A stretch of DNA of 64,000 nt from Candidatus Woesearchaeota archaeon (GTDB taxonomy: Archaea; Nanobdellota; Nanobdellia; SCGC-AAA011-G17; JAGVZF01), in the NCBI GenBank assembly GCA_018302785.1, contig JAGVZF010000013.1, positions 10,787 through 74,786 of the forward strand, read 5' to 3'. A program made the translations under genes and the position numbers. The notes beneath the pieces are model-generated. The model did not search any database, was not told where the DNA came from, and saw nothing but the letters and a program-made list of their open reading frames with translations. Positions 1 through 64,000 of the stretch are shown here, piece after piece; within the stretch, counting starts at the first letter, position 1, and each line of letters begins with the position of its first letter.

Positions 1-1748
1 AATTTTCTATTTCCTAAAAGAATTACTTTACTCTTAAATTTAGCTTTAACTCCATGTCCTGGAATAGCTTTAAAATTAGTTATTTTTCCTAATTTTATTC
101 TTTTTTCTTTAGCTTTATTTACAATAGCATCTGCTAAAGGATGCTCAGAATTATTTTCAATCATTCCAGCAAACTTTAAAACTTCACTTTCTTTTGTAAA
201 ACTTATAATATCTGTAACTTCAGGCTTTCCTTTAGTTAAAGTTCCAGTCTTATCAAAGACTATTGTATTTAATTTATGGGCTGTTTCTAAAGCCTCTGCT
301 TTCTTAATTAAAATTCCATACTCTGCTCCTTTTCCAGTTCCAACCATAATAGCAGTGGGAGTTGCTAAACCTAAAGCACAAGGACAAGCAATAATTAAAA
401 CAGAAACAAAATTAACTAATGCAAATGTAAATGCAGGAGCAGGTCCAAAGAAATACCATATAACAAATGTTAAAATTGCAATAACAACTACAATAGGCAC
501 AAAAATTCCACTCACTTTATCAGCTAATCTTTGAATTGGAGCTTTACTGCTTTGGGCATCCTCAACTAATTTAATAATTTGAGCTAACATAGTATCTTTT
601 CCTACTTTAGTAGCTCTAAATCTAAAAACTCCGTTTTTATTTATTGTAGATCCAATTACAATATCATTTTTTTTCTTTTCAACAGGAATACTTTCTCCAG
701 TTATCATTGATTCATCAACACTAGAATTTCCTTCTATAATAATTCCATCAACCGGAATTTTTTCTCCTGGTTTAATTAAAACTATATCCCCAACAATAAC
801 TTCATTAATAGAGATAACAATTTCTTTTTTATTTCTAATTACTCTTGCAGTTTTAGCTTGTAAGCCAATTAATTTTCTTATAGCATCGCTTGTATGACTT
901 TTAGCAATAGCTTCTAAATATCTACCTAAAATTATTAAAGTTATAATTAATGCTGCAGTATCATAATAAACAGCTTTTTTAATACTCTCTCCTAATATGC
1001 TTGGAAAAAAAGTAACAACCATACTATAAATAAAAGCAGCACTAGTTCCTATTGCAATTAAAGAGCTCATATCAGCACTTTTATTCTTTAAAGCAGCCCA
1101 AAATCCCTTATAGAATTGACTTCCAACATAAAATTGAATAGGTAAAGTCAATAAAAATTGTACAATCCAATTACTTAAAAAAGTCTCTGGGATATTTGGA
1201 AAATAATCTCTTAGACTTCCAAATAGAACTAATAAACTTAAAATGGTTCCAACAATTAACTTTTGTCTTAATGTTTTTAGTTCCTTTAATCTAGCTTCCT
1301 TCTCAACATCCTTAGATTCACCAATTACAAAAGCCCCATAACCTGCATTTTCAATAACTTTTTTTAGTTGTTGTGCTGTAACTCTGCTTCCATCATATTC
1401 AACATAAGTCTTACCTTTTATAAAAGAAATATCTACCCTACTGACACCAATAGTTTTACTTAAACTTTTTTTAATTATGCCTTCACAATGAGGACTTTGC
1501 ATCCCTGTAACTCTAAATTCAACTTTAGCATTACTATCTGTTACAATGTATCCTACTTTTTTTACTGCTTCTTTGATATTATTTAAATTAGCCTTACTAT
1601 TATCATATTCAACAACAGCTTTTTCTGTTCCATAATTAACTTGGGCATTTATAATTCCATTAACTTTTTTTATACTTCTTTCTATTGTAACTGCGCAACT
1701 TGCGCAGTGCATTCCTCTAATCCCTAATATCTCCGTCTTAATGGCCAT
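1..1748 (-). CDS. copA: Copper-translocating P1B-type ATPase (CopA-like); the C-terminal part runs off the window edge
   Basis: Own minus-strand translation from the ATG at 1748: [20 protein letters not shown] (HMA, GMxCxxC), a second HMA-like domain ([11 protein letters not shown]), TM CPC motif ([13 protein letters not shown]), phosphorylation motif FDKTGTLT, and SEHPLA. It is absent from the ORF track because no stop lies inside the window. Confidence 0.93.
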
Positions 1749-2327
1749 TTACATTAAATCCTTTTTGAGTTTATCAAACTCCTTTTTGTTTATTTCCCCT
1801 TTTGCATATCTTCTTTTTAATATTTCTAATGAAGTTTCTTTCTTATTGTTCTTAGATAATTTTATAATGATCCACATTATTAATATTATTATTAATATCC
1901 AAAATAACATTATGAAAATATTTCCATAAAATCCAAAAAATGAACTATAATTACCCATCATTCCATAATTTTGCATATTTGTTCTCCCCATCATCATGTT
2001 CACCATACTTGGGGACATTGCATTCTGATCCCCACAATAAAAACTCTTACCCATATTAATATGAACATTTCTTAAAGCTAATGAACCTTCACCACCCATA
2101 ATATTATCCATTTTTTCATGCAACTCTCCAGGATGCATTTGTTCCATATAATAATCCCCTAGAACTTCTAATTGGTCTTCACTTAATTCGCTACAAGAAA
2201 TCCTATTATTAATAATTTTTTGTACTTCCTTAAAATCTTGACTACTTACAAAGCTGTTCATGCTAATTAAAATTAAAATTATTCCAAAAACCAAAAATTT
2301 TCCTAAAGTTCTCATTTCCATCACCAT
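1749..2327 (-). CDS. Met/His-rich secreted or membrane protein with a C-terminal SHOCT-like domain; candidate Cu-binding accessory protein of copA
   Basis: Signal-like N-terminus, Met-rich stretches (MEQMHPGELHEKMDNIMGG, MSPSMVNMMMGRTNMQNYGMMG), one TM, and a C-terminal LEILKRRYAKGEINKKEFDKLKKDL (SHOCT pattern). Its stop directly abuts the copA start. Confidence 0.55.
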   Translation of the reverse strand: MVMEMRTLGKFLVFGIILILISMNSFVSSQDFKEVQKIINNRISCSELSEDQLEVLGDYYMEQMHPGELHEKMDNIMGGEGSLALRNVHINMGKSFYCGDQNAMSPSMVNMMMGRTNMQNYGMMGNYSSFFGFYGNIFIMLFWILIIILIMWIIIKLSKNNKKETSLEILKRRYAKGEINKKEFDKLKKDLM

Positions 2328-2336
2328 ATATCTATA

Positions 2337-2352
2337 TTTAGATATATCTAAA
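2337..2352. promoter_or_regulatory. Perfect 16-bp palindrome TTTAGATATATCTAAA in the divergent copA-operon/regulator intergenic region; candidate operator
   Basis: Read directly from the sequence. It lies between the minus-strand Met-rich/copA unit (start 2327) and the plus-strand wHTH-TRASH regulator (start 2397). Confidence 0.5.
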
Positions 2353-2396
2353 TTTAGAAAAATATATAAACTTTTTGGTTATTATATTATATTTAT

Positions 2397-2973
2397 ATGG
2401 AAAATATAAAAATTAACAATTTAATAAAATTGTATACTATATTGCTTCTAAATAAAGGTAATGTCCATGGTTACGATATTCTTAAACAGTACAATAAGTG
2501 CATCTCAAGTTTATCCGTTTTTAAACGAATTAAAAAGAAAAAAACTAATTCAACTAATTCAAATAAAAAAAGAAGGACAAAGGGACAAAAAGGCATACAG
2601 CCTCACTCCAAACGGCAAGAGATTTATTTCAAACACATTAAAGAAATGGGATGAACTTCTAGAAATTGCTTTTGTAAATAAAATCACTAAATGTTATCAT
2701 TGTGGTTGCGAACTTTACAATAATAAATATAAAAAATTAATAAATAAAATAGAACTACCCTTCTGTTGTTCTCATTGCGCAGATTCTTATAGGGAGATGT
2801 TTAAAAATAACAAATTATATGCTTGTAAAATATGCAGTTTTTCTTATAAAAACAAAAAATTAAAAGATAAATGTCAAAATTGGTGTAAATTACATAAAAG
2901 TTGTAATTTGGAAATTATTAAATATGCAGTTAATCAAGGAGGCAATGATGATAAACAAGAAATTCAAAATTAA
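2397..2973 (+). pseudogene. PadR/ArsR-like wHTH regulator fused to a TRASH-type Cys domain, interrupted by a 1-nt frameshift near 2490-2500
   Basis: Frame of 2397 gives LYTILLLNKGNVHGYDILKQ (PadR helix). Frame of 2461 continues ISASQVYPFLNELKRKKLIQ...KKAYSLTPNGKRF (wing). Then CYHCGCEL...LPFCCSHCADSY (TRASH/YHS-like CxxC...FCSxxC), plus a second Cys cluster CKICSF...CQNWCKLHKSC. Confidence 0.6.
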
Positions 2974-3010
2974 GGGGATGCACTGTAACAGCTGCGAATT
3001 TTTAATTTAA
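2945..3010 (+). other. 21-codon stub encoding only the first strand and metal loop of an HMA domain (MMINKKFKIKGMHCNSCEFLI*)
   Basis: Own translation. It overlaps the end of the regulator ORF and sits 18 nt upstream of the next HMA motif. Confidence 0.4.
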
Positions 3011-3027
3011 AACTAAGAATATCAGGT

Positions 3028-3933
3028 ATGCATTGTGAATCTTGTGAAATTACATTAAAGAGAGCTTTTAAAAAACTAAATGATGTTAAAGATGTAAAAC
3101 TCTCTTATGATAATGAAATTGCAGAAATTATTTATAATCCGGATATAAACATAGACTCAGTAATTGAAACAATAAGGTCCGTAGGTTATGACGCAACAGT
3201 TTATGATGGAAAAAACATAGACATTGAAAAACCAAAATTTAGCCATTATGTTAATTCTTTATTAGACAAAAAAAATGAAGTTGAAGGAAGTTTAATCAAA
3301 ATAACTATTCTTACTTTTATTACTTTACTTGGTATTCAAGCAATTGCATATTATGGATTTTTTATGGATATCCCAGAATTTTGGTCAAGATTTGGCTATT
3401 ATATTATTTTTCTAATTATTAGTATTGTATTAAGTGCAGTTGCTGTGTGGCATGTAAAAGCTTATGGTAATAATTTTACTTGCACGACGGGGATGATGAT
3501 TGGAATGACTATAGGTATGGTATCAGGTTTTTTAATTGGATTAATGGTTGGAGCAACAAATGGTATGTTTATAGGCTCTGTTGCAGGAATTGTAATTGGA
3601 ATGGTTGTTGGTACTTGGACTGGAATGTGTTGTGGTGTTATGGGAACTATAGAAGGTATGATGGCTGGTCTAATGGGTGGTTTGATGGGGTCAATGACTT
3701 CATTAATGTTGTTAAATGATCACCTTAAATTAATCATCCCAATTTTAGTAGTTGCATCTTCAGTAATTTTAATAGGCCTTGATTATCTTATCTTCAAGGA
3801 AACTACTGGAACTCAAATTCGTAAAATTAATAAACAGAGCTTCTTACCTTTTTTAACAGTCTGTTTCATAACAATGATGCTATTAACATGGTTAATGGTA
3901 TATGGTCCAAAATCAGCTTTATTTAGATTTTAA
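3028..3933 (+). CDS. HMA-domain protein fused to a Gly/Met-rich polytopic membrane domain
   Basis: MHCESCEITLKRAFKKLNDVKDV...GYDATV (HMA), then TM helices including TGMMIGMTIGMVSGFLIGLMVGATNGMFIGSVAGIVIGMVVGTWTGMCCGVMG. The first HMA strand (LKLRISG) is encoded in-frame upstream of the ATG but has no start codon. Confidence 0.6.
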   Translation: MHCESCEITLKRAFKKLNDVKDVKLSYDNEIAEIIYNPDINIDSVIETIRSVGYDATVYDGKNIDIEKPKFSHYVNSLLDKKNEVEGSLIKITILTFITLLGIQAIAYYGFFMDIPEFWSRFGYYIIFLIISIVLSAVAVWHVKAYGNNFTCTTGMMIGMTIGMVSGFLIGLMVGATNGMFIGSVAGIVIGMVVGTWTGMCCGVMGTIEGMMAGLMGGLMGSMTSLMLLNDHLKLIIPILVVASSVILIGLDYLIFKETTGTQIRKINKQSFLPFLTVCFITMMLLTWLMVYGPKSALFRF

Positions 3934-3935
3934 AA

Positions 3936-4373
3936 ATGTCAGAAGAAATTAAGTTTAAGAAAAGTAATATTATAGGAATTTTAGGAATAGTAATTATAGT
4001 TGTATTTGTTCTAGTTGCAGTAAGAAATGCAATTTCAAAAGACAATAATATTGGTACTGATCTTGTTAAGGGAGGAGATTCTGGAGGAAATAAAGTTGTT
4101 ATAGATGGAGACACTCAAATAATTAACTTGGGCGTTGCAAATTACAATTATGATCCTTCGGAAATTAGTGTTAAATCCGGCAAGTCAGTTAAGATTATAG
4201 GTAATATGCAACAGCTTCAAGGGTGCTTAAGGGCCTTTACAATACCAAAAATGGGGATATCAAAGGTCTTTAGTAATAAAGATAATATACTTGAATTTAC
4301 ACCAACTCAAAAAGGAAGATTTGGCTTTAGTTGTTCAATGGGCATGGGAACAGGTACCTTAATTGTAGAATGA
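3936..4373 (+). CDS. Membrane-anchored cupredoxin-like domain protein (Cupredoxin_1 type)
   Basis: N-terminal TM, then YDPSEISVKSGKSVKI...C...FTIPKMGI...EFTPTQKGRFGFSCSMGMGTGTLIVE, the pattern of small cupredoxin-like proteins found in metal operons. Confidence 0.65.
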   Translation: MSEEIKFKKSNIIGILGIVIIVVFVLVAVRNAISKDNNIGTDLVKGGDSGGNKVVIDGDTQIINLGVANYNYDPSEISVKSGKSVKIIGNMQQLQGCLRAFTIPKMGISKVFSNKDNILEFTPTQKGRFGFSCSMGMGTGTLIVE

Positions 4374-4840
4374 TTAAGTCTGTTTTTAAGAGGCCATATA
4401 TTTATTTTTTCATTCTAATTTTCATTGTTTATCTAACACTTGATATTATTATAAGTCAATTTTATGTAACTATTAGATACATCCCAAAATATCTAAACAC
4501 AATAAATTGGTTTGAATTAGGATTATCTATTTTTCTTACATTGGTTATAGCCTTTCTAGTTTCCTTGACACTTTTACTTTCGTATTTAAAATACAAACAA
4601 AGACAGAACGTTAAAAAGGGACTTACAGTAGCAGCTTTGGGGACTACTGGTGGATTTGCAGCAGGAGTTTGTACTGCTTGCGTTGCAGGAATTTTTCCGT
4701 TTATTTTTTCTTTATTTGGCATTAGTTTCTCATGGCTTTCTCTTCCTTTTAAAGGACTTGAATTTCAAATTTTTGTTATAATTTTATTAATTATAAGTTT
4801 ATATTTATTAAATAAAAGCGATCATATAAAAATTCGATGA
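4370..4840 (+). CDS. Polytopic membrane protein with an intramembrane CxxC (GGFAAGVCTACVAGIFPF)
   Basis: The ATG at 4370 overlaps the upstream stop (ATGA). 4-5 hydrophobic segments. Function unknown. Confidence 0.5.
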   Translation: MIKSVFKRPYIYFFILIFIVYLTLDIIISQFYVTIRYIPKYLNTINWFELGLSIFLTLVIAFLVSLTLLLSYLKYKQRQNVKKGLTVAALGTTGGFAAGVCTACVAGIFPFIFSLFGISFSWLSLPFKGLEFQIFVIILLIISLYLLNKSDHIKIR

Positions 4841-4870
4841 ATTTTTATATCTAAAAGGAAGCAAAAAAAT

Positions 4871-5422
4871 ATGGAAATTTTAATTAAAAACAAAATTTTA
4901 GGATTAATATTAATCGGAATGGCAATAATATTCTTAATAGCAGTAGTTATATTTAAAATTCAAATAGATAATCTAACTAACTCTTTAATGGAAGAAAGTG
5001 GTGGCACATGCATAAGTGAAGGTAAATGCCTTCATGAACAAAGTGATTTACCAGTATATGTTGGCGTAGCCATAGTCTTCATCAATTTAGCGCTTGGAAT
5101 TTATTTACTTATATTTGAAAAAACAAAAGAAAAATCAGAAAAAATACAAAAAGAAATAATTTACACTTTAAAAGAAACTAGAAAGAAACAAGATTACGAT
5201 GAAAAATTTGATTTCTTATTAAAAGCATTAAATGATGATGAAAAAAATATCATGAAAGCCTTAAAGGAGCAAGATGGTATTGAACAAGCTACCTTAAGAA
5301 TAAGAACAAATATGAGTAAGACAAAATTAAGCATAGTCTTATCAGAATTAGAAAAAAAAGGACTAGTTAAAAAAGTTCCAGAAGGCAAAAAGAATAGAAT
5401 ATACCTAAAAAACGCTTTCTGA
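4871..5422 (+). CDS. Membrane-anchored winged-helix transcriptional regulator
   Basis: Two TM segments flank an extracytoplasmic loop with GGTCISEGKCLHE. The C-terminal part is MarR/TrmB-like: NIMKALKEQDGIEQATLRIRTNMSKTKLSIVLSELEKKGLVKKV. Confidence 0.55.
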   Translation: MEILIKNKILGLILIGMAIIFLIAVVIFKIQIDNLTNSLMEESGGTCISEGKCLHEQSDLPVYVGVAIVFINLALGIYLLIFEKTKEKSEKIQKEIIYTLKETRKKQDYDEKFDFLLKALNDDEKNIMKALKEQDGIEQATLRIRTNMSKTKLSIVLSELEKKGLVKKVPEGKKNRIYLKNAF

Positions 5423-5537
5423 ACGATTTTGAACATAAATTTGGCTATTCTGAACAATATTGACGTCTCAGTTTCATGGGTTAATTATATCATATAACTC
5501 CTCTACCCATTTTTAACAAAATTATTGGAGGTTAAAA

Positions 5538-6290
5538 ATGGAAGAAGAAATAAATTCAAAAAGTAAAAATTTATGGGAGAAGGCAATTATTGCAGTTTTA
5601 GTAATAGGTCTGTCCTTTGCTACATTTAACCAATTTCAAATTAGCTCAATAGGAACAGGTAAAGAAATTCCAACAGGAATGTCAACTGTACAAGCTGCGG
5701 TAATTCCAACAGGTATCCCAAAAATATATGGGTCTGAGCTTAATATTAAATACGATGACGTTAGTGTTAATGATGCAGCAAAAGCTGACCAAACAATAAA
5801 GCTTTTGGGAAATCTAGATAATACTATAACTTTAGAAGGTAGTAATTTAGATAGATATGTAGAAATTGCTTCCCAAATGAGTTGTGAGTATTGTTGCGGT
5901 GCTAAATCAATAATATTTACAAAAGAAGACATTACAAGCCTTGAATCTAAAATACAAGAGGCAATTGCAGCTGGAAAATTAACAGAAGATCAAGCCAAAA
6001 CATACAGAAGAAAAGCAGGAGAAGCAGCATGCGGTTGTGCACATAGTTTTGCTATGAGAGGAATTGCTAAGTATTTAATCAAGAATCATGGATCAGAGTT
6101 TACTAATGAAGAAATCTTAAATGAAATGGCTAAATGGAAAACTTTGTTCTTTCCAACTCAAATGACAGCAAAAGCAGAAGCACTAAAGAGCCAAGGAATT
6201 GAATTTAGTTATTCAAATTTAGGTAGCAATAAATACAGAGGCATTGAAAGTGGCTCATCCTCTAATGGAGGAATGGTAGGAGGTTGTTAA
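5538..6290 (+). CDS. Membrane-anchored Cys-rich protein of unknown function ending in MVGGC
   Basis: N-terminal TM plus FQISS motif, Cys clusters SCEYCCGA and AACGCAHSFAMRG, and C-terminus SSSNGGMVGGC. Confidence 0.5.
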   Translation: MEEEINSKSKNLWEKAIIAVLVIGLSFATFNQFQISSIGTGKEIPTGMSTVQAAVIPTGIPKIYGSELNIKYDDVSVNDAAKADQTIKLLGNLDNTITLEGSNLDRYVEIASQMSCEYCCGAKSIIFTKEDITSLESKIQEAIAAGKLTEDQAKTYRRKAGEAACGCAHSFAMRGIAKYLIKNHGSEFTNEEILNEMAKWKTLFFPTQMTAKAEALKSQGIEFSYSNLGSNKYRGIESGSSSNGGMVGGC

Positions 6291-6292
6291 AG

Positions 6293-6568
6293 ATGAAACT
6301 AAATGCAAAACATTTTATTTTCACAATGACAACTTTTGTTGCAGTAGTATATATTATATGTGCAATACTTATTTTAATGGCACCTGTGACATCAATAAAA
6401 ATAGCTAACTTACTATTTCATGGACTTGACCTAACAAAAATATCAAGAACAATAGGTTTTGTTGACATAGTTTATGGATTTATAGTTAGCACTATTGCAA
6501 CAGTAATATATTCAGCAATTTTCGTGACAATTTGGAATTATTTTTATGATAGAATGGAGGTAAAATAA
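6293..6568 (+). CDS. Small 3-TM membrane protein
   Basis: The ORF-track frame was trimmed to the first ATG (6293), just after the upstream stop. Hydrophobic throughout. Confidence 0.45.
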   Translation: MKLNAKHFIFTMTTFVAVVYIICAILILMAPVTSIKIANLLFHGLDLTKISRTIGFVDIVYGFIVSTIATVIYSAIFVTIWNYFYDRMEVK

Positions 6569-6570
6569 AG

Positions 6571-6801
6571 ATGAAAAGCTTAACCATAATGGGAGTGATT
6601 GCAGTAGCTCTTTTAGTTTTTGTAGCTATTCAATCATTCCAAATAAGTGCTTTAAAAAATAGCATTAGTGGAAATGTAGTAGAATCTAGCAGCGGCAGCT
6701 CTGGTGAAAGCTACAACGATATGATGGCTAGAATGCATCCGGATCAAGTTACAAAAAGCACTAGCCCATCAAGCCAGCCAACTATGGTAGGTGGTTGCTA
6801 A
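6571..6801 (+). CDS. Small membrane-anchored Ser/Met-rich protein ending in MVGGC
   Basis: TM plus IQSFQISALK, a Ser-rich linker, MMARMHPDQ, and C-terminus SSQPTMVGGC. Its stop abuts the start of the Trx-CcdA gene. Confidence 0.5.
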   Translation: MKSLTIMGVIAVALLVFVAIQSFQISALKNSISGNVVESSSGSSGESYNDMMARMHPDQVTKSTSPSSQPTMVGGC

Positions 6802-7983
6802 ATGAAAAAACTTTTTTTTATTTTTTTATTTTTTTTATTAGTAATTCCATTTGCTTTAGCAAGTAGCAAAGTAATAATATATCAAAATTCTGCATGTGGT
6901 CATTGCTCAGTTTACCTTAATACTTTTAAACAACTTCTTAATGAAAAATCTATCCAGTATGATGAAAAAAATATTATAGCTGACAAAGAAGCACTTCAAG
7001 AATTAAATGAATTTACTAAAAAGAGAAACATTCCATTTGAACTTCAAGGTCATATGGTTATTGTATTTAATGAAGTAGTATTAGAAGGCCATGTTCCATT
7101 TCCAGTTATAGAAGAATTATTTGAAAAATATCCTAATTATGACTTCCCTAAATTAGTTATATACCAAGATTCGATGGAGGATCTTGTTACAGATTATATC
7201 ATTTTAGATCAAGATGGAAATAAAAAAGAGTGTACTACTGCTAACTCAATAGAAGATTGTAAATTAACTAATAATAAAGAAAAAAATATTATAGATAAAT
7301 CCTTACCAATCTTAGTTATTGTTAATGGATTATTTGCAGGTATTCACCCTTGCACAATAAGTGTTTTACTATTCTTTATAGCATTTTTATTCACAATAAA
7401 AAAATCTAGATTAGGCATATTTAAAATAGGTCTAGCCTACATATTAGGGATATTTATAGCTTATTTAGCTATAGGTTTAGGAATACTAAAAGCTTTATCA
7501 TTTAGTAATAGCCCTCATTTGGCAGCAAAAATAAGTGCTGTATTAGTAATTACCTTAGGGATAATAAATTTAATAGGTTTCTTTTACAAAAAAAGAAAAA
7601 TATCCTTAGGACTTCCAAAGATACTAAAACCAAAAGTTGCAGAGTTACTTCAAAAATCTACAATTCCAGCAGTTTTTATTGTTGGATTAATTGTAGGTAT
7701 TTGCTCGTTTGGTTGTACAGCAGGTATTTATTTATCTATAACTAGTTTATTATTGGCAAATTCTACCTATATGCAAGGCTTAGGCTATTTATTATTGTAT
7801 AATATTATGTTTGTACTTCCTTTAGTTTTAATATTGGTATTTGCTTCAACAACTAAGATAGTAAATAAAGTAACTAAATGGGAAGAATCTGAAAAGAAAT
7901 ATATAAAATTAATAGCGGGAATAATAATGATATTATTAGGATTATTAATTTTGGGGATAACATACATGCCTAAAGGAGGTTAA
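6802..7983 (+). CDS. Thioredoxin-fold domain fused to a CcdA/DsbD-like transmembrane thiol-disulfide electron transporter
   Basis: Signal, NSACGHCSVY (CxxC), then a 6-TM region with the conserved Cys in GIHPCTISVLLFF and GICSFGCTAGIY. Confidence 0.7.
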   Translation: MKKLFFIFLFFLLVIPFALASSKVIIYQNSACGHCSVYLNTFKQLLNEKSIQYDEKNIIADKEALQELNEFTKKRNIPFELQGHMVIVFNEVVLEGHVPFPVIEELFEKYPNYDFPKLVIYQDSMEDLVTDYIILDQDGNKKECTTANSIEDCKLTNNKEKNIIDKSLPILVIVNGLFAGIHPCTISVLLFFIAFLFTIKKSRLGIFKIGLAYILGIFIAYLAIGLGILKALSFSNSPHLAAKISAVLVITLGIINLIGFFYKKRKISLGLPKILKPKVAELLQKSTIPAVFIVGLIVGICSFGCTAGIYLSITSLLLANSTYMQGLGYLLLYNIMFVLPLVLILVFASTTKIVNKVTKWEESEKKYIKLIAGIIMILLGLLILGITYMPKGG

Positions 7984-7984
7984 A

Positions 7985-8140
7985 ATGTTCGGTTTTAAGA
8001 AAAAAGATCCAATTTGTGGAATGAAACAAAGTGAAAATGGAATAGTAAAATATAGGCAATGGTTTTGCTCTAATAAATGTCTAGACATATATGAAAAAGG
8101 AATAAAAAAGATGAGTAAAAAACAAAGTTGCTGCAGCTAA
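7985..8140 (+). CDS. 51-aa YHS/TRASH-type metal-binding mini-protein
   Basis: Own translation: MFGFKKKDPICGMKQSENGIVKYRQWFCSNKCLDIYEKGIKKMSKKQSCCS. It has the DPxCGM...FCSxxC pattern and is tightly packed between its neighbours. Too short for the ORF track. Confidence 0.6.
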   Translation: MFGFKKKDPICGMKQSENGIVKYRQWFCSNKCLDIYEKGIKKMSKKQSCCS

Positions 8141-8141
8141 A

Positions 8142-8732
8142 ATGAAGAAAGTAATTGAAAGTAGGTTAAAAAAGAAATATTTAGTACAAAAACCAATATT
8201 TTTCGGATTAATTGGAAGCTTAATTTTACTTAGTCTATATTTCTTAGTCTTAATTTTGGCAAATTCACCACAGCATGCTATTCAAGAATTTGCAAGAATG
8301 TGGTATTGGATACTTTTTTTGGTTATTGGTTTTGGTATTCAAATTGGCTTATATACATATATAAGATCTTATATTAAATTAAAAAGTATTTTAGGTATAA
8401 AGGGAAATATTGCAGCTACCGGAAGTGTTTCAACAGCTTCTATGCTGGCTTGCTGCGCTCATCATTTGTCAGATATTTTACCAATTATTGGACTAAGCGC
8501 TGCAGCAATTTTCTTTAACAAATATCAAATATTATTTATTATAATAGGTCTTTTATCTAACATAATGGGGATAGTTTATATGTTGAGAATTATTCAAAAA
8601 CACAATTTGTATGAAGAAGATGGTCTCACAAAAAAGTTGATGACGGCTAATTTTCAAACTATATTTTATTACACTTTAAGTCTAAGTGTAATAATTTTTA
8701 TTATAGCTTTATTAATAATAAGGAGGAACTAA
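8142..8732 (+). CDS. Polytopic membrane protein with an intramembrane CC-HH motif (SMLACCAHHLSDILP)
   Basis: ORF track. 5-6 hydrophobic segments. Function unknown. Confidence 0.45.
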   Translation: MKKVIESRLKKKYLVQKPIFFGLIGSLILLSLYFLVLILANSPQHAIQEFARMWYWILFLVIGFGIQIGLYTYIRSYIKLKSILGIKGNIAATGSVSTASMLACCAHHLSDILPIIGLSAAAIFFNKYQILFIIIGLLSNIMGIVYMLRIIQKHNLYEEDGLTKKLMTANFQTIFYYTLSLSVIIFIIALLIIRRN

Positions 8733-8735
8733 AAT

Positions 8736-9134
8736 ATGTCAAATAAAATGTTGGCAATAATAATCTTAATTGTTTTAGTGGGCGGAGCATTATTTGCATC
8801 TTTTCAATTCAAAGGAAGCAAAAACAATGATTATAATGATTTATTTAGCTTTAATAGAATAGCTGATGGAGATGAAGTTACCATAACCCTACAACCACAA
8901 AGTTATAGCAACGGAAAATTTAATGTTGAATTCTCAATTAATACCCATAGTGTAGAACTATCTCAGTTTAACCTAAAAGAAATTGTAACTTTAGAATATG
9001 ATGGAAAATCATTTAAACCATTTTCTGCTCCTGAATTAAGTGGGCACCATAGCTCAGGAATTTTTACTTTTGAAGTTGACAAAAAACCATTAAACTATGA
9101 ATTTAAAGTAGAAGGATTTAAAATCTTGGTTTAG
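8736..9134 (+). CDS. Membrane-anchored extracytoplasmic protein of unknown function (His pair SGHHSSG)
   Basis: N-terminal TM followed by a beta-rich sequence. Context only. Confidence 0.4.
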   Translation: MSNKMLAIIILIVLVGGALFASFQFKGSKNNDYNDLFSFNRIADGDEVTITLQPQSYSNGKFNVEFSINTHSVELSQFNLKEIVTLEYDGKSFKPFSAPELSGHHSSGIFTFEVDKKPLNYEFKVEGFKILV

Positions 9135-9135
9135 A

Positions 9136-9462
9136 ATGATATTTTATGTAATTACTTCAATATTTGTACTGTTTTTTATATTTGCTTTAATTAAAGATTT
9201 TATTTATAAGGTAACAAAAATAAAAGTTTGTGCAATATGTGCTGCAGTAAGTTTAACTTGGATATTTTTAATTATACTAAGCTTAATTGGATACAATATT
9301 GATAAACTAATAATAGGAATTTTAATGGGTCAGTCGATTGTTGGTATTATGTACTATTTAGAAAAAAAACTAAAAAATAAGTTATTCCTATCATTATCAA
9401 AACTGTTTACTATTGTAATTGGCACATTAATTGTTTATTCAATATTAAGATGGCTACCATGA
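9136..9462 (+). CDS. Small membrane protein with an intramembrane CxxC (KVCAICAAVSLTW)
   Basis: ORF track; 3-4 TM. Confidence 0.4.
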   Translation: MIFYVITSIFVLFFIFALIKDFIYKVTKIKVCAICAAVSLTWIFLIILSLIGYNIDKLIIGILMGQSIVGIMYYLEKKLKNKLFLSLSKLFTIVIGTLIVYSILRWLP

Positions 9463-9539
9463 GGAAAAATATTATTAGAAAGTCAAGGAAAAAGAAGCTA
9501 ATGGATCGGTTAAAGAAAAAACTAGAAAACTGTTGTTAA
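9459..9539 (+). CDS. Possible 26-aa basic peptide ending in Cys-Cys (MRKNIIRKSRKKKLMDRLKKKLENCC)
   Basis: Own translation. Its ATG overlaps the upstream stop (ATGA). It may not be expressed. Confidence 0.25.
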   Translation: MRKNIIRKSRKKKLMDRLKKKLENCC

Positions 9540-9544
9540 CTATT

Positions 9545-10171
9545 ATGTTATCTAAAACTAAAGCTGTTGTACATAGGTATAATAGATTAGCAGCTAACTA
9601 CGATGAGCGGTGGCGAGGATATTTAGATTCGACCCTTTCTAAAGCTCTTGAGATTATTGGACCTTGTCTAGATGATATTATACTAGACGCGGGGGGAGGA
9701 ACTGGTTTGCTGCCTGACTTGATGTTAAGAAATAATTGCAGATTTAGGCAATATGTTATTGCAGATTTATCTCCAAAAATGTTACAAAGGGCTGTCAAAA
9801 CACACAAAGGTGACAATAATATTAGTTATACTCTATGTGATTCACACAAACTACCTTTTCTGTCTGGATCATTTACAACAGTTGTTTCTAACAGCTCACT
9901 GCATTATCATCAAAATCTTGAGCAATCATTGTCAGAATTTTATAGAGTTCTACAACCATCAGGAAAATTAATTATTGTTGACTGGTGTAATGATCCGCTT
10001 TATTTCAAACTAATAACCAGAACACTCAATTTAACAAGCATGCCCTACCTTAGGCCAATTTCAAGTAAAGACTTAAGTGCAGCCCTTAATGCAACCGGAT
10101 TTAAAGTTGAGCATCTTGAAAAATGGTATTTTGGTATCTTCCCTCTAATGATATTAAAAACTATTAAATAA
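9545..10171 (+). CDS. Class I SAM-dependent methyltransferase (Methyltransf_11-like)
   Basis: Motif I ILDAGGGTGLL, VVSNSSLHY, and LQPSGKLIIVD. Trimmed to the first ATG. Confidence 0.75.
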   Translation: MLSKTKAVVHRYNRLAANYDERWRGYLDSTLSKALEIIGPCLDDIILDAGGGTGLLPDLMLRNNCRFRQYVIADLSPKMLQRAVKTHKGDNNISYTLCDSHKLPFLSGSFTTVVSNSSLHYHQNLEQSLSEFYRVLQPSGKLIIVDWCNDPLYFKLITRTLNLTSMPYLRPISSKDLSAALNATGFKVEHLEKWYFGIFPLMILKTIK

Positions 10172-10230
10172 CCCGAAATAAGCATTATTGTATATAAATT
10201 AATTTAAATAAATTTCTTAGTGCCAATTGA

Positions 10231-10620
10231 ATGACTGAGTTAGTTTACTGTGCTACACCATCGAGATTGAGTAATCTTACTGAAACAATTGTTGACTACG
10301 TTGCTAAAGAAGGTTACGCTCCCCTCCATCCCTTTTTGGCTATGCCATATAAATATTTTGAAGGGGGTATAGTTGGTAGAAACAAAACAATAGAGTATTG
10401 TTTTAGATTAGTAGACATTTGCCCTCACTTTTGGTTATTTGGAATATCGGAAGGTACACTTGAGGAATTAAGTCGTGCACAATCAAGTGACAAGATATTT
10501 AGATTTCCATTTTTGCATTTTGACCCAGAATGGAATGAGTTTTATCAGAATCTTGCCTCAAAGTATGGTGATCCATTAGCGAATCTATTTCCGATTCAGA
10601 GATTAACTAAGCAGAACTAG
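10231..10620 (+). CDS. Hypothetical protein, possibly with a nucleoside 2-deoxyribosyltransferase-like (DUF4406-like) fold
   Basis: LVYCATPSR...AKEGYAPLHPF and DICPHFWLFGISEGTLEELSRA resemble the iYiAGP / cD.v..l.gw..S.G...E pattern. Weak, from memory. Confidence 0.3.
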   Translation: MTELVYCATPSRLSNLTETIVDYVAKEGYAPLHPFLAMPYKYFEGGIVGRNKTIEYCFRLVDICPHFWLFGISEGTLEELSRAQSSDKIFRFPFLHFDPEWNEFYQNLASKYGDPLANLFPIQRLTKQN

Positions 10621-13000
10621 CATCCTTAAAAAAATGAAATATATTTTCTCCACTTGTTCTTTTTGCTGCTAATCTGTCACAAATCATTCTATGTTCGGTA
10701 TAACATTTTTTGCAATTACCCTTTTCCTCTTGCATACTTTTGTATCTTATATAATAATTAGGATCTTCTTTAAGAACTTCTTTTTCTGTAGCTATTTTAC
10801 AAACCAATTGAGGCATTATCATATGCATAGGATCATCTGAATCAAATAAAGTAATAGGAGAAAATCTTTGTGGTCTATATATTGAATGTGGTATTGTAAT
10901 TACTCTTTTGGTGTAGAATGCATTCTTATTCAATACAGTATAAATATTGTGAATTTCTATGTTCAATTCACTTTCGACAATTTGTTTTAGAAGCCATCCA
11001 TAAAAAAATGTTTGTTGTAAATATTTGTGTTCAATATATGGTTTTACACTATTAGTTTTTGTATCAATTATTACAATATCATAATTACTGTCATCTCTCT
11101 TTAAAAATAGATACGCATCAGGATGCATAGAAACTGAAAAACTAACTCCATCAATATTTAAGCTCCAAGAGAAAGGTGTTTCTGTGTAAAGATTCGAAGG
11201 TTTTGGTTCTAAGCCTGCTCTAGTTAATGTATCATAATGAACTAATCCTTCTAAGGGTGAACTTGACAATCTATGTATAGCTGTTCCTCTGATTTGCGCA
11301 GAAGACTCTAAGGTAGTTTTATCAGCAAATCTGAACAACTCTTCTAAGGTTTCAGAAGATGCATATTGAATTTGTTCTCTTACCAAACTCTTTGCAACAC
11401 TTTCAGACAAACCGCTAATTAGTTTTTCTAATGTACATCCTACATCTAATACACCACTCTGTTGAAACCTTTCCAAAGATCTAGTATCAACTTTTCCTCC
11501 TGTTGGCAGTCCTAATTCAGAACCCCTAAAATCTGCTTTTTCTTCCTTGATAGCACGCATGTTAAAAAATCCAGAAATCATATCTGAAGTTACAATTCTC
11601 TTACCGTCTAATTCTACAAACCATCTTCTATTAGACTTATCTAACGCTCTTAAACCATGATAAATTGATGCATCAGTCTTTAATAACTCTACAATCCTTG
11701 GTTCAATTCTGCAAAAACCTATCCTATGCACATAAGAAAAATCTCTTAAAATAGAAATCTCTCTTTCAGATAAAATTTCATCAGCTAAGTCTTGCAAATT
11801 AGGATGTTTATCTCCCAAATTTTCTTCAACTAATAAGAATGGGTATTTCCCACTAGAATCATATCTAACTATTTCTTGAATTTTAGGTCTAGTTAAACTA
11901 ACAGTTCTTCTTGAGTATTGATTGCTCCAAGTCATATACATATTATCAAATAAACCTATTAACCTAGCCATGGCAGTCGGATGACAGATTCCTAAAAAAG
12001 GCATTCTCTCAGGAGTATTAGCCATTATACCATGGTCCCCACCAACAAAATGAAATCTTAGTGGTTTTCCACTATAATATGCTGAATCATTAACTATTCT
12101 AGCACTATCTGATGTTTTCTCCATATATAAGGGAATTCCATTTAAATCATAGTTTCTTAAGGTTTTTACCACAAAGGGAAATAGCTGATCTAAAACCCAT
12201 GCAAATTTTAAAGCCATAATTTGATTATTACAATGTATTTCATATCTTTTCAATTCCAATGACCTTTGAAAATCAAATATTCTATCGTGGTTATCCTCTG
12301 GCATTAATAATTCTGGAGAAGATTGAAGTGCACTTCTGAATCTTTCAAAAGAAAACATATTAGGATCAAATCTTGAATTACCTTGTTTGGGGGATGTATC
12401 TTCAAATTTAGCTAATGTACCAAAACCAATTCCATCTATTTCAGCATCAATTTCTCTCTCAATTCTTTCTCTTAATATATGTTCAAGTCCAAAATTTCCA
12501 CCCTGTTGCAAAATTCTTTGAATATAAGTAACAGGTTGAACATAAAATAACAAAAATTGATCTAAAAACTCTATTGGAAACCTTTCGTTTATCTGTTCAA
12601 TAAATAATGTTGAAAAAAGATGCAAATTAGAAAATGGATCAATTCCTTCTTTTCTTCCGTTAATAAGACTCGTAGCAGTTAAACCATTAATTAAAATCGG
12701 AAGTTTATCTCTAAATAAATTTTCATCAATGGACAATTCCCTAACAAGTAAATCTTCATGCATTAGATATTTTTTCATCCTTCCAGTTTTTCTTGGGTTA
12801 GCAGATTCACCAAAAGCATTGTCTAAAATATTAACTAAACTTAAACCTGTACCACTTGGGCCAAGAATAAAATTTCGTTTTTTAATTGCACTTGCTAATT
12901 TAACAGAATCATCTAATTCTTTTTTCGCCAAAAATGGTCTACATATTTCTATTAGACTATATAATCTTTTTATCGAAAAAATAGTATCTACTTCTGCCAT
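10607..13000 (-). CDS. 797-aa protein: unknown about-520-aa N-terminal region with a degenerate P-loop, plus a C-terminal Cas4/AddB-like PD-(D/E)xK nuclease with a 4-Cys cluster
   Basis: Residues 572-667: GTAIH, HPD(628)AY, IID(646)TK(648)T, and QQTFFY (QxxxY). Cys522 plus C763-x2-C766-x7-C774, as in Fe-S RecB-family nucleases. The N-terminal ILGPSGTGLS is Walker-A-like with Lys replaced by Leu. Confidence 0.6.
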   Translation of the reverse strand: MAEVDTIFSIKRLYSLIEICRPFLAKKELDDSVKLASAIKKRNFILGPSGTGLSLVNILDNAFGESANPRKTGRMKKYLMHEDLLVRELSIDENLFRDKLPILINGLTATSLINGRKEGIDPFSNLHLFSTLFIEQINERFPIEFLDQFLLFYVQPVTYIQRILQQGGNFGLEHILRERIEREIDAEIDGIGFGTLAKFEDTSPKQGNSRFDPNMFSFERFRSALQSSPELLMPEDNHDRIFDFQRSLELKRYEIHCNNQIMALKFAWVLDQLFPFVVKTLRNYDLNGIPLYMEKTSDSARIVNDSAYYSGKPLRFHFVGGDHGIMANTPERMPFLGICHPTAMARLIGLFDNMYMTWSNQYSRRTVSLTRPKIQEIVRYDSSGKYPFLLVEENLGDKHPNLQDLADEILSEREISILRDFSYVHRIGFCRIEPRIVELLKTDASIYHGLRALDKSNRRWFVELDGKRIVTSDMISGFFNMRAIKEEKADFRGSELGLPTGGKVDTRSLERFQQSGVLDVGCTLEKLISGLSESVAKSLVREQIQYASSETLEELFRFADKTTLESSAQIRGTAIHRLSSSPLEGLVHYDTLTRAGLEPKPSNLYTETPFSWSLNIDGVSFSVSMHPDAYLFLKRDDSNYDIVIIDTKTNSVKPYIEHKYLQQTFFYGWLLKQIVESELNIEIHNIYTVLNKNAFYTKRVITIPHSIYRPQRFSPITLFDSDDPMHMIMPQLVCKIATEKEVLKEDPNYYIRYKSMQEEKGNCKKCYTEHRMICDRLAAKRTSGENIFHFFKDASSA

Positions 13001-13053
13001 AAAGTAAGTCTAAGAAATAAGTTTAAAAATTTATTTCAATTACAATATTCATA
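13001..13053. promoter_or_regulatory. 53-bp divergent intergenic region shared by the nuclease gene and the PolB-like gene
   Basis: AT-rich, with the TATA-like element TTTAAAAATTTATTT. Position only. Confidence 0.35.
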
Positions 13054-15705
13054 ATGAAAACAGACTTTGTCACTTTATTTCAGCAACCATCATCAAAAAT
13101 TCAGAAACTTAAGGCAGGTATAGACGTAACAGTTTGGGAATATGATGAAACTACTGGAATTAGTAATCCACATGTTCGCAGATTAACTTTAGAACAAAGA
13201 GTTCCGACAAGTTTATCAAGAAATCCTGATTTACAAACTTTAACAGAATCTACTGAAAAATATAAAACTGCATTAATAGATATTTATAAAACTAAACTTG
13301 ATAGAATAAATGAACAAATCAAGTCTGCTCGACCTGGAACAAAGCTGAGAGCAAAACTTGACGAAGAAAAGATTATTATCGAAGAATTCTTATCCAACAT
13401 AAACAGATTAATAAGATTAGAAGGACCTTTTTCCAATGGAAATTATCAAGCTTTCCATTTAGTTTCACCATTTATTGAGCATCAGCTATCAGACATATTT
13501 TTATGTTCAGAGTTTGTAAAAAATAGATATTTAAATAATACACGTCAGACTGCCATCGCACTTAATTTTCCATTTGGCATTATTAATGAAAGTAATGAAC
13601 CTACAGGTGCAAGAATTTCATTAGAAACTTTATTAGAAGCAAAATCTCTGGCTATTGATTTCGAAACTCATAATTGGAGATCAATACAGATAAAAGATGA
13701 GCTTCGGAGAGAGCCTTTAGAATTATTAAGAAAAAGATTCTTAGAACTAGTTTCTCAACATAACATTTCCTTTGATTCAAGAAGATTAGAATGGATGGAT
13801 ATAGAAGACTATGTTAAAGAAATTTCAGATTTAATAAATTTAACTAAAGATGAAAGAATTACTGTTGCTGCACTTATTAACCTGAGAGACAATGAAAATT
13901 ATGTTGTTACAACTTTTAATCCAGATCATGATTCAATAATGGTCAGGATTCCTGGACGTATTGAGGACAGAGAAGTAAGAATTGTTAAGGCATCAAATCA
14001 GTTCTCTCTAATACAAAAAGTAAATAGATTAATTCAACAAATAAATCCCCTTTTTATGTATGGCCATAATCAGATGGGGTTTGATTACCAAACTGCAGAA
14101 AGACTTACGAGAAATTTTAGAGCCGGAGTTAATGAAAAAAAACCACTGCAAAAAGCACAAGCTGCAGCAGGATTTATCACTCAAAGAATTCTACCTGGTA
14201 GAATAGATATTGATCCTTCTTTATATGCATTAAATTACTTAGATTGTTATAATAATAGACTTGACACTGTTTTTGAGAATGTAATTGGAATAAAATCTGC
14301 CAAGTCTCTCACTCAAGAGCAATTAGAAATTAAAACCAGAAACGCAGAAGCTGGAAATCAACATGATATTGATGATGTATTGTCATATTCAGCTCAAGAT
14401 GCCATGAAGTCCTTTTTACTAGGAGAAAGATTAAAACTGGAACACCTAATTCTCAGCACAATTCACTATAGTTTACCAGCTAGAATTGATTCTACTGGTA
14501 GAAAAACAATAGGTGAGGATTATTGGGTGAACTGGTGGTATAAACATAAAAAAACATTTCCCTCAAGAGAAATAATTAAATCTGTTGCTACCATAACAAC
14601 TAATGGAGAAGATAGACAAGTAAGGTACGAAGAGTTTAGACCAATAGATATTTTACAAAGTGAACTTAAGAGAATACCTGTACAAAAAGGAATTCATGAA
14701 GGGAAGCTTATTGCAGTGTTTCCATTTGCAGATGCATTTAATCAATTACTCTCTAGAGATCCAAATGTTGATTCCTTATATAAAAGGTTACAAGAAACTA
14801 GTGACCCCAAAGAAAAAATTAGAATCTTGAAATCAATAGATTCTTTACTTGAATATCCATTATTTATGCTTCTTGATAAAGCTACATCTGAAACAAAATT
14901 TGCTGCTTCATTTATGCTTGGATTTTCAGGATTAGAAAAAGAGAAATACCTAAGAATTACAGATAAAAATCTAGAAATGATAATCCATTTAGCCCAACCA
15001 GCACAAATAATTAATAGTTGTAGAGAATATTTGGTGCTGCAACCATCAGTAGATTTACAAATTCTAAATCAACTAACACAAAGTAATATAGCAATATATT
15101 TAGGAGATGGAAGATTTTTGTCAGGGTCAAGAGGAAGATATGCAGGAATTATAAATGATGAATTTATAATGTTTGGTATAGCAGACTTCCATTCAAACAA
15201 GGGATTTAGATGTGACTTTGAACGAAATTTCTATGAGTATTTTTTAAGACAAACTCTAATTAGCGGTGATCCAAAATCTGCTTTACTTTACTTAGTAGGC
15301 AGAGCTAAACAACTATCTCAAGGAACTATAAGTCAAGATGAGTTAAAATTTGATAGAACTGCTAGAAGAGACCATACTGATTATTCGGCTCAGGCAAGAC
15401 AAAGTTACATTAGAGACATGGCAGAACAAAAAACCAAAAAAGGAGATATTGTAAGGCCAAGAAGGACAGTTCAAGAACTTCAATATAAATTCTTTGGTAT
15501 TACTCCTAAAGCAGAAGATCAATATGGTTTATTTGAGGATACTTCAACAATAACTGCAGAAACTACTAAAGTTGGGACCATTTCTGAAGTAGTAGAATGG
15601 TTATTTATACCTAAAACAATTAAGGAAGTAAGACCAATTTTGGAGAAATTATACCATGGCAAAGGTAGAGTAGAAGACGTTGATGCTATATTAAGCCACA
15701 CCTAG
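13054..15705 (+). CDS. Family-B DNA polymerase homolog with intact DEDDy 3'-5' exonuclease motifs but substituted polymerase catalytic motifs
   Basis: ExoI LAID(202)FE(204)T, ExoII GHN(339)QMGFD(344)Y, ExoIII Y(445)SAQD(449). The motif A position reads AVFPFADAFNQ (canonical lDFxSLYPS). Motif C reads IYLGDGRF (canonical YGDTDS). A downstream KGFRCDFERNFYEYFL resembles the PolB thumb-proximal region. Confidence 0.65.
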   Translation: MKTDFVTLFQQPSSKIQKLKAGIDVTVWEYDETTGISNPHVRRLTLEQRVPTSLSRNPDLQTLTESTEKYKTALIDIYKTKLDRINEQIKSARPGTKLRAKLDEEKIIIEEFLSNINRLIRLEGPFSNGNYQAFHLVSPFIEHQLSDIFLCSEFVKNRYLNNTRQTAIALNFPFGIINESNEPTGARISLETLLEAKSLAIDFETHNWRSIQIKDELRREPLELLRKRFLELVSQHNISFDSRRLEWMDIEDYVKEISDLINLTKDERITVAALINLRDNENYVVTTFNPDHDSIMVRIPGRIEDREVRIVKASNQFSLIQKVNRLIQQINPLFMYGHNQMGFDYQTAERLTRNFRAGVNEKKPLQKAQAAAGFITQRILPGRIDIDPSLYALNYLDCYNNRLDTVFENVIGIKSAKSLTQEQLEIKTRNAEAGNQHDIDDVLSYSAQDAMKSFLLGERLKLEHLILSTIHYSLPARIDSTGRKTIGEDYWVNWWYKHKKTFPSREIIKSVATITTNGEDRQVRYEEFRPIDILQSELKRIPVQKGIHEGKLIAVFPFADAFNQLLSRDPNVDSLYKRLQETSDPKEKIRILKSIDSLLEYPLFMLLDKATSETKFAASFMLGFSGLEKEKYLRITDKNLEMIIHLAQPAQIINSCREYLVLQPSVDLQILNQLTQSNIAIYLGDGRFLSGSRGRYAGIINDEFIMFGIADFHSNKGFRCDFERNFYEYFLRQTLISGDPKSALLYLVGRAKQLSQGTISQDELKFDRTARRDHTDYSAQARQSYIRDMAEQKTKKGDIVRPRRTVQELQYKFFGITPKAEDQYGLFEDTSTITAETTKVGTISEVVEWLFIPKTIKEVRPILEKLYHGKGRVEDVDAILSHT

Positions 15706-15780
15706 CCCAGCAATAATTTTATAATCTTTGCTGTAATCTAAATTGAATAGTAAATATAAAATGTATATACAAATACTAAA

Positions 15781-16788
15781 ATGACATCTATTCTAGGTAT
15801 TCAAACAGATGCGGAAGATGATGAAGTTGTTATGTTGGCCGCAGACACCCAAGTAACTCTATATTCGGGTCCTAATTATAGTGAAGAAAAAGATCCTTAC
15901 CCACAATCTAAGGTTAGGGAAGTAAATGAGTCTACAGTAATTGCAATGTGTGGCACTTACGACAGATATGTTGAAAATCTTTTCACTTATTTAAGGGATA
16001 AAGATTATAGAAAATTTCTGTCAACCTTACATGATAGAAAAACAATACCAGAATTGGATAATATCTCAAATCAACTAAGGTATTTGAAAAGAGACGTACG
16101 CAGGAGATTAAGAGAACTTCTAGAAAGTAGAAGTCAGCCTACATCAGAGTTGGAAGAATTTGTGATCCAATTAACAAAAGGTCAACCTGAAACTAAATCA
16201 GCACTAGATTTATTTATTACAGGCTTAATACAAAATATTCTAACACCCCCAGACCCTATACAAGAAGCACTTAGAAGCAGCGTATTCTATGAGGCTGCTG
16301 ATTTAAACAGACACTTCACAAGAAGAAATAGAGAAAAGGAAGAAGAAATTGGGTTAGATGACTATACAGAATTTGCAATCGCCACAAATTCTCCACTTGG
16401 GTTAAACACTGTAGATCTATTCGGTGGAATAAAGAAATTACAAATCGGATCTGGCGATATAGATTATATTAGTATGGGAAGTGGCTCTGAATTTTTGGAC
16501 CAATACTTAAGACAGGGTACTTATAGGGATGATCCAGAACTAAAAGAATATTCCCCAGAGTTTCACACAAATTTTAGAATTGATTCTATCTCATCTAGAT
16601 GCGCCTATGAACTTGCTTATGGAGCTATGATGTATGCAACAAAAAGAGATCAACATAGTGGTGGAGTTATTGAAATCGTGACACTTCGCCCAAATATTAT
16701 AATCCCCCATAAAGTTACGATCAAGAAAGCAATTCGTGAAGCAGAGAAGGCAGCTGTAAGATCTGAGGCGGCAAAATTGTCTTACTAA
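15781..16788 (+). CDS. Proteasome-beta/HslV-like Ntn-hydrolase without a propeptide and with an about-100-aa helical insertion
   Basis: MTSILGI..VVMLAADTQVT (Thr directly after Met, the aaDt motif), SKVREV..VIAMCGTYD (Lys33-like), YISMGSGSEFL (GSGS), and ATKRDQHSGGVIEIVTL. Confidence 0.6.
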   Translation: MTSILGIQTDAEDDEVVMLAADTQVTLYSGPNYSEEKDPYPQSKVREVNESTVIAMCGTYDRYVENLFTYLRDKDYRKFLSTLHDRKTIPELDNISNQLRYLKRDVRRRLRELLESRSQPTSELEEFVIQLTKGQPETKSALDLFITGLIQNILTPPDPIQEALRSSVFYEAADLNRHFTRRNREKEEEIGLDDYTEFAIATNSPLGLNTVDLFGGIKKLQIGSGDIDYISMGSGSEFLDQYLRQGTYRDDPELKEYSPEFHTNFRIDSISSRCAYELAYGAMMYATKRDQHSGGVIEIVTLRPNIIIPHKVTIKKAIREAEKAAVRSEAAKLSY

Positions 16789-16831
16789 AATCGACCACAA
16801 CCTTTTTAAATCTTAGTTATAGCTTAAAGTT

Positions 16832-17185
16832 ATGAAACCAAAGACTAGAAAGACAGATGAAGGGCTTTTAAGGCTAATTAGAGAGCTAAAAAAGACTTCA
16901 AATAAAGAAAATGTTAATATCTGGAAAGCAGTAGCTCAAAATCTAGAAAAACCTACTAGAAAAAGGGCTAACGTCAACCTTTATAAAATTGATAAATATG
17001 CTAAAGACAATGAATATATTATAGTTCCTGGAAAAGTCTTAGGAGTAGGAGAAATTAGTAAAAATATTAATATTGCTGCTTATAAATTCTCAGATTCAGC
17101 TAAATCAAAAGTAAAAAATAAAATGTCAATACAAGAATTATTAAGAAAAAACCCAAAAGGAAATAAAACAAGAATAATAATATGA
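16832..17185 (+). CDS. rpl18e: 50S ribosomal protein L18e
   Basis: Typical L18e sequence (NIWKAVAQNLEKPTRKRANVNLYKI...IIVPGKVLGVGE) and the conserved L18e-L13-S9 order. Confidence 0.88.
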   Translation: MKPKTRKTDEGLLRLIRELKKTSNKENVNIWKAVAQNLEKPTRKRANVNLYKIDKYAKDNEYIIVPGKVLGVGEISKNINIAAYKFSDSAKSKVKNKMSIQELLRKNPKGNKTRIII

Positions 17186-17601
17186 TAATTGACGGAGAAA
17201 ATTTAATTTTAGGAAGACTTGCAAGTTATGCTGCAAAAAAAGCATTACTTGGAGAAAAAGTAGATATTATTAATTGTGAAAAAATAGTTATAAGTGGAAG
17301 GAAAAAAGCAATTTTTCTTGATTTAAAAGAAAGATATGCAAGAGGCGAATTTATAAAAGGTCCTTTTCCAAGTAGAAGATGCGACAGATTTGTAAGAAGA
17401 ACAATAAGAGGTATGCTTCCATATAATCAATATAAAGGAAAAAGCGCATTTAAAAGAGTAATGTGTTATAGAGGAATTCCTGATAAATTCAAAAATGAAA
17501 AGCACGAAACTGTAGAAAAGCTTAATATTGTAAAAACAAAAAGCTTAAAATACATTAATTTAAAACTAGTAGAAAAATTCTTAGGATATGGCCAAAATTA
17601 G
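17182..17601 (+). CDS. rpl13: 50S ribosomal protein L13 (uL13)
   Basis: IIDGENLILGRLASYAAKKALLGEKVDIINCEKIVISG. Overlaps L18e by 4 nt. Confidence 0.9.
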   Translation: MIIDGENLILGRLASYAAKKALLGEKVDIINCEKIVISGRKKAIFLDLKERYARGEFIKGPFPSRRCDRFVRRTIRGMLPYNQYKGKSAFKRVMCYRGIPDKFKNEKHETVEKLNIVKTKSLKYINLKLVEKFLGYGQN

Positions 17602-17989
17602 TAATGCATCTGGAAGAAAGAAAAGAGCTATTGCTCGAGCAACAGTAACAGACGGATCTGGTTCTATTTTAATAAATTCAATTCCATTAGATGAATATAG
17701 AGATAATATCTCAAGAATGAAAATTATAGAACCATTAATATTAGCAGATTCTTTAAAAGATAAAGTAAATATTAAAGTAGATGTTCATGGCGGAGGTTAT
17801 TCTGCTCAAGCAGATGCTGTAAGACTTTCAATTGCAAAAGGTCTTGTTAAATACTCAAACGATAAAAAACTAAAAGAAACTTACTTAAATTATGATAGAA
17901 ATCTTCTTATAGCAGATGTAAGAGTGGCAGAAAGTTCAAAACCTAATGATTCTAAGCCAAGGGCAAAACGACAAAAAAGCTATCGCTGA
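17588..17989 (+). CDS. rps9: 30S ribosomal protein S9 (uS9)
   Basis: GRKKRAIARATV..., VHGGGYSAQADAVRLSIAKGL, and the C-terminal KRQKSYR. Confidence 0.9.
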   Translation: MAKISNASGRKKRAIARATVTDGSGSILINSIPLDEYRDNISRMKIIEPLILADSLKDKVNIKVDVHGGGYSAQADAVRLSIAKGLVKYSNDKKLKETYLNYDRNLLIADVRVAESSKPNDSKPRAKRQKSYR

Positions 17990-18084
17990 TAAGTAGTAAC
18001 ACATATAAAATTTTATTAATTAAACTTCATTTTTAATATATAAACATTATGTTAAACTAAAATATATTTTCTGTTCAATAGACA

Positions 18085-18117
18085 CGCGACATCCGCACGC
18101 GCGACATTTATAAATAG
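18085..18117 (+). promoter_or_regulatory. GC-rich direct repeat CGCGACAT (18085-18092 and 18100-18107) abutting a TATA-like TTTATAAATA, about 20 nt upstream of the ATG at 18137
   Basis: Read directly. An isolated GC-rich island in AT-rich intergenic DNA. Confidence 0.4.
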
Positions 18118-18136
18118 TTTAGTGCAATAAATTTAT

Positions 18137-19396
18137 ATGAACAACGACGACAAATACATAGATTTATTAGAATTTTTGCCACAAAATATTATATGTGGGA
18201 AATTAGAAAAACAATTCCCACTAAGTGTAAAATTAGATAATAAATATTTGTCTCTTTCATATATTACAAATTTGTCAAACCAAACTGGACAAGTTGGAGT
18301 TAAAGAATATTCTTTAACAATTCCAAGATTTCTTTTCAAAAATATTAGAACATTTGAAGTTATTGGATTGCTCCAAGCTGAAATGGGAAAAACTAACAAT
18401 GGAAATCTATCATTTGCAAATCATGAATACAAATTAATTAATTATGTTTTATATTGGTTTAAAAAAGAATTAGAATTTGATGTGAAAAATTGGAAATGGA
18501 GCATAAAACTAAATATGCAAGAACCTACTGACTTAAATTATAAACCCAAAATAGAGAACAAAGTAATAAAGCATTGGACGGAAAGAACTAAAATAACATT
18601 AGAACAATCTTATCCCAAAAAAGTAACTTATATCAGTAATACCAAAAATATCAAATTAAAAGATCATGATTATGGCACGCTGGTTTTAGAACATAAGAAT
18701 AATTTATTTAGTCAAATTATAAAGAATTTTGTAAAAATAATTACATATAGAGAAATAGTAAACTATGAAGCACAACTAATCCAGGGATATATGAAGGCTA
18801 TAATTGCTGGAGAAGGTTGTATAGAAATTTCAAAACAGGATAAAAAGTTTAGGGTACATATTTCGGCATCAAAAGAAGAAGAGAAAGAAATATTCTATCA
18901 ATGTCTAAGAAAGTTAGGGGTTGAAAGCATAAAATACAAGGGAGATAAATTAGTGATTTCAAAGCGTAAAAACAATGTCCAACTTCTTAAACAACGTTTA
19001 ATGACTTTATCTCCAGCAAAATACGCCAAATTTCTAAACATGATGCAACAATATCCAAACATCAAAGAAGAAACTGGCTACTTCAAAGAAAAAGGCAAAA
19101 ACGTTTGGAATAAAATTCCTCAAGAAATAATAGATAAAATTATTGAACTTTATAACTCTGGAATTACAAACACAAAAGAAATAGCAGAAAGATTAGGATT
19201 ACATATTCTAAAAGTTCAAAGAGTTCTCCAAATTAATAATTTAGGAAAAAGAATAACAACAATTCCAGAATCCAAAAGAATGGAAATTGCCAAATATGTT
19301 AAAGATCATCCCGAATTAAATCATGAACAAATTGCAAAACAATTTAATGTTAGTAAATCTGCAGTTAGTAGAGCTAACTTAAAGTATAATCTCTAA
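18137..19396 (+). CDS. Free-standing LAGLIDADG-like (double-motif) protein with two C-terminal HTH modules
   Basis: VIGLLQAEMGK and YMKAIIAGEGCIE (LAGLIDADG-type motifs with Glu). C-terminal ITNTKEIAERLGLHILKVQRVL and NHEQIAKQFNVSKSAVSRA. Confidence 0.6.
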   Translation: MNNDDKYIDLLEFLPQNIICGKLEKQFPLSVKLDNKYLSLSYITNLSNQTGQVGVKEYSLTIPRFLFKNIRTFEVIGLLQAEMGKTNNGNLSFANHEYKLINYVLYWFKKELEFDVKNWKWSIKLNMQEPTDLNYKPKIENKVIKHWTERTKITLEQSYPKKVTYISNTKNIKLKDHDYGTLVLEHKNNLFSQIIKNFVKIITYREIVNYEAQLIQGYMKAIIAGEGCIEISKQDKKFRVHISASKEEEKEIFYQCLRKLGVESIKYKGDKLVISKRKNNVQLLKQRLMTLSPAKYAKFLNMMQQYPNIKEETGYFKEKGKNVWNKIPQEIIDKIIELYNSGITNTKEIAERLGLHILKVQRVLQINNLGKRITTIPESKRMEIAKYVKDHPELNHEQIAKQFNVSKSAVSRANLKYNL

Positions 19397-19481
19397 AAAT
19401 TAATTCTACAATTATTTATTACTAACTTTAGAGTAGTAACAAATAGAAAGATTTATAAGCGTGAAAATTTCATGATAAAAC

Positions 19482-20045
19482 ATGGAAACTGAGCAAAATA
19501 AAGAATTTGAACTTGTATTACCCTTTTATAAAGATATAATTAATTATTTAATTATATTATTTTCAACTTTCATTCTTTTATTTATCTATTCAAAAAGTTG
19601 GATTTACTTACCAATAATTTTTGTTTTCATAATTCTTACTATAGTTGTAATGAAAAATAGATGCGTAAACTGCAAAAGAATTTTCTCTCAGACTTCTATT
19701 GGTAAAAAATATATTGAAACCAAGATTAGACCATATAAATATAGTATAGAGTCAAAGTATCTATATTCAGACGGTTCCTATAAAAATAGTAAATTCAGTG
19801 AACAAAAGGAAATGAATGAGAGAATAGAAATTTATCATGATACATTTAATTGTAAGGTCTGTAGTTTCGAGTGGTTCAAATTATGCGAGGTGAATTTGGA
19901 CAAGGAAAATAGACCATCCACTGAAAACATAATTACTACACATTTAAAGGCACCTAGGCGATGCGTGGACTGTGACGGAAGACTAGGAAAAGGAAGAATT
20001 AAATACTGCTCAAAATGTAGGCCTACATATAGTAGAACTGTATAA
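19482..20045 (+). CDS. Membrane protein with multiple zinc-ribbon CxxC pairs
   Basis: 2 TM, then CVNCKR, CKVCSF, CVDCDG and CSKCRP. Confidence 0.4.
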   Translation: METEQNKEFELVLPFYKDIINYLIILFSTFILLFIYSKSWIYLPIIFVFIILTIVVMKNRCVNCKRIFSQTSIGKKYIETKIRPYKYSIESKYLYSDGSYKNSKFSEQKEMNERIEIYHDTFNCKVCSFEWFKLCEVNLDKENRPSTENIITTHLKAPRRCVDCDGRLGKGRIKYCSKCRPTYSRTV

Positions 20046-20102
20046 AAATTGATCCTATATTTTCCCTAAAGACTTAAAAATACTGAGTTATAACAAAATA
20101 AT

Positions 20103-20402
20103 ATGAATCCATTATTACTTTTAATAAACTTCATCTTAGGAGTTTCCTCTTTAATTCTTGCATTTGTAGCAATAATTCTAATTATCATTGGGATTTTATT
20201 ATCTTTTACAGTAATAGGTCTAATTATAGGAATTCCTTTAATAATAATAGGAATTATAATTTTAATACTCTCAATCTTCATAAGAGGCGGAAAATTCCAC
20301 AGAATTAAAGTAAAAAAACCAAATTTTAGAATCTGCAAGAACTGCAAAAATAATAACACAATAAATTCAAAGTTTTGTTCTAAATGCGGAAAAGAATTAT
20401 AA
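20103..20402 (+). CDS. Small membrane protein with a C-terminal zinc ribbon
   Basis: 2 TM, then CKNCKNNNTINSKFCSKCGKEL. Confidence 0.45.
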   Translation: MNPLLLLINFILGVSSLILAFVAIILIIIGILLSFTVIGLIIGIPLIIIGIIILILSIFIRGGKFHRIKVKKPNFRICKNCKNNNTINSKFCSKCGKEL

Positions 20403-20470
20403 CTTTAATTTTTTTAAAGTATTGATTCTAAAATAAAAAGGTTTATATAGAAATAAGATTAGTCTTATTT

Positions 20471-20698
20471 ATGCAAATTGATACGACAAAAATGAGTTCT
20501 AGAGGGCAAGTAGTTATACCTTTAGAAATGAGAAAAGACATTAAAGAAGGAGATAAGTTAATTGTTATTAGAAAAGATGATGAAATAATTATTAAAAAGT
20601 CTATTCCTGAGTCAGCTCTTTTATCTGAAAAATCATTGGCTAAAGCATGGCTGTCAAAAGAGGATGAAGAGGCCTTTGCATATTTTCAAAAAAAATGA
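20471..20698 (+). CDS. AbrB/SpoVT/MazE-type antitoxin
   Basis: SSRGQVVIPLEMRKDIKEGDKLIV. Its stop overlaps the toxin start (ATGA). Confidence 0.75.
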   Translation: MQIDTTKMSSRGQVVIPLEMRKDIKEGDKLIVIRKDDEIIIKKSIPESALLSEKSLAKAWLSKEDEEAFAYFQKK

Positions 20699-21027
20699 AG
20701 TTTAAAAAGTATGATATTATTTTAGTTAATTTTCCTTTCTCAGATCTTAAGACAAGTAAAATCAGACCGGCAGTGGTTATTAAGTCATTGGAAGGGGAAA
20801 ATACTATTCTTTGTCAAATCACAACTAAAAAACGAAGTATATCTAAATACCAAGTAGTTTTAAAACGAAAATCTTGTGAAGGAGATATAAGATTTGACTC
20901 TAATATTTATATTGATATGATATTTACTCTACATGAAAGCCTTGTAATTGGTAAAATTGGCTATATAAGAGATGAAAGAATTAAAGAAGAAATTCAGAAT
21001 AAAATAAAAGAAATGTTTGATCTCTAA
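20695..21027 (+). CDS. MazF/PemK-family toxin (endoribonuclease-type)
   Basis: KYDIILVNFPFSDLKTSKIRPAVVI is typical of PemK/MazF. Paired with the upstream antitoxin. Confidence 0.75.
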   Translation: MKFKKYDIILVNFPFSDLKTSKIRPAVVIKSLEGENTILCQITTKKRSISKYQVVLKRKSCEGDIRFDSNIYIDMIFTLHESLVIGKIGYIRDERIKEEIQNKIKEMFDL

Positions 21028-21286
21028 GACCACTTATGCTATTGAATGCGGATTTATAATTATTTGCTTATCCTCAGAACTTTAATTAGCAAGTTATTTA
21101 AACATTCGAGAAATTTAATGAAATTTTAAATGAAATTCGCAATTTTCTAAAAAACTAAGACTTTCGCTTAACAACAATACTTATAGACTCGGGATTTATT
21201 TCTAGGAGTAATTTTATTATTAAAAGATAGTAACGATATATATATCTTTCTAATTAATTTAATTTTAAGTTAATAAAAGAGGTGAA

Positions 21287-21994
21287 ATGATGAAAAAAAT
21301 TTTAATTTTCTTAGCTTTAGTATTAATATTGCCTAATTTTGTTGCGGCAATTGAATCTGCAAGAATAGATGTAGATGGACTAAGCGATGTAATTCCAGAA
21401 GGTAGTGAACATACTGTAAATAACTTAACGGTTAAAGCTGTATGGATAACTGATTATCAAGGTATTGAATTTGATGTAGCAAATTTAAGAATCATTGAAG
21501 GCCCGCCTATAAATCAATGGCAGTTAAGGTCCGGCGATTCTATAACGGTTGAAGGTCATACTGTTTCTATGATTTGTGCTGCTCCAAATAATGCTGTAAG
21601 GATAGATGTAGATGGACTTACAGCAATTATAAGAGAAGGTCAAGAAATGAATATTAATGGATTATCAATTAAGGTTCTTAATATAGGTGATGATTCAGGT
21701 TGTGAGTTTGATTATGCTACATTTAGGATTATAGCAGGACCACCAGCTAATGAATATATAATGAGGGCCGGTGACTCAATAATAATTGCTGGTAGAACTT
21801 TAACTTTTGTTTCAGCTGCTGGAGGAAGTCAACCTGGTGGTACTAGTTCTCCGTCATTTATGAAAATTACGCCACCACAAGTTTTTGAATCACCCCAATC
21901 AAGTGTTCAATGGGTTGGAATAGTAATTAGCATAATTACATTAGCATTAGTTTTTCAACTTTATAGAAAACTTTCTAAGAAAAACAGAAAGTAA
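21287..21994 (+). CDS. Secreted surface protein with two about-95-aa internal repeats and a C-terminal SSPSFMK-TM-basic anchor module
   Basis: Signal peptide. Repeats ARIDVDGLSDVIPEGSEH...FDVANLRIIEGPP...RSGDSITVEGHTV and VRIDVDGLTAIIREGQEM...FDYATFRIIAGPP...RAGDSIIIAGRTL. C-terminus GGTSSPSFMKI...WVGIVISIITLALVFQLYRKLSKKNRK. Confidence 0.6.
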   Translation: MMKKILIFLALVLILPNFVAAIESARIDVDGLSDVIPEGSEHTVNNLTVKAVWITDYQGIEFDVANLRIIEGPPINQWQLRSGDSITVEGHTVSMICAAPNNAVRIDVDGLTAIIREGQEMNINGLSIKVLNIGDDSGCEFDYATFRIIAGPPANEYIMRAGDSIIIAGRTLTFVSAAGGSQPGGTSSPSFMKITPPQVFESPQSSVQWVGIVISIITLALVFQLYRKLSKKNRK

Positions 21995-22069
21995 ACTATT
22001 TTATTTTTTATTTGATTTCTAAAAATACGAAAAGCTATTAAATAAGGTATTATTTCTAATTATTCCATA

Positions 22070-23701
22070 TTGGAAAAATATATCTTTATTATAGGTGGAG
22101 TTATTTCAGGAGTCGGAAAAGGGGTTGCTACAGCGTCAATAGCAAAAATTCTAAAAGAATATGGTCTTAATATATCAGTAATTAAAATTGATCCATATAT
22201 TAATTGTGATGCAGGAACTTTAAGGCCAACAGAGCATGGAGAAGTCTGGGTCACAGAAGACGGCGGAGAAATAGACCAAGATCTAGGAACTTATGAAAGA
22301 TTCCTAGAAAAACCTTTATCAAAATCAAATAGTATAACAACAGGTCAAATATATAAAACTTTAATAGAAAAAGAAAGAAAAGGTGATTTTCTTGGAGAAA
22401 CTGTTCAATATATCCCACATGTTCCAGAAGAAATTAAATTAAGAATAAGGGAAATCGGAAAAAATCATGATATAGTTTTAATTGAAATAGGAGGAACTGT
22501 AGGAGACTATGAAAACATTCCATTTTTATTTGCAGCTAAGAGTTTAGAAAATGACATAGGAAAAGAAAATGTTTCATATATTCTAGTAAGTTATATGCCA
22601 ATTCCTTCTCACATTGATGAAATGAAAACAAAACCAACACAATTAGCAATTAAATTACTAAGAGAAAATGGCATTCAACCTGATTTTATTTTATGCAGAG
22701 GAAAAAAAGCCTTAGATAATGTAAGAAAAAAGAAGCTTGAAAAGTATTCTAATATAAATGCAGAATATATAATATCAGTTCCTGATGTAAGCTCAATTTA
22801 TATTATTCCATTACAACTAGAAAAAGAAAATCTTGGGGAAAAATTGCTTAAAACATTAAATCTTAAAAAGAAAAAAGAACCAAATTGGCAACCATGGATA
22901 AATGCCATAAGTAAATCGCAAAATCCTTCTAAAGAGATCAATATTGCTTTAGTTGGAAAATACCTAGATATAGGAGAATTTCAATTAAAAGATTCTTATC
23001 TTTCAGTAAATGAAGCAATTAATAATTCTGCTTCATTTAATAATATAAAAGTAAAAATAAATTGGCTTGATTCAAAAAATATTGAAAAAGGCCTTGTTGA
23101 TTTTAAAGGTTGTAATGGCATTATAATTCCTGGCGGTTTTGGGAATTCAGGAGTTGAAGGTAAAATTCAAGCAATTAAATATGCAAGAGAAAATAACATT
23201 CCATTTTTAGGCTTGTGTTTTGGTCTTCAATTAGCTGTAGTAGAATTTTCTAGAAATGTTTGTAAATTAAATGCACATTCTACAGAAATTGATCCTGAAG
23301 TAGAACATAATGTTATAGATATTCTTGATGAACAAAGAAACATTAAAGAAAAAGGTGCTACAATGAGATTAGGATCATATAAAGCAATTTTAAAAGATAA
23401 TACTAAAATTAAAGAAATCTATAATTCTAATGAAGTTTATGAAAGACATAGACATAGATATGAAGTTAATCCAAAATATCATTCAATTTTAGAAAAAAAT
23501 GGATTAATATTAAGTGGCTTAAGTCCAAATGGAAAACTTGTTGAATTTATTGAGCTAGAAAATCATCCATTTTTTATAGCCACACAAGCTCATCCAGAGT
23601 TTAAAAGTTCATTATTAAATCCATCTCCTTTATTTAATGCTTTTATTAAAGCATGTTTATTTAATCAAGAAATAGAAAAAGAGTTAATTAAAGAACTTTA
23701 G
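22070..23701 (+). CDS. pyrG: CTP synthase
   Basis: TTG start. GGVISGVGKG, the amidoligase region, and the glutaminase GLCFGLQ and HPEF motifs. Confidence 0.93.
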   Translation: MEKYIFIIGGVISGVGKGVATASIAKILKEYGLNISVIKIDPYINCDAGTLRPTEHGEVWVTEDGGEIDQDLGTYERFLEKPLSKSNSITTGQIYKTLIEKERKGDFLGETVQYIPHVPEEIKLRIREIGKNHDIVLIEIGGTVGDYENIPFLFAAKSLENDIGKENVSYILVSYMPIPSHIDEMKTKPTQLAIKLLRENGIQPDFILCRGKKALDNVRKKKLEKYSNINAEYIISVPDVSSIYIIPLQLEKENLGEKLLKTLNLKKKKEPNWQPWINAISKSQNPSKEINIALVGKYLDIGEFQLKDSYLSVNEAINNSASFNNIKVKINWLDSKNIEKGLVDFKGCNGIIIPGGFGNSGVEGKIQAIKYARENNIPFLGLCFGLQLAVVEFSRNVCKLNAHSTEIDPEVEHNVIDILDEQRNIKEKGATMRLGSYKAILKDNTKIKEIYNSNEVYERHRHRYEVNPKYHSILEKNGLILSGLSPNGKLVEFIELENHPFFIATQAHPEFKSSLLNPSPLFNAFIKACLFNQEIEKELIKEL

Positions 23702-23746
23702 TAAACTATATAAATTCTCTTGAAAACTTGGTAATTCTACAATTTA

Positions 23747-23819
23747 GGGCTCGTGGTCTAGCGGTTATGATAATTCCTTGACGTGGAATTGGTCCCAGGT
23801 TCAAATCCTGGCGGGCCCA
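23747..23819 (+). tRNA. tRNA-Val (anticodon GAC)
   Basis: 73 nt: GGGCTCG/CGGGCCC acceptor stem, anticodon stem ATTCC/GGAAT with loop TTGACGT, T arm CCAGG-TTCAAAT-CCTGG, discriminator A. No encoded CCA. Confidence 0.9.
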
Positions 23820-23846
23820 TTTTATACAAATTTTAGTGAAGGAATA

Positions 23847-24335
23847 TTAATTCTTAAATCTTTTAGTTTCAACAAAGTAATGATAAATTACAGTAAATAA
23901 ATAACCACTAACAGCAAACCATATTAAAATATTATCTCCTAAATAAAACATTCCAATAAAACCTAAAAAAGTCTGAATAAAGAAAAATATCATATGATAC
24001 CATCCACCAAAATTAAACTTTCCTAGTTTAGGTCTAGACCAATCATTTACTAAACTAATATTCTTTCTATGAATTCCCCAAAAAAATGACAATAAAACTG
24101 CAAAAACTAAGCAGAACCACAGATAACCGCTATTTTGTTTAATAAAATCAATAACATTATAATAAGCTAATAAAGCATTAAAAAAAGGAATAAACATACA
24201 ATCTCCTATAAAATCAATAACATCTACTGGATATTTAATAAGATTCTTATTTTTATAGAAATATCTACTTATAATAAAAAACATTATAGGCCCAAAAAGT
24301 AAAGTAACAAAAAATAAAAAAATAACATCTACCAT
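23847..24335 (-). CDS. Polytopic membrane protein, unknown function
   Basis: ORF track; 5 hydrophobic segments. Confidence 0.4.
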   Translation of the reverse strand: MVDVIFLFFVTLLFGPIMFFIISRYFYKNKNLIKYPVDVIDFIGDCMFIPFFNALLAYYNVIDFIKQNSGYLWFCLVFAVLLSFFWGIHRKNISLVNDWSRPKLGKFNFGGWYHMIFFFIQTFLGFIGMFYLGDNILIWFAVSGYLFTVIYHYFVETKRFKN

Positions 24336-24500
24336 AGACTAAAATTAATTGTTTAATTAATAATGTTTTATTGTAATTCAATAATTGCAAAAAGTTTAAT
24401 AAAAAAGATTTAAATACTACTAAAATTTCAATTATTTGGGGTGTTGAACTTATTAAAATTAATTTAAAATAGAAATATTTATATACTAAAAGTTAAACTC

Positions 24501-24570
24501 CTTAAAAGGTTTAAAAAGCTTAAAAGAGGTTAAAAAAGGCGTAAATAGCTTTTAAAAGGCTTTAAAAGTA
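24501..24570 (+). repeat. Seven tandem degenerate 10-mers of the TTAAAAGGNT type, ending at the start codon of the wHTH gene
   Basis: cttaaaaggt ttaaaaagct taaaagaggt taaaaaaggc gtaaatagct tttaaaaggc tttaaaagta, read directly. Confidence 0.6.
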
Positions 24571-24785
24571 TGATTCCAACAACAGAAGAGCTACTAGAGT
24601 TTATTAGTAAAAAAGAATTAGTAAATCTAACTATGATAGCTAAAAATTATGATATTAAAAATGCTACTGCTTCTGATATTGTTAATGATTTAGTCAAAAA
24701 AAAATTAGTGGAAATAAAACAGATTGGAGGATCAAAAATAGTTATTTTAAAAAAGAGGATTACCAATGAAAAGAGGTCAAATTAG
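24570..24785 (+). CDS. Small winged-helix (MarR/TrmB-like) DNA-binding protein
   Basis: LVNLTMIAKNYDIKNATASDIVNDLVKKKLVEIKQIGGSKIV. Confidence 0.5.
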   Translation: MIPTTEELLEFISKKELVNLTMIAKNYDIKNATASDIVNDLVKKKLVEIKQIGGSKIVILKKRITNEKRSN

Positions 24786-26760
24786 TATATTCATAATATT
24801 AGGAATTATTATAACAATTTTAATAGTAACAATAGTAATATTTAGAAATTCAATATTTAAAAATGAATTTGAAGTTCAATCAGAAAAATCTTTACAAGTT
24901 CCTGAGCAAATAAAACCAATTAAATCTTATATTGATTCATGTGTAGAATTAACAAGTAAAGAAGCAATAGATATTTTAGGATCACAAGGCGGTTATATTA
25001 ATATTCCAATAGACAGAGTTCCAAGAGGTCCATTTAATCAATTCTCTAATTCATTAGAAGTTGTTCCAAATAGCTTAGTTGCTTATTGGTTTTATGAAAC
25101 ATCTAATAATATTCAAAAAACTCAAATTCCATCATTACAATTTATGGAAAATGAAATAAGTAGATATGTAAATTTAAATTTAGATGAATGCCTAAAAGAA
25201 TTATTTTCATCAGAAGAATACACAAAGTATTCAATAAATTTTCAAGGAAGTCCTGAAACTCAAACTAGTATAAATACAAATTATGTAGAAGTAACTGTTA
25301 ATTATCCAGTAAATATTTATCTTAATGAAATAGGAAAATTAATAGAAACTCATTATGTAAAGTTAGACATTCCATTAGGAGAGTTATATGAAACTTCAAA
25401 TGAAATATTAAATAAAGAGTATAATGAAAATTTCTTTAGTAAAAAAACAATAGACATGCTTTCTGTTTATGAAGAAGTTCCATATTCTGGAATTTCTCTA
25501 GACTGTAATACTCCAACATGGTCAAAATCTCAAGTAATTAAAAATTTAAAAAACATAGTAAGCTTAAATATTGGAGCTACAAAATTAAAAGGATCTCAAT
25601 ATACTTTAAGTGATGAATCTCATAAATACTTTGAATTAGAAACTAGCACAAATAATAATCAAATAAATTCATTTTTCTTATATTCACAAAATTGGCCATT
25701 ATCTATAGAAATTTATCCATCAGAAAATGAAATATTATCAGCAGACCAAATTACAAGAGCAACTGGAAATAAAGCAACTGAAGTTCTTTCTAAGATTCTT
25801 TGTTTAAATACATATAATTTCATCTATGACATAAAATATCCAATTTTAATTTCACTTGAAAAAGATAATTACATATTTCAATATGGCTTACAAGTTATAA
25901 TAGATAATAATCAACCAAAAACAAATGAATTAGGAGATCTAGATCTTGATGAAGTTCCATTTGATATTTGTTCTAGAAAAGTTACTCCAATAACTGTAAA
26001 TGTTCTAGGGAAAAATGGAAATCAACTAAAACCAATAGAAGCAGAAGTATCATATCAATGCTTTGCAACATCTTGTTATATAGGTAAAACTCAGCTTGAT
26101 GAATTTAATGATTATAAATTAACAGCTTTATTTCCAGAATGCTTAAATGGTCAGGTAATAGCTGAAAATAAAGATTACTTTACAACAAAAGAAATTATAG
26201 ACTCTAATGAAGAAACTTCTGTTTCTGTAGTAATGAAGCAATATTATAATTTTAATTATGATATTAAAGTCATAGAAAAATCATCTGGATATATAAGAGA
26301 TCTAGCAGAAGATGAAGATGTAATGTTTGAATTTAAGAATTTAGATGAAGATTATACTTTATATTTATCAAAAGATGAAAATGATTTGAAATTAATAGAA
26401 GGAAACTATCAAATAAAATCATATTTATCTAAAAAAAGTGAAACTAAATTTAAAATAGATCAACAAGAAATTTCTAAATGCATAAAAATTCCTAGAGCAG
26501 GCATTCTAGGTTTATTCCTTAAAACAGAGAAATGTGCAACTTCAACAATAGAAGCAACAGAATTAGATGATGTAATTGTTGGAGGAATTGAAACAGAAAT
26601 TAAAATAGATCCATTAAAATCTAATAAAGATAAAGTATCATTATATACTGTATTTGATAAAATTCCAACTTCATATGATGATTTAAGCGAAATAGAAAAA
26701 AACATAGGAAGTAATTCACAAATTCCATCATATAAAAAGCCGGAGTTCCAAAATGAATAA
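24766..26760 (+). CDS. 664-aa extracellular protein with an archaeal class III (prepilin-type) signal peptide
   Basis: The N-terminus MKRGQISIFIILGIIITILIV fits the K/R-G|Q-x-S prepilin-peptidase pattern. The remainder has no recognisable domain. Confidence 0.5.
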   Translation: MKRGQISIFIILGIIITILIVTIVIFRNSIFKNEFEVQSEKSLQVPEQIKPIKSYIDSCVELTSKEAIDILGSQGGYINIPIDRVPRGPFNQFSNSLEVVPNSLVAYWFYETSNNIQKTQIPSLQFMENEISRYVNLNLDECLKELFSSEEYTKYSINFQGSPETQTSINTNYVEVTVNYPVNIYLNEIGKLIETHYVKLDIPLGELYETSNEILNKEYNENFFSKKTIDMLSVYEEVPYSGISLDCNTPTWSKSQVIKNLKNIVSLNIGATKLKGSQYTLSDESHKYFELETSTNNNQINSFFLYSQNWPLSIEIYPSENEILSADQITRATGNKATEVLSKILCLNTYNFIYDIKYPILISLEKDNYIFQYGLQVIIDNNQPKTNELGDLDLDEVPFDICSRKVTPITVNVLGKNGNQLKPIEAEVSYQCFATSCYIGKTQLDEFNDYKLTALFPECLNGQVIAENKDYFTTKEIIDSNEETSVSVVMKQYYNFNYDIKVIEKSSGYIRDLAEDEDVMFEFKNLDEDYTLYLSKDENDLKLIEGNYQIKSYLSKKSETKFKIDQQEISKCIKIPRAGILGLFLKTEKCATSTIEATELDDVIVGGIETEIKIDPLKSNKDKVSLYTVFDKIPTSYDDLSEIEKNIGSNSQIPSYKKPEFQNE

Positions 26761-27742
26761 ACAATTAATTTCATTACTAATGATTGTACTTTTTGTTAGT
26801 TTACCATTTGCTGTAGCTCAAGAAAGAGAAGATCTTGGGGAAGTAATTAATATTAATGTTAATACTTATCAACCAGCAGTAGTTCCATCTAATATTTTGG
26901 CAGAGCAAGATGTTCCAGTCTATGCATATCTAGAAGGAACTACATTAGGATCTTTACTTTTACAAAATAATGCTGTAAACATTCCTCCATTGTATAAACT
27001 ACCAAAAATATCAAAAATAAACATTGCAATAAAAGATCCTAGTAATTATGTAATTTCTGTTCAAGCTAAACCACCATATAAAAAAATTTATGCAAGAGAT
27101 AATAATTCAGTAGACTTAGGTTATTTAATTGTAAGACTAAGAAAAATAAAAAAAGAAAATGAAGTTCCAGATGTTATTAATGTAAATTTAACAGCAAAAA
27201 TAAACTTTGAATTAGATGAAGGTTTTAGTATATTTGGGACTCAAGATTTACTTTTAAGAGAATCAAATGATGAAAATAACTGGAAATCTACTAGAACTGA
27301 AGAATCTGCATTTTGGAATAAAAAAGGATATGTAAGAGCTTATAATATTAAAAGTGGAAAAGCAAGCTTTGAAGTTTATGATGGTTCATTTGATAGTTTA
27401 ACAACATTAAATGACAAAACATCTGATTTTGTTTCAAACTCAATTAGATTTAAAACAGGAGAGTTTGAAGATTCAAATTTACTAGATGATAGATTTAGAT
27501 TGAAAGTGCAAAGAATTTCAGTTCCAGAACCAAAAGCAAATTTAAGAATTATTGATTCCTCTGGAAAAATCTCTGATAAAACAGTAACAAAAGGGATGTC
27601 TATATTAGAAGGAAGTTCATATAGAGTAAAAGAAATAAGACCAAGAAGACCAACAGATAAAGGTCAACTAGAAGAAATTATAATTCAAAAAGGAAATGAT
27701 AAACAAATTTATCTAAGAACTTTATATCAATCCGGTAATTGA
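26753..27742 (+). CDS. Secreted protein (Sec signal, AVA-Q), unknown domain; probably the N-terminal part of a longer frameshifted gene
   Basis: MNKQLISLLMIVLFVSLPFAVAQE. The ORF end overlaps the open frame carrying the lytic-transglycosylase domain. Confidence 0.5.
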   Translation: MNKQLISLLMIVLFVSLPFAVAQEREDLGEVININVNTYQPAVVPSNILAEQDVPVYAYLEGTTLGSLLLQNNAVNIPPLYKLPKISKINIAIKDPSNYVISVQAKPPYKKIYARDNNSVDLGYLIVRLRKIKKENEVPDVINVNLTAKINFELDEGFSIFGTQDLLLRESNDENNWKSTRTEESAFWNKKGYVRAYNIKSGKASFEVYDGSFDSLTTLNDKTSDFVSNSIRFKTGEFEDSNLLDDRFRLKVQRISVPEPKANLRIIDSSGKISDKTVTKGMSILEGSSYRVKEIRPRRPTDKGQLEEIIIQKGNDKQIYLRTLYQSGN

Positions 27743-28175
27743 TGTAGAATCTGGAGGAGATTCTAAAGCAGTTTCATGCACAGGTCCAGCTGGTCTTATG
27801 CAACTAAGTATAGATGCTGCAAATGATGTTAGAACTTCATTAGGCTCAGAATCAGAATATCCAAAAATTCAACATTATCAATTAAATGGACAAGGAAATC
27901 CAATATGCAGCTGCAGTTATTCCAAAGATTGTAGAGATGAGTCTATCGACTGGAGATTTAATAAGGATAAAAATGTTAAAGCAGGAACTCAATATTTACT
28001 TAAATTAATCAACAAATATAATAAAGATTTAAGGCTTGCATTATTGGCATATAATGCTGGTCCTGGTTCAGTAGACCAAGTCTGTCAAACTCCACCTACA
28101 AATATTAAAGAAATAAATTTTGATTATGATTCCTGCAAAAATAACAATATGTGCAAAAAATCTTTAATAAATTAA
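27717..28175 (+). CDS. Lytic transglycosylase (SLT) domain segment in a shifted frame, with no start codon upstream of the catalytic Glu
   Basis: The open frame from 27717 reads ELYINPVIDVESGGDSKAVSCTGPAGLMQL...LLAYNAGPGSV (E-S, GLMQ and AYNAG motifs). The first ATG (27798) lies after the catalytic ES. Confidence 0.6.
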   Translation, partial: ELYINPVIDVESGGDSKAVSCTGPAGLMQLSIDAANDVRTSLGSESEYPKIQHYQLNGQGNPICSCSYSKDCRDESIDWRFNKDKNVKAGTQYLLKLINKYNKDLRLALLAYNAGPGSVDQVCQTPPTNIKEINFDYDSCKNNNMCKKSLIN

Positions 28176-31100
28176 AAGAGCAAACAGGAATAGAATTAGA
28201 TATTACAAAACCAGTATATTTAGATCAAACTACAGTTACAGTATCAACAGAAACGCAAGTAGGATCTCAAAATCCTTGCACTAACGCAAAAATACTTAGT
28301 GATAAAGAAATAGAAGAAACCTCAAGTTATATTGATTTATATTGTACTGCAATAAATGAATTAAAGTCTTTAATTGATAATTATCCAGAATCTCCATTAA
28401 TTTCTTCTTCATATGAATTAATAGCAGATATTTATTTTAATTATCTAAAAAACAAATTATTAGCAAGAGACAACTATGAACTCGCTTTGTTAACAGCTAA
28501 TAGCTTACAAAAAGACTCAATAGAAGTAAAATTAAAAGATTTAAATAAAGCTATTGGAGAAAGCATAGAATATGGTCATGCATTATTAGATGATGAAGCA
28601 CTTGAAGTTTCACTATTAAGAGTAATTCCTAAAGAAGATAATGCAGAAGCAACATTAAGAATTGATTCAACAACAACTAATAAGAAAGTAAATGACCCTT
28701 TATTTGATGGAATTGGAACAGATAATAAAGGAAATTATAGAGTACATCTTATAGAAATACAATCTGATTTTATAAGAATTATAAAAACATATAGTAAAGA
28801 AGATAATAATGGTAAAGAAAATTTACCAGATCCTCAGAGATATACAATAACATTAAACAATAGACTGGAATTAGTTGAAGACAAATCAATAAATAAATTT
28901 CGCTTAATAGAATTACTTGGAACAGATACAAAAGAAGAAGCAATAGTAACTATTTTGCCAGGATCTGGAAAAGAAACAAGTACATCTGATTTCTCTTTAC
29001 ATATTCCAATTGAAAAAAGAGCTATAAGATTTACCCCAGAAGAAATAGATAATAAAATTGCAAGAACTAAAAGATTAATAGACAAGCTTGATTCAGTAAT
29101 TTCTAAATTAGAAAAGACATTAAAAGTGTGGAAAGCAACTTGCCTAATAACAATGGCAGTTTTGACAGTTAAAAATTCATTCTTCAATCCAATTAAGAAC
29201 CTAGCAAGAAGAACAGTCATGAGAGGTCCTGATGGTCAAAGCGGTTGGAATCAAATTTGCAGTGATAGACTCAGAACTGAACTTGATCCAAAAACTGGTA
29301 GGCCACGATTTAGAACTATTGATGAATGTATTGAGGCTAATGCTGATGAAATTGAACAGGAGATTTCTAACACAGAAAATGTTATCAAAAGAACAGAAAC
29401 TCTTGTCAAAAGCCTTGGAAATATTAAAGAAACTTCATCACAAGCTAAGTTATCAGAATTAATAGGAAATGATTTATCACAAGAACAAATTCAAAGGCTT
29501 AATGAAATCGGTAGACTAGGAAATGATGAGGCAAGAAATCTAATTTTGTTAAAGAATTCCAATCTAGACTCACCTCAACAAGCAGAATATAATAAAAAAA
29601 TCGAAGAGTACAAAAAAGAAGCAGATTTAGAAATTGGAATTCAGCAGAAACTTCAAAGTACAACTTATGAAGGTGAGGATAAACTTAGACTAGAATTATC
29701 TTTAAGGAAATCATTACCAGCTACAATAAAAGCTAGGGAATTATATGAATCAACCTCAGATATAGTAAAAAATTACATTACTGAAAATAATTTGGAAGAT
29801 AAAGACTTTAAACCAATATTCTTAGTTTATCCAGAGGAAAATCAGCCAGGGAATCTTACACCACAAGAACAAAAATTCAGCACATTCTATGATGAAAAAA
29901 AAGAAACCAATCTTAAAAGACTCTTTATTGGAAATACTCAGGCAGCCTTAAACGGTCAAGAGATTTATATTCAAACAGACAATAGAGGAAATATTATTAA
30001 TTACTATGTTTCAAGTGGTGGAGTATCAGATGATTCAAGATGTCCAAAATCTTTAGTTTACAGTGGAAGTCCAAGTGTTATTTATGATGATAAAGGTAAG
30101 CCATTAATAATCCCAATACAAACCCCTCAACTAGATAGTAACTATGCAGATTATGTAATATTTGGTTATGATCTAGACACTAAATTGCCAAATCAATATA
30201 GTATATTTAATGTTGGTCTTGATCAAATTATTTCTGAATTAAATAGAAATACAAGTGATGATTGTGTTGTAGAAAATAAAGAAAGCTTTGATGATAAAAC
30301 TCAGACTTCAAAAATAGTATCTCAAGCTTATAATGAAGCATTAAAAGGTTATCAAACAGTTCAAGAAAAAGGAATTAGCTCAAAAGTAAAAATACTTGGA
30401 AAAGAATACTTTGTTAATTATGCATCAAATAGAGTTGATGAGTTACTAAATCCACAATGCACAGATGTATTTAGCATTTCAGATTGCCATATTATGTTTG
30501 GTATTTGTGATCCAGTAATTTGTCCTACTTCAAGATTTGACTTTGGTAATACATGGAAAGTTGACAATGTTGTTCAAACTGGAATCGTTGGAAGTGTTTT
30601 ACTAGGAATTAAAAATTTAGCTCCATATGAACCAGTTCCTGTATGTTTAACTGGAGTTTTAGCAGGCCTCCAGAATATAAAATCTATATTAGAAGGCTTA
30701 AATGAATGTCTTCAAACAGCAAAAGTCAAAGGAGAATATGTAGGAATTTGTGATGCAATAACATCTATTTATATTTGTGAAACTGTTTGGAGGGAAGGTC
30801 TTGCATTATATAGATTAAAAGGAAAAGTAATAAACTGGATGAGTAAAGATATATTACATCAAGATCCTGATGGTGGAGAATATCTTACATTTAAGAATTC
30901 CTTAAAAAATGTTGAAGATAGTGCAAAATTCCTTACAAAAGACTATGCGCAAAATACATTTAAGGATTATGCTGGAAAGAGTTTCGATGAAGTTGGTTCT
31001 GTAATTTGCAGACAAGCAATTTATTCAAGCACTCCAGGAGTAGGCAAATTCCTAGATCAAGTCCTTCAACCAGAAAGCCCTCCTCAATTTACTGCAATAT

Positions 31101-33223
31101 TAAATGTATATCCATGGGCAACACTTCCTGATGAAAAAGGAAGAGTAACTCAAGAGCAATCTAGGTATCAAATTTATTATCATGTATATGCTGGAAATAA
31201 TAAAGCAATTAGATATAGTGTAATATTAAAAGATCCATTAGGAAGACAAATTTATGTTACTGAAAATCCAGAGACTGTAAGAAGAATAAGAAATAGCTTA
31301 GAAGCAGGAGATTATAAAGATAAAACTATTGATTTTGTTGCTGCATCTGGTTATAATGAAGTTTGTATTGAAGTAGATGGTATTGAAAGATGCGGCTTTG
31401 GATCTGTAACAAGTGCATTTTCATTTAATTTCTTAAAAGATGAACTAGTAAAAAATGAATTAAGTAAACCTATTACAAATGAAGAAGAATGTACACTAAC
31501 AAATTCAGGTTTAAGTTCAAGCATTTTATCATTAACAAATACTCAAAGTAAATCAAGTTTTGGAGCAACTTATACAGGTATTATTAGAGAATGCCAATTA
31601 GATAACCCAGGAAAAGGAACTAATGCTCAAGACTGGAAAAAAATTCCAAATAGTGATTGTGGAAAAGATGAAAGAGGCAGAGATTTAGGTTATTGTTGGC
31701 TTTATGTAAATCCAGAAGTACTTAACCTAGATTATGTACAAGGCAATGAAAATTTAATTCTTAACCTAACTGGTTTAACAAAAGAACAAGTAATTACTTT
31801 AGATGATGAAGAAAAAACCAAAGAAAGAATTCAAACATTTAGTTTAGATGAAAGATTTAATGAATTAGCTAGTTTAACTTGTGATGATATAGAAAAAAAC
31901 AAAAAAGAAATAATTACAAAATCAAATGATTTTATTAGAGATTCAAGAGAAGTTATGTCAAAAAGCATGGCTACAAATATAGTTGACGAATTACAGTTTA
32001 ATATAGCAAAAGTATATATAAAATTAGGAGGTTGTGACTATCTAAAAGTACAAGAAACTGAAGCAGTAAAATACTCTGAATTAATAACTGGGATATCTAA
32101 AGTTGCATGTACAGAAGAAATGACTCTAGAATTAAAACAAGAAAAAGAGTTTAGAGATTATAAAATTAGAGTTGCAAGCATATATGCACCTGAAATTAAA
32201 GGAAATAAGGCTGATCCTCTTGATTTCGACGTTGAACCATTTAATCCTACTAGTGGAATTCCACAAGCATCAGAAGATAAAAAATATGATTACAGCAAAT
32301 GCAATGTAGAATTTGATATTATGAGAAATGGTAAACAAATAGATTGCGTTCCAATTAGTTCCTACCAGTTATTTAACTTATTTAGAAAAGCATTAAATGT
32401 TAAAGGAATAAATAAATATTCAGATTGTGAAAATTTACAAATTAAGTTGCTACAGTGTAATCAAGATAATGTTAAGTTAGAAATTAGAACTAATGAATTA
32501 TCAAACTCAGATAAAAATAGAATTGAGAAAGATATTCGAGACGCAATTGCATTAGAAAATCAAAATGGAGATAATATACAAATAAATAAAATAAGTTATG
32601 TGGAAGGTCAAAGCAAAATATTATTGGAGCTTTCTGGTTCAATTAGTCTTAGCTTAAGACAAAAGCTAGATGAAATAATTCAACCATGTCGTCAAACTCT
32701 AGAAATTAGCCAAGCTGCAACAGACTACGAAGGAGAGTTTCAAGACACTGTAGATACAATAAGAGCAGATATTAGAAGTATGTTAAGTGTATTTGACCTT
32801 AATGCCATTAAAATTACAATAAATCCGATAACAGCAAATGAAATTAGAGGATCAACATTACAATTACAAACAAACGAATTTTTATCAGAGCAGCTTGTTT
32901 TAGATATTCAAGAATATTTAAACCGATATGGTATCACATTAGAAATATTAAATGCCAATATTATTTGTTGGGAAATTAACAAACAAAATATTATTAGTGA
33001 AGAAGAATGTCATGGCGAAAATGATGAAAATGCATGTTTTATAAAGAAAGATAAAAAAATTTTCGGATTAGGCTTTATGAAGAAATCAAGTTGTTTGCCA
33101 TGCCAAGATTCAACAACAATGGAAGATCTAAATAATGATAAAGTAAGATGCAACGATAGATGTAAAGACATAGCCCCCTTCCACCTCTACTATTCAGATA
33201 GAGCAAAATTATGTGTAGTATAA
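28151..33223 (+). CDS. 1690-aa Cys-rich giant protein, unknown function; GTG start in the track, no signal peptide of its own
   Basis: ORF track. TPR-like N-terminal region, one internal TM (about residue 330, CLITMAVLTV), and many paired Cys (CTDVFSISDCHIMFGICDPVICP...). Confidence 0.5.
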   Translation: MQKIFNKLKEQTGIELDITKPVYLDQTTVTVSTETQVGSQNPCTNAKILSDKEIEETSSYIDLYCTAINELKSLIDNYPESPLISSSYELIADIYFNYLKNKLLARDNYELALLTANSLQKDSIEVKLKDLNKAIGESIEYGHALLDDEALEVSLLRVIPKEDNAEATLRIDSTTTNKKVNDPLFDGIGTDNKGNYRVHLIEIQSDFIRIIKTYSKEDNNGKENLPDPQRYTITLNNRLELVEDKSINKFRLIELLGTDTKEEAIVTILPGSGKETSTSDFSLHIPIEKRAIRFTPEEIDNKIARTKRLIDKLDSVISKLEKTLKVWKATCLITMAVLTVKNSFFNPIKNLARRTVMRGPDGQSGWNQICSDRLRTELDPKTGRPRFRTIDECIEANADEIEQEISNTENVIKRTETLVKSLGNIKETSSQAKLSELIGNDLSQEQIQRLNEIGRLGNDEARNLILLKNSNLDSPQQAEYNKKIEEYKKEADLEIGIQQKLQSTTYEGEDKLRLELSLRKSLPATIKARELYESTSDIVKNYITENNLEDKDFKPIFLVYPEENQPGNLTPQEQKFSTFYDEKKETNLKRLFIGNTQAALNGQEIYIQTDNRGNIINYYVSSGGVSDDSRCPKSLVYSGSPSVIYDDKGKPLIIPIQTPQLDSNYADYVIFGYDLDTKLPNQYSIFNVGLDQIISELNRNTSDDCVVENKESFDDKTQTSKIVSQAYNEALKGYQTVQEKGISSKVKILGKEYFVNYASNRVDELLNPQCTDVFSISDCHIMFGICDPVICPTSRFDFGNTWKVDNVVQTGIVGSVLLGIKNLAPYEPVPVCLTGVLAGLQNIKSILEGLNECLQTAKVKGEYVGICDAITSIYICETVWREGLALYRLKGKVINWMSKDILHQDPDGGEYLTFKNSLKNVEDSAKFLTKDYAQNTFKDYAGKSFDEVGSVICRQAIYSSTPGVGKFLDQVLQPESPPQFTAILNVYPWATLPDEKGRVTQEQSRYQIYYHVYAGNNKAIRYSVILKDPLGRQIYVTENPETVRRIRNSLEAGDYKDKTIDFVAASGYNEVCIEVDGIERCGFGSVTSAFSFNFLKDELVKNELSKPITNEEECTLTNSGLSSSILSLTNTQSKSSFGATYTGIIRECQLDNPGKGTNAQDWKKIPNSDCGKDERGRDLGYCWLYVNPEVLNLDYVQGNENLILNLTGLTKEQVITLDDEEKTKERIQTFSLDERFNELASLTCDDIEKNKKEIITKSNDFIRDSREVMSKSMATNIVDELQFNIAKVYIKLGGCDYLKVQETEAVKYSELITGISKVACTEEMTLELKQEKEFRDYKIRVASIYAPEIKGNKADPLDFDVEPFNPTSGIPQASEDKKYDYSKCNVEFDIMRNGKQIDCVPISSYQLFNLFRKALNVKGINKYSDCENLQIKLLQCNQDNVKLEIRTNELSNSDKNRIEKDIRDAIALENQNGDNIQINKISYVEGQSKILLELSGSISLSLRQKLDEIIQPCRQTLEISQAATDYEGEFQDTVDTIRADIRSMLSVFDLNAIKITINPITANEIRGSTLQLQTNEFLSEQLVLDIQEYLNRYGITLEILNANIICWEINKQNIISEEECHGENDENACFIKKDKKIFGLGFMKKSSCLPCQDSTTMEDLNNDKVRCNDRCKDIAPFHLYYSDRAKLCVV

Positions 33224-33224
33224 A

Positions 33225-33962
33225 ATGCAATACAAAAATATCTTTAAGATAGTAAAAATAACGTTTTTTGATATCTTATTTATATCAGTTATGATAGAAA
33301 TTTTAATATTCTCTAGAATAAGGTTAAAAAATTATATAGAAAAATTTAATGAAGTAATCCTAAATTTAAATATTCTCCAACCACAAATTCAAAATCAAGA
33401 TCTACAAGCAATAACACAAGTAGAACAAATTGTAAATAATATAAATAATCTCACAAATAAAGCTATCCTAGAATTAATTTTAATTTTTATATTTGTTTAC
33501 TTAATATATAGTATAATTTATTCTTTTAAATGGAAAATTATTATTAAGAAAATATCTTTTAAAACTGAATTTGTTAAAATTTTAATAGTTTCATTACCAA
33601 TTTTTATATTATTATTATTAACAATATTTCTATATATAATGAATCTTAATTTATTATTTTCTATAATTCCATTAATTATTATTTTATTTATTATTCTTAT
33701 TATTTATTCAACAAATAAATCTTTAAAAGAATCTTTAAAACATCTTAAACATATTATAAAAAATAAATTTAATCTACTAATCTCAAACTTTATGTTAATA
33801 TCAATGTTTATTATAATCTCAATATTTCTATTTTCACTAATATTTTCAAAAATTTATACTAAAATATATTCAGACATGTTAATTGATGTAATAATGTTGA
33901 TTTTTACATTATTTATTATAAATATATTAAAAATTTGGCTTTCTAAAATAACAAATGAATAA
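33225..33962 (+). CDS. Polytopic membrane protein, extremely Ile/Leu/Asn-rich
   Basis: ORF track. Starts 2 nt after the giant ORF's stop. Confidence 0.4.
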   Translation: MQYKNIFKIVKITFFDILFISVMIEILIFSRIRLKNYIEKFNEVILNLNILQPQIQNQDLQAITQVEQIVNNINNLTNKAILELILIFIFVYLIYSIIYSFKWKIIIKKISFKTEFVKILIVSLPIFILLLLTIFLYIMNLNLLFSIIPLIIILFIILIIYSTNKSLKESLKHLKHIIKNKFNLLISNFMLISMFIIISIFLFSLIFSKIYTKIYSDMLIDVIMLIFTLFIINILKIWLSKITNE

Positions 33963-34128
33963 TGCGGGAGACAGGGCTTTCGTTAACTTTTAGTTTTGCT
34001 TAAGCTTTTTACTAAAAGCTTAGTTCGAACCTGCGCAGGCACTAAGCCACTAGGTCCTAGGCCTAGCCCGTATAGTCGTACTTTACTACATTTATTTAAA
34101 GGTACATTGACCGCTCCGGCACTCCCGC
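33963..34128 (-). tRNA. Probable tRNA-Leu (anticodon UAG) carrying two non-canonical introns (D-loop and T-loop)
   Basis: Minus strand: GCGGGAG-TG-CCG-GAGCGGTCAA..[hairpin GTACCTTTAAATAAATGTAGTAAAGTAC]..CGG-G-CTAGG-CCTAGGA-CCTAG-TGGCTTAGTGCCTGC-GCAGG-TTCGAAC-[about 47 nt]-CCTGT-CTCCCGC-A. It has a 7-bp acceptor stem and a class II variable arm. C at position 33 is atypical. Confidence 0.55.
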
Positions 34129-34210
34129 ATAAAAAGAACTAAATTTTGAATATATAAATAACTTTTTATTTCATAGTTAAAGGATAATATATACCAAAAA
34201 TCTAGAATTA

Positions 34211-34399
34211 CTAATAATCTCTATTCCAAGGATGCGATTTCTTTTGCCAAGCATATTGCCTTAATTTTGTAGTAGCCCCAAAACCGCAATGACTACATCT
34301 ACTTTTCTGCTTATGATATGATGGTTGCCCACAACGTCTACATCTCAAATGAAGTCTAAATCGACTTCTTTTACCCATTGATGCAGTACCTTTTGTCAT
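34211..34399 (-). CDS. rpl37e: 50S ribosomal protein L37e
   Basis: MTKGTASMGKRSRFRLHLRCRRCGQPSYHKQKSRCSHCGFG (zinc ribbon). Confidence 0.9.
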   Translation of the reverse strand: MTKGTASMGKRSRFRLHLRCRRCGQPSYHKQKSRCSHCGFGATTKLRQYAWQKKSHPWNRDY

Positions 34400-34401
34400 T
34401 T

Positions 34402-34632
34402 TTACTCAGGTGATATTAATACTATAGTATCCCCTCTTATAAACACTGTTCCAACTTTTTTCTTTAATTGATTATCTTGCCATTCTTCACTTTCAGTAAG
34501 CACAGTATTAATATGAATATCAAAAGCTATTAATTTCCCTATATATTGTCTTCCATTCTTTAAATCTATAACAACTCTTTTATTTCTTGCTTCATTTAAA
34601 GCATCTAATGGTCTAGATGATGCATCGTTCAT
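34402..34632 (-). CDS. Sm-like archaeal protein (SmAP/LSm)
   Basis: PLDALNEARNKRVVIDLKNGRQYIGKLIAFDIHINTVL...VFIRGDTIVLISPE, with the conserved LSm-L37e gene pair. Confidence 0.88.
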   Translation of the reverse strand: MNDASSRPLDALNEARNKRVVIDLKNGRQYIGKLIAFDIHINTVLTESEEWQDNQLKKKVGTVFIRGDTIVLISPE

Positions 34633-34766
34633 TTTATTTTACCCCCAAATAAAAAAATAACATAGAATTAGCCTACTATTACTATTTAAAAACTTTACTA
34701 ATTATTAAACTTTTACTAAATTATATCAAAAATTATATAAACCATCATCTTCTATAAAATAGTAGC

Positions 34767-37700
34767 TTGAAATCTAAACTTAAAAAGAAGTTGGTATATA
34801 GTAAATTTTTTTATTTATTTTTATTTATTTTTATTTTATTTATCTTAATATTCACAATTAATAAAGTAACAAATTTACCTATTCAAAAATCTCCGTTAAC
34901 TTTGAATCCTCAAGGTACAATTGATACTTCAATAGGAACTCATTTATGGTTAATGGATGATTGTTCTCATAGAGATCCTCAGCGTGGTGCCCCACTTTAT
35001 CTCCCAGCTGATTTCAGTTACGACTTTATAGCTAATAATTTTGATGTTTTTGTGATTGGGGATTGGAGCAATGGTCTTGGTTATAGAGAGCCTATTGTTG
35101 AGGGATATATTAGTCAAATTAAACAAATAAAAAGTGATGCTAAGTTTGTATATTATTCTGATTTCCAGCAGTTTCTTTGGGAAGAAACAACATTAAATGA
35201 GATGGAAGATTCTTTTTTACATAGTACAGATCCAGCAGCCTTGAATCTTATTGCTAATGGAAATAACGTTATTATTGATTGGAATGATGATACAAGAGAA
35301 AAGTATAGGGGAGAAGGTGAACCTATTTTTAGAGTTAGTAGTTACAATATTTATAGAAATAATAATCCCATACCTATACAAAATAGACCATATGGGGCAA
35401 CACAAATTACTGATAATCCAGGAATAGGATTGCATGAATATGAAATAAAAACTAAAAGAGATAGTGGTCAAGAATATAGTTATTCATGGAAAAAATCAGT
35501 AAATGTGGATAATACCATGCCTAGTTTTTATTTAACAGATGGTTATGTTGAAGTAACTGAGAATTCCCCAAATTATAACTTAGTTTTCCATTTAAAGCCA
35601 AATATACCAGATACTTCTGGATTAGATGGTGTTTTGTATATAGATTTAGACCCACAAAACTATGCCTTAGACTTTGGTAATATTCCAAATGAAATTAATC
35701 AGATGACTTGGAATGGGAATGAATATGTATTAACTTTAAATAATATTCCAATGAATCCAAGAAGTCCTGGTAGTTCTGGTAAATTTGGTTATGTTTTCTA
35801 TTTTGAATTAAAGAATAATAATATTGCTGTAGCTAGATTACCTAAAGCAAACAATGAATATTATACAACTAATGTTAATAATAGAATTAAGGCTATAGCA
35901 TATGGTACTTACCAACAGAATATAGCTAGCTTAAGTTGGAGAAACTTTTATGTTCAACATGCCATAGATATTCTAAATAATCTTCAACCTTATTTGGATG
36001 GAGTATATGTAGATGAACCCACTTCAGACCTAAATACAAGAGGAGAAACAATTCCAAAAGACCCAAATGTTAATGTTGCAACTTACAATAGTAATAATAT
36101 TCAGTTTATGCAACAATTAAGAAATACAATTGGTCCTAATAAATTGATTTTTCATAATACTCTAACAGAAGTAAATTTGCAGCCAGATGCAGATGGAGGA
36201 CTTATAGAAGGTTATGTTTATGATACTAATATGCCTGGTGGTTATCTTCTCTTACAAACTTGGATATTCCACATGAACAAAATGTTAGAAGCTGAAAATG
36301 GGGGATTAAGCTTTGCATTACCTGAGGGATTTCAAAATAATTGGCAACTTAGGATGTATATGTTAGCTTCGTATTTACTAACTAAGAAAGATGGAAGTTA
36401 CTTAAATATATATGAATGGGGTTGTCCTAGTCCTTCAACACATATATTCCCAGAGTGGGATAATACTAAAGTTGGTTTAGGGCAAGCTATTGATAATCCA
36501 AATCTAATTTCTGAATTAAATTATGGTAGTACTGACTTATACATTAGAAGATATCAAAATGGATTAGTTGTTGTTAATCCAACAAATTCTACTAAATCCT
36601 TAAATTTAGGGGGTTTGTATAAAGAAGTAGTATTAAATGGTGCTGGAAATGATATTATTTTAGTTGATGTTGCATGGCCTTTAACAATGCAGGGAAATTC
36701 AGGAAAGATTTTAATTGCACAAGTTTGTAGTGATGGAACTCCATATGGTTATTGTAGTGTAAATCAACCATTATTCTGTAACACTAATGGTCAATTAATT
36801 AATAATTGCCAACAATGTAGATGTTCATCTCAACAAAACTGCCAACCTGATGGGAGCTGTCAAGCTATTAATTTACCTCCTACAGCAACTATAACTCAAC
36901 CAACTCAAACAATATTTACTGTAAATACACCAATAAATTATGCAGGAACAGGAACAGATCCTGAAGATGGAAATTTACTAGCTTCTAGTTTATGTTGGAG
37001 TTATGATATTATTGGAGATACACAAGGTTATTTTGATTTAAGTTGTACAAGTAGTGGGACATTTACTCCTTCAATTTTAATAAATAATCAGCCAACAATA
37101 TACACACTTAAGTTAACCGTAATCGACAGTGGACTTCTTACAGATGAAGATACAAAAGATTTAACTATAACTCCATCATGTAGTGATATAGATGGAGATG
37201 GTTATGGAAACCCAGGATCTATACAATGCCCCAATGGATCTCAAATAGATTGTAACGATAATAACATTAATATTAATCCATCAGTAATTGAGAATAATTC
37301 TATAAGATGCTCAGACAATATTGATAATGATTGCGATAATTTGATAGACTTAAATGACCCAGATTGTGTAAATCAATGTATTGATAATGATAGAGATAAT
37401 TATGGAAGTGGACTATTATGTCTTGGACCAGATTGTGATGATAATAATATAAATGTACATAGTAATATAACTTGTAATTACAATGGAAATAGTTGTGGGA
37501 ACTATCAATTATGTTTATTAACCTGTCCTGTCCCTCCAAATGAAATTTGTGGAAATAATATAGATGATAATTGTAATGGTCCAATAGATGAAGGTTGTAC
37601 TCAACAATTGCAATTAAGTTTACAACAAGGCTATAACTTTATTTCTGTTCCATTTGAATTAACTAATAATAATATAAATGATGTATTTGTTGGGATACTT

Positions 37701-38081
37701 AATGATTTAAGTAGAATCTATAGCTTTGATTCCAACTGGTTTGTATATAGAGTTAATCCTAATCCTCCAAGCACTCTAAATTCAGTAGAATCATTAAAGG
37801 GATATATCATAATATTAAATAATCCCACATCTGTAACAATTAGTGGAACTATAGATATAAATAAACAAAGAAACTTAAATCAAGGATGGAACTTAATAAG
37901 TATAAATAGCTTAACTCAGATTCAAATAAATACTGCTTTACAAGGTCTAGATTATACAAGTATATGGAAATTCGATAATAATTTACAAGATTATATACAA
38001 TTAAATCCTTCTATAGATTCATTAGAACCAGGAAAAGCTTACTGGATCTATTTAAATAACCCAGGAATATTTAATCCATAA
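34767..38081 (+). CDS. 1104-aa secreted surface protein: possible TIM-barrel glycosidase-like region, PKD/Ig-like segment, and MopE-type Cys/Asp repeats
   Basis: TTG start, then a TM/signal. YLDGVYVDEPTS (GH114-like, weak). PTATITQPTQ..GTGTDPEDGNL. Repeats CSDIDGDGYGNPG..DCNDNNININP, CSDNIDNDCDNLIDLNDPDC, CIDNDRDNYG..DCDDNNINV, and CGNNIDDNCNGPIDEGC. Confidence 0.5.
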   Translation: MKSKLKKKLVYSKFFYLFLFIFILFILIFTINKVTNLPIQKSPLTLNPQGTIDTSIGTHLWLMDDCSHRDPQRGAPLYLPADFSYDFIANNFDVFVIGDWSNGLGYREPIVEGYISQIKQIKSDAKFVYYSDFQQFLWEETTLNEMEDSFLHSTDPAALNLIANGNNVIIDWNDDTREKYRGEGEPIFRVSSYNIYRNNNPIPIQNRPYGATQITDNPGIGLHEYEIKTKRDSGQEYSYSWKKSVNVDNTMPSFYLTDGYVEVTENSPNYNLVFHLKPNIPDTSGLDGVLYIDLDPQNYALDFGNIPNEINQMTWNGNEYVLTLNNIPMNPRSPGSSGKFGYVFYFELKNNNIAVARLPKANNEYYTTNVNNRIKAIAYGTYQQNIASLSWRNFYVQHAIDILNNLQPYLDGVYVDEPTSDLNTRGETIPKDPNVNVATYNSNNIQFMQQLRNTIGPNKLIFHNTLTEVNLQPDADGGLIEGYVYDTNMPGGYLLLQTWIFHMNKMLEAENGGLSFALPEGFQNNWQLRMYMLASYLLTKKDGSYLNIYEWGCPSPSTHIFPEWDNTKVGLGQAIDNPNLISELNYGSTDLYIRRYQNGLVVVNPTNSTKSLNLGGLYKEVVLNGAGNDIILVDVAWPLTMQGNSGKILIAQVCSDGTPYGYCSVNQPLFCNTNGQLINNCQQCRCSSQQNCQPDGSCQAINLPPTATITQPTQTIFTVNTPINYAGTGTDPEDGNLLASSLCWSYDIIGDTQGYFDLSCTSSGTFTPSILINNQPTIYTLKLTVIDSGLLTDEDTKDLTITPSCSDIDGDGYGNPGSIQCPNGSQIDCNDNNININPSVIENNSIRCSDNIDNDCDNLIDLNDPDCVNQCIDNDRDNYGSGLLCLGPDCDDNNINVHSNITCNYNGNSCGNYQLCLLTCPVPPNEICGNNIDDNCNGPIDEGCTQQLQLSLQQGYNFISVPFELTNNNINDVFVGILNDLSRIYSFDSNWFVYRVNPNPPSTLNSVESLKGYIIILNNPTSVTISGTIDINKQRNLNQGWNLISINSLTQIQINTALQGLDYTSIWKFDNNLQDYIQLNPSIDSLEPGKAYWIYLNNPGIFNP

Positions 38082-38140
38082 TGTTATTATTATTAAGTAA
38101 ACAACAAAGTTTTTAATATAAATTTAAGAATAAAATTTTA

Positions 38141-38614
38141 ATGGTTAGTTCATTAATTGGAATTCATGCAGCTTCCGGAGAAATTGGTAGCATTCTATTT
38201 TTATGGGTTTTTATTGAACTATTAAATTCAAATGAACAAAGAATAAATAGGGCAAAAAAAGTAGCTTTATTCGGCTTTTTATCTTTTATACTTTCTTGGA
38301 TTATTGGAGGCTATTATTATTTAACAACTTATGCTAATATTATAAAACCATTAATTAAAGAAAGCACTAATTCCTATGCCCATTTAATTGTAATGGAAAC
38401 AAAAGAACATGCATTTCTTTTATTGCCTATTTTATCTTGTATAATATTTTGTATTCTTAAAAATGATTCAAAAGAAATTTTAAAAAATAATAAATACAGA
38501 AAATCTCTATTATTCTTATCTTTACTAACTTTCTTAATAGGAATGTCTATGGCATTTATGGGCTACTTAATTTCAGCAGCAGCTAGATTTGCATTAGAGG
38601 TCAAATTATTATGA
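38141..38614 (+). CDS. Membrane protein, unknown function
   Basis: ORF track; 4 TM. Confidence 0.4.
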   Translation: MVSSLIGIHAASGEIGSILFLWVFIELLNSNEQRINRAKKVALFGFLSFILSWIIGGYYYLTTYANIIKPLIKESTNSYAHLIVMETKEHAFLLLPILSCIIFCILKNDSKEILKNNKYRKSLLFLSLLTFLIGMSMAFMGYLISAAARFALEVKLL

Positions 38615-38922
38615 AAATTAATACTTCTTCATTGTCTATCTCAGCTATAATTAGTTTTATTTTTCTAGTATTTACTGTAATTTATTCTGAATTAAATGAA
38701 TCATTTAAGAAAATTCTAACTAATTTAACATCTCATCATTGGATTTCTAAAAGTATCTTAATAATAATTGTTTATCTTATTTCTTATTTTATTACACAAT
38801 TTTTCGTAAAAAATAAAAGTTCATCAAAACATAAACTTATTTATGCATTAATTTTCTTCACAATATTAAGTTATTTAGTTATTTTAGGCTTTTTTATATA
38901 TGAATTTGTAAATAAAACTTAA
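38611..38922 (+). CDS. Membrane protein, unknown function
   Basis: ORF track; 3 TM; overlaps the upstream gene by 4 nt. Confidence 0.4.
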   Translation: MKINTSSLSISAIISFIFLVFTVIYSELNESFKKILTNLTSHHWISKSILIIIVYLISYFITQFFVKNKSSSKHKLIYALIFFTILSYLVILGFFIYEFVNKT

Positions 38923-39028
38923 AAATATTTTATTAAATTTCATCTCTTTAGCACAATAAAATTTATATATAACATACTACTCTAAAACAGACACACATAC
39001 AACCCGTTGGATATTTTGGGCTTGGGGG

Positions 39029-39044
39029 GTACAATATATTGTAC
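39029..39044. promoter_or_regulatory. NrdR-box-like 16-bp palindrome GTACAATATATTGTAC, 10 nt upstream of nrdR
   Basis: The core CAATATATTG matches the published NrdR-box consensus acaCwAtATaTwGtgt. Read directly. Confidence 0.6.
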
Positions 39045-39053
39045 ATTTAAAAT

Positions 39054-39491
39054 ATGCAGTGTTCTTACTGTGATTCATTAGAAAACAAAGTAACCAATAA
39101 AAGAATGTCGCCTCAAGGCATTAGAAGAAGACGAGAGTGCCTTAAATGTAAAAAAAGATTTACAACTTATGAAAAAATTGAGATAAGCTCCCTTTATGTT
39201 ATAAAAAAAGATGGAAGAAGAGAAAAATTTAGTAGAGAAAAACTAGAAATAGGTGTTGAAAAAGCCTTTGAGAAAAGACCTGTTTCAAAAGAAATAATAA
39301 ACAAAATGGTAAATGAAGTTGAAGAATATCTAAGAAAAAGAGGAAAAGAAGTGAAAAGTTCTTTAATTGGACAAGTAGTAATGAAGAAACTAGAAAAAAT
39401 TGATAAGGTAGCTTATGTAAGATTTGCTTCTGTGTATAAACAATTTAAAGACATATCTGATTTTAAAAAAGAGTTTAAGGAGCTAAAATAA
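39054..39491 (+). CDS. nrdR: Transcriptional repressor NrdR (zinc ribbon plus ATP-cone)
   Basis: MQCSYCDSLENKVTNKR...RRRRECLKCKKRFTTYEKIE, then an ATP-cone (VIKKDGRREKFSREKLEIGVEKA...YVRFASVYKQF). Confidence 0.88.
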   Translation: MQCSYCDSLENKVTNKRMSPQGIRRRRECLKCKKRFTTYEKIEISSLYVIKKDGRREKFSREKLEIGVEKAFEKRPVSKEIINKMVNEVEEYLRKRGKEVKSSLIGQVVMKKLEKIDKVAYVRFASVYKQFKDISDFKKEFKELK

Positions 39492-39493
39492 AA

Positions 39494-42400
39494 ATGGTAG
39501 AATATAATCATTTAACTGAAGGTCCAGCATATGTAGAACCAATTAAATCATCAAGAAAAAATGGGTTAGAGCAAAGAATAGAATGGTACAAAGATAGATC
39601 AGAAATAGAAGGTCTTAAAGAAAATCAAATAAAAATAATTAAAAAAATCTATCTCAAAGATGACACAAAATATTCTGCATGGCTTGGCAGAGTTGCAAGA
39701 AACGTAGCATTAGGAGAATTAATTTATGTTCCTGAATTTCATCAAAGAATTTTTGAAGGAGTAGATTATAAAACAGAAACTAAAACAACTGTTGATGGTC
39801 AAACAACTGATGCATATCTTTTACACGATAATAAAGGTGTAGGGCATTCTGCACAAAGAGACCCTAATTTTAATATGTTTAGGGCAAACCTCTATATGCT
39901 TAGACAAGAAAACCAAGAAGCACAGTCACTTGTAGACAAAGTAGAAGAAGAATTTTACAGCATGCTTTCTCAATTCAGGTTTATTCCTAATAGCCCAACA
40001 TTAATGAATGCAGGACGTGATCTCCAACAACTTAGTGCATGCTATGTTTTACCTATAGATGACACTATTGAATCATGGGGATTAACTACACTAAATACAA
40101 TGCTCATTCACAAAAGCGGAGGAGGTACTGGTTTTTCAGGAAATCGTGTAAGACCAAGAGGTGATACTGTTAAGGGATCGTATGGAACAGCATCCGGACC
40201 TATATCAGTTTTCGAAATTATTGATAAAGCAACTCAAGAAGTAAAACAAGGTGGTACAAGAAGAGGTGCAAATATGGGCATACTTCCATATAATCATCCT
40301 GACATAAGAGAATTTATTGAATACAAAAAGAAAAATCCAGGACATTTAGAAAATTTTAATGTCTCTGTAGGAATAACTCAAGAATTTGTAAACGCAGTAG
40401 AAAAGGGAGAAACATATCTTCTAATAAATCCAAGAACAGGAAAAGTTCAAGTAGACCAAAATGGCAATAAAGTATCGGAAAATGCTTCAGAAATTTGGAA
40501 TTTAATCATTCAAAGTGCTTGGGAAACAGGTGATCCAGGATATGTAGTAATAGATAGAATTAACAATTCTACTTCAAATCCAACTCCTGCAATTGGTAAT
40601 ATTGAAGCAACAAATCCTTGTGTGGCTGAAGGCACACTAGTTAACACTCCAAATGGTTTTGTCCCAGTTGAAAATATTAAAGTCGGAGATCTTGTAAGCA
40701 CAGTTTTTGGATATGGACCAGTAAAAACTATAGAAATACATGAAAATACTCCAGTTTTCAAAGTTAAATTTTCAGATGGAGGAGAACAAATAGTTACAGC
40801 AGCACATAGGTATTTTGCAATTAAGAAAGGTAGTCAAAGCAAAAAACTTTCCGATATTAGGTTAGATCAATTACAACCTGGAGATTATGTAAGGGTAAAA
40901 TCAACATTACTGCAAAACTATTCTCCTGAAGATTATTTTAAAGGATTAAAAACTGGAATTCTTCTTGGAGATTGGTGTTATGCAAAAAAAATGCTTTCAA
41001 AAGGCACGGTCAAAATAGCTTCCAATCAAGAGGACATAGAATACAATAAAAACATTAAAATGCTTTTTGGAAATTTATCATTTCAAAAAGATGATACTAG
41101 CTCAATTAGTAAATCAGTTAATATGATTCTTTCTAATGGTCAACAACTTCTGCAAGAAGTTCAGCTTAATAGCGCCTATTCATTTGAGAAAAGTTTTGAC
41201 ATCACTAATATTAGAACTAAAGACATGGTATTAGGAATTTTAGACGGCCTTCTTGCAACAGACGGAGACATTAATTTAAAGTCTAACCATCCTCAAATTA
41301 GATTTGTAACATCTTCTGAAGCTTTAGCACAAAACATTAGAAGACTTCTACTAATGATAGGATGTCATGGTAGAATTTCAAAGAGTTTCTATGATGACGG
41401 AGGCAAGATAAATGGAAGAAAAATAATTAGAAAACATGACAAATTCTCAATTTGCTTATCTGGTGAAAGTGCTAGAACCTTTGCCAAATATTCATTACTG
41501 AAGAACATCAATCCTAAAAAAGGAAATCAATTGCAAAATTTAAGAAAACAATGGATGGCTACAGGAAACACATGGAAAGCAAGAATTATTTCAATTGAAC
41601 CTATGGGAAATGCTAAAGTATTTGATTTATATAATGAAGCTAGTGATACATGGATAACTGATGGATATGTACAACGAGGTTGTGGTGAACAGCCTTTATT
41701 GCCTAATGAACCATGCAATTTAGGAAGTATTAATCTCTTTGCTCATATGAGAAGAGATGATGGAAGAGCACTTCTAGAAATAGGAACTGGGGAAGATATT
41801 ACTGAATTTAATAGAGCTACTGTAAATGGTTCAGCTTACTTAGACATGCAAGCTTTAGAGAGAACAGTCAAATCAGCAGTTAGATTCCTAGATAATGTAA
41901 TTGACGTAAATAATTATCCCTTACCAGAAATAGAAGTAATTGCTAAAAGTAATAGAAGAATAGGTCTTGGTATTATGGGATTAGCTGAAACATTTTCAAT
42001 ACTTGGCATAGCCTATGATTCTGAAGAAGCAGTTGCAAAAACAAGAGGAGTAATGAAATTTATAAATGAAAAAGCTCATGATGAATCCAAAAAACTTGCC
42101 CAAGAAAGAGGTATATTCCCAAACTTTAAGAATAGTATATTTGATGAAAACGGAAGTCATTTTAGACCAAATCAAACTAGTCCAGAATATTATCCAAGGA
42201 ATTGTGCAGTAACCACAATTGCTCCAACAGGAACTATAGCATTAGCAGCAGGATTAGATGGTCAAGGCATTGAACCATTTTTTGCTATTGCCTTAGAAAG
42301 ATACACAGCAGATGGATTGGACGCAAAAAGACATGGAGAACAACCTAAAGACAGAGACATATTAAAGATAATGAATACTTTATTTGAAGAAGTAGCACAG

Positions 42401-43417
42401 GAAAATAATTATTTTGGTTTAACCAGAGATGAATTATGGCAAAGAATAAAGAATAGTAATGGTTCAGTTAGACATCTAGAAGAAATTCCCGAAGAAATTA
42501 GAAGAGCATTTCCATCAGCTCATGACATTGACTTAACATATCATGTTGGACATCAGGCCGCAACTCAAGAACATACTGATAATGCTGTTAGTAAAACAAT
42601 AAATTTCCCAAAACAAGCTACTGTTGAAGATGTAAATGCAGCTTATTGGCTAGCATACAAATCAGGTTGTAAAGGAATTACTATATACAGAGATGGAAGT
42701 AAAAAAGATCAAGTTCTTAACTTAGAAGGAAAACTAGCACAAGAGCCTTCACTAATACAAGTAGAAGTTCAAGATACACATGCAAGACTTGAGGTAAGTG
42801 CCAATGCTGGACATTATCGAATAACAAGGCCAGAAAAAAATAAAGACAAGTTACATGTAATTTTAGCAGACGATCTTTATGTAGATAGTAGTGGAAATGC
42901 TTTCCTTTTACCAAGAAGAGATTTCCAAGTAAGAGCTCCTCCTGGTCAAGAAACATCTGTTGATTTTGGAATGGAAGGACTATTGTTGACAGAAATCCTT
43001 AAAGGAGAAGATCCTAATTATGCAAAAATAGTTACATGGCTAAAGTCACCTCGATCAAATGAAGAAGAGGGAATAGGTCCTACTATACTTTGGACTAAAC
43101 ATCACGCAGTAGGAATTGCTTTGGAATATCATCTTTTAAAGAATGGAATTATAGCATATAATACAGATAATAATACTTTAGAAAATAAAGTAAGAAAAAG
43201 AGATTTAAGAAAAGTAGAAGACGAAGAAGAAAAGAATACAATACTACAAAGATCTAGAAAAACTAATGGATCAATAAATCAAATTACTGCAGGTAATACT
43301 ATAGGTAATAAGCTGTTTGAATGTCAACAATGTGGCTCGAATGAATTTACATACCATGCAGGCTGTCATGATCCTGTATGTGTTCCATGTGGTTGGAGCA
43401 GCGGCTTATGTGGCTAA
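39494..43417 (+). CDS. nrdJ: Ribonucleotide reductase, class II (adenosylcobalamin-type, NrdJ-like) with one intein
   Basis: FIPNSPTLMNAG. Radical-Cys motif ATNP/CGEQPLLPNEPCNLGSINL, split by the intein. TIAPTGT, and a C-terminal Cys-rich tail CQQCGSNEF..CHDPVCVPCGWSSGLCG. The class is assigned from the NPCGEQ motif only. Confidence 0.8.
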   Translation: MVEYNHLTEGPAYVEPIKSSRKNGLEQRIEWYKDRSEIEGLKENQIKIIKKIYLKDDTKYSAWLGRVARNVALGELIYVPEFHQRIFEGVDYKTETKTTVDGQTTDAYLLHDNKGVGHSAQRDPNFNMFRANLYMLRQENQEAQSLVDKVEEEFYSMLSQFRFIPNSPTLMNAGRDLQQLSACYVLPIDDTIESWGLTTLNTMLIHKSGGGTGFSGNRVRPRGDTVKGSYGTASGPISVFEIIDKATQEVKQGGTRRGANMGILPYNHPDIREFIEYKKKNPGHLENFNVSVGITQEFVNAVEKGETYLLINPRTGKVQVDQNGNKVSENASEIWNLIIQSAWETGDPGYVVIDRINNSTSNPTPAIGNIEATNPCVAEGTLVNTPNGFVPVENIKVGDLVSTVFGYGPVKTIEIHENTPVFKVKFSDGGEQIVTAAHRYFAIKKGSQSKKLSDIRLDQLQPGDYVRVKSTLLQNYSPEDYFKGLKTGILLGDWCYAKKMLSKGTVKIASNQEDIEYNKNIKMLFGNLSFQKDDTSSISKSVNMILSNGQQLLQEVQLNSAYSFEKSFDITNIRTKDMVLGILDGLLATDGDINLKSNHPQIRFVTSSEALAQNIRRLLLMIGCHGRISKSFYDDGGKINGRKIIRKHDKFSICLSGESARTFAKYSLLKNINPKKGNQLQNLRKQWMATGNTWKARIISIEPMGNAKVFDLYNEASDTWITDGYVQRGCGEQPLLPNEPCNLGSINLFAHMRRDDGRALLEIGTGEDITEFNRATVNGSAYLDMQALERTVKSAVRFLDNVIDVNNYPLPEIEVIAKSNRRIGLGIMGLAETFSILGIAYDSEEAVAKTRGVMKFINEKAHDESKKLAQERGIFPNFKNSIFDENGSHFRPNQTSPEYYPRNCAVTTIAPTGTIALAAGLDGQGIEPFFAIALERYTADGLDAKRHGEQPKDRDILKIMNTLFEEVAQENNYFGLTRDELWQRIKNSNGSVRHLEEIPEEIRRAFPSAHDIDLTYHVGHQAATQEHTDNAVSKTINFPKQATVEDVNAAYWLAYKSGCKGITIYRDGSKKDQVLNLEGKLAQEPSLIQVEVQDTHARLEVSANAGHYRITRPEKNKDKLHVILADDLYVDSSGNAFLLPRRDFQVRAPPGQETSVDFGMEGLLLTEILKGEDPNYAKIVTWLKSPRSNEEEGIGPTILWTKHHAVGIALEYHLLKNGIIAYNTDNNTLENKVRKRDLRKVEDEEEKNTILQRSRKTNGSINQITAGNTIGNKLFECQQCGSNEFTYHAGCHDPVCVPCGWSSGLCG
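40619..41680 (+). mobile_element. 354-aa intein with a LAGLIDADG homing-endonuclease domain, inserted immediately before the RNR radical Cys
   Basis: Block A CVAEGTLVNTPNGFVPVENI, block B IVTAAHRYF, LAGLIDADG motifs GILLGDWC and ILDGLLATDGD, block F KVFDLYNEASDTWITDG. It ends in VQRG and is followed by CGEQPL. Confidence 0.75.
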
Positions 43418-43464
43418 ATTTATAAATCAAAACATTTTTAAACTATTCATTTTCTCTTTTAACT

Positions 43465-43842
43465 ATGGCAAGATCAGCAGCAAGATCAAAAAGAAAAATA
43501 AGTGGAGGCCTTTACAAAAACTTTAGAAAAAAAAGGCTAACTGATTTAGCTAGAGACTCAACTTTAACAAAAATAGCAAACTTAAAGAGAAAAAAATTAA
43601 GAATGCAAGGTGGTCATGAAAAAACAATGCTTCTTTCATCAAATGAAGCCAATATATATGATCCTAAATCAAAATCTTATAAAAAAGCCAAAATTAAAAT
43701 GGTTGTTGAAAATAAAGCCAATAAAGACTTTGTTAGAATGAATATACTTACAAAAGGAGCTATTATAGAAACAGATCTAGGAAAAGCAAAAATAACAAGT
43801 AGACCAGGCCAATCAGGCTCAATAAATGCAATTCTTATCTAA
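43465..43842 (+). CDS. rps8e: 30S ribosomal protein S8e
   Basis: ARSKRKISGGLYKNFRKKR...VENKANKDFVRMNILTKGAIIETDLGKAKITSRPGQSGSINAIL. Confidence 0.88.
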   Translation: MARSAARSKRKISGGLYKNFRKKRLTDLARDSTLTKIANLKRKKLRMQGGHEKTMLLSSNEANIYDPKSKSYKKAKIKMVVENKANKDFVRMNILTKGAIIETDLGKAKITSRPGQSGSINAILI

Positions 43843-44070
43843 AACACAATAAAAACAAGCAAAATTCTATATATTATCATATTTTCTACCCTTTAGTTAA
43901 TAAATAAAATTTTAATATCTAAAATATTATAAAAAATAAGTCTTAAAACCTTTATAAAACTACTCCTTTTAAATGAAACAAAAGTTTTATATATAAGTAA
44001 CCATACATTAGCTTTATAAAGGTTATCATGACCTTATTATCAAGTAATAAACTCAGGTTCGGGGGTTGCA

Positions 44071-44991
44071 ATGGTAGATTATGTTAAAAAATGCCCGGAA
44101 TGTGGTGGCATTAACTTAATTCTAAATAAAGACAAAGGAGAAGTTATTTGTAGAGATTGTGGTCTTGTTATAGAAGAAAAAATGATTGATTTTGGTCATG
44201 AATGGAGAGAATTTGACCATGAACAAGCTGCCAAAAGAAGAAGAGCAGGAGCTCCAATGACCTATACAAAATATGATAGAGGTTTAGGAACTTCTGTAGG
44301 CCAAAAATCAGATGTTTATCAATTAGGAAGCAAAGAAAGAAATAAATTCTTTAGATTAAGAAAATGGCAATATAGAATAAGTACAGCTATTGAAAGAAAC
44401 TTAAAATTAGCTTTAGCAGAATTAAAAAGAGTAAGTTCATATTTAAAACTTCCAAAATCAGTAGAAGAAGAATCAGCTAGAATCTATACTATGGCAGTTC
44501 AACATAACTTAGTGAGAGGAAGATCAATGGAATCTGTTGTAGCAGGAGCTTTATATGCTGCTTGTAGACGTCATGAAGTTCCAAGAACCTTAGATGAGTT
44601 AAGCGAAGCTTCTGGTATAGATAAAAAAGAAATTGGAAGAACATATAGATTTATTACTAGAGAGCTGGGAATTAGAATACTCCCAAGCAATCCAGTAGAT
44701 TATATTCCAAGATTTGCTTCAGCATTAAAATTAAGTGCAGAAACTCAGTCAGAAGCAGTAGAAATTCTAGAAAAAGCTCAAAAAGCAGAACTTACAAGTG
44801 GAAGAGGTCCAACTGGAATAGCAGCAGCTTCCTTATATGTTGCAGCCTTAGCAAATAATGAAAAAAGAACACAAAGAGAAGTAGCTGATATAGCAGGAGT
44901 AACAGAAGTTACTATAAGAAATAGATATAAAGAATTACTAAAAGAACTTAATTTGAAAGATACAGTTAAAAAAAAGCTTAAAAACGAGTAA
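44071..44991 (+). CDS. tfb: Transcription initiation factor TFB (TFIIB homolog)
   Basis: Zn ribbon CPECGG..ICRDCGLVIEE, B-reader/linker, and two cyclin-fold repeats (RGRSMESVVAGALYAACR, TGIAAASLYVAAL). Confidence 0.93.
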   Translation: MVDYVKKCPECGGINLILNKDKGEVICRDCGLVIEEKMIDFGHEWREFDHEQAAKRRRAGAPMTYTKYDRGLGTSVGQKSDVYQLGSKERNKFFRLRKWQYRISTAIERNLKLALAELKRVSSYLKLPKSVEEESARIYTMAVQHNLVRGRSMESVVAGALYAACRRHEVPRTLDELSEASGIDKKEIGRTYRFITRELGIRILPSNPVDYIPRFASALKLSAETQSEAVEILEKAQKAELTSGRGPTGIAAASLYVAALANNEKRTQREVADIAGVTEVTIRNRYKELLKELNLKDTVKKKLKNE

Positions 44992-45000
44992 AGGAATAAA

Positions 45001-45381
45001 ATGAGAAATATAGAACCATATAAAAGTAAAGAATTTCAATTTCTAGAATTTATGGAACAAGAAGCACAAAAAGAAGGCTTAAAATATTATTATACTCATG
45101 ACCATAGAGCACTTCGTTTTGCACAAGTATCTACAGGATCATTTTCATTATACCAAATGTGGGGTGTCCGCGCTTTTGGTACTGGAGTTTTCTTAAAAAG
45201 ACCTATTGCAGTTGTCGATGATACAGATAGTTCCATCCAGTTAGAACCTCATGGATTTTCTGTAGTGCCAAATAAACTTGAAATAACTTTGATAGATCCA
45301 AAATTTGAAGGTGCTGTTGTTAGAATTTGCAAAGCCTTTGAACAAGAATTTGACAAAAAAGCAGTTATTATTAGACCATAA
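45001..45381 (+). CDS. Hypothetical protein
   Basis: ORF track only; no motif recognised. Confidence 0.35.
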   Translation: MRNIEPYKSKEFQFLEFMEQEAQKEGLKYYYTHDHRALRFAQVSTGSFSLYQMWGVRAFGTGVFLKRPIAVVDDTDSSIQLEPHGFSVVPNKLEITLIDPKFEGAVVRICKAFEQEFDKKAVIIRP

Positions 45382-45392
45382 AAAATTCTATA

Positions 45393-45689
45393 ATGGTAAA
45401 AATGGAAGATATTGCAAAAGAATTTAACATTTATGATCCTATTGAAGTAGTTATTAGAAATAATGCTAATGTTCAAACTATTCAAGGACTATTTTATGCC
45501 CCAAGTTATAAATGTAGTGCTTTTACATCAAAGTTAACTTTAGATGCATTTACAATGTTTACTGAACCATCAGAAGATGGATTAGGTAAAATTGCACATG
45601 GTGAAACTCTAAGAATTATTCATTTTTCAGATCTAGTTTCGCATAAAAGATTACCTAATCTAGACAAATCAAAATATTTATGCCAATAA
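45393..45689 (+). CDS. Hypothetical protein
   Basis: ORF track only. Confidence 0.3.
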   Translation: MVKMEDIAKEFNIYDPIEVVIRNNANVQTIQGLFYAPSYKCSAFTSKLTLDAFTMFTEPSEDGLGKIAHGETLRIIHFSDLVSHKRLPNLDKSKYLCQ

Positions 45690-45690
45690 T

Positions 45691-46002
45691 TCAAATTTTA
45701 CCTTCTTTTCTTTCTACTTTAATATCTCTAAAGTAACCAGTACCCTCATTTTCCAGCTCATCTGCTATTTTTTGGACTATTGCGGTAAGAGTCTTACTAT
45801 CCGCACTTTTATACGAACCTGGACTTGCTTTTCTTAACATATTTACTCTGAAAGTTGGAACAAATAAAAATCTACTATATTCATTTCCATTTAATATGTA
45901 GTTTTTAATAACTTCAACAATATCTCTTGATAAAATATCAGCTTCTGTTAAATAAACTTCAATGCATCTTTCTAAGAATTCTCTACTTAAAGAAACTTCC
46001 AT
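45691..46002 (-). CDS. Hypothetical protein
   Basis: ORF track only. Confidence 0.3.
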   Translation of the reverse strand: MEVSLSREFLERCIEVYLTEADILSRDIVEVIKNYILNGNEYSRFLFVPTFRVNMLRKASPGSYKSADSKTLTAIVQKIADELENEGTGYFRDIKVERKEGKI

Positions 46003-46050
46003 TAAAAAATGTCTAAAATTGCCTTTCTATTTAAATTTTATTATAACCTA

Positions 46051-46114
46051 TTAATGTATATTTAAATATACAAATCAAAATCTTTTTAAATTAGTTTAAT
46101 TATTTATTACCATG
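46051..46114 (+). repeat. Copy 1 of an about-62-bp duplicated promoter/5' segment (the partner is at 46547-46608)
   Basis: ttaatgtata..aatatacaaatcaaaatctttttaaattagtttaattatttattaccatg versus ttaatgtataaaaatatacaaatcaaaatctttttatattagtaaaattatttattcttatg. Confidence 0.7.
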
Positions 46115-46155
46115 CAAAAAAAGCATAAAAACAAGTAAAAAGGTGTCAATTCTAA

Positions 46156-46557
46156 ATGTCTTGCTATGGTGAATTTTATTCAAACTATATTAATTGGCAA
46201 ATTCATAATATTAGATATTCTCAAGGCTATACTGAAATATCAATAGGAACTGGTTCCATTAGTAATGATATGATAGTATTACTTTGGGTATATTTTAATC
46301 ATGATCGTGCAATTTCTACTTATGAGCTCCATAGTATAACAGACAAAGGTAAAATCAAAAGATTTATTCACCAAGGGACTTATACTCAATCAGAGTTAGA
46401 ACAACTTTTAAAGAAATATAGCATAAAAAGTACTCCTAAGACAGACTTAAAAACATTAATTGAAAACAATTTTATTAATACTAGTAGAAGAAATCCAAAT
46501 AATCAAGATGTTAATGAGTCAGATCAGAAAGTTACTACTAATATTGTTAATGTATAA
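46156..46557 (+). CDS. Hypothetical protein
   Basis: ORF track only. Confidence 0.3.
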   Translation: MSCYGEFYSNYINWQIHNIRYSQGYTEISIGTGSISNDMIVLLWVYFNHDRAISTYELHSITDKGKIKRFIHQGTYTQSELEQLLKKYSIKSTPKTDLKTLIENNFINTSRRNPNNQDVNESDQKVTTNIVNV

Positions 46558-46608
46558 AAATATACAAATCAAAATCTTTTTATATTAGTAAAATTATTTA
46601 TTCTTATG
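46547..46608 (+). repeat. Copy 2 of the duplicated segment, leading into the ORF at 46606
   Basis: See copy 1. Confidence 0.7.
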
Positions 46609-46938
46609 GAAAAAAGGGGAAATCAAGAAGTTCTAGTTAAACACTTAATTGAAAATAATGTAAGTCTTCAAAAAGCTTCATTAAATTTAATGGATTCAAT
46701 GAATACTTTAACTAAAAGAATAGATAAATTAGTTTCAATTTTTGAAGAAGCTTCTAAACATATTACAGATGTGGAGTTAAGTGATGAAAGACTAAAAAAT
46801 CTAGCTTCTAAACTAGAAGGATTACTAGATCAAAATAAAGAAATTGCAAGAGGCTTAATATTACTAGAGCAATATATAAGATCAAAATCTGATGTAAAAC
46901 AATTCTCTGAACGTCCGGTTGCAGAATTTAAGCTTTAA
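46606..46938 (+). CDS. Hypothetical coiled-coil protein
   Basis: ORF track; heptad-like Leu/Glu/Lys pattern. Confidence 0.35.
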   Translation: MEKRGNQEVLVKHLIENNVSLQKASLNLMDSMNTLTKRIDKLVSIFEEASKHITDVELSDERLKNLASKLEGLLDQNKEIARGLILLEQYIRSKSDVKQFSERPVAEFKL

Positions 46939-46939
46939 T

Positions 46940-48103
46940 ATGGAACCATTCTTTCTTTATGATGAAGAATTTGATACTAGAGAAAAAGAATTAAATAAAA
47001 TAATAGATTTTTCTTTAAAAAAAAATTATAACAACAAAAACACATTATTTTTAAAGAAATTAATATACTCTGCAATACTACATAATAAACCTAAAATTAA
47101 TATTAAAACCAAACAAGTAAAAACAAATATTCTTAAAAATCCGCAAATATCAAATTTAATTAAAAATCATCTACAAGATAGAAAAAATATGTTTATGCAG
47201 TTCCATAATAAACCAATTCATTTAAATAATAGACAAGAAGTAAAAAAATTTCCTATCCAAACAAATAAACCTATAGAAAATACACAAAGACCTAATATAT
47301 ATAAACCAAATTTGAATATACTAAGCATTCCAATAGCTCATGATAAACCTGAAATTGAAATTCCAAGACCATCTTTTGCAAAGCAGAACATTACAGTACC
47401 AAAACCAGAAATTATAAGAAAAGAAATTCCTACAACTAGATCTGAAATTAAACCTAATTTAATTAAGCAAGAAATTGAAATTCCTAAATTTGAGGACGTT
47501 ATACAAGAAGATTTAAATCCAGTTCCTCCAAGAATTGAAGAACCTTCTTTATTAGATCATAATATAACTAAGAATCCAGACAATTCTTTAATTTATATAA
47601 TAAAAGAATTAACTATAGACCCAAAAACTTATAGGGTCTTTTATGCCTTACAAAATAAATTATTTTCAATTATTGAAAAAGCTCCAAATTTAATAGACGA
47701 CATAGATTTCTTCTCAAAAAATCTCAAAGAAACCTTAAAACTTTTAAATATGAATATTCAAGATATAGACACTGAAAACTTAAAATTATATTTAAAGAAC
47801 TATATACTTGGCTTTCATAAACTACAGCAATTAATTCTTGATGGGAGTATAAAAACAATTTATTGCTATGGGGCTAATCAACCAATAATAATAGACCATA
47901 CCAAATATGGGAAGATTCAAACTAATCTTAATTTTAATAGCAACACAGAGCTAGACGACTTTATTAAATATATGGCAAAAAAAGCAGGTAAAGTTATTTC
48001 TTCAATGTCCCCAATAATAAATGTTTCATTTCCAAATGGAATTAAATTTGAAGCAACTATAGGTGGAGATTTTGCAAGCTCTAAATTTATATTAATTAAG
48101 TGA
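46940..48103 (+). pseudogene. Truncated type II/IV secretion (FlaI/VirB11/PilB-like) ATPase: only the low-complexity N-terminus and the N-terminal domain are present, with no P-loop domain
   Basis: The C-terminal 90 aa (IKTIYCYGANQPIIIDHTKYGKIQTNLNF.S..ELDDFIKYMAKKAGKVISSMSPIINVSFPNGIKFEATIGGDFASSKFILIK*) match the T2SSE N-domain up to the FxIRK position. The ORF then stops. Confidence 0.5.
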
Positions 48104-48145
48104 TTTTAAACATAAATTTAAATATTTTATGTATAGTTTAGTATT

Positions 48146-48448
48146 ATGAAAAATTATAAAAATATTAGAGAAGTGCCAAAAGATCAATTAAAGCTAATTA
48201 GAATTGATTTAGTTGAAAGACTATGTTCTCTAGAAAAAGAAGTTGATAGTTTGCAAGTTTCAAATCATAGAATTGCAGAATTAAGAAGGCAACAAGATAG
48301 CTATGCAACAGCTTTTAATATAACTCTTAGACTTGAAAGAAATGAATCAGATGATCATATTAGAAAAAAAGAAGCTCTAGGCTTTGATGGCTTAAATATA
48401 TTTTATAAAACTCTCTTAGAAACATATAATTCCTTACAATCTACCTAA
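48146..48448 (+). CDS. Hypothetical coiled-coil protein
   Basis: ORF track only. Confidence 0.3.
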   Translation: MKNYKNIREVPKDQLKLIRIDLVERLCSLEKEVDSLQVSNHRIAELRRQQDSYATAFNITLRLERNESDDHIRKKEALGFDGLNIFYKTLLETYNSLQST

Positions 48449-49363
48449 TAATTTTAACATAATTGTTTTTTGCATATGTAATCTATTTTCAGCTTGCGTC
48501 CAGACAATAGAATTTTTACCATCAATAACTTCTTTTGTAACTTCCTGCCCTCTTAATGCAGGCAAACAATGCATAAATAACGCATTTTTATCAGCATATT
48601 TCATTAATTTTTCATTAACCTGATAAGGTCTTAGTATTTTTGTTCGTCTTGCCTCTTGATTTTTGGGAATTCGATATGACATCCAACTGTCGGTATAGAT
48701 AACATTTACTTGCTTTGCCGCTTTTAATGGATCATTAAATATTTTTATTAAATTTTTATTATTACTTAATTTTATAGCATTTTTAAGTACATCATCCCTA
48801 ACATTAAATTCTTTTTGTGAAGGACATCCTATATTTAATTTGATGTTTAGAATTGAGCAAGCATAAATCAAAGAATTTGTAACATTATTATTAGAATCAC
48901 CCAAATAGCAAATAGAAATATCATTAAGTTTTTTCTTTTTTTCAAATATTGTGAAAAGATCCCCAATTATTTGAAATGGGTGCTCCTCATTTGTCATCAT
49001 GTTAACCACAGGAATTCTAGAACTATATGCAAATTTCAACAAATCTTCATGAGAATAAATTCTTAATGCGGCAATATCACAATATCTAGAAATTACTTTA
49101 GCAGTATCTTCTATAGTTTCCTTTCCTTTTCCTAAAGGGCTAGTAGATATATCATAATAAATAGCACTTCCTCCTAATTGATTCATTCCTGCTTCAAATG
49201 AAACCCTAGTTCTTAAAGAAGGGGCTTCAAAAAACAATAGCAGAGTCTTATTTTTTAACTTATCTTGATATTTTCTAGGTTTTTTTTTAATATCTATAGT
49301 TTTCTTTATTAAGTCAAGTATTTCATTTCTTGTTAATTTTTTTATTTCTAAAAAATTTTTCAT
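48434..49363 (-). CDS. Ornithine-carbamoyltransferase-family enzyme with atypical substrate-loop residues
   Basis: FFEAPSLRTRVSFE (canonical STRTR), HPFQ, GDSNNNV, HCLPALRGQEVT, and AENRLHMQK. The SMG-loop position reads YTDSWMSY. Confidence 0.75.
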   Translation of the reverse strand: MKNFLEIKKLTRNEILDLIKKTIDIKKKPRKYQDKLKNKTLLLFFEAPSLRTRVSFEAGMNQLGGSAIYYDISTSPLGKGKETIEDTAKVISRYCDIAALRIYSHEDLLKFAYSSRIPVVNMMTNEEHPFQIIGDLFTIFEKKKKLNDISICYLGDSNNNVTNSLIYACSILNIKLNIGCPSQKEFNVRDDVLKNAIKLSNNKNLIKIFNDPLKAAKQVNVIYTDSWMSYRIPKNQEARRTKILRPYQVNEKLMKYADKNALFMHCLPALRGQEVTKEVIDGKNSIVWTQAENRLHMQKTIMLKLLGRL

Positions 49364-50676
49364 ATTAATTTATACTTTCTCAAAACTTTCTCTAGATTTA
49401 TTTTACCTAATTCCTTTAATTCATAATCTACATCAATAATTGGTTTATTTACTTTAATTACTCTATTTAAATTAGTGGGAGTTCCATCCACAACATAGTC
49501 ACAATCAGCTTTATTTATAGTATCTTCTAATTCTTTTATTTGTTCTTTACTATAACCCATTGCAGGCAAAACTCCATCTAAATGAGGATATTTCTTAAAG
49601 ACTTCTTTAATTGAACCTACAGCATGTTTTCTAGCATCAATAATTCTTGCATTATTTTTCTTAGCAACAATATAACCAGCTCCATATTTCATTCCGCCAT
49701 GAGTTAAAGTAGGTCCATCTTCCACGACAATAACTTTTTTATTTCTAATTAATTTAGCTTGATGACATATTAATTCAGAATTTGCTTTAATAACAATTGC
49801 CTTATTATTTGCAATTTTAATATTATTTAGAATTTCTTTAACTCCACTTTTTGGAGCTGTATTTACTTTATTTATGATAATAACATCAGCCATCCTAAAA
49901 TTGGTTTCTCCAGGATAATAAAGTAATTCATGTCCAGGTCTAAAAGGATCTGCAACAGTAATTAATAAATCTGGCTTAAAAAAAGAAAAATCATTATTTC
50001 CTCCGTCCCATACTATAATATCAGCTTCTTTCTCCGCCCTTCTTAATATTTCTTTATAATCAACCCCAGCATAAACAACAACTTTTCTTGAAATCCATGC
50101 ATCATATTCTTCATGTTCTTCGATAGTACATTTTTGTTTAATCAAATCATCATAAGTTTCAAATCTCTGCCATTTTTGCTTAATTAAATTTCCATAAGGC
50201 ATTGGATGTCTAACTACAACAACTTTCTTCTTATATTTTCTTAAAATATCAACTATTCTTCTAGAAGTTTGAGATTTTCCTGCTCCGGTTCTAACTGCAC
50301 ATACTGCAATTATTGACTTTTTAGATTCAAGCATAGTGTCCTTAGGCCCTAGTAAAACAAAATTTGCACCATTTGCTAATACCACAGAAGCTTTGTGCAT
50401 AACATCTAAATGACTTAAATCAGAATAAGATAAAACTACGTCATTAATTTCATATTTTTTAATTAATTCTGGCAGAATATCTTCACTAAAAATAGGAATA
50501 TCTTTTTTATACAATCTTCCTGCCAATTCTTTTGGGAATTTTCTTTTTTCAATATTAGGTATTTGGGCCGCTGTAAAGCATTTAACATCATAATAAGGAT
50601 TATCCCTATATTTCATAATAAAATTTTGAAATTCTCTCCCGCCAGCTCCGCACAGAATTACATTCCTCTTTTTCAT
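49360..50676 (-). CDS. P-loop protein resembling the COG2403 / cyclic-2,3-diphosphoglycerate-synthetase-like predicted GTPase family
   Basis: 438 aa. VILCGAGGREF, and the P-loop-like AVRTGAGKSQTS. The family assignment is from memory and unverified. Overlaps the carbamoyltransferase gene by 4 nt. Confidence 0.4.
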   Translation of the reverse strand: MKKRNVILCGAGGREFQNFIMKYRDNPYYDVKCFTAAQIPNIEKRKFPKELAGRLYKKDIPIFSEDILPELIKKYEINDVVLSYSDLSHLDVMHKASVVLANGANFVLLGPKDTMLESKKSIIAVCAVRTGAGKSQTSRRIVDILRKYKKKVVVVRHPMPYGNLIKQKWQRFETYDDLIKQKCTIEEHEEYDAWISRKVVVYAGVDYKEILRRAEKEADIIVWDGGNNDFSFFKPDLLITVADPFRPGHELLYYPGETNFRMADVIIINKVNTAPKSGVKEILNNIKIANNKAIVIKANSELICHQAKLIRNKKVIVVEDGPTLTHGGMKYGAGYIVAKKNNARIIDARKHAVGSIKEVFKKYPHLDGVLPAMGYSKEQIKELEDTINKADCDYVVDGTPTNLNRVIKVNKPIIDVDYELKELGKINLEKVLRKYKLI

Positions 50677-50827
50677 TATAATTTAATTCATCTTTTTACT
50701 TTTTAAGCCTTTCGCATTATCTTATCAAGAATTCTCAACAAACATTTACAAACTTAATAATTAATCAACAATTAAGAAACACAACCTTTAAATATTACAT
50801 GTACTTACTGTATATACGGGTGTTACA

Positions 50828-51028
50828 TTGCCAATCAAATATAGTAAACATGCCAGAGAACAAATGATTGAGAGAGGAATTTCAGAAAAAGAAGTTGAAG
50901 AAGCCATACAAAGAGGTTCAAAATCACTACAATATCCAAACAAGATCCTGGCAGCTTATAGGTATTTTATTGTTGTTTACAAAAAAATTGGAAATGATGA
51001 ATATATCATTACAGTTAAACCAAGGTGA
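50828..51028 (+). CDS. DUF4258-like small toxin candidate
   Basis: TTG start. IKYSKHAREQMIERGISEKEVEEAIQRG is the typical pattern. Confidence 0.5.
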   Translation: MPIKYSKHAREQMIERGISEKEVEEAIQRGSKSLQYPNKILAAYRYFIVVYKKIGNDEYIITVKPR

Positions 51029-51034
51029 GAAAAA

Positions 51035-51361
51035 ATGAAATGTCCAATATGTAATAAAGGAATATTAAAAAAAGGAAATATCAAAGAATCTATGTTTGGT
51101 ATATACTTAGGCGAGTTTCCTGCTGAAATATGTACTAATTGTGGGGAATCTTTCACTAACCAAGAAACAACAAGATTAATAGAAGAAGCAGCTAAGAAAA
51201 GAGGTATATGGGGCCTTGGTAAGAAAATCAAAATAACAAAAACTGGGAATTCATTAGCTGTTAGAATACCAAAAGAGATTGCTCAGTATCTTAAGTTAAA
51301 AGAGGGAACTGATGCATATATTCACCCAGAGAAGGATAAGTTGGTTATAGAATCAGATTGA
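51035..51361 (+). CDS. Antitoxin candidate: YgiT/MqsA-type zinc ribbon fused to an AbrB/SpoVT domain
   Basis: CPICNKG...CTNCGESF, then ITKTGNSLAVRIPKEIAQYLKLKEG. Confidence 0.6.
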   Translation: MKCPICNKGILKKGNIKESMFGIYLGEFPAEICTNCGESFTNQETTRLIEEAAKKRGIWGLGKKIKITKTGNSLAVRIPKEIAQYLKLKEGTDAYIHPEKDKLVIESD

Positions 51362-51421
51362 ATATAGTTATCAGATCTTTTCAGCGAACATTTTGGGGTA
51401 TCATTTATGTCCTTATTTTTT

Positions 51422-52330
51422 TTATCTTTCAATAATGGTTCCTGCTCTTCCCTTTAAAGCTTTTTCTATATTATTTATATTAGTAATAATAACCTTTTTA
51501 CCTTTATTATTTAAGAAATTTATTGCAGCTTCAATTTTTGGGCCCATACTTCCCGCTGGAAAATGCCCTTCTTTATAATACCTTTTTAGTTCACTTAATT
51601 TCACTCCATTTAATTCCTGTTGATTTTTCTTTTTGAAATTCAAGTAAACTTTATCAACATCAGTTATCATAATAAAAGTATCTGCCTTAATCCCATTAGC
51701 TAAGCAAGCAGAAGCTAAATCTTTATCAATTACTGCTTCAACACCCTTTAATTTATTATTTTCGTAATTAACTGGAATTCCTCCACCACCTACTGCTATA
51801 ACAACAATATTCTTGTTTAATAAATCTCTAATTACATCAGCTTCAATAATAATTAAAGGCTTAGGAGAAGCTACAACTCTTCTATATCCTCTTCCTATAT
51901 CTTCTTTTATTATAAAACCTTTTTTCTTTAATAACTCTGATTGTTTTTTATTATAAAATGGTCCAATGAATTTACTTGGATTTTTAAATGCATTATCTTT
52001 TTTATTTATTAAGACCTGAGTTAAAATGCTTACAACATTTCTTTTAATTTTATTTTCTCTAAATAAATTGTAAATACATTGTTGTATTAAATATCCTAAT
52101 TGTCCCTCTGTTTCAGCATCTAAAACATCTAAAGGCATATTAGGGTCTTGTAAGAGGAGTTGCCCTACCTGCGGCCCGGAACCATGCGTAATTACTATAG
52201 AATTATTTTTAATAATTGTAATTAAAGGTTTTAAAGCTTTTTGAGTATTTTCAAATTGCTTTGCTATAGATGAATCTTCACCCTTTTTTAGAATGGCATT
52301 TCCACCAAGAGCTATCACAACTTTTTCCAT
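51422..52330 (-). CDS. arcC: Carbamate kinase
   Basis: VVIALGGNAIL, THGSGPQVG, AVGGGGIPV, and the overall length. Confidence 0.88.
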   Translation of the reverse strand: MEKVVIALGGNAILKKGEDSSIAKQFENTQKALKPLITIIKNNSIVITHGSGPQVGQLLLQDPNMPLDVLDAETEGQLGYLIQQCIYNLFRENKIKRNVVSILTQVLINKKDNAFKNPSKFIGPFYNKKQSELLKKKGFIIKEDIGRGYRRVVASPKPLIIIEADVIRDLLNKNIVVIAVGGGGIPVNYENNKLKGVEAVIDKDLASACLANGIKADTFIMITDVDKVYLNFKKKNQQELNGVKLSELKRYYKEGHFPAGSMGPKIEAAINFLNNKGKKVIITNINNIEKALKGRAGTIIER

Positions 52331-52363
52331 AATAAAATAAAAAAGAATTGTTTGTTTTTAAAT

Positions 52364-54094
52364 CTATCTTCTTCTTTTATTGTTTATCCTATTTCTATTA
52401 ATTCTATAAGCACTAAAGTTTCTATAGATTACAAATATTAAAATCATCGCAATAGCTGCTATAACTATAACTGTCCAATCATTACCTTTTGGAGATAGTC
52501 CTATAGTTTCTTGTCTAGTAGGTTTTAAGAATAATGGAGAACTACCTCCACCTCCACCTCCACAAGGTACTATTACTGCATTTTGCCAATTTCCTGCTCC
52601 AGCAATTTGTCCAGTTTGGAATCTACCCTCAACATAACCGCCGTTCACATAAATATTATTATTATCATTGTTGCAAACTCTATAACCTTCTAGAAGTCTA
52701 GCTCCAGTATCTACATATACACCATTTTCATTAGTATCACTTAATATATTTGAAGCTACAGAAAAGCCTTGTAATTGAATGCCATAATCACCTTGAGCTT
52801 CTCCATTGTATCTTGCAATTGAATTTGTTAACTGTGTAGAGTCAAATAATTTGTATCCATGAAAATGATTAGATAATGCTATGCTTTGATTTACAGAGGC
52901 GTTATTATACATTTCAAAACCATTATTATGGTTAATTGCTATACCATTCGTAAGTTGACTATTACCGGAAATATGAAATCCAGCACGTCCATTATTTCTT
53001 GCTGTAACCCCACTAGCCCTGGAATTATGTTGTAAGACGAATCCTATCATATTAATGTTACCGTCGCCACCATTGTTTGTCGCAATACTATCTTCAACAC
53101 TAGACCAACCTTGCTGCCAAAATCCCCAATAATCATTATTATTAGAAGTTGAACCACTTACTGAAGCATTATCATATAAAATAAACCCATCCTCTTCATT
53201 ACGAACTGCAGAGCTATCTTCAACCTTGGAATCGGTAAACATTTTAAAACCCCAGTCGTAGTTAGAGAGCGCTAGTGACGAAAAGACTTTTGCACTATCC
53301 TCTAAGTAAAATCCATTGTCTATATTTCCCCATGATTCACACTCTATACATTGGCTAGTATCCCACATAAAAAACCCGTTTGCTCCATTTTCATATGAAT
53401 GACTATTTAATACCCTTCCATTTTCCTGCACAACAAATCCAGAAACTCCATTGTTATTAGAAAAGCTTGATTCAACAAAGGATCCTTCACGAACATTAAA
53501 TCCCTCGTATCTATTATCTTGTGCTCTGCTCCCAAAAATATAAGTTGAATATGGTCCTTGAGCTGTATAGAAACCTTGGGAGTTATTTTCAGCAATACTA
53601 TCTAAAACTGTTGTATTATCATATAGCATGAAACCTATTCCTGCATTTACTACTTTGCAATTTTTTACAGTAGCTTCATCAAAGAGTCTTATCGCAAAGT
53701 TGCCATGATTTCCTCTTATTTTATGATTATTACATGTGAAATAAAATCCATCGCTTCCATCAGCTACATTAATGGAATAAGGAAAATAAATATCTTCTGT
53801 CAGCTCTACACACCCGCTTGCATATATGAAGGAAACACCACCTGTCTGTCCGTTAAAAAAAGCCTGATTTAGCTCGATACAACCTTCTCTTGGCATTGCC
53901 TGTTTTAACTTAAAGCCGCTAGGACTTTCTCTAGCAATTTGTAGATTAGGTTTAGTTAGTCTTTGTTCACTCATTTCAATATTCTTTAATCTATTAGTTG
54001 TTAAATCATCAATATTACTAGTAGCCAATACGACTGGAATAGAAATGCTTACTGAAATCAATACTAAGATTAATAATAGACTTCTCAAACTCAT
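52364..54094 (-). CDS. Secreted right-handed parallel beta-helix repeat protein with a C-terminal SSPLFLK-TM-basic anchor module
   Basis: Signal peptide. Repetitive NNxGxGFxxxxxS segments about 22 aa long. C-terminus GGGGGGSSPLFLKPTRQETIGLSPKGNDWTVIVIAAIAMILIFVIYRNF...KRRR. Confidence 0.6.
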   Translation of the reverse strand: MSLRSLLLILVLISVSISIPVVLATSNIDDLTTNRLKNIEMSEQRLTKPNLQIARESPSGFKLKQAMPREGCIELNQAFFNGQTGGVSFIYASGCVELTEDIYFPYSINVADGSDGFYFTCNNHKIRGNHGNFAIRLFDEATVKNCKVVNAGIGFMLYDNTTVLDSIAENNSQGFYTAQGPYSTYIFGSRAQDNRYEGFNVREGSFVESSFSNNNGVSGFVVQENGRVLNSHSYENGANGFFMWDTSQCIECESWGNIDNGFYLEDSAKVFSSLALSNYDWGFKMFTDSKVEDSSAVRNEEDGFILYDNASVSGSTSNNNDYWGFWQQGWSSVEDSIATNNGGDGNINMIGFVLQHNSRASGVTARNNGRAGFHISGNSQLTNGIAINHNNGFEMYNNASVNQSIALSNHFHGYKLFDSTQLTNSIARYNGEAQGDYGIQLQGFSVASNILSDTNENGVYVDTGARLLEGYRVCNNDNNNIYVNGGYVEGRFQTGQIAGAGNWQNAVIVPCGGGGGGSSPLFLKPTRQETIGLSPKGNDWTVIVIAAIAMILIFVIYRNFSAYRINRNRINNKRRR

Positions 54095-54192
54095 TTCACC
54101 TCTTTTAATATTACATCAAAAATTAACTCGAAGAATATATATATATATATCGTTATTCTCATTAAGTAGTTATTTAGTGAAAAAGAATTTAT

Positions 54193-54888
54193 CTAATTAT
54201 TATTTCTGTCATCAATAGGTTCTGCATCTTTAACTAACATATAAACATAATCATAATCAATTCCATCTTCATTGACAATATCATACACTTCAATTTCTAA
54301 ATCATTTAATTCTTTACTATTATCCAAAACAAAAGTTGCTTTTTTTCCGTTGACATCTAGAACTGCTCTGTCAGTTCCTCTTAAATCAACAGTAATTATT
54401 TTACCATCAAAATTTATTTTATCTTTGACATTAAAAACATATCTATATTTTTTTCCAACAGTTTGGGATTTCTTAAATTCTAAAACAAAATTATTTTCAT
54501 CAATTATCTTAATTATCCTTAAGTCAACATCAACACCTCTAATAGTTCTTAATTCATGCAAAGGTAATCTTATATTTTCACCATCAATTTCTAAAACTAC
54601 ATTATTATCATTTATTTCTTTAGCAAATATAATTCTACCATCAATATTTCTTCCTTCCCCATTTTCAAGTAAATATTCAAATTTATTTAAATTAACAATA
54701 ATTCTTTCATCTTGAATAGTATTATCTTCTTCATTTACTGGTTTTTCTTCAACCTTATCATCATCCTTATTTGTATCAATAACACTCCCACCAGTAACAG
54801 AATCATTTTCATTACTAATTTTATTGCATCCAGAAATAACTAACAATAAAACTAATACAATTCCTAGATATTTTATTTGAAATTTCAT
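54193..54888 (-). CDS. Lipoprotein-like secreted protein, unknown function
   Basis: Lipobox-like LLLVISGC; acidic linker. Confidence 0.45.
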   Translation of the reverse strand: MKFQIKYLGIVLVLLLVISGCNKISNENDSVTGGSVIDTNKDDDKVEEKPVNEEDNTIQDERIIVNLNKFEYLLENGEGRNIDGRIIFAKEINDNNVVLEIDGENIRLPLHELRTIRGVDVDLRIIKIIDENNFVLEFKKSQTVGKKYRYVFNVKDKINFDGKIITVDLRGTDRAVLDVNGKKATFVLDNSKELNDLEIEVYDIVNEDGIDYDYVYMLVKDAEPIDDRNNN

Positions 54889-55105
54889 ATAATTAATCTA
54901 TATTCTTTAGTATATAATATTTTTCATTTTACAAAATTATTGTTAAAGTCGACCAAAATAGAAACATTTATATAGTAGTATATGTTACTATTATTCAGTT
55001 ATATTATTAAGAAACATTGATAAGTTTTCTTTTTACAATTACAAAATTGTTCTTTAAGAGAAAGCTATATTAAGAGTTTCTTTGAAAACGGGGGGAAATC
55101 CTAAA

Positions 55106-55198
55106 ATGGTTAAACAAAAAACCAAAGTGTCTAGAAAGAAGTCAAGAGCTGTTAAAGCTAAAACTTCAAGAAAGACATCAAGAAAAAAGAAAAGGTAA
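55106..55198 (+). CDS. Possible 30-aa highly basic peptide (MVKQKTKVSRKKSRAVKAKTSRKTSRKKKR)
   Basis: Own translation. Preceded by a GGGGG purine-rich element 8 nt upstream. May be spurious. Confidence 0.25.
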   Translation: MVKQKTKVSRKKSRAVKAKTSRKTSRKKKR

Positions 55199-55224
55199 GC
55201 ATTTAGCTTACTTTTTTTCTTTTT

Positions 55225-56181
55225 TCATATTAATATTTTTCCATTATTAATTATAATTTTATTATCTAATTTTACTGTTACATTTTTAATTATTATGTCA
55301 AGATGTATTGTAGAATCAATAGTTCCACCTTCATAACTTGTATTATCACCAAAAGCAAAATGACATGTTCCTAAGACCTTTTCATCTTCTAGTGTACAAC
55401 CACTAATTTTTGCATATGGATTAGTTCCAATTCCAAATTCAGCTAAATTATAAGCATTTTTTGAGTTATCTACTCTATTAACTTCATCTAATAATTTTTT
55501 CAATTTAATTCCATCATTATTTTCTTGTATGTTTTTAATAAAACCATTTTCAATTTGAATTTTAGTTGGAATTTTAATTACATCACCACAGTAATCAGCA
55601 ACAATAATTCCACTTGCAGTTCTCTCGACAGGAGCAACAGAAGTTTCTCCAGCAGGTAAATTAGAAAAGCTTCCATAATCCTTTAGAGTTCCTGTATCTG
55701 CAGAAGCTTTATTTCCTAGTTTAAATGTAATATTAGTTCCATTATTGCTTGTAATTGTTGCAGTTTTAGTCTTGTCTAAGAATTTAGTTAATAACTCAGT
55801 AGTGTATTTAATTGAGCTATAATCAAATTGCATTGTCCTTAAAAAAACTTCTTCAGTAATCCCTGGCATAGTAGCTATTCTTGCTCCATTCTTAGTTGCA
55901 TTTCTTCTAGCATTAGTATGGGTTATACTCTTAGTTGTTGGGGCAATAATAACATCAGAAAATAACATTGCATGAGCAACAGCTCTGGGAGGTTCTTCAC
56001 CATCAAATCGTCTAGGCACCATTTCCATTATTATTGGATCTAATCCTATATCTAATGCTTCTTTATAAATTGCTAAAGCAATATTCTTCTTATTAACATC
56101 AGTAATTATTAAAATATCTTCACCTTTTTTTGTTTTAAAACAATTTAAAGTATTTTTTGCACTCAATTGCAAATTTCCCAT
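55225..56181 (-). CDS. M29-family (aminopeptidase T/PepS-like) metallopeptidase
   Basis: LPAGETSVAP, AEFGIGTNP, LEDEKVLGTCHFAFGDN, and DSTIHLDIII. Confidence 0.65.
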   Translation of the reverse strand: MGNLQLSAKNTLNCFKTKKGEDILIITDVNKKNIALAIYKEALDIGLDPIIMEMVPRRFDGEEPPRAVAHAMLFSDVIIAPTTKSITHTNARRNATKNGARIATMPGITEEVFLRTMQFDYSSIKYTTELLTKFLDKTKTATITSNNGTNITFKLGNKASADTGTLKDYGSFSNLPAGETSVAPVERTASGIIVADYCGDVIKIPTKIQIENGFIKNIQENNDGIKLKKLLDEVNRVDNSKNAYNLAEFGIGTNPYAKISGCTLEDEKVLGTCHFAFGDNTSYEGGTIDSTIHLDIIIKNVTVKLDNKIIINNGKILI

Positions 56182-56418
56182 AAGAATTTAAGTAAATCTC
56201 GAATTTATAAATCTTTTTTAAAATTAGGCTTTGCATAAAATCTAGACCTCTTTCTGTGCAAGATAAAGTTCTGCACAATTTTTAAAATCAATCTCAATAC
56301 CGAGCTCAAAGCTTTCATGGACTAAAACACAAATATTATGGGCAAGGCATTTGCACAATAACTCCAATTTTGCACAAAAAGCTAATAATTTGGTTAGTTT
56401 TTATTCTCTAAAGACTAT

Positions 56419-57189
56419 TTATCTATAAAGAGATTTGATTTTACCCCAACTAGTTTGATCTATTGTGGCTGGATCGCACGGTTGTATATCCCTAACAATA
56501 TTGCTTATTCTAATCTCGTCAATTACGCCAGGGAATGGAAGAGGTCTCCAATAACATCTTCCCATGTAAAGGATTTCTGAATGGTCCAATGGACTTATTT
56601 CGTCGGGGTCAGTAATTGCTCCATCAAGCACCCCATTTATAAAGAGCTGTGTAGTTCTTCCATCACAAGTCGCCGCCAAGTAGTACCATCGTTCTAGTTC
56701 TAAGTTAGTATTACTCCTTAATGACCCAGAAGACTCAAGTCCTGAAGGTACAAAAACTTTGATTTTATCTCCTTCAACATGGAAGTGAAAAGTACGACCC
56801 CCAATTATCTCTCTTACTGTATTGTAGGAGTGCAATTTTACCCAAGCCTCTACAGTCACTTCATATTCAAGATTCAACCTATCTCTTACATCTATGCTGA
56901 CATAAGATCTTTCATCATCAAATGTTAAAGCGTGACCATCAAATGAATCTGACAACCAATGTGGATTAAAAATTATTCCATTATTGCCCAAGTTTGAACT
57001 ATCATAAATAGAATCTCCGCTACCTTCATCAAGATGCCATAGACCTACTGTAGCTGAATCTGCTTCAAAAGGTCTGCATTGTGCACTTGAATATTTATTA
57101 AAACCAAGAATTCCTATACCGACCCCTAATGAAACTAAAGATCCTTTAACTAATTTTTCAAGTGATTTCTTAACCATTATAACTCTCAA
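56419..57189 (-). CDS. Secreted LamG/concanavalin-A-like lectin domain protein
   Basis: Signal. LWHLDEGSGDSIYDSSNLGNNG, HALTFDD..SYVSI, VEAWVKL, LFINGVLDG, and IDEIRISN. Visibly higher GC than its neighbours. Confidence 0.65.
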   Translation of the reverse strand: MRVIMVKKSLEKLVKGSLVSLGVGIGILGFNKYSSAQCRPFEADSATVGLWHLDEGSGDSIYDSSNLGNNGIIFNPHWLSDSFDGHALTFDDERSYVSIDVRDRLNLEYEVTVEAWVKLHSYNTVREIIGGRTFHFHVEGDKIKVFVPSGLESSGSLRSNTNLELERWYYLAATCDGRTTQLFINGVLDGAITDPDEISPLDHSEILYMGRCYWRPLPFPGVIDEIRISNIVRDIQPCDPATIDQTSWGKIKSLYR

Positions 57190-57341
57190 TTAATGTATAT
57201 ACTGCAGTATATAGGTTGTTTATAAAGCTTGCTTTCTTAATTACTAACAGTAATGTCAGACTCAAAATAAATATATAATATACAAAACAATTAATTGGTA
57301 TGAGAAACACAATTTTGACTATTTGATGTGCAAACCATAAA

Positions 57342-57578
57342 TTACTTAATGTCTAATGCTTTTTTTAATGCTGGTTTATCAAATCCAATAATAATTTGGC
57401 TATCAATATCAATTACAGGCACTCCTAGTTGTCCAGACTTCTCAACCATTTCATGCGCTGCTTTTTCATCTTCTTCAACATTAATTTCTTTATATTTAAC
57501 ATTATTCTCTTTAAAAAATTCCTTAGTGGCTTTACACCAGACGCAATGGCTTGTGGTAAATATAGTAACATTATGCAT
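57342..57578 (-). CDS. Glutaredoxin/NrdH-like small redoxin
   Basis: VTIFTTSHCVWCKATKEFF...GVPVIDI..IIGFD. Confidence 0.8.
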   Translation of the reverse strand: MHNVTIFTTSHCVWCKATKEFFKENNVKYKEINVEEDEKAAHEMVEKSGQLGVPVIDIDSQIIIGFDKPALKKALDIK

Positions 57579-57590
57579 AGATTATTCCTC

Positions 57591-58409
57591 CTAATCTTTA
57601 ATATAGGAATCTAGAACTTCTTTAAGTATTTTTTGTTTTCTCTTTATTGAAAAATTAATTAAATTATGATATCTAACTAAATTTTCTTTACCATAAATAT
57701 AAACTTCATACTGCATTTTAGTACTTCCAAACCCAGAATGAATCCTACTTTTGATTTTATGATTTATTCTAAGATCACTCAAAAATTTACATAATAAATT
57801 AACAGTATCTTTATTAGAATTAGAAAATGAAATCCACCTGCAAGCTCTGCGTCTATTGGATAAATTGTAACCAGCTACTGAACCTTCTGAATCAAAAAGG
57901 CCTTTCAAAAAGTATATTTTGTGGTTTTTATTGGGAAAAGAGTTTTCATTAAATGCAAATTGTCTTATGAATTTAGCTACCTCAACAGAGCTTAAACGTA
58001 CATGATATAAATTATTATAGCCTAAACCAAAACTTACTGGTAGCTTAGCCCACCTTTCCAACTTTTCTTTAAAGTAAATAGCGAAATCTTTATCTTTAAC
58101 ACGAAGAATTAATCCTGCTGAAGTTCCATGTGAAGATTTACTGTAAAAACAATGACCATCACCACGCTCTACTCCTAATATGTATGCTAGTTCTTTGGAG
58201 GATCTGAAGGCAGATTTTGGAAGTCTATGGTGTTTTATATCATTTATTTTCAATCCAGCTGCCTTTTTAGATCTGTTGAATCCTCCAAAATATCTTAAGC
58301 AAGCTTGATATAGTATTGCAGGAATTTCTCGAGCACTTGGAGAATGTTTTAATTCTTTGCTTCTAGCCTTTAGTTCAGCAACAATCTTTTTCTTAGACCA
58401 CTTTTTCAT
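57591..58409 (-). CDS. Free-standing double-motif LAGLIDADG homing-endonuclease-like protein
   Basis: LAYILGVERGDGH and IYFLKGLFDSEGSV. N-terminal repeat RSKELKHSPSAREI...YFGGFNRSKKAAGL. Confidence 0.7.
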   Translation of the reverse strand: MKKWSKKKIVAELKARSKELKHSPSAREIPAILYQACLRYFGGFNRSKKAAGLKINDIKHHRLPKSAFRSSKELAYILGVERGDGHCFYSKSSHGTSAGLILRVKDKDFAIYFKEKLERWAKLPVSFGLGYNNLYHVRLSSVEVAKFIRQFAFNENSFPNKNHKIYFLKGLFDSEGSVAGYNLSNRRRACRWISFSNSNKDTVNLLCKFLSDLRINHKIKSRIHSGFGSTKMQYEVYIYGKENLVRYHNLINFSIKRKQKILKEVLDSYIKD

Positions 58410-58518
58410 TAAATACTAATCAACCTTCTCTAATAAAAGTATTTGTTCAAAGCAAAAACAGTATTGGAAAATGTACAAAGAAAACTAGATTTAAATACTA
58501 ATTTAATTCATAAAAAAT

Positions 58519-59229
58519 ATGCAGCAAAATAGATTTTGGGAAATAGATTTCTTTAGAGGACTTGCTGTTTTCTTAATGATTATTTATCACTTTATATTTG
58601 ATCTAAATTATTTTAACTTTATTTCAATTAATATGTATTCCGGATTTCTAGGAATATTACAAAAATTTATTGCAATAACTTTCATTTCATTAGTTGGAAT
58701 ATCATTAAGTTTAAGTAGTAAAGCAAAAAGCAAAAAGCAAAATTTCAAAAGAGGTCTTTTAATATTTTCACTAGGATTAATCTTAACTTTATTAAGCTAT
58801 ATATTTGTTAAAGAGTCTGTAATTTACTTTGGAATTCTCCATCTAATAGGAATTTCAATAATTATATCAATACCATTTTTAAAATATTTTAAGCTTAATC
58901 TTTTTCTTGGGATATTAGTTTTAATCTTTAATAAGTTTATTTCTTCCATCTCTGTAAATTATAAATGGTTAATACCTATTGGAATTAGATATCCTAACTT
59001 TAAAACCCTAGATTATTTTCCATTAATACCTTGGTTTGCATTAGTATTATTTGGAATCTTTATTGGAAAAATATTATATGATGAAAATAGAAAGTTTAAA
59101 TTCATTAATGAACCAAAAATATTTATTATTAATATATTTAAATTTCTTAGTAAAAATTCATTAACCATATATTTATTACATCAACCAATTATGATAGCAA
59201 TTTTATATTTAATTAAATCAATAAAATAA
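58519..59229 (+). CDS. DUF1624/heparan-alpha-glucosaminide N-acetyltransferase-like membrane protein
   Basis: RFWEIDFFRGLAVFLMIIYHF, and multiple TM. Confidence 0.55.
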   Translation: MQQNRFWEIDFFRGLAVFLMIIYHFIFDLNYFNFISINMYSGFLGILQKFIAITFISLVGISLSLSSKAKSKKQNFKRGLLIFSLGLILTLLSYIFVKESVIYFGILHLIGISIIISIPFLKYFKLNLFLGILVLIFNKFISSISVNYKWLIPIGIRYPNFKTLDYFPLIPWFALVLFGIFIGKILYDENRKFKFINEPKIFIINIFKFLSKNSLTIYLLHQPIMIAILYLIKSIK

Positions 59230-59799
59230 TTATCTTCTTCTTTTATGTTTATTTTGCTTAATAGAATCAAAATTATTATAAATTAAATATAACATTACTA
59301 ATGCAACTATTATATAAATTAAGAATAACCAGTCTGTGCTTTCAGTAGGGGACTTATCAATATTTTGAACTATAGCAATTTTCATAAAAGAAGGAGAACT
59401 AGTCCCACTACCACTTACTGTGATATTTATAGAAGCAGTATTATTAAAGTAAAAAGGATCTAAAGCGCCATCTGTTGGATAAGAAAAAACTCTAAATCCA
59501 TGCAAACCAGCAACACTAGGAATAAAATTAAATGACCTTGGTATTCTCTGACCAGGATTAATCAAAACACAACAACCACTACCCCCAGTTCCTCCCCTTG
59601 GAGTACTAATTTCATTACCAAAAGATACTCTTACAGTATCAGGTCCACTATTTGCTATCACATAATTTACTGTAATTAATTCTCCAATTCTTGGATTAGT
59701 TGGATTTACAATAAATGATTCAATTCCAATATCAGCACTTGCTGCAAATACAAAACTACTAAGAATCACAAAAGTCAACAAGTAAATTAATTCTTTCAA
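59230..59799 (-). CDS. Secreted CARDB-like domain protein with a C-terminal SSPSFMK-TM-basic anchor module
   Basis: Signal. IESFIVNPTNPRIGELITVNYVIANSGPDTV. C-terminus GSGTSSPSFMKIAIVQNIDKSPTESTDWLFLIYIIVALVMLYLIYNNF...KHKRRR. Confidence 0.6.
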   Translation of the reverse strand: MKELIYLLTFVILSSFVFAASADIGIESFIVNPTNPRIGELITVNYVIANSGPDTVRVSFGNEISTPRGGTGGSGCCVLINPGQRIPRSFNFIPSVAGLHGFRVFSYPTDGALDPFYFNNTASINITVSGSGTSSPSFMKIAIVQNIDKSPTESTDWLFLIYIIVALVMLYLIYNNFDSIKQNKHKRRR

Positions 59800-59888
59800 A
59801 TTTAAACACCTTTTATTTAAACTAAAATATTTACTTATAAATTATTTGGTGCCACTATTTAATGTCAATTAAAAATAAAAAAGAAATT

Positions 59889-60311
59889 TTATTCAACAAT
59901 TAGTTTTCCTTGCATATCACTATGTCCTGATCCACAGAGAACGCTGCAAAAGAATGTAAATTCTCCTTTCTTATCAGCAGTAAACTCAATAGTTTCTGTT
60001 TTTCCAGATTCTAATTTCTTATTAATATTATAGTCACTTATAGCAAATCCATGTGCCACATCTTCACTAGTTATTATTAATTTCACTTTGTCTCCTTGCT
60101 TCACTTTAATAATAGATGGTTCAAATTCAAATTTTCTAGCTTTCATATTAATTACTACTTGATTTGCAGTAGTACCAGTATTCATATTATTATTTTCATT
60201 CACTTGATTATTACTATTATTATCTTGGTTATTAGAAGTATTAGTTTGTTGTTGACATCCAGAAACTACTAAAGTCATTGCTAATAATACTATTAAAAGA
60301 TATTTTAACAT
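59889..60311 (-). CDS. Lipoprotein-type cupredoxin with a canonical CuA-site spacing (COX2/NosZ-like domain)
   Basis: Lipobox LVVSGC. H-x34-C-x3-C-x3-H-x2-M counted directly (VAHGF...FFCSVLCGSGHSDM). Confidence 0.7.
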   Translation of the reverse strand: MLKYLLIVLLAMTLVVSGCQQQTNTSNNQDNNSNNQVNENNNMNTGTTANQVVINMKARKFEFEPSIIKVKQGDKVKLIITSEDVAHGFAISDYNINKKLESGKTETIEFTADKKGEFTFFCSVLCGSGHSDMQGKLIVE

Positions 60312-60323
60312 TTTAAATCCTCC

Positions 60324-61169
60324 TTAAACTTTTATTATTTTATTTGTTTTTAAATCTTTATATGTACCCATAGTTTCTACGTTTCTAAAAACTAGTGTTC
60401 CATCATCAGCTGTATCTCCCACACTACTCCAAATAAAATCAAATTGTGGATAATCCATAGCCTCTTTTGACAATAAAATTGTAGGAATCTTAGTTATTTT
60501 ATACTTTTGTATTAATTCTTTTCCTTCTTTAGAATTTATATCAATTTTCTCTTCATTTTTTATATACATTTTAATTTTTGCAATAGCTAATTTATGCTTT
60601 GTTACATCATAGCATTCTTTGCAATTTTCATCATATAACATAATTAAATTTACTATTCCTTTAATTTCATTAGTTTTTAAATCTAAATAAGGTGGATTTA
60701 TATTTCTTAATACAAAATAACCATCATTTTCTACAGTTCCAACTTTATCCCAAATATCAGTAATTACTTTATATTTAGATGCTTCTGGACTTAATATTAA
60801 TGCAGGAATTTTTTCGATTTTATATTTATTTATTAATTTATCTGCTTCAGCAAAACTATATTTTTTTTCATCATTGAATTTTATATTTAAATTTTTAAAT
60901 TCACTAACTGCTATACTCATATCAATACATTCTTTACAATTTTCATTTTCTATAATTACTAGGTTAATAGAAGGCAAACTTTGATTGCTTAAACCTCTAA
61001 TTTTATTTACCTCATCATTAGTATATTTCTCCAGCTGATAAATTTGTACAAAATTATAAGAAATTAATAATATGATTATAAGAAAGATAGAATATAAAAA
61101 ATGTTTATTATTAACAATTTTTAAGTTAATATGATAATTCTCCCTTTTTTTATTACTATTAATGTCCAT
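60324..61169 (-). CDS. Membrane-anchored protein with two tandem thioredoxin-like repeats, each with CKEC
   Basis: ENENCKECIDMS...KIPALILS...DGYFVLRNI..YLDLKTNEI, and YDENCKECYDVT...KIPTILLS...DGTLVFRNV..YKDLKTNKI. Confidence 0.6.
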   Translation of the reverse strand: MDINSNKKRENYHINLKIVNNKHFLYSIFLIIILLISYNFVQIYQLEKYTNDEVNKIRGLSNQSLPSINLVIIENENCKECIDMSIAVSEFKNLNIKFNDEKKYSFAEADKLINKYKIEKIPALILSPEASKYKVITDIWDKVGTVENDGYFVLRNINPPYLDLKTNEIKGIVNLIMLYDENCKECYDVTKHKLAIAKIKMYIKNEEKIDINSKEGKELIQKYKITKIPTILLSKEAMDYPQFDFIWSSVGDTADDGTLVFRNVETMGTYKDLKTNKIIKV

Positions 61170-61171
61170 AT

Positions 61172-61642
61172 CTAATTACTTAAGGTACATTCTGTTATAG
61201 AACTTAATCTCGATAAGGATTGAACTCCCACATATTTTTCTGCATTATAAATCCATGTTGGATATCCTTCAACTTGAGCATTAGCACAAGCTTCTTTTTC
61301 TTTAGTACATTCTACATAATTTACATATTTAAATGACTTTCCAAACATCTTTTTTTGAGCTTTACAATTAGGACACCAATCTGCCCCATACATTTTAATT
61401 CCTTTTTCACTTAAACATTTAGCAAAATCATCATATTGTCCAGGCTTACTATAATAAGAAACTGAGGCATAAACGATAGAAGCTAAAATTATGATGATTA
61501 TAGAATAAATTATGATTTTTTTACTATGTTTTTTCTTTTCGTGTTTTACTGGCTCTTCTTCCTTTTCTTGATGTGCCATTAATCTTCTTTTATGTTTACT
61601 TAAGTATTTATCTTCCATATTATGAAAAACATCCTTGGACAC
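61172..61642 (-). CDS. Membrane-anchored thioredoxin-like protein (WCPNC) of the kind fused to VKOR in other lineages
   Basis: MYGADWCPNCKAQKKMFG..YVECTKEKEACANAQVEGYPTWIY. The true start may be the internal Met. Confidence 0.65.
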   Translation of the reverse strand: MSKDVFHNMEDKYLSKHKRRLMAHQEKEEEPVKHEKKKHSKKIIIYSIIIIILASIVYASVSYYSKPGQYDDFAKCLSEKGIKMYGADWCPNCKAQKKMFGKSFKYVNYVECTKEKEACANAQVEGYPTWIYNAEKYVGVQSLSRLSSITECTLSN

Positions 61643-61847
61643 TAGAAGGAACTTCTCTTAAAGACTCTGGAACTTCATTTGAGTTCTGAGTATCTTTTAC
61701 TATTTGATTACTCTCAAGATTTAAGTCCTTACTAATTTCCTTAATATCATTAAAATTCTTTTTTAAATTATAAATTTGAATAGTTTGAATTACTGTAAAA
61801 ATTATTAAAAATACAAGTACTCCAAAAATAATAAAGTTTTTCCTCAT
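61620..61847 (-). CDS. Small membrane-anchored protein ending in SSVQGCFS (architecture like the MVGGC proteins)
   Basis: Trimmed to Met14 (MRKNFIIFGVLVFLIIFTVIQTIQIYNLKK...). Polar linker, and a C-terminal Cys. Confidence 0.4.
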   Translation of the reverse strand: MRKNFIIFGVLVFLIIFTVIQTIQIYNLKKNFNDIKEISKDLNLESNQIVKDTQNSNEVPESLREVPSSVQGCFS

Positions 61848-61869
61848 TTTTAATAAAAAAATAAAAAAT

Positions 61870-62709
61870 TTAAAGCTGTGCGTCAATCACTGCTTTAAAT
61901 GTCTCAAAAGGATATGCTCCAGCAATTCTAAACTGAACATATTTTCCATCTTCACTTTCAGTATACACTAAAGATTGTCCGTTATCCATTCCTTTTAATG
62001 CATCTACGTCAACACTACCTTTCTCTGCAATTACATAAAATCCTGGAGTTCCTGAAATTCCTGCATTAGATCCTTCACTTAAGTCATTATCAATTTCTGC
62101 TGTAGTTCCTTTATCTAAACAACTATCAAATTTCTTAGAATCTAACTTTAAGTCTTTAGCAATTTGTTTAAACATGTCAATTGCCTTATCATTACCACTC
62201 CATTCTGGATTTTTCTTAAATAATTCATCATGATACTCCCAATACTTATTTTGCTCTAAAGCACAATTTGCAGCTTCAGCAGCTTTTTGAGCTTGTGGAT
62301 GAATTTGTCTTAATGGATAATCCTTATAAACTAATTTTACCTTTCCAGTTTTAATATATTGTTCTTCTAATTGTGGTAATGTTCCTGTATAAAATCTCTC
62401 ACAGAAAGGACATTGATAATCGCTATATTCTATAATTGTAATCTTAGCATTTTTATCTCCCCTTACAGGATCATCTCCAATAGATAAAGAAACCTTTGAA
62501 GGATTTGTATTCCCTTGTGTTGGTCCAGCAGCAGTTGGATTATTATTGCCTGAGTTGTCTACAACAGCAGCTCCTGTTCCATCATTATTAAATCTAAAAC
62601 CACTTGTAAATATAGAAATTATTAAAAGTAAGCCTAAAACAGCGCTTAAACCTTGCCATATTGTTACTTTTTTAATTTTAAAAGATTCTTTTTCTGTATT
62701 TTCTTCCAT
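61870..62709 (-). CDS. DsbA/BdbD-like extracytoplasmic thiol-disulfide oxidoreductase
   Basis: N-terminal TM. AKITIIEYSDYQCPFCERFY. Confidence 0.8.
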   Translation of the reverse strand: MEENTEKESFKIKKVTIWQGLSAVLGLLLIISIFTSGFRFNNDGTGAAVVDNSGNNNPTAAGPTQGNTNPSKVSLSIGDDPVRGDKNAKITIIEYSDYQCPFCERFYTGTLPQLEEQYIKTGKVKLVYKDYPLRQIHPQAQKAAEAANCALEQNKYWEYHDELFKKNPEWSGNDKAIDMFKQIAKDLKLDSKKFDSCLDKGTTAEIDNDLSEGSNAGISGTPGFYVIAEKGSVDVDALKGMDNGQSLVYTESEDGKYVQFRIAGAYPFETFKAVIDAQL

Positions 62710-62783
62710 CTTAAAATCCCCCTAAAAATTATAAATCAATAACAATTTAACTATTATTTAAAGCTTATGGTAAATAAATTCTA

Positions 62784-63158
62784 CTAAAGTTTAGGAACTT
62801 TTATAATTACCAATCTAGCTGTTTTACTTGAATTATGTTGGTGTGGTTCTTTAGTTGGTATAAATAACCAATCTCATTCCTTAACTAAATAGATAATTCC
62901 ATTAACAATTTCATTATTTACTATTTCTCTACCACAAATAAACTCAACTTCTCCTTCTAAACAATACCATAAATCAGCTTCATTTTCATGAATTTCCGGT
63001 AAATTATTCAAAACTTCAGAATATTCTATAATACTTAATGGGATATTATTTTCTTTAGAAAAACTTTTTATAGGCTCTAAATGCTTAGTTTCTTTTGTTA
63101 CTTTACTCTTTAAACTTTCTTCTATAGTTTCTTTTTTAATTAAAACTGATTTTGGCAT
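62784..63158 (-). pseudogene. Cupin-fold gene interrupted by an in-frame TGA (62874-62876)
   Basis: Upstream: IHENEADLWYCLEGEVEF. After the TGA, the same frame continues DWLFIPTKEPHQHNSSKTARLVIIKVPKL* (cupin motif 2, P-x-x-x-PH-x-x-N). Confidence 0.6.
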
Positions 63159-63280
63159 AGTCTATTATTATTAAGTGTGTGTATAAATAATACCATAATA
63201 TATTTTACTACCAATAGTTAAACATAAAATTTATAAGCAAGTTCTATATAGAAGCAGTCTTATAAGGTGATTTATTTAAG

Positions 63281-63691
63281 GTGACTTGGCATTGGCAATA
63301 TTTTAATGGTAAAACTCTTGAAGAAAAAGTAGTTTTATCTGATTCTGAAACTAATGCTATAGTAATTTCTATAAATTTTGAAAGATATCCAGAATTGCCA
63401 GAAAGTAAAGATAAAGCTCTTGAGCAAATAAGACCTAAAAGAGATCCTTCTCAAATAAATCCTTATTCTATACAAGGAACTTGGAACGGTTTACAATTAT
63501 CTCCTAAAGAGTCAATAGACGGCTTAGTCTATTTTAAATATGAAGGCTTAAAAGTTGAAGATATAAATTACTTTAAAAACATCTGGAACCTTTTACAATT
63601 TGAAACTAATCCCCAACCAAATGGAACAATTACTTTTTCTTATAAATCAACAAGAAGAATTTGTGATTTTGTCCCCAAACTAAAAAAATAA
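63281..63691 (+). CDS. Hypothetical protein (GTG start)
   Basis: ORF track only. Confidence 0.3.
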   Translation: MTWHWQYFNGKTLEEKVVLSDSETNAIVISINFERYPELPESKDKALEQIRPKRDPSQINPYSIQGTWNGLQLSPKESIDGLVYFKYEGLKVEDINYFKNIWNLLQFETNPQPNGTITFSYKSTRRICDFVPKLKK

Positions 63692-63731
63692 ATCCAAAAC
63701 TTTTATAAACAGAAATTTTTAAAATAGTATA

Positions 63732-64000
63732 ATGAAAAAGAGGTATTTTATTTTAGTAGTTTATCTAATAATTTCTATAATATTCTCAATAAATAGTAAT
63801 GCTTCATCCCATATTCCATCAAAATATGATTCTTGGAAATACTCAATTTCAAGTGTCTCATTAATTAGTATTATTTCTTTGATAGGTGTTATAACTCTAT
63901 CAATAAAATCAACAAATTTAAAGAAGATTATACTTTATTTAGTTAGCTTTTCAGCAGGAGCATTATTAGGAGATGTATTTATTCATTTACTTCCAGAAGT
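63732..64000 (+). CDS. ZIP-family metal transporter, N-terminal part (runs off the window)
   Basis: Own translation: MKKRYFILVVYL...SFSAGALLGDVFIHLLPE (ZIP TM motif). Confidence 0.6.
   Translation, partial: MKKRYFILVVYLIISIIFSINSNASSHIPSKYDSWKYSISSVSLISIISLIGVITLSIKSTNLKKIILYLVSFSAGALLGDVFIHLLPE

What the first reader, a model, noticed from the sequence alone, without database searches (positions are those of the whole stretch)
33963..34128. 166-nt structured RNA best explained as a tRNA-Leu(UAG) with two non-canonical introns
This is the only GC-rich intergenic block here. Its ends pair perfectly (GCGGGAG/CTCCCGC plus a discriminator A on the minus strand). Reading the minus strand gives, in order, a class II tRNA: a D arm (CCG ... 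GGTCAA ... CGG), an anticodon arm CTAGG-CCUAGGA-CCTAG, a long variable arm, and a T arm GCAGG-TTCGAAC ... CCTGT. An insert of about 35 nt (a clean hairpin) lies in the D loop, and an insert of about 47 nt lies at the T loop/stem boundary. No intron is at the canonical 37/38 site. Multi-intron and split tRNAs are known in Thermoproteales, Nanoarchaeum and ARMAN-type archaea and are often missed by default tRNA finders. C33 instead of U33 is an oddity. The gene's 3' end abuts the stop of the 33225-33962 ORF with zero spacing.
Basis: partly seen in the sequence, partly recalled or inferred. Interest (0 to 1): 0.6.

Follow-up and report, generated by a model that had tools for sequence, protein, structure and literature searches.

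The report
Twice-interrupted leucine tRNA gene
The 166-base block is a real leucine tRNA gene of a tiny Woesearchaeota-type archaeon, interrupted by two short introns in unusual places (D loop and T loop); this kind of gene is already known in archaea, though one intron carries a small repeat that may show how such introns spread.

Summary
Confirmed. Window 33963-34128 (minus strand) is a tRNA-Leu(UAG) gene with two non-canonical introns. Intron 1 is 35 nt in the D loop (about 21/22). Intron 2 is 47 nt in the T loop (59/60). The mature tRNA is 84 nt (87 with CCA), not 88.

- **Covariance model:** a model built only from intron-less relatives matches the locus end to end (81.5 bits, E 5e-19), with two inserts at exactly these sites.
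- **Fold:** the unconstrained fold shows bulge-helix-bulge (BHB) motifs at both junctions.
- **Conservation:** the spliced sequence is 79/84 identical to the syntenic intron-less orthologue, and all 23 cloverleaf pairs hold.
- **Machinery:** the genome encodes EndA and RtcB.
- **Need:** CUA codons are common, and no other UAG-type Leu gene turned up in the searches.
- **C33:** ten independent metagenome assemblies carry the identical gene, so C33 is real and not an assembly error.

Both intron positions, and heavily interrupted DPANN tRNA genes in general, are published, so this is a new member of a known kind. Extras: intron 2 carries a hairpin-plus-tail repeat that is also found in five other tRNA introns here and across DPANN genomes. 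A relative has a 677-nt intron with a homing-endonuclease-like ORF at the same D-loop site.

The parts
33963..34128 (-). Whole pre-tRNA-Leu(UAG) gene, 166 nt, from acceptor G1 (34128) to discriminator A73 (33963). No CCA is encoded.
   Evidence: The relatives-only covariance model R1 matches 34128..33963 over model positions 1-84, at 81.5 bits and E 5e-19. ARAGORN calls the spliced form tRNA-Leu(tag).
34107..34128 (-). Exon 1 (gene positions 1-22): acceptor 5' strand GCGGGAG, U8 G9, D stem CCG, and D loop GAGCGGUCAA.
   Evidence: It is identical or nearly identical to exon 1 of the relatives.
34072..34106 (-). Intron 1, 35 nt, in the D loop (about 21/22): UGUACCUUUAAAUAAAUGUAGUAAAGUACGACUAU. 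The BHB has H = GGUC (34109-34112) paired with GACU (34074-34077). The bulges are AA|U and AU|A. The inner helix is GUAC/GUAC plus UUU/AAA.
   Evidence: The unconstrained MFE shows the 3-nt bulge, 4-bp helix and 3-nt bulge. The BHB scanner finds it. The covariance model places an insert of 35 extra nt here. All relatives read GGUCAAACGGG across this junction.
34024..34071 (-). Exon 2 (gene positions 58-105): end of the D loop, D stem 3' strand, anticodon arm, variable arm, T stem 5' strand, and T loop UUCGAA.
34057..34059 (-). Anticodon UAG. It reads CUA and CUG.
   Evidence: ARAGORN calls it. CUA makes up 11.4 per 1000 codons in long ORFs.
34060..34060 (-). C at position 33, where tRNAs almost always have U.
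   Evidence: The base is identical in 10 independent assemblies. The UAG-type orthologues examined all have U33.
33977..34023 (-). Intron 2, 47 nt, in the T loop (59/60): CUAAGCUUUUAGUAAAAAGCUUAAGCAAAACUAAAAGUUAACGAAAG. The outer helix is the T stem GCAGG/CCUGU. H = UUCG (34026-34029) paired with CGAA (33979-33982). The 3' bulge is AG|C. The 5' side AA|C sits in a relaxed internal loop. The inner helix is AGCUUUUAGU/ACUAAAAGUU.
   Evidence: MFE folds and the BHB scanner show the motif. The covariance model places an insert of 47 extra nt here.
33994..34021 (-). Hairpin-plus-tail repeat inside intron 2: AAGCUUUU-AGUA-AAAAGCUU followed by AAGCAAAA.
   Evidence: Six copies occur in this genome, all in tRNA introns in sense orientation. 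Paralogous introns lie in the tRNA-Lys and tRNA-Asp genes. At least 119 loci turned up in public genomes.
33963..33976 (-). Exon 3 (gene positions 153-166): C60, T stem 3' strand CCUGU, acceptor 3' strand CUCCCGC, and A73.
34151..34167 (-). Promoter-like word AAAAAG-UUAUUUAUAUA at -39 to -23 relative to G1 (BRE/TATA type).
   Evidence: Similar A-rich word plus TATA-like box at about the same distance before most of the other tRNA genes listed from this genome. This is an inference; no transcript data were available.

Best explanation
This is the genome's tRNA-Leu(UAG) gene, transcribed from its own BRE/TATA-type promoter as a 166-nt precursor.

Two introns fold into bulge-helix-bulge motifs with the neighbouring exon sequence:
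- Intron 1 is 35 nt in the D loop. D-loop GGUC pairs with intron GACU, and a 3-nt bulge lies on each side.
- Intron 2 is 47 nt between T-loop positions 59 and 60. T-loop UUCG pairs with intron CGAA, stacked on the T stem.

The archaeal splicing endonuclease EndA cuts inside the bulges. RtcB joins the three exons into an 84-nt class II tRNA, and CCA is then added.

What is shown: the gene, the exon-intron layout, the BHB-type folds, the presence of the enzymes, and the need for this anticodon. What is inferred: transcription, cleavage at exactly these bonds, ligation, and function with C33.

Intron 2 is a copy of a hairpin-plus-tail repeat that fills other tRNA introns of this genome. It was most likely gained recently, because the syntenic orthologue in a sister genus has no introns.
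For: - **Covariance model:** model R1, built only from 10 intron-less Leu genes of relatives, hits 34128..33963 end to end at 81.5 bits and E 5e-19. It shows two local inserts, 36 nt for 1 model position in the D loop and 48 nt for 1 in the T loop.
- **Fold:** the unconstrained MFE of the 166 nt gives the acceptor stem, D stem and T stem plus both BHB cores. Local folds of each junction agree.
- **Unique solution:** a BHB scan combined with ARAGORN gives one solution, introns at gene positions 23-57 and 106-152, called tRNA-Leu(tag). The reversed-genome control gave 0 calls in 284 kb.
- **Conservation:** the spliced 84-mer is 79/84 identical to the intron-less gene L005 of the same family, which lies in the same L37e neighbourhood.
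- **Cloverleaf:** it is 100% paired across 11 sequences, and 14 of 23 pairs show compensatory changes.
- **Enzymes:** EndA is at C9:12034-12624 and RtcB at C12:7368-8660.
- **Genome context:** 24 of 31 detected tRNA loci are interrupted.
- **Need:** CUA is 11.4 per 1000 codons, and no second UAG-type Leu gene was found.
- **Population:** the gene is identical in 10 independent assemblies. These include strains whose flanks differ by 0.5-4%.
- **Promoter:** a promoter-like word resembling that before most other tRNA genes lies upstream.
Against:
- C33 replaces the near-universal U33. No other preferred tRNA solution in this genome, and no UAG-type orthologue examined, has it.
- Neither BHB is fully canonical. 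In intron 1 the outer helix (the D stem) is separated from the central helix by 4 unpaired nt. In intron 2 the 5' cut lies in a 5x2 internal loop rather than a clean 3-nt bulge.
- The only EndA gene found is an alpha-type protein. It lacks the Lys-rich insert that N. equitans has before the catalytic His (PMC3239211). No beta subunit was found. The published model links relaxed-motif cleavage to such inserts (PMC5829648).
Confidence: 0.9

Rival explanations
1. This is a decaying pseudogene. A former tRNA-Leu(UAG) gene was disrupted by two insertions and carries a damaging U33C change, and CUA is read by another tRNA.
For: C33 is unique among this genome's preferred tRNA solutions and the UAG-type orthologues examined. 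Intron 2 is a copy of a dispersed repeat. Both BHB motifs are slightly relaxed.
Against: All 23 stem pairs and all conserved loop bases other than 33 are intact. Both inserts sit exactly in cleavable BHB contexts. No other UAG-type Leu gene was found in a 96%-complete genome, although CUA is a common codon. The gene is invariant in strains whose flanks have diverged by up to 4%. A promoter-like word lies upstream. Most other tRNA genes here are interrupted in the same way.
Confidence: 0.06
2. The gene is functional, but one or both inserts are not removed by EndA. They would be retained as extra arms or removed by another nuclease.
For: The EndA of this genome lacks the inserts linked to broad specificity (PMC5829648, PMC3239211). 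The 5' side of BHB 2 is relaxed.
Against: Inserts of 35 and 47 nt inside the D and T loops would destroy the D-T loop interaction of the tRNA elbow; this is general tRNA knowledge. Both sites show the 4-bp helix with 3-nt bulge spacing that EndA measures. Relatives carry the same mature sequence without inserts.
Confidence: 0.03
3. The region is another structured RNA, such as an SRP or RNase P fragment or a small RNA, and only resembles a tRNA by chance.
For: Default tRNA finders and Rfam gave no tRNA call on the raw sequence.
Against: No other Rfam family matches better than E of about 4, and those weak hits are noise. The relatives-only tRNA-Leu model matches end to end. Covariation supports the cloverleaf.
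Confidence: 0.01

Closest known systems
Multi-intron tRNA genes with non-canonical BHB introns in Crenarchaeota/Thermoproteales and Nanoarchaeota (Marck & Grosjean 2003 and Sugahara et al. 2008, as summarised in PMC4090602)
   Same: One gene carries more than one intron, and the introns lie outside 37/38. Positions 20/21 and 59/60 are on the published list. BHB motifs form between exon and intron, and EndA plus a ligase do the splicing.
   Different: The host is an AT-rich (28% GC), roughly 1-Mb Woesearchaeota-type DPANN archaeon. There is no intron at 37/38 in this gene. The tRNA has C33.
Disrupted tRNA genes of DPANN archaea and their EndA types (Fujishima et al. 2011, PMC3239211; Kaneta et al. 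2018, PMC5829648)
   Same: The same superphylum is involved. Those papers report many interrupted tRNA genes and incomplete tRNA sets from standard predictors in Woese- and Pacearchaeota. Here ARAGORN found 14 genes, against at least 31 after intron removal.
   Different: The EndA here is a single 197-aa alpha-type protein. It aligns without gaps to M. jannaschii EndA over the C-terminal part of the catalytic domain, including the site where N. equitans has its insert. It lacks the Lys-rich insert of the N. equitans alpha subunit and has a 27-aa Lys-rich N-terminal extension. The published trend links heavy disruption to loop inserts.
Transposed tRNA intron families of Thermoproteales (Fujishima et al. 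2010, as summarised in PMC4090602)
   Same: Near-identical intron sequences occur in different tRNA genes and at different positions. Here they are Leu 59/60, Lys 59/60, Asp 37/38 and three more. Close relatives differ in intron presence and position.
   Different: The shared core is a short hairpin-plus-tail repeat. In related genomes it also lies outside tRNA genes, in tRNA leaders and between protein genes. Exact copies occur in several DPANN phyla and in Methanosarcina MAGs.
BHB introns of archaeal rRNA genes that carry LAGLIDADG homing endonuclease genes (I-DmoI, I-PorI type; from my own knowledge)
   Same: Relative G028 has a 677-nt BHB-flanked intron filled by a 224-aa ORF with two LAGLIDADG-like motifs.
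   Different: That intron lies in a tRNA-Leu gene, at the same D-loop site as intron 1 here. Intron 1 itself has no ORF, and its only sequence likeness to the long intron is the GACU forced by pairing.

Membership tests
tRNA, class II (tRNA-Leu) | 7-bp acceptor stem with a discriminator base, and a cloverleaf with D, anticodon, long variable and T arms | tested here: met
   After the two introns are removed, all 23 pairs form. ARAGORN calls tRNA-Leu(tag). Covariation across 11 sequences gives 100% pairing with 14 compensatory pairs.
tRNA, class II (tRNA-Leu) | Match to a tRNA covariance model | tested here: met
   The Rfam RF00005 model misses the unspliced gene. A model built from the relatives' intron-less Leu genes, without this sequence, matches over model positions 1-84 at 81.5 bits and E 5e-19.
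tRNA, class II (tRNA-Leu) | Conserved loop bases: U8, A14, G18-G19, U33, and T loop UUCRA | tested here: not met
   U8, A14, GG and UUCGA are all present. Position 33 is C. C33 is the same in 10 independent assemblies. It is a single deviation and does not remove the gene from the family.
tRNA, class II (tRNA-Leu) | Leucine identity (A73 and a long variable arm); aminoacylation by LeuRS | not testable with these tools
   A73 and a 15-nt variable region identical to that of relatives are present. Charging itself needs an experiment.
Archaeal BHB (EndA-spliced) introns | Two 3-nt bulges separated by a 4-bp helix, with the cuts inside the bulges | tested here: met
   Intron 1 has GGUC/GACU with bulges AAU and AUA in the unconstrained MFE.
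Archaeal BHB (EndA-spliced) introns | The same motif at the second intron | tested here: inconclusive
   Intron 2 has the T stem, UUCG/CGAA and a clean 3-nt 3' bulge AGC. The 5' cut lies in a 5x2 internal loop, or a 3x1 loop in an alternative pairing. This is a relaxed hBH-type motif.
Archaeal BHB (EndA-spliced) introns | The splicing endonuclease and RNA ligase are encoded in the genome | tested here: met
   EndA: PF01974 at 108 bits and PF02778 at 50 bits, in one 197-aa ORF. RtcB: PF01139 at 578 bits.
Archaeal BHB (EndA-spliced) introns | The intron is actually excised from the transcript | not testable with these tools
Transposed / repeated tRNA intron families | Similar intron sequences in different tRNA genes or at different positions | tested here: met
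   Intron 2 is 85% identical to the 59/60 intron of tRNA-Lys(UUU) at C45, and it shares its core with the 37/38 intron of tRNA-Asp at C2. Six copies of the core are all in tRNA introns.
Split or permuted tRNA genes | Exons lie at separate loci or in permuted order | tested here: not met
   All three exons are collinear within 166 nt.
Group I / group II introns | Match to the ribozyme models | tested here: not met
   No Rfam match up to E = 10 in 33800-34300. At 35 and 47 nt, both introns are also too short.

The most novel reading that the evidence does not exclude
One gene may record two different routes of archaeal tRNA intron gain.

Intron 2 would be a recent insertion of a small mobile hairpin-plus-tail element, AAGCUUUU-loop-AAAAGCUU-AAGCAAAA. 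Exact copies of it are found in tRNA introns, tRNA leaders and intergenic sites of Woese-, Aenigmat-, Nano- and Nanohaloarchaeota and in Methanosarcina. When it lands next to a complementary tetranucleotide, it supplies the inner helix of a new BHB intron. That would make it an archaeal counterpart of eukaryotic 'introners'.

Intron 1 would be the ORF-less remnant of a homing-endonuclease-bearing BHB intron that targets the D loop of tRNA-Leu, as still seen in relative G028.

All of this would be processed by a loop-less alpha-type EndA, against the current rule that loop inserts are needed.
Probability: 0.25. Interest if true: 0.7.

Novelty: new member of a known kind. Interest (0 to 1): 0.42.

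Why it matters
For annotation, the consequence is immediate. Default tools find 14 of at least 31 tRNA genes in this genome and miss the only Leu(UAG) gene found. Completeness and codon-capacity estimates for such DPANN genomes are therefore wrong unless introns at any position are modelled.

For biology, the gene is a compact test object for three things:
- Two slightly relaxed BHB motifs that must be cut by an EndA lacking the published 'broad specificity' inserts.
- A natural C33 tRNA fixed in a population.
- An intron built from a dispersed repeat, which bears on the open question of how archaeal tRNA introns are gained.

Tried and rejected
- **Default finders:** ARAGORN (default, and with -i) and Rfam (gathering threshold, and E up to 10) on the raw sequence gave no tRNA call at the locus. 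ARAGORN -i calls elsewhere in the genome were noisy.
- **GC-island scan:** with 807 islands it was too unspecific for finding tRNA genes and was dropped.
- **MAFFT alignment:** aligning the unspliced gene against intron-less relatives pushed exon 3 to the end of the alignment. I replaced it with the covariance-model alignment.
- **A 36-nt excision for intron 1:** this gives an 83-nt product that ARAGORN accepts. I rejected it in favour of the 35-nt BHB-defined excision, because every relative reads GGUCAAACGGG.
- **Second EndA subunit:** neither tblastn nor Pfam found one.
- **Automatic sorting of the 84 repeat copies:** my strict pipeline and a regex heuristic both under-called copies inside tRNA genes. 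The statement that roughly a third lie in tRNA genes rests on my reading of the flanks.
- **Identity of the repeat:** Rfam gave no family.
- **G028 intron ORF:** the PDB sequence search found nothing and Pfam LAGLIDADG_3 is below threshold. Support comes from NCBIfam and from the motifs.
- **Deaminase:** a CDA-type deaminase that could explain an A34 Leu tRNA was not found.

Full report
**What is in the sequence.** The window comes from contig C11 of a 953-kb, 28% GC, 48-contig genome that is 96% complete. On the minus strand, just upstream of the feature, lie an Sm-like gene (34402-34632) and the ribosomal protein L37e gene (34211-34399). This gene pair is archaeal. Record titles of same-order relatives read 'Candidatus Woesearchaeota archaeon'.

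ARAGORN and Rfam do not recognise the raw sequence, at the gathering threshold or at E up to 10.

**Is it a tRNA?** I used three independent lines of evidence.

- *Covariance model.* I built model R1 from ten intron-less tRNA-Leu genes of relatives, leaving this sequence out.
  - It matches 34128..33963 over all 84 model positions at 81.5 bits and E 5e-19.
  - It shows two local inserts: 36 nt in place of one D-loop position and 48 nt in place of one T-loop position.
  - This locates the inserts without using any splicing motif.
- *BHB scan plus ARAGORN.* My own re-implementation of the SPLITS idea uses acceptor-stem pairs, BHB candidates and ARAGORN on every spliced combination.
  - It gives a single solution here: introns at gene positions 23-57 and 106-152, called tRNA-Leu(tag).
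  - On 284 kb of reversed genome sequence, 6065 candidates gave no call.
- *Comparison with relatives.* The spliced 84-mer is 79/84 identical to the intron-less Leu(UAG) gene of a same-family genome (L005). It is 68-77/84 identical to nine others. Across these 11 sequences, all 253 pair cells of the cloverleaf form standard pairs, and 14 of 23 pairs show compensatory changes. None of 500 shuffles reached these values.

**Exact anatomy.**

| Part | Window coordinates | Length |
|---|---|---|
| Exon 1 | 34128-34107 | 22 nt |
| Intron 1 | 34106-34072 | 35 nt |
| Exon 2 | 34071-34024 | 48 nt |
| Intron 2 | 34023-33977 | 47 nt |
| Exon 3 | 33976-33963 | 14 nt |

The mature RNA is 84 nt:

GCGGGAGUGCCGGAGCGGUCAAACGGGCUAGGCCUAGGACCUAGUGGCUUAGUGCCUGCGCAGGUUCGAACCCUGUCUCCCGCA

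CCA is not encoded. Removing 36 nt at the first site also gives an ARAGORN-acceptable tRNA of 83 nt. However, every relative reads GGUCAAACGGG across this junction, and the BHB geometry gives exactly that product.

**Splicing motifs.** In the unconstrained minimum-free-energy fold of the whole 166 nt (z = -3.05), both junctions show BHB-type motifs.

- *Intron 1.* D-loop GGUC pairs with intron GACU. It is flanked by the 3-nt bulges AA|U and AU|A, and an inner helix GUAC(C)UUU/AAAGUAC stacks directly on the central helix. The outer helix is the D stem CCG/CGG, set off by four unpaired bases (GAGC).
- *Intron 2.* The T stem GCAGG/CCUGU continues into UUCG/CGAA. The 3' bulge AG|C is clean. The 5' cut AA|C lies in a 5x2 internal loop ahead of a 10-bp inner helix.
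- Folding each junction alone gives the same picture. So do the D-loop introns of the second Leu gene of this genome and of the same-genus relative.

Intron 1 therefore has a canonical core with a relaxed outer helix, and intron 2 is a relaxed hBH-type motif. The positions, about 21/22 and 59/60, correspond to the published non-canonical sites 20/21 and 59/60 (PMC4090602).

**Machinery and need.**

- The genome has one EndA gene of 197 aa, with both Pfam domains, and one RtcB gene.
- The closest solved structures to EndA are the N. equitans catalytic subunit, M. kandleri EndA and M. jannaschii EndA.
- In those alignments the protein lacks the Lys-rich insert that N. equitans has just before the catalytic His. 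This is the 'C-terminal-domain insertion' of PMC3239211 and loop L3 of PMC5829648.
- It aligns to the M. jannaschii enzyme without gaps over the C-terminal part of the catalytic domain, and with only small gaps in the N-terminal part. It also carries a 27-aa Lys-rich N-terminal extension.
- No second subunit was found.
- CUA accounts for 11.4 per 1000 codons in 316 long ORFs.
- No other gene with a UAG anticodon turned up in the similarity search or the scan.
- Upstream, AAAAAG-TTATTTATATA lies at -39 to -23. Most of the other tRNA genes listed from this genome have a similar A-rich word plus TATA-like box at about the same distance.

**Is C33 real?** The anticodon loop is CCUAGGA. No other preferred tRNA solution in this genome has a non-U33. 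The UAG-type orthologues examined have U33. One Leu(GAG) gene of a more distant relative (L013) also reads C at position 33.

Ten independent metagenome assemblies from ENA and JGI hold the same L37e protein. All carry the identical 166-nt gene, C33 and both introns included. Three of them differ from the window by 0.5-4% in the flanks.

C33 is therefore not an assembly error, and the whole gene, introns included, is at least as conserved as its surroundings. Whether C33 impairs function cannot be told from sequence.

**Evolutionary context.** Twenty-four of the 31 tRNA loci my scan recovered are interrupted, many at D-arm, anticodon-stem or T-loop positions. ARAGORN alone finds 14. This matches what first readers noted on another contig of this genome and what Kaneta et al. 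reported for DPANN genomes.

Within the family, intron content of the UAG-type Leu gene differs from genome to genome:

| Genome | Introns in the Leu(UAG) gene |
|---|---|
| G005 | none; lies about 1.4 kb downstream of L37e |
| G002 | none resolved at 21/22 or 59/60; a roughly 30-nt insert in the anticodon stem by inspection (the scan did not resolve it) |
| G003, G004 | one, at 30/31 |
| This genome | two, at 21/22 and 59/60 |

Intron content therefore turns over quickly.

**Intron 2 is built from a repeat.**

- Positions 3-30 of intron 2 read AAGCUUUU-AGUA-AAAAGCUU-AAGCAAAA.
- Intron 2 is 85% identical to the 59/60 intron of tRNA-Lys(UUU) on C45. It shares this core with the 37/38 intron of tRNA-Asp(GUC) on C2.
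- A loose pattern finds six good copies in the genome. All lie in tRNA introns in sense orientation. They include an A-U variant (AAACUUUU...AAAAGUUU-AAUCAAAA) in which the hairpin is kept by a compensatory change.
These are mostly Woese-, Aenigmat-, Nano- and Nanohaloarchaeota and 'uncultured archaeon' MAGs, with several Methanosarcina and a few Clostridia MAGs.
- By my reading of the flanks, roughly a third of these copies sit at the 5' end of tRNA introns. Others sit in tRNA leaders or between protein genes, for example directly upstream of r-protein genes on the opposite strand.
- Rfam has no family for the repeat.
- Earlier notes of this scan describe the same kind of hairpin-plus-tail repeat in other Woesearchaeota genomes. 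I treat those notes as leads, not as independent support.
- How the repeat moves, and whether it does anything as RNA, is unknown.

**The D-loop site of intron 1 is used repeatedly.** The same site is occupied in four genes:

- this gene (35 nt);
- the second Leu gene of this genome (38 nt, containing the A-U variant of the repeat);
- the same-genus relative (27 nt);
- G028, a same-order relative (677 nt).

The 677-nt intron has a perfect BHB and is filled from its third base to its last by a 224-aa ORF. That ORF shows two LAGLIDADG-like motifs. Pfam LAGLIDADG_3 scores E 0.004, below threshold. NCBIfam matches the endonuclease part of an intein-containing RtcB profile at E 3.9e-16. There is no PDB or Rfam hit.

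The four introns share only the GACU that pairing with GGUC requires. Common descent of intron 1 from such a homing intron is therefore only a possibility.

**Verdict.** The observation and the interpretation both hold. The object is a new member of a known kind. What lifts it slightly above routine is the combination of three things: a fixed C33, relaxed motifs alongside an EndA that lacks the known specificity inserts, and an intron made from a widely dispersed repeat.

Noticed in passing
G000 contig C11:8880-9018 (+), about 1.8 kb before the window start; also loci L003, L008, L009, L014, L015, L016, L018: A second tRNA-Leu gene has a 38-nt D-loop intron at the same site plus a 16-nt intron at 30/31. 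Its anticodon loop is CUAAGGA, which means anticodon AAG. Seven relatives have the same loop, three of them in intron-less genes. A34 tRNAs are said to be essentially absent from Archaea. No PF00383-type deaminase was found in this genome, so this would be an unmodified A34 reading CUU.
   Followed up: partly
Window 33994-34021 (-); loci L023-L122: Exact copies of the hairpin-plus-tail repeat AAGCTTTT-N(2-7)-AAAAGCTTAAGCAAAA occur in at least 119 loci of public genomes. They span several DPANN phyla, Methanosarcina MAGs and a few Clostridia MAGs. They lie in tRNA introns, tRNA leaders and intergenic sites. In some loci the repeat is followed by tandem 11-12-nt units such as ACTAAGCAAAA (L118, L062). 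There is no Rfam family for it.
   Followed up: partly
L004 (G028:C36), minus strand, about 1488-2248: A tRNA-Leu(UAG) gene of 761 nt has a 677-nt BHB intron in the D loop. The intron is filled by a 224-aa LAGLIDADG-like ORF that starts at intron base 3 and whose stop codon is the last three intron bases. I found no paper describing an endonuclease-bearing BHB intron in an archaeal tRNA gene.
   Followed up: partly
G000 C9:12034-12624 (-) and locus L001 578-1477: The only EndA gene is alpha-type. It lacks the Lys-rich insert of N. equitans and has a 27-aa Lys-rich N-terminal extension. Its neighbour is a 299-aa protein with a LAGLIDADG_3 domain and an ArsR-type HTH.
   Followed up: partly
Whole genome G000: ARAGORN finds 14 tRNA genes. 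After BHB-guided intron removal, 31 loci are recovered, 24 of them interrupted and several with two introns. Some loci gave several alternative solutions, so the exact anticodon set is not settled.
   Followed up: partly
G000 C45:15425-15556 (-): The tRNA-Lys(UUU) gene has a canonical intron plus a 59/60 intron paralogous to intron 2. The genomic sequence continues CCA after the discriminator, unlike the Leu gene.
   Followed up: no
L013 (G021:C29): An intron-less tRNA-Leu(GAG) of a same-order relative has the anticodon loop UCGAGGG. It is therefore a second tRNA-Leu gene in this order with C at position 33.
   Followed up: no
Window 23747-23819 (+): An intron-less tRNA-Val(GAC). It is the only tRNA in the window that default tools detect.
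   Followed up: yes
Window 28151-33223 (+) and 34767-38081 (+): Two very large ORFs flank the locus, of 1690 aa and 1104 aa. Per the gene table, the first carries an SLT-type lytic transglycosylase hit and the second a GHL15 hit. The second also has a Cys-rich repeat region.
   Followed up: no
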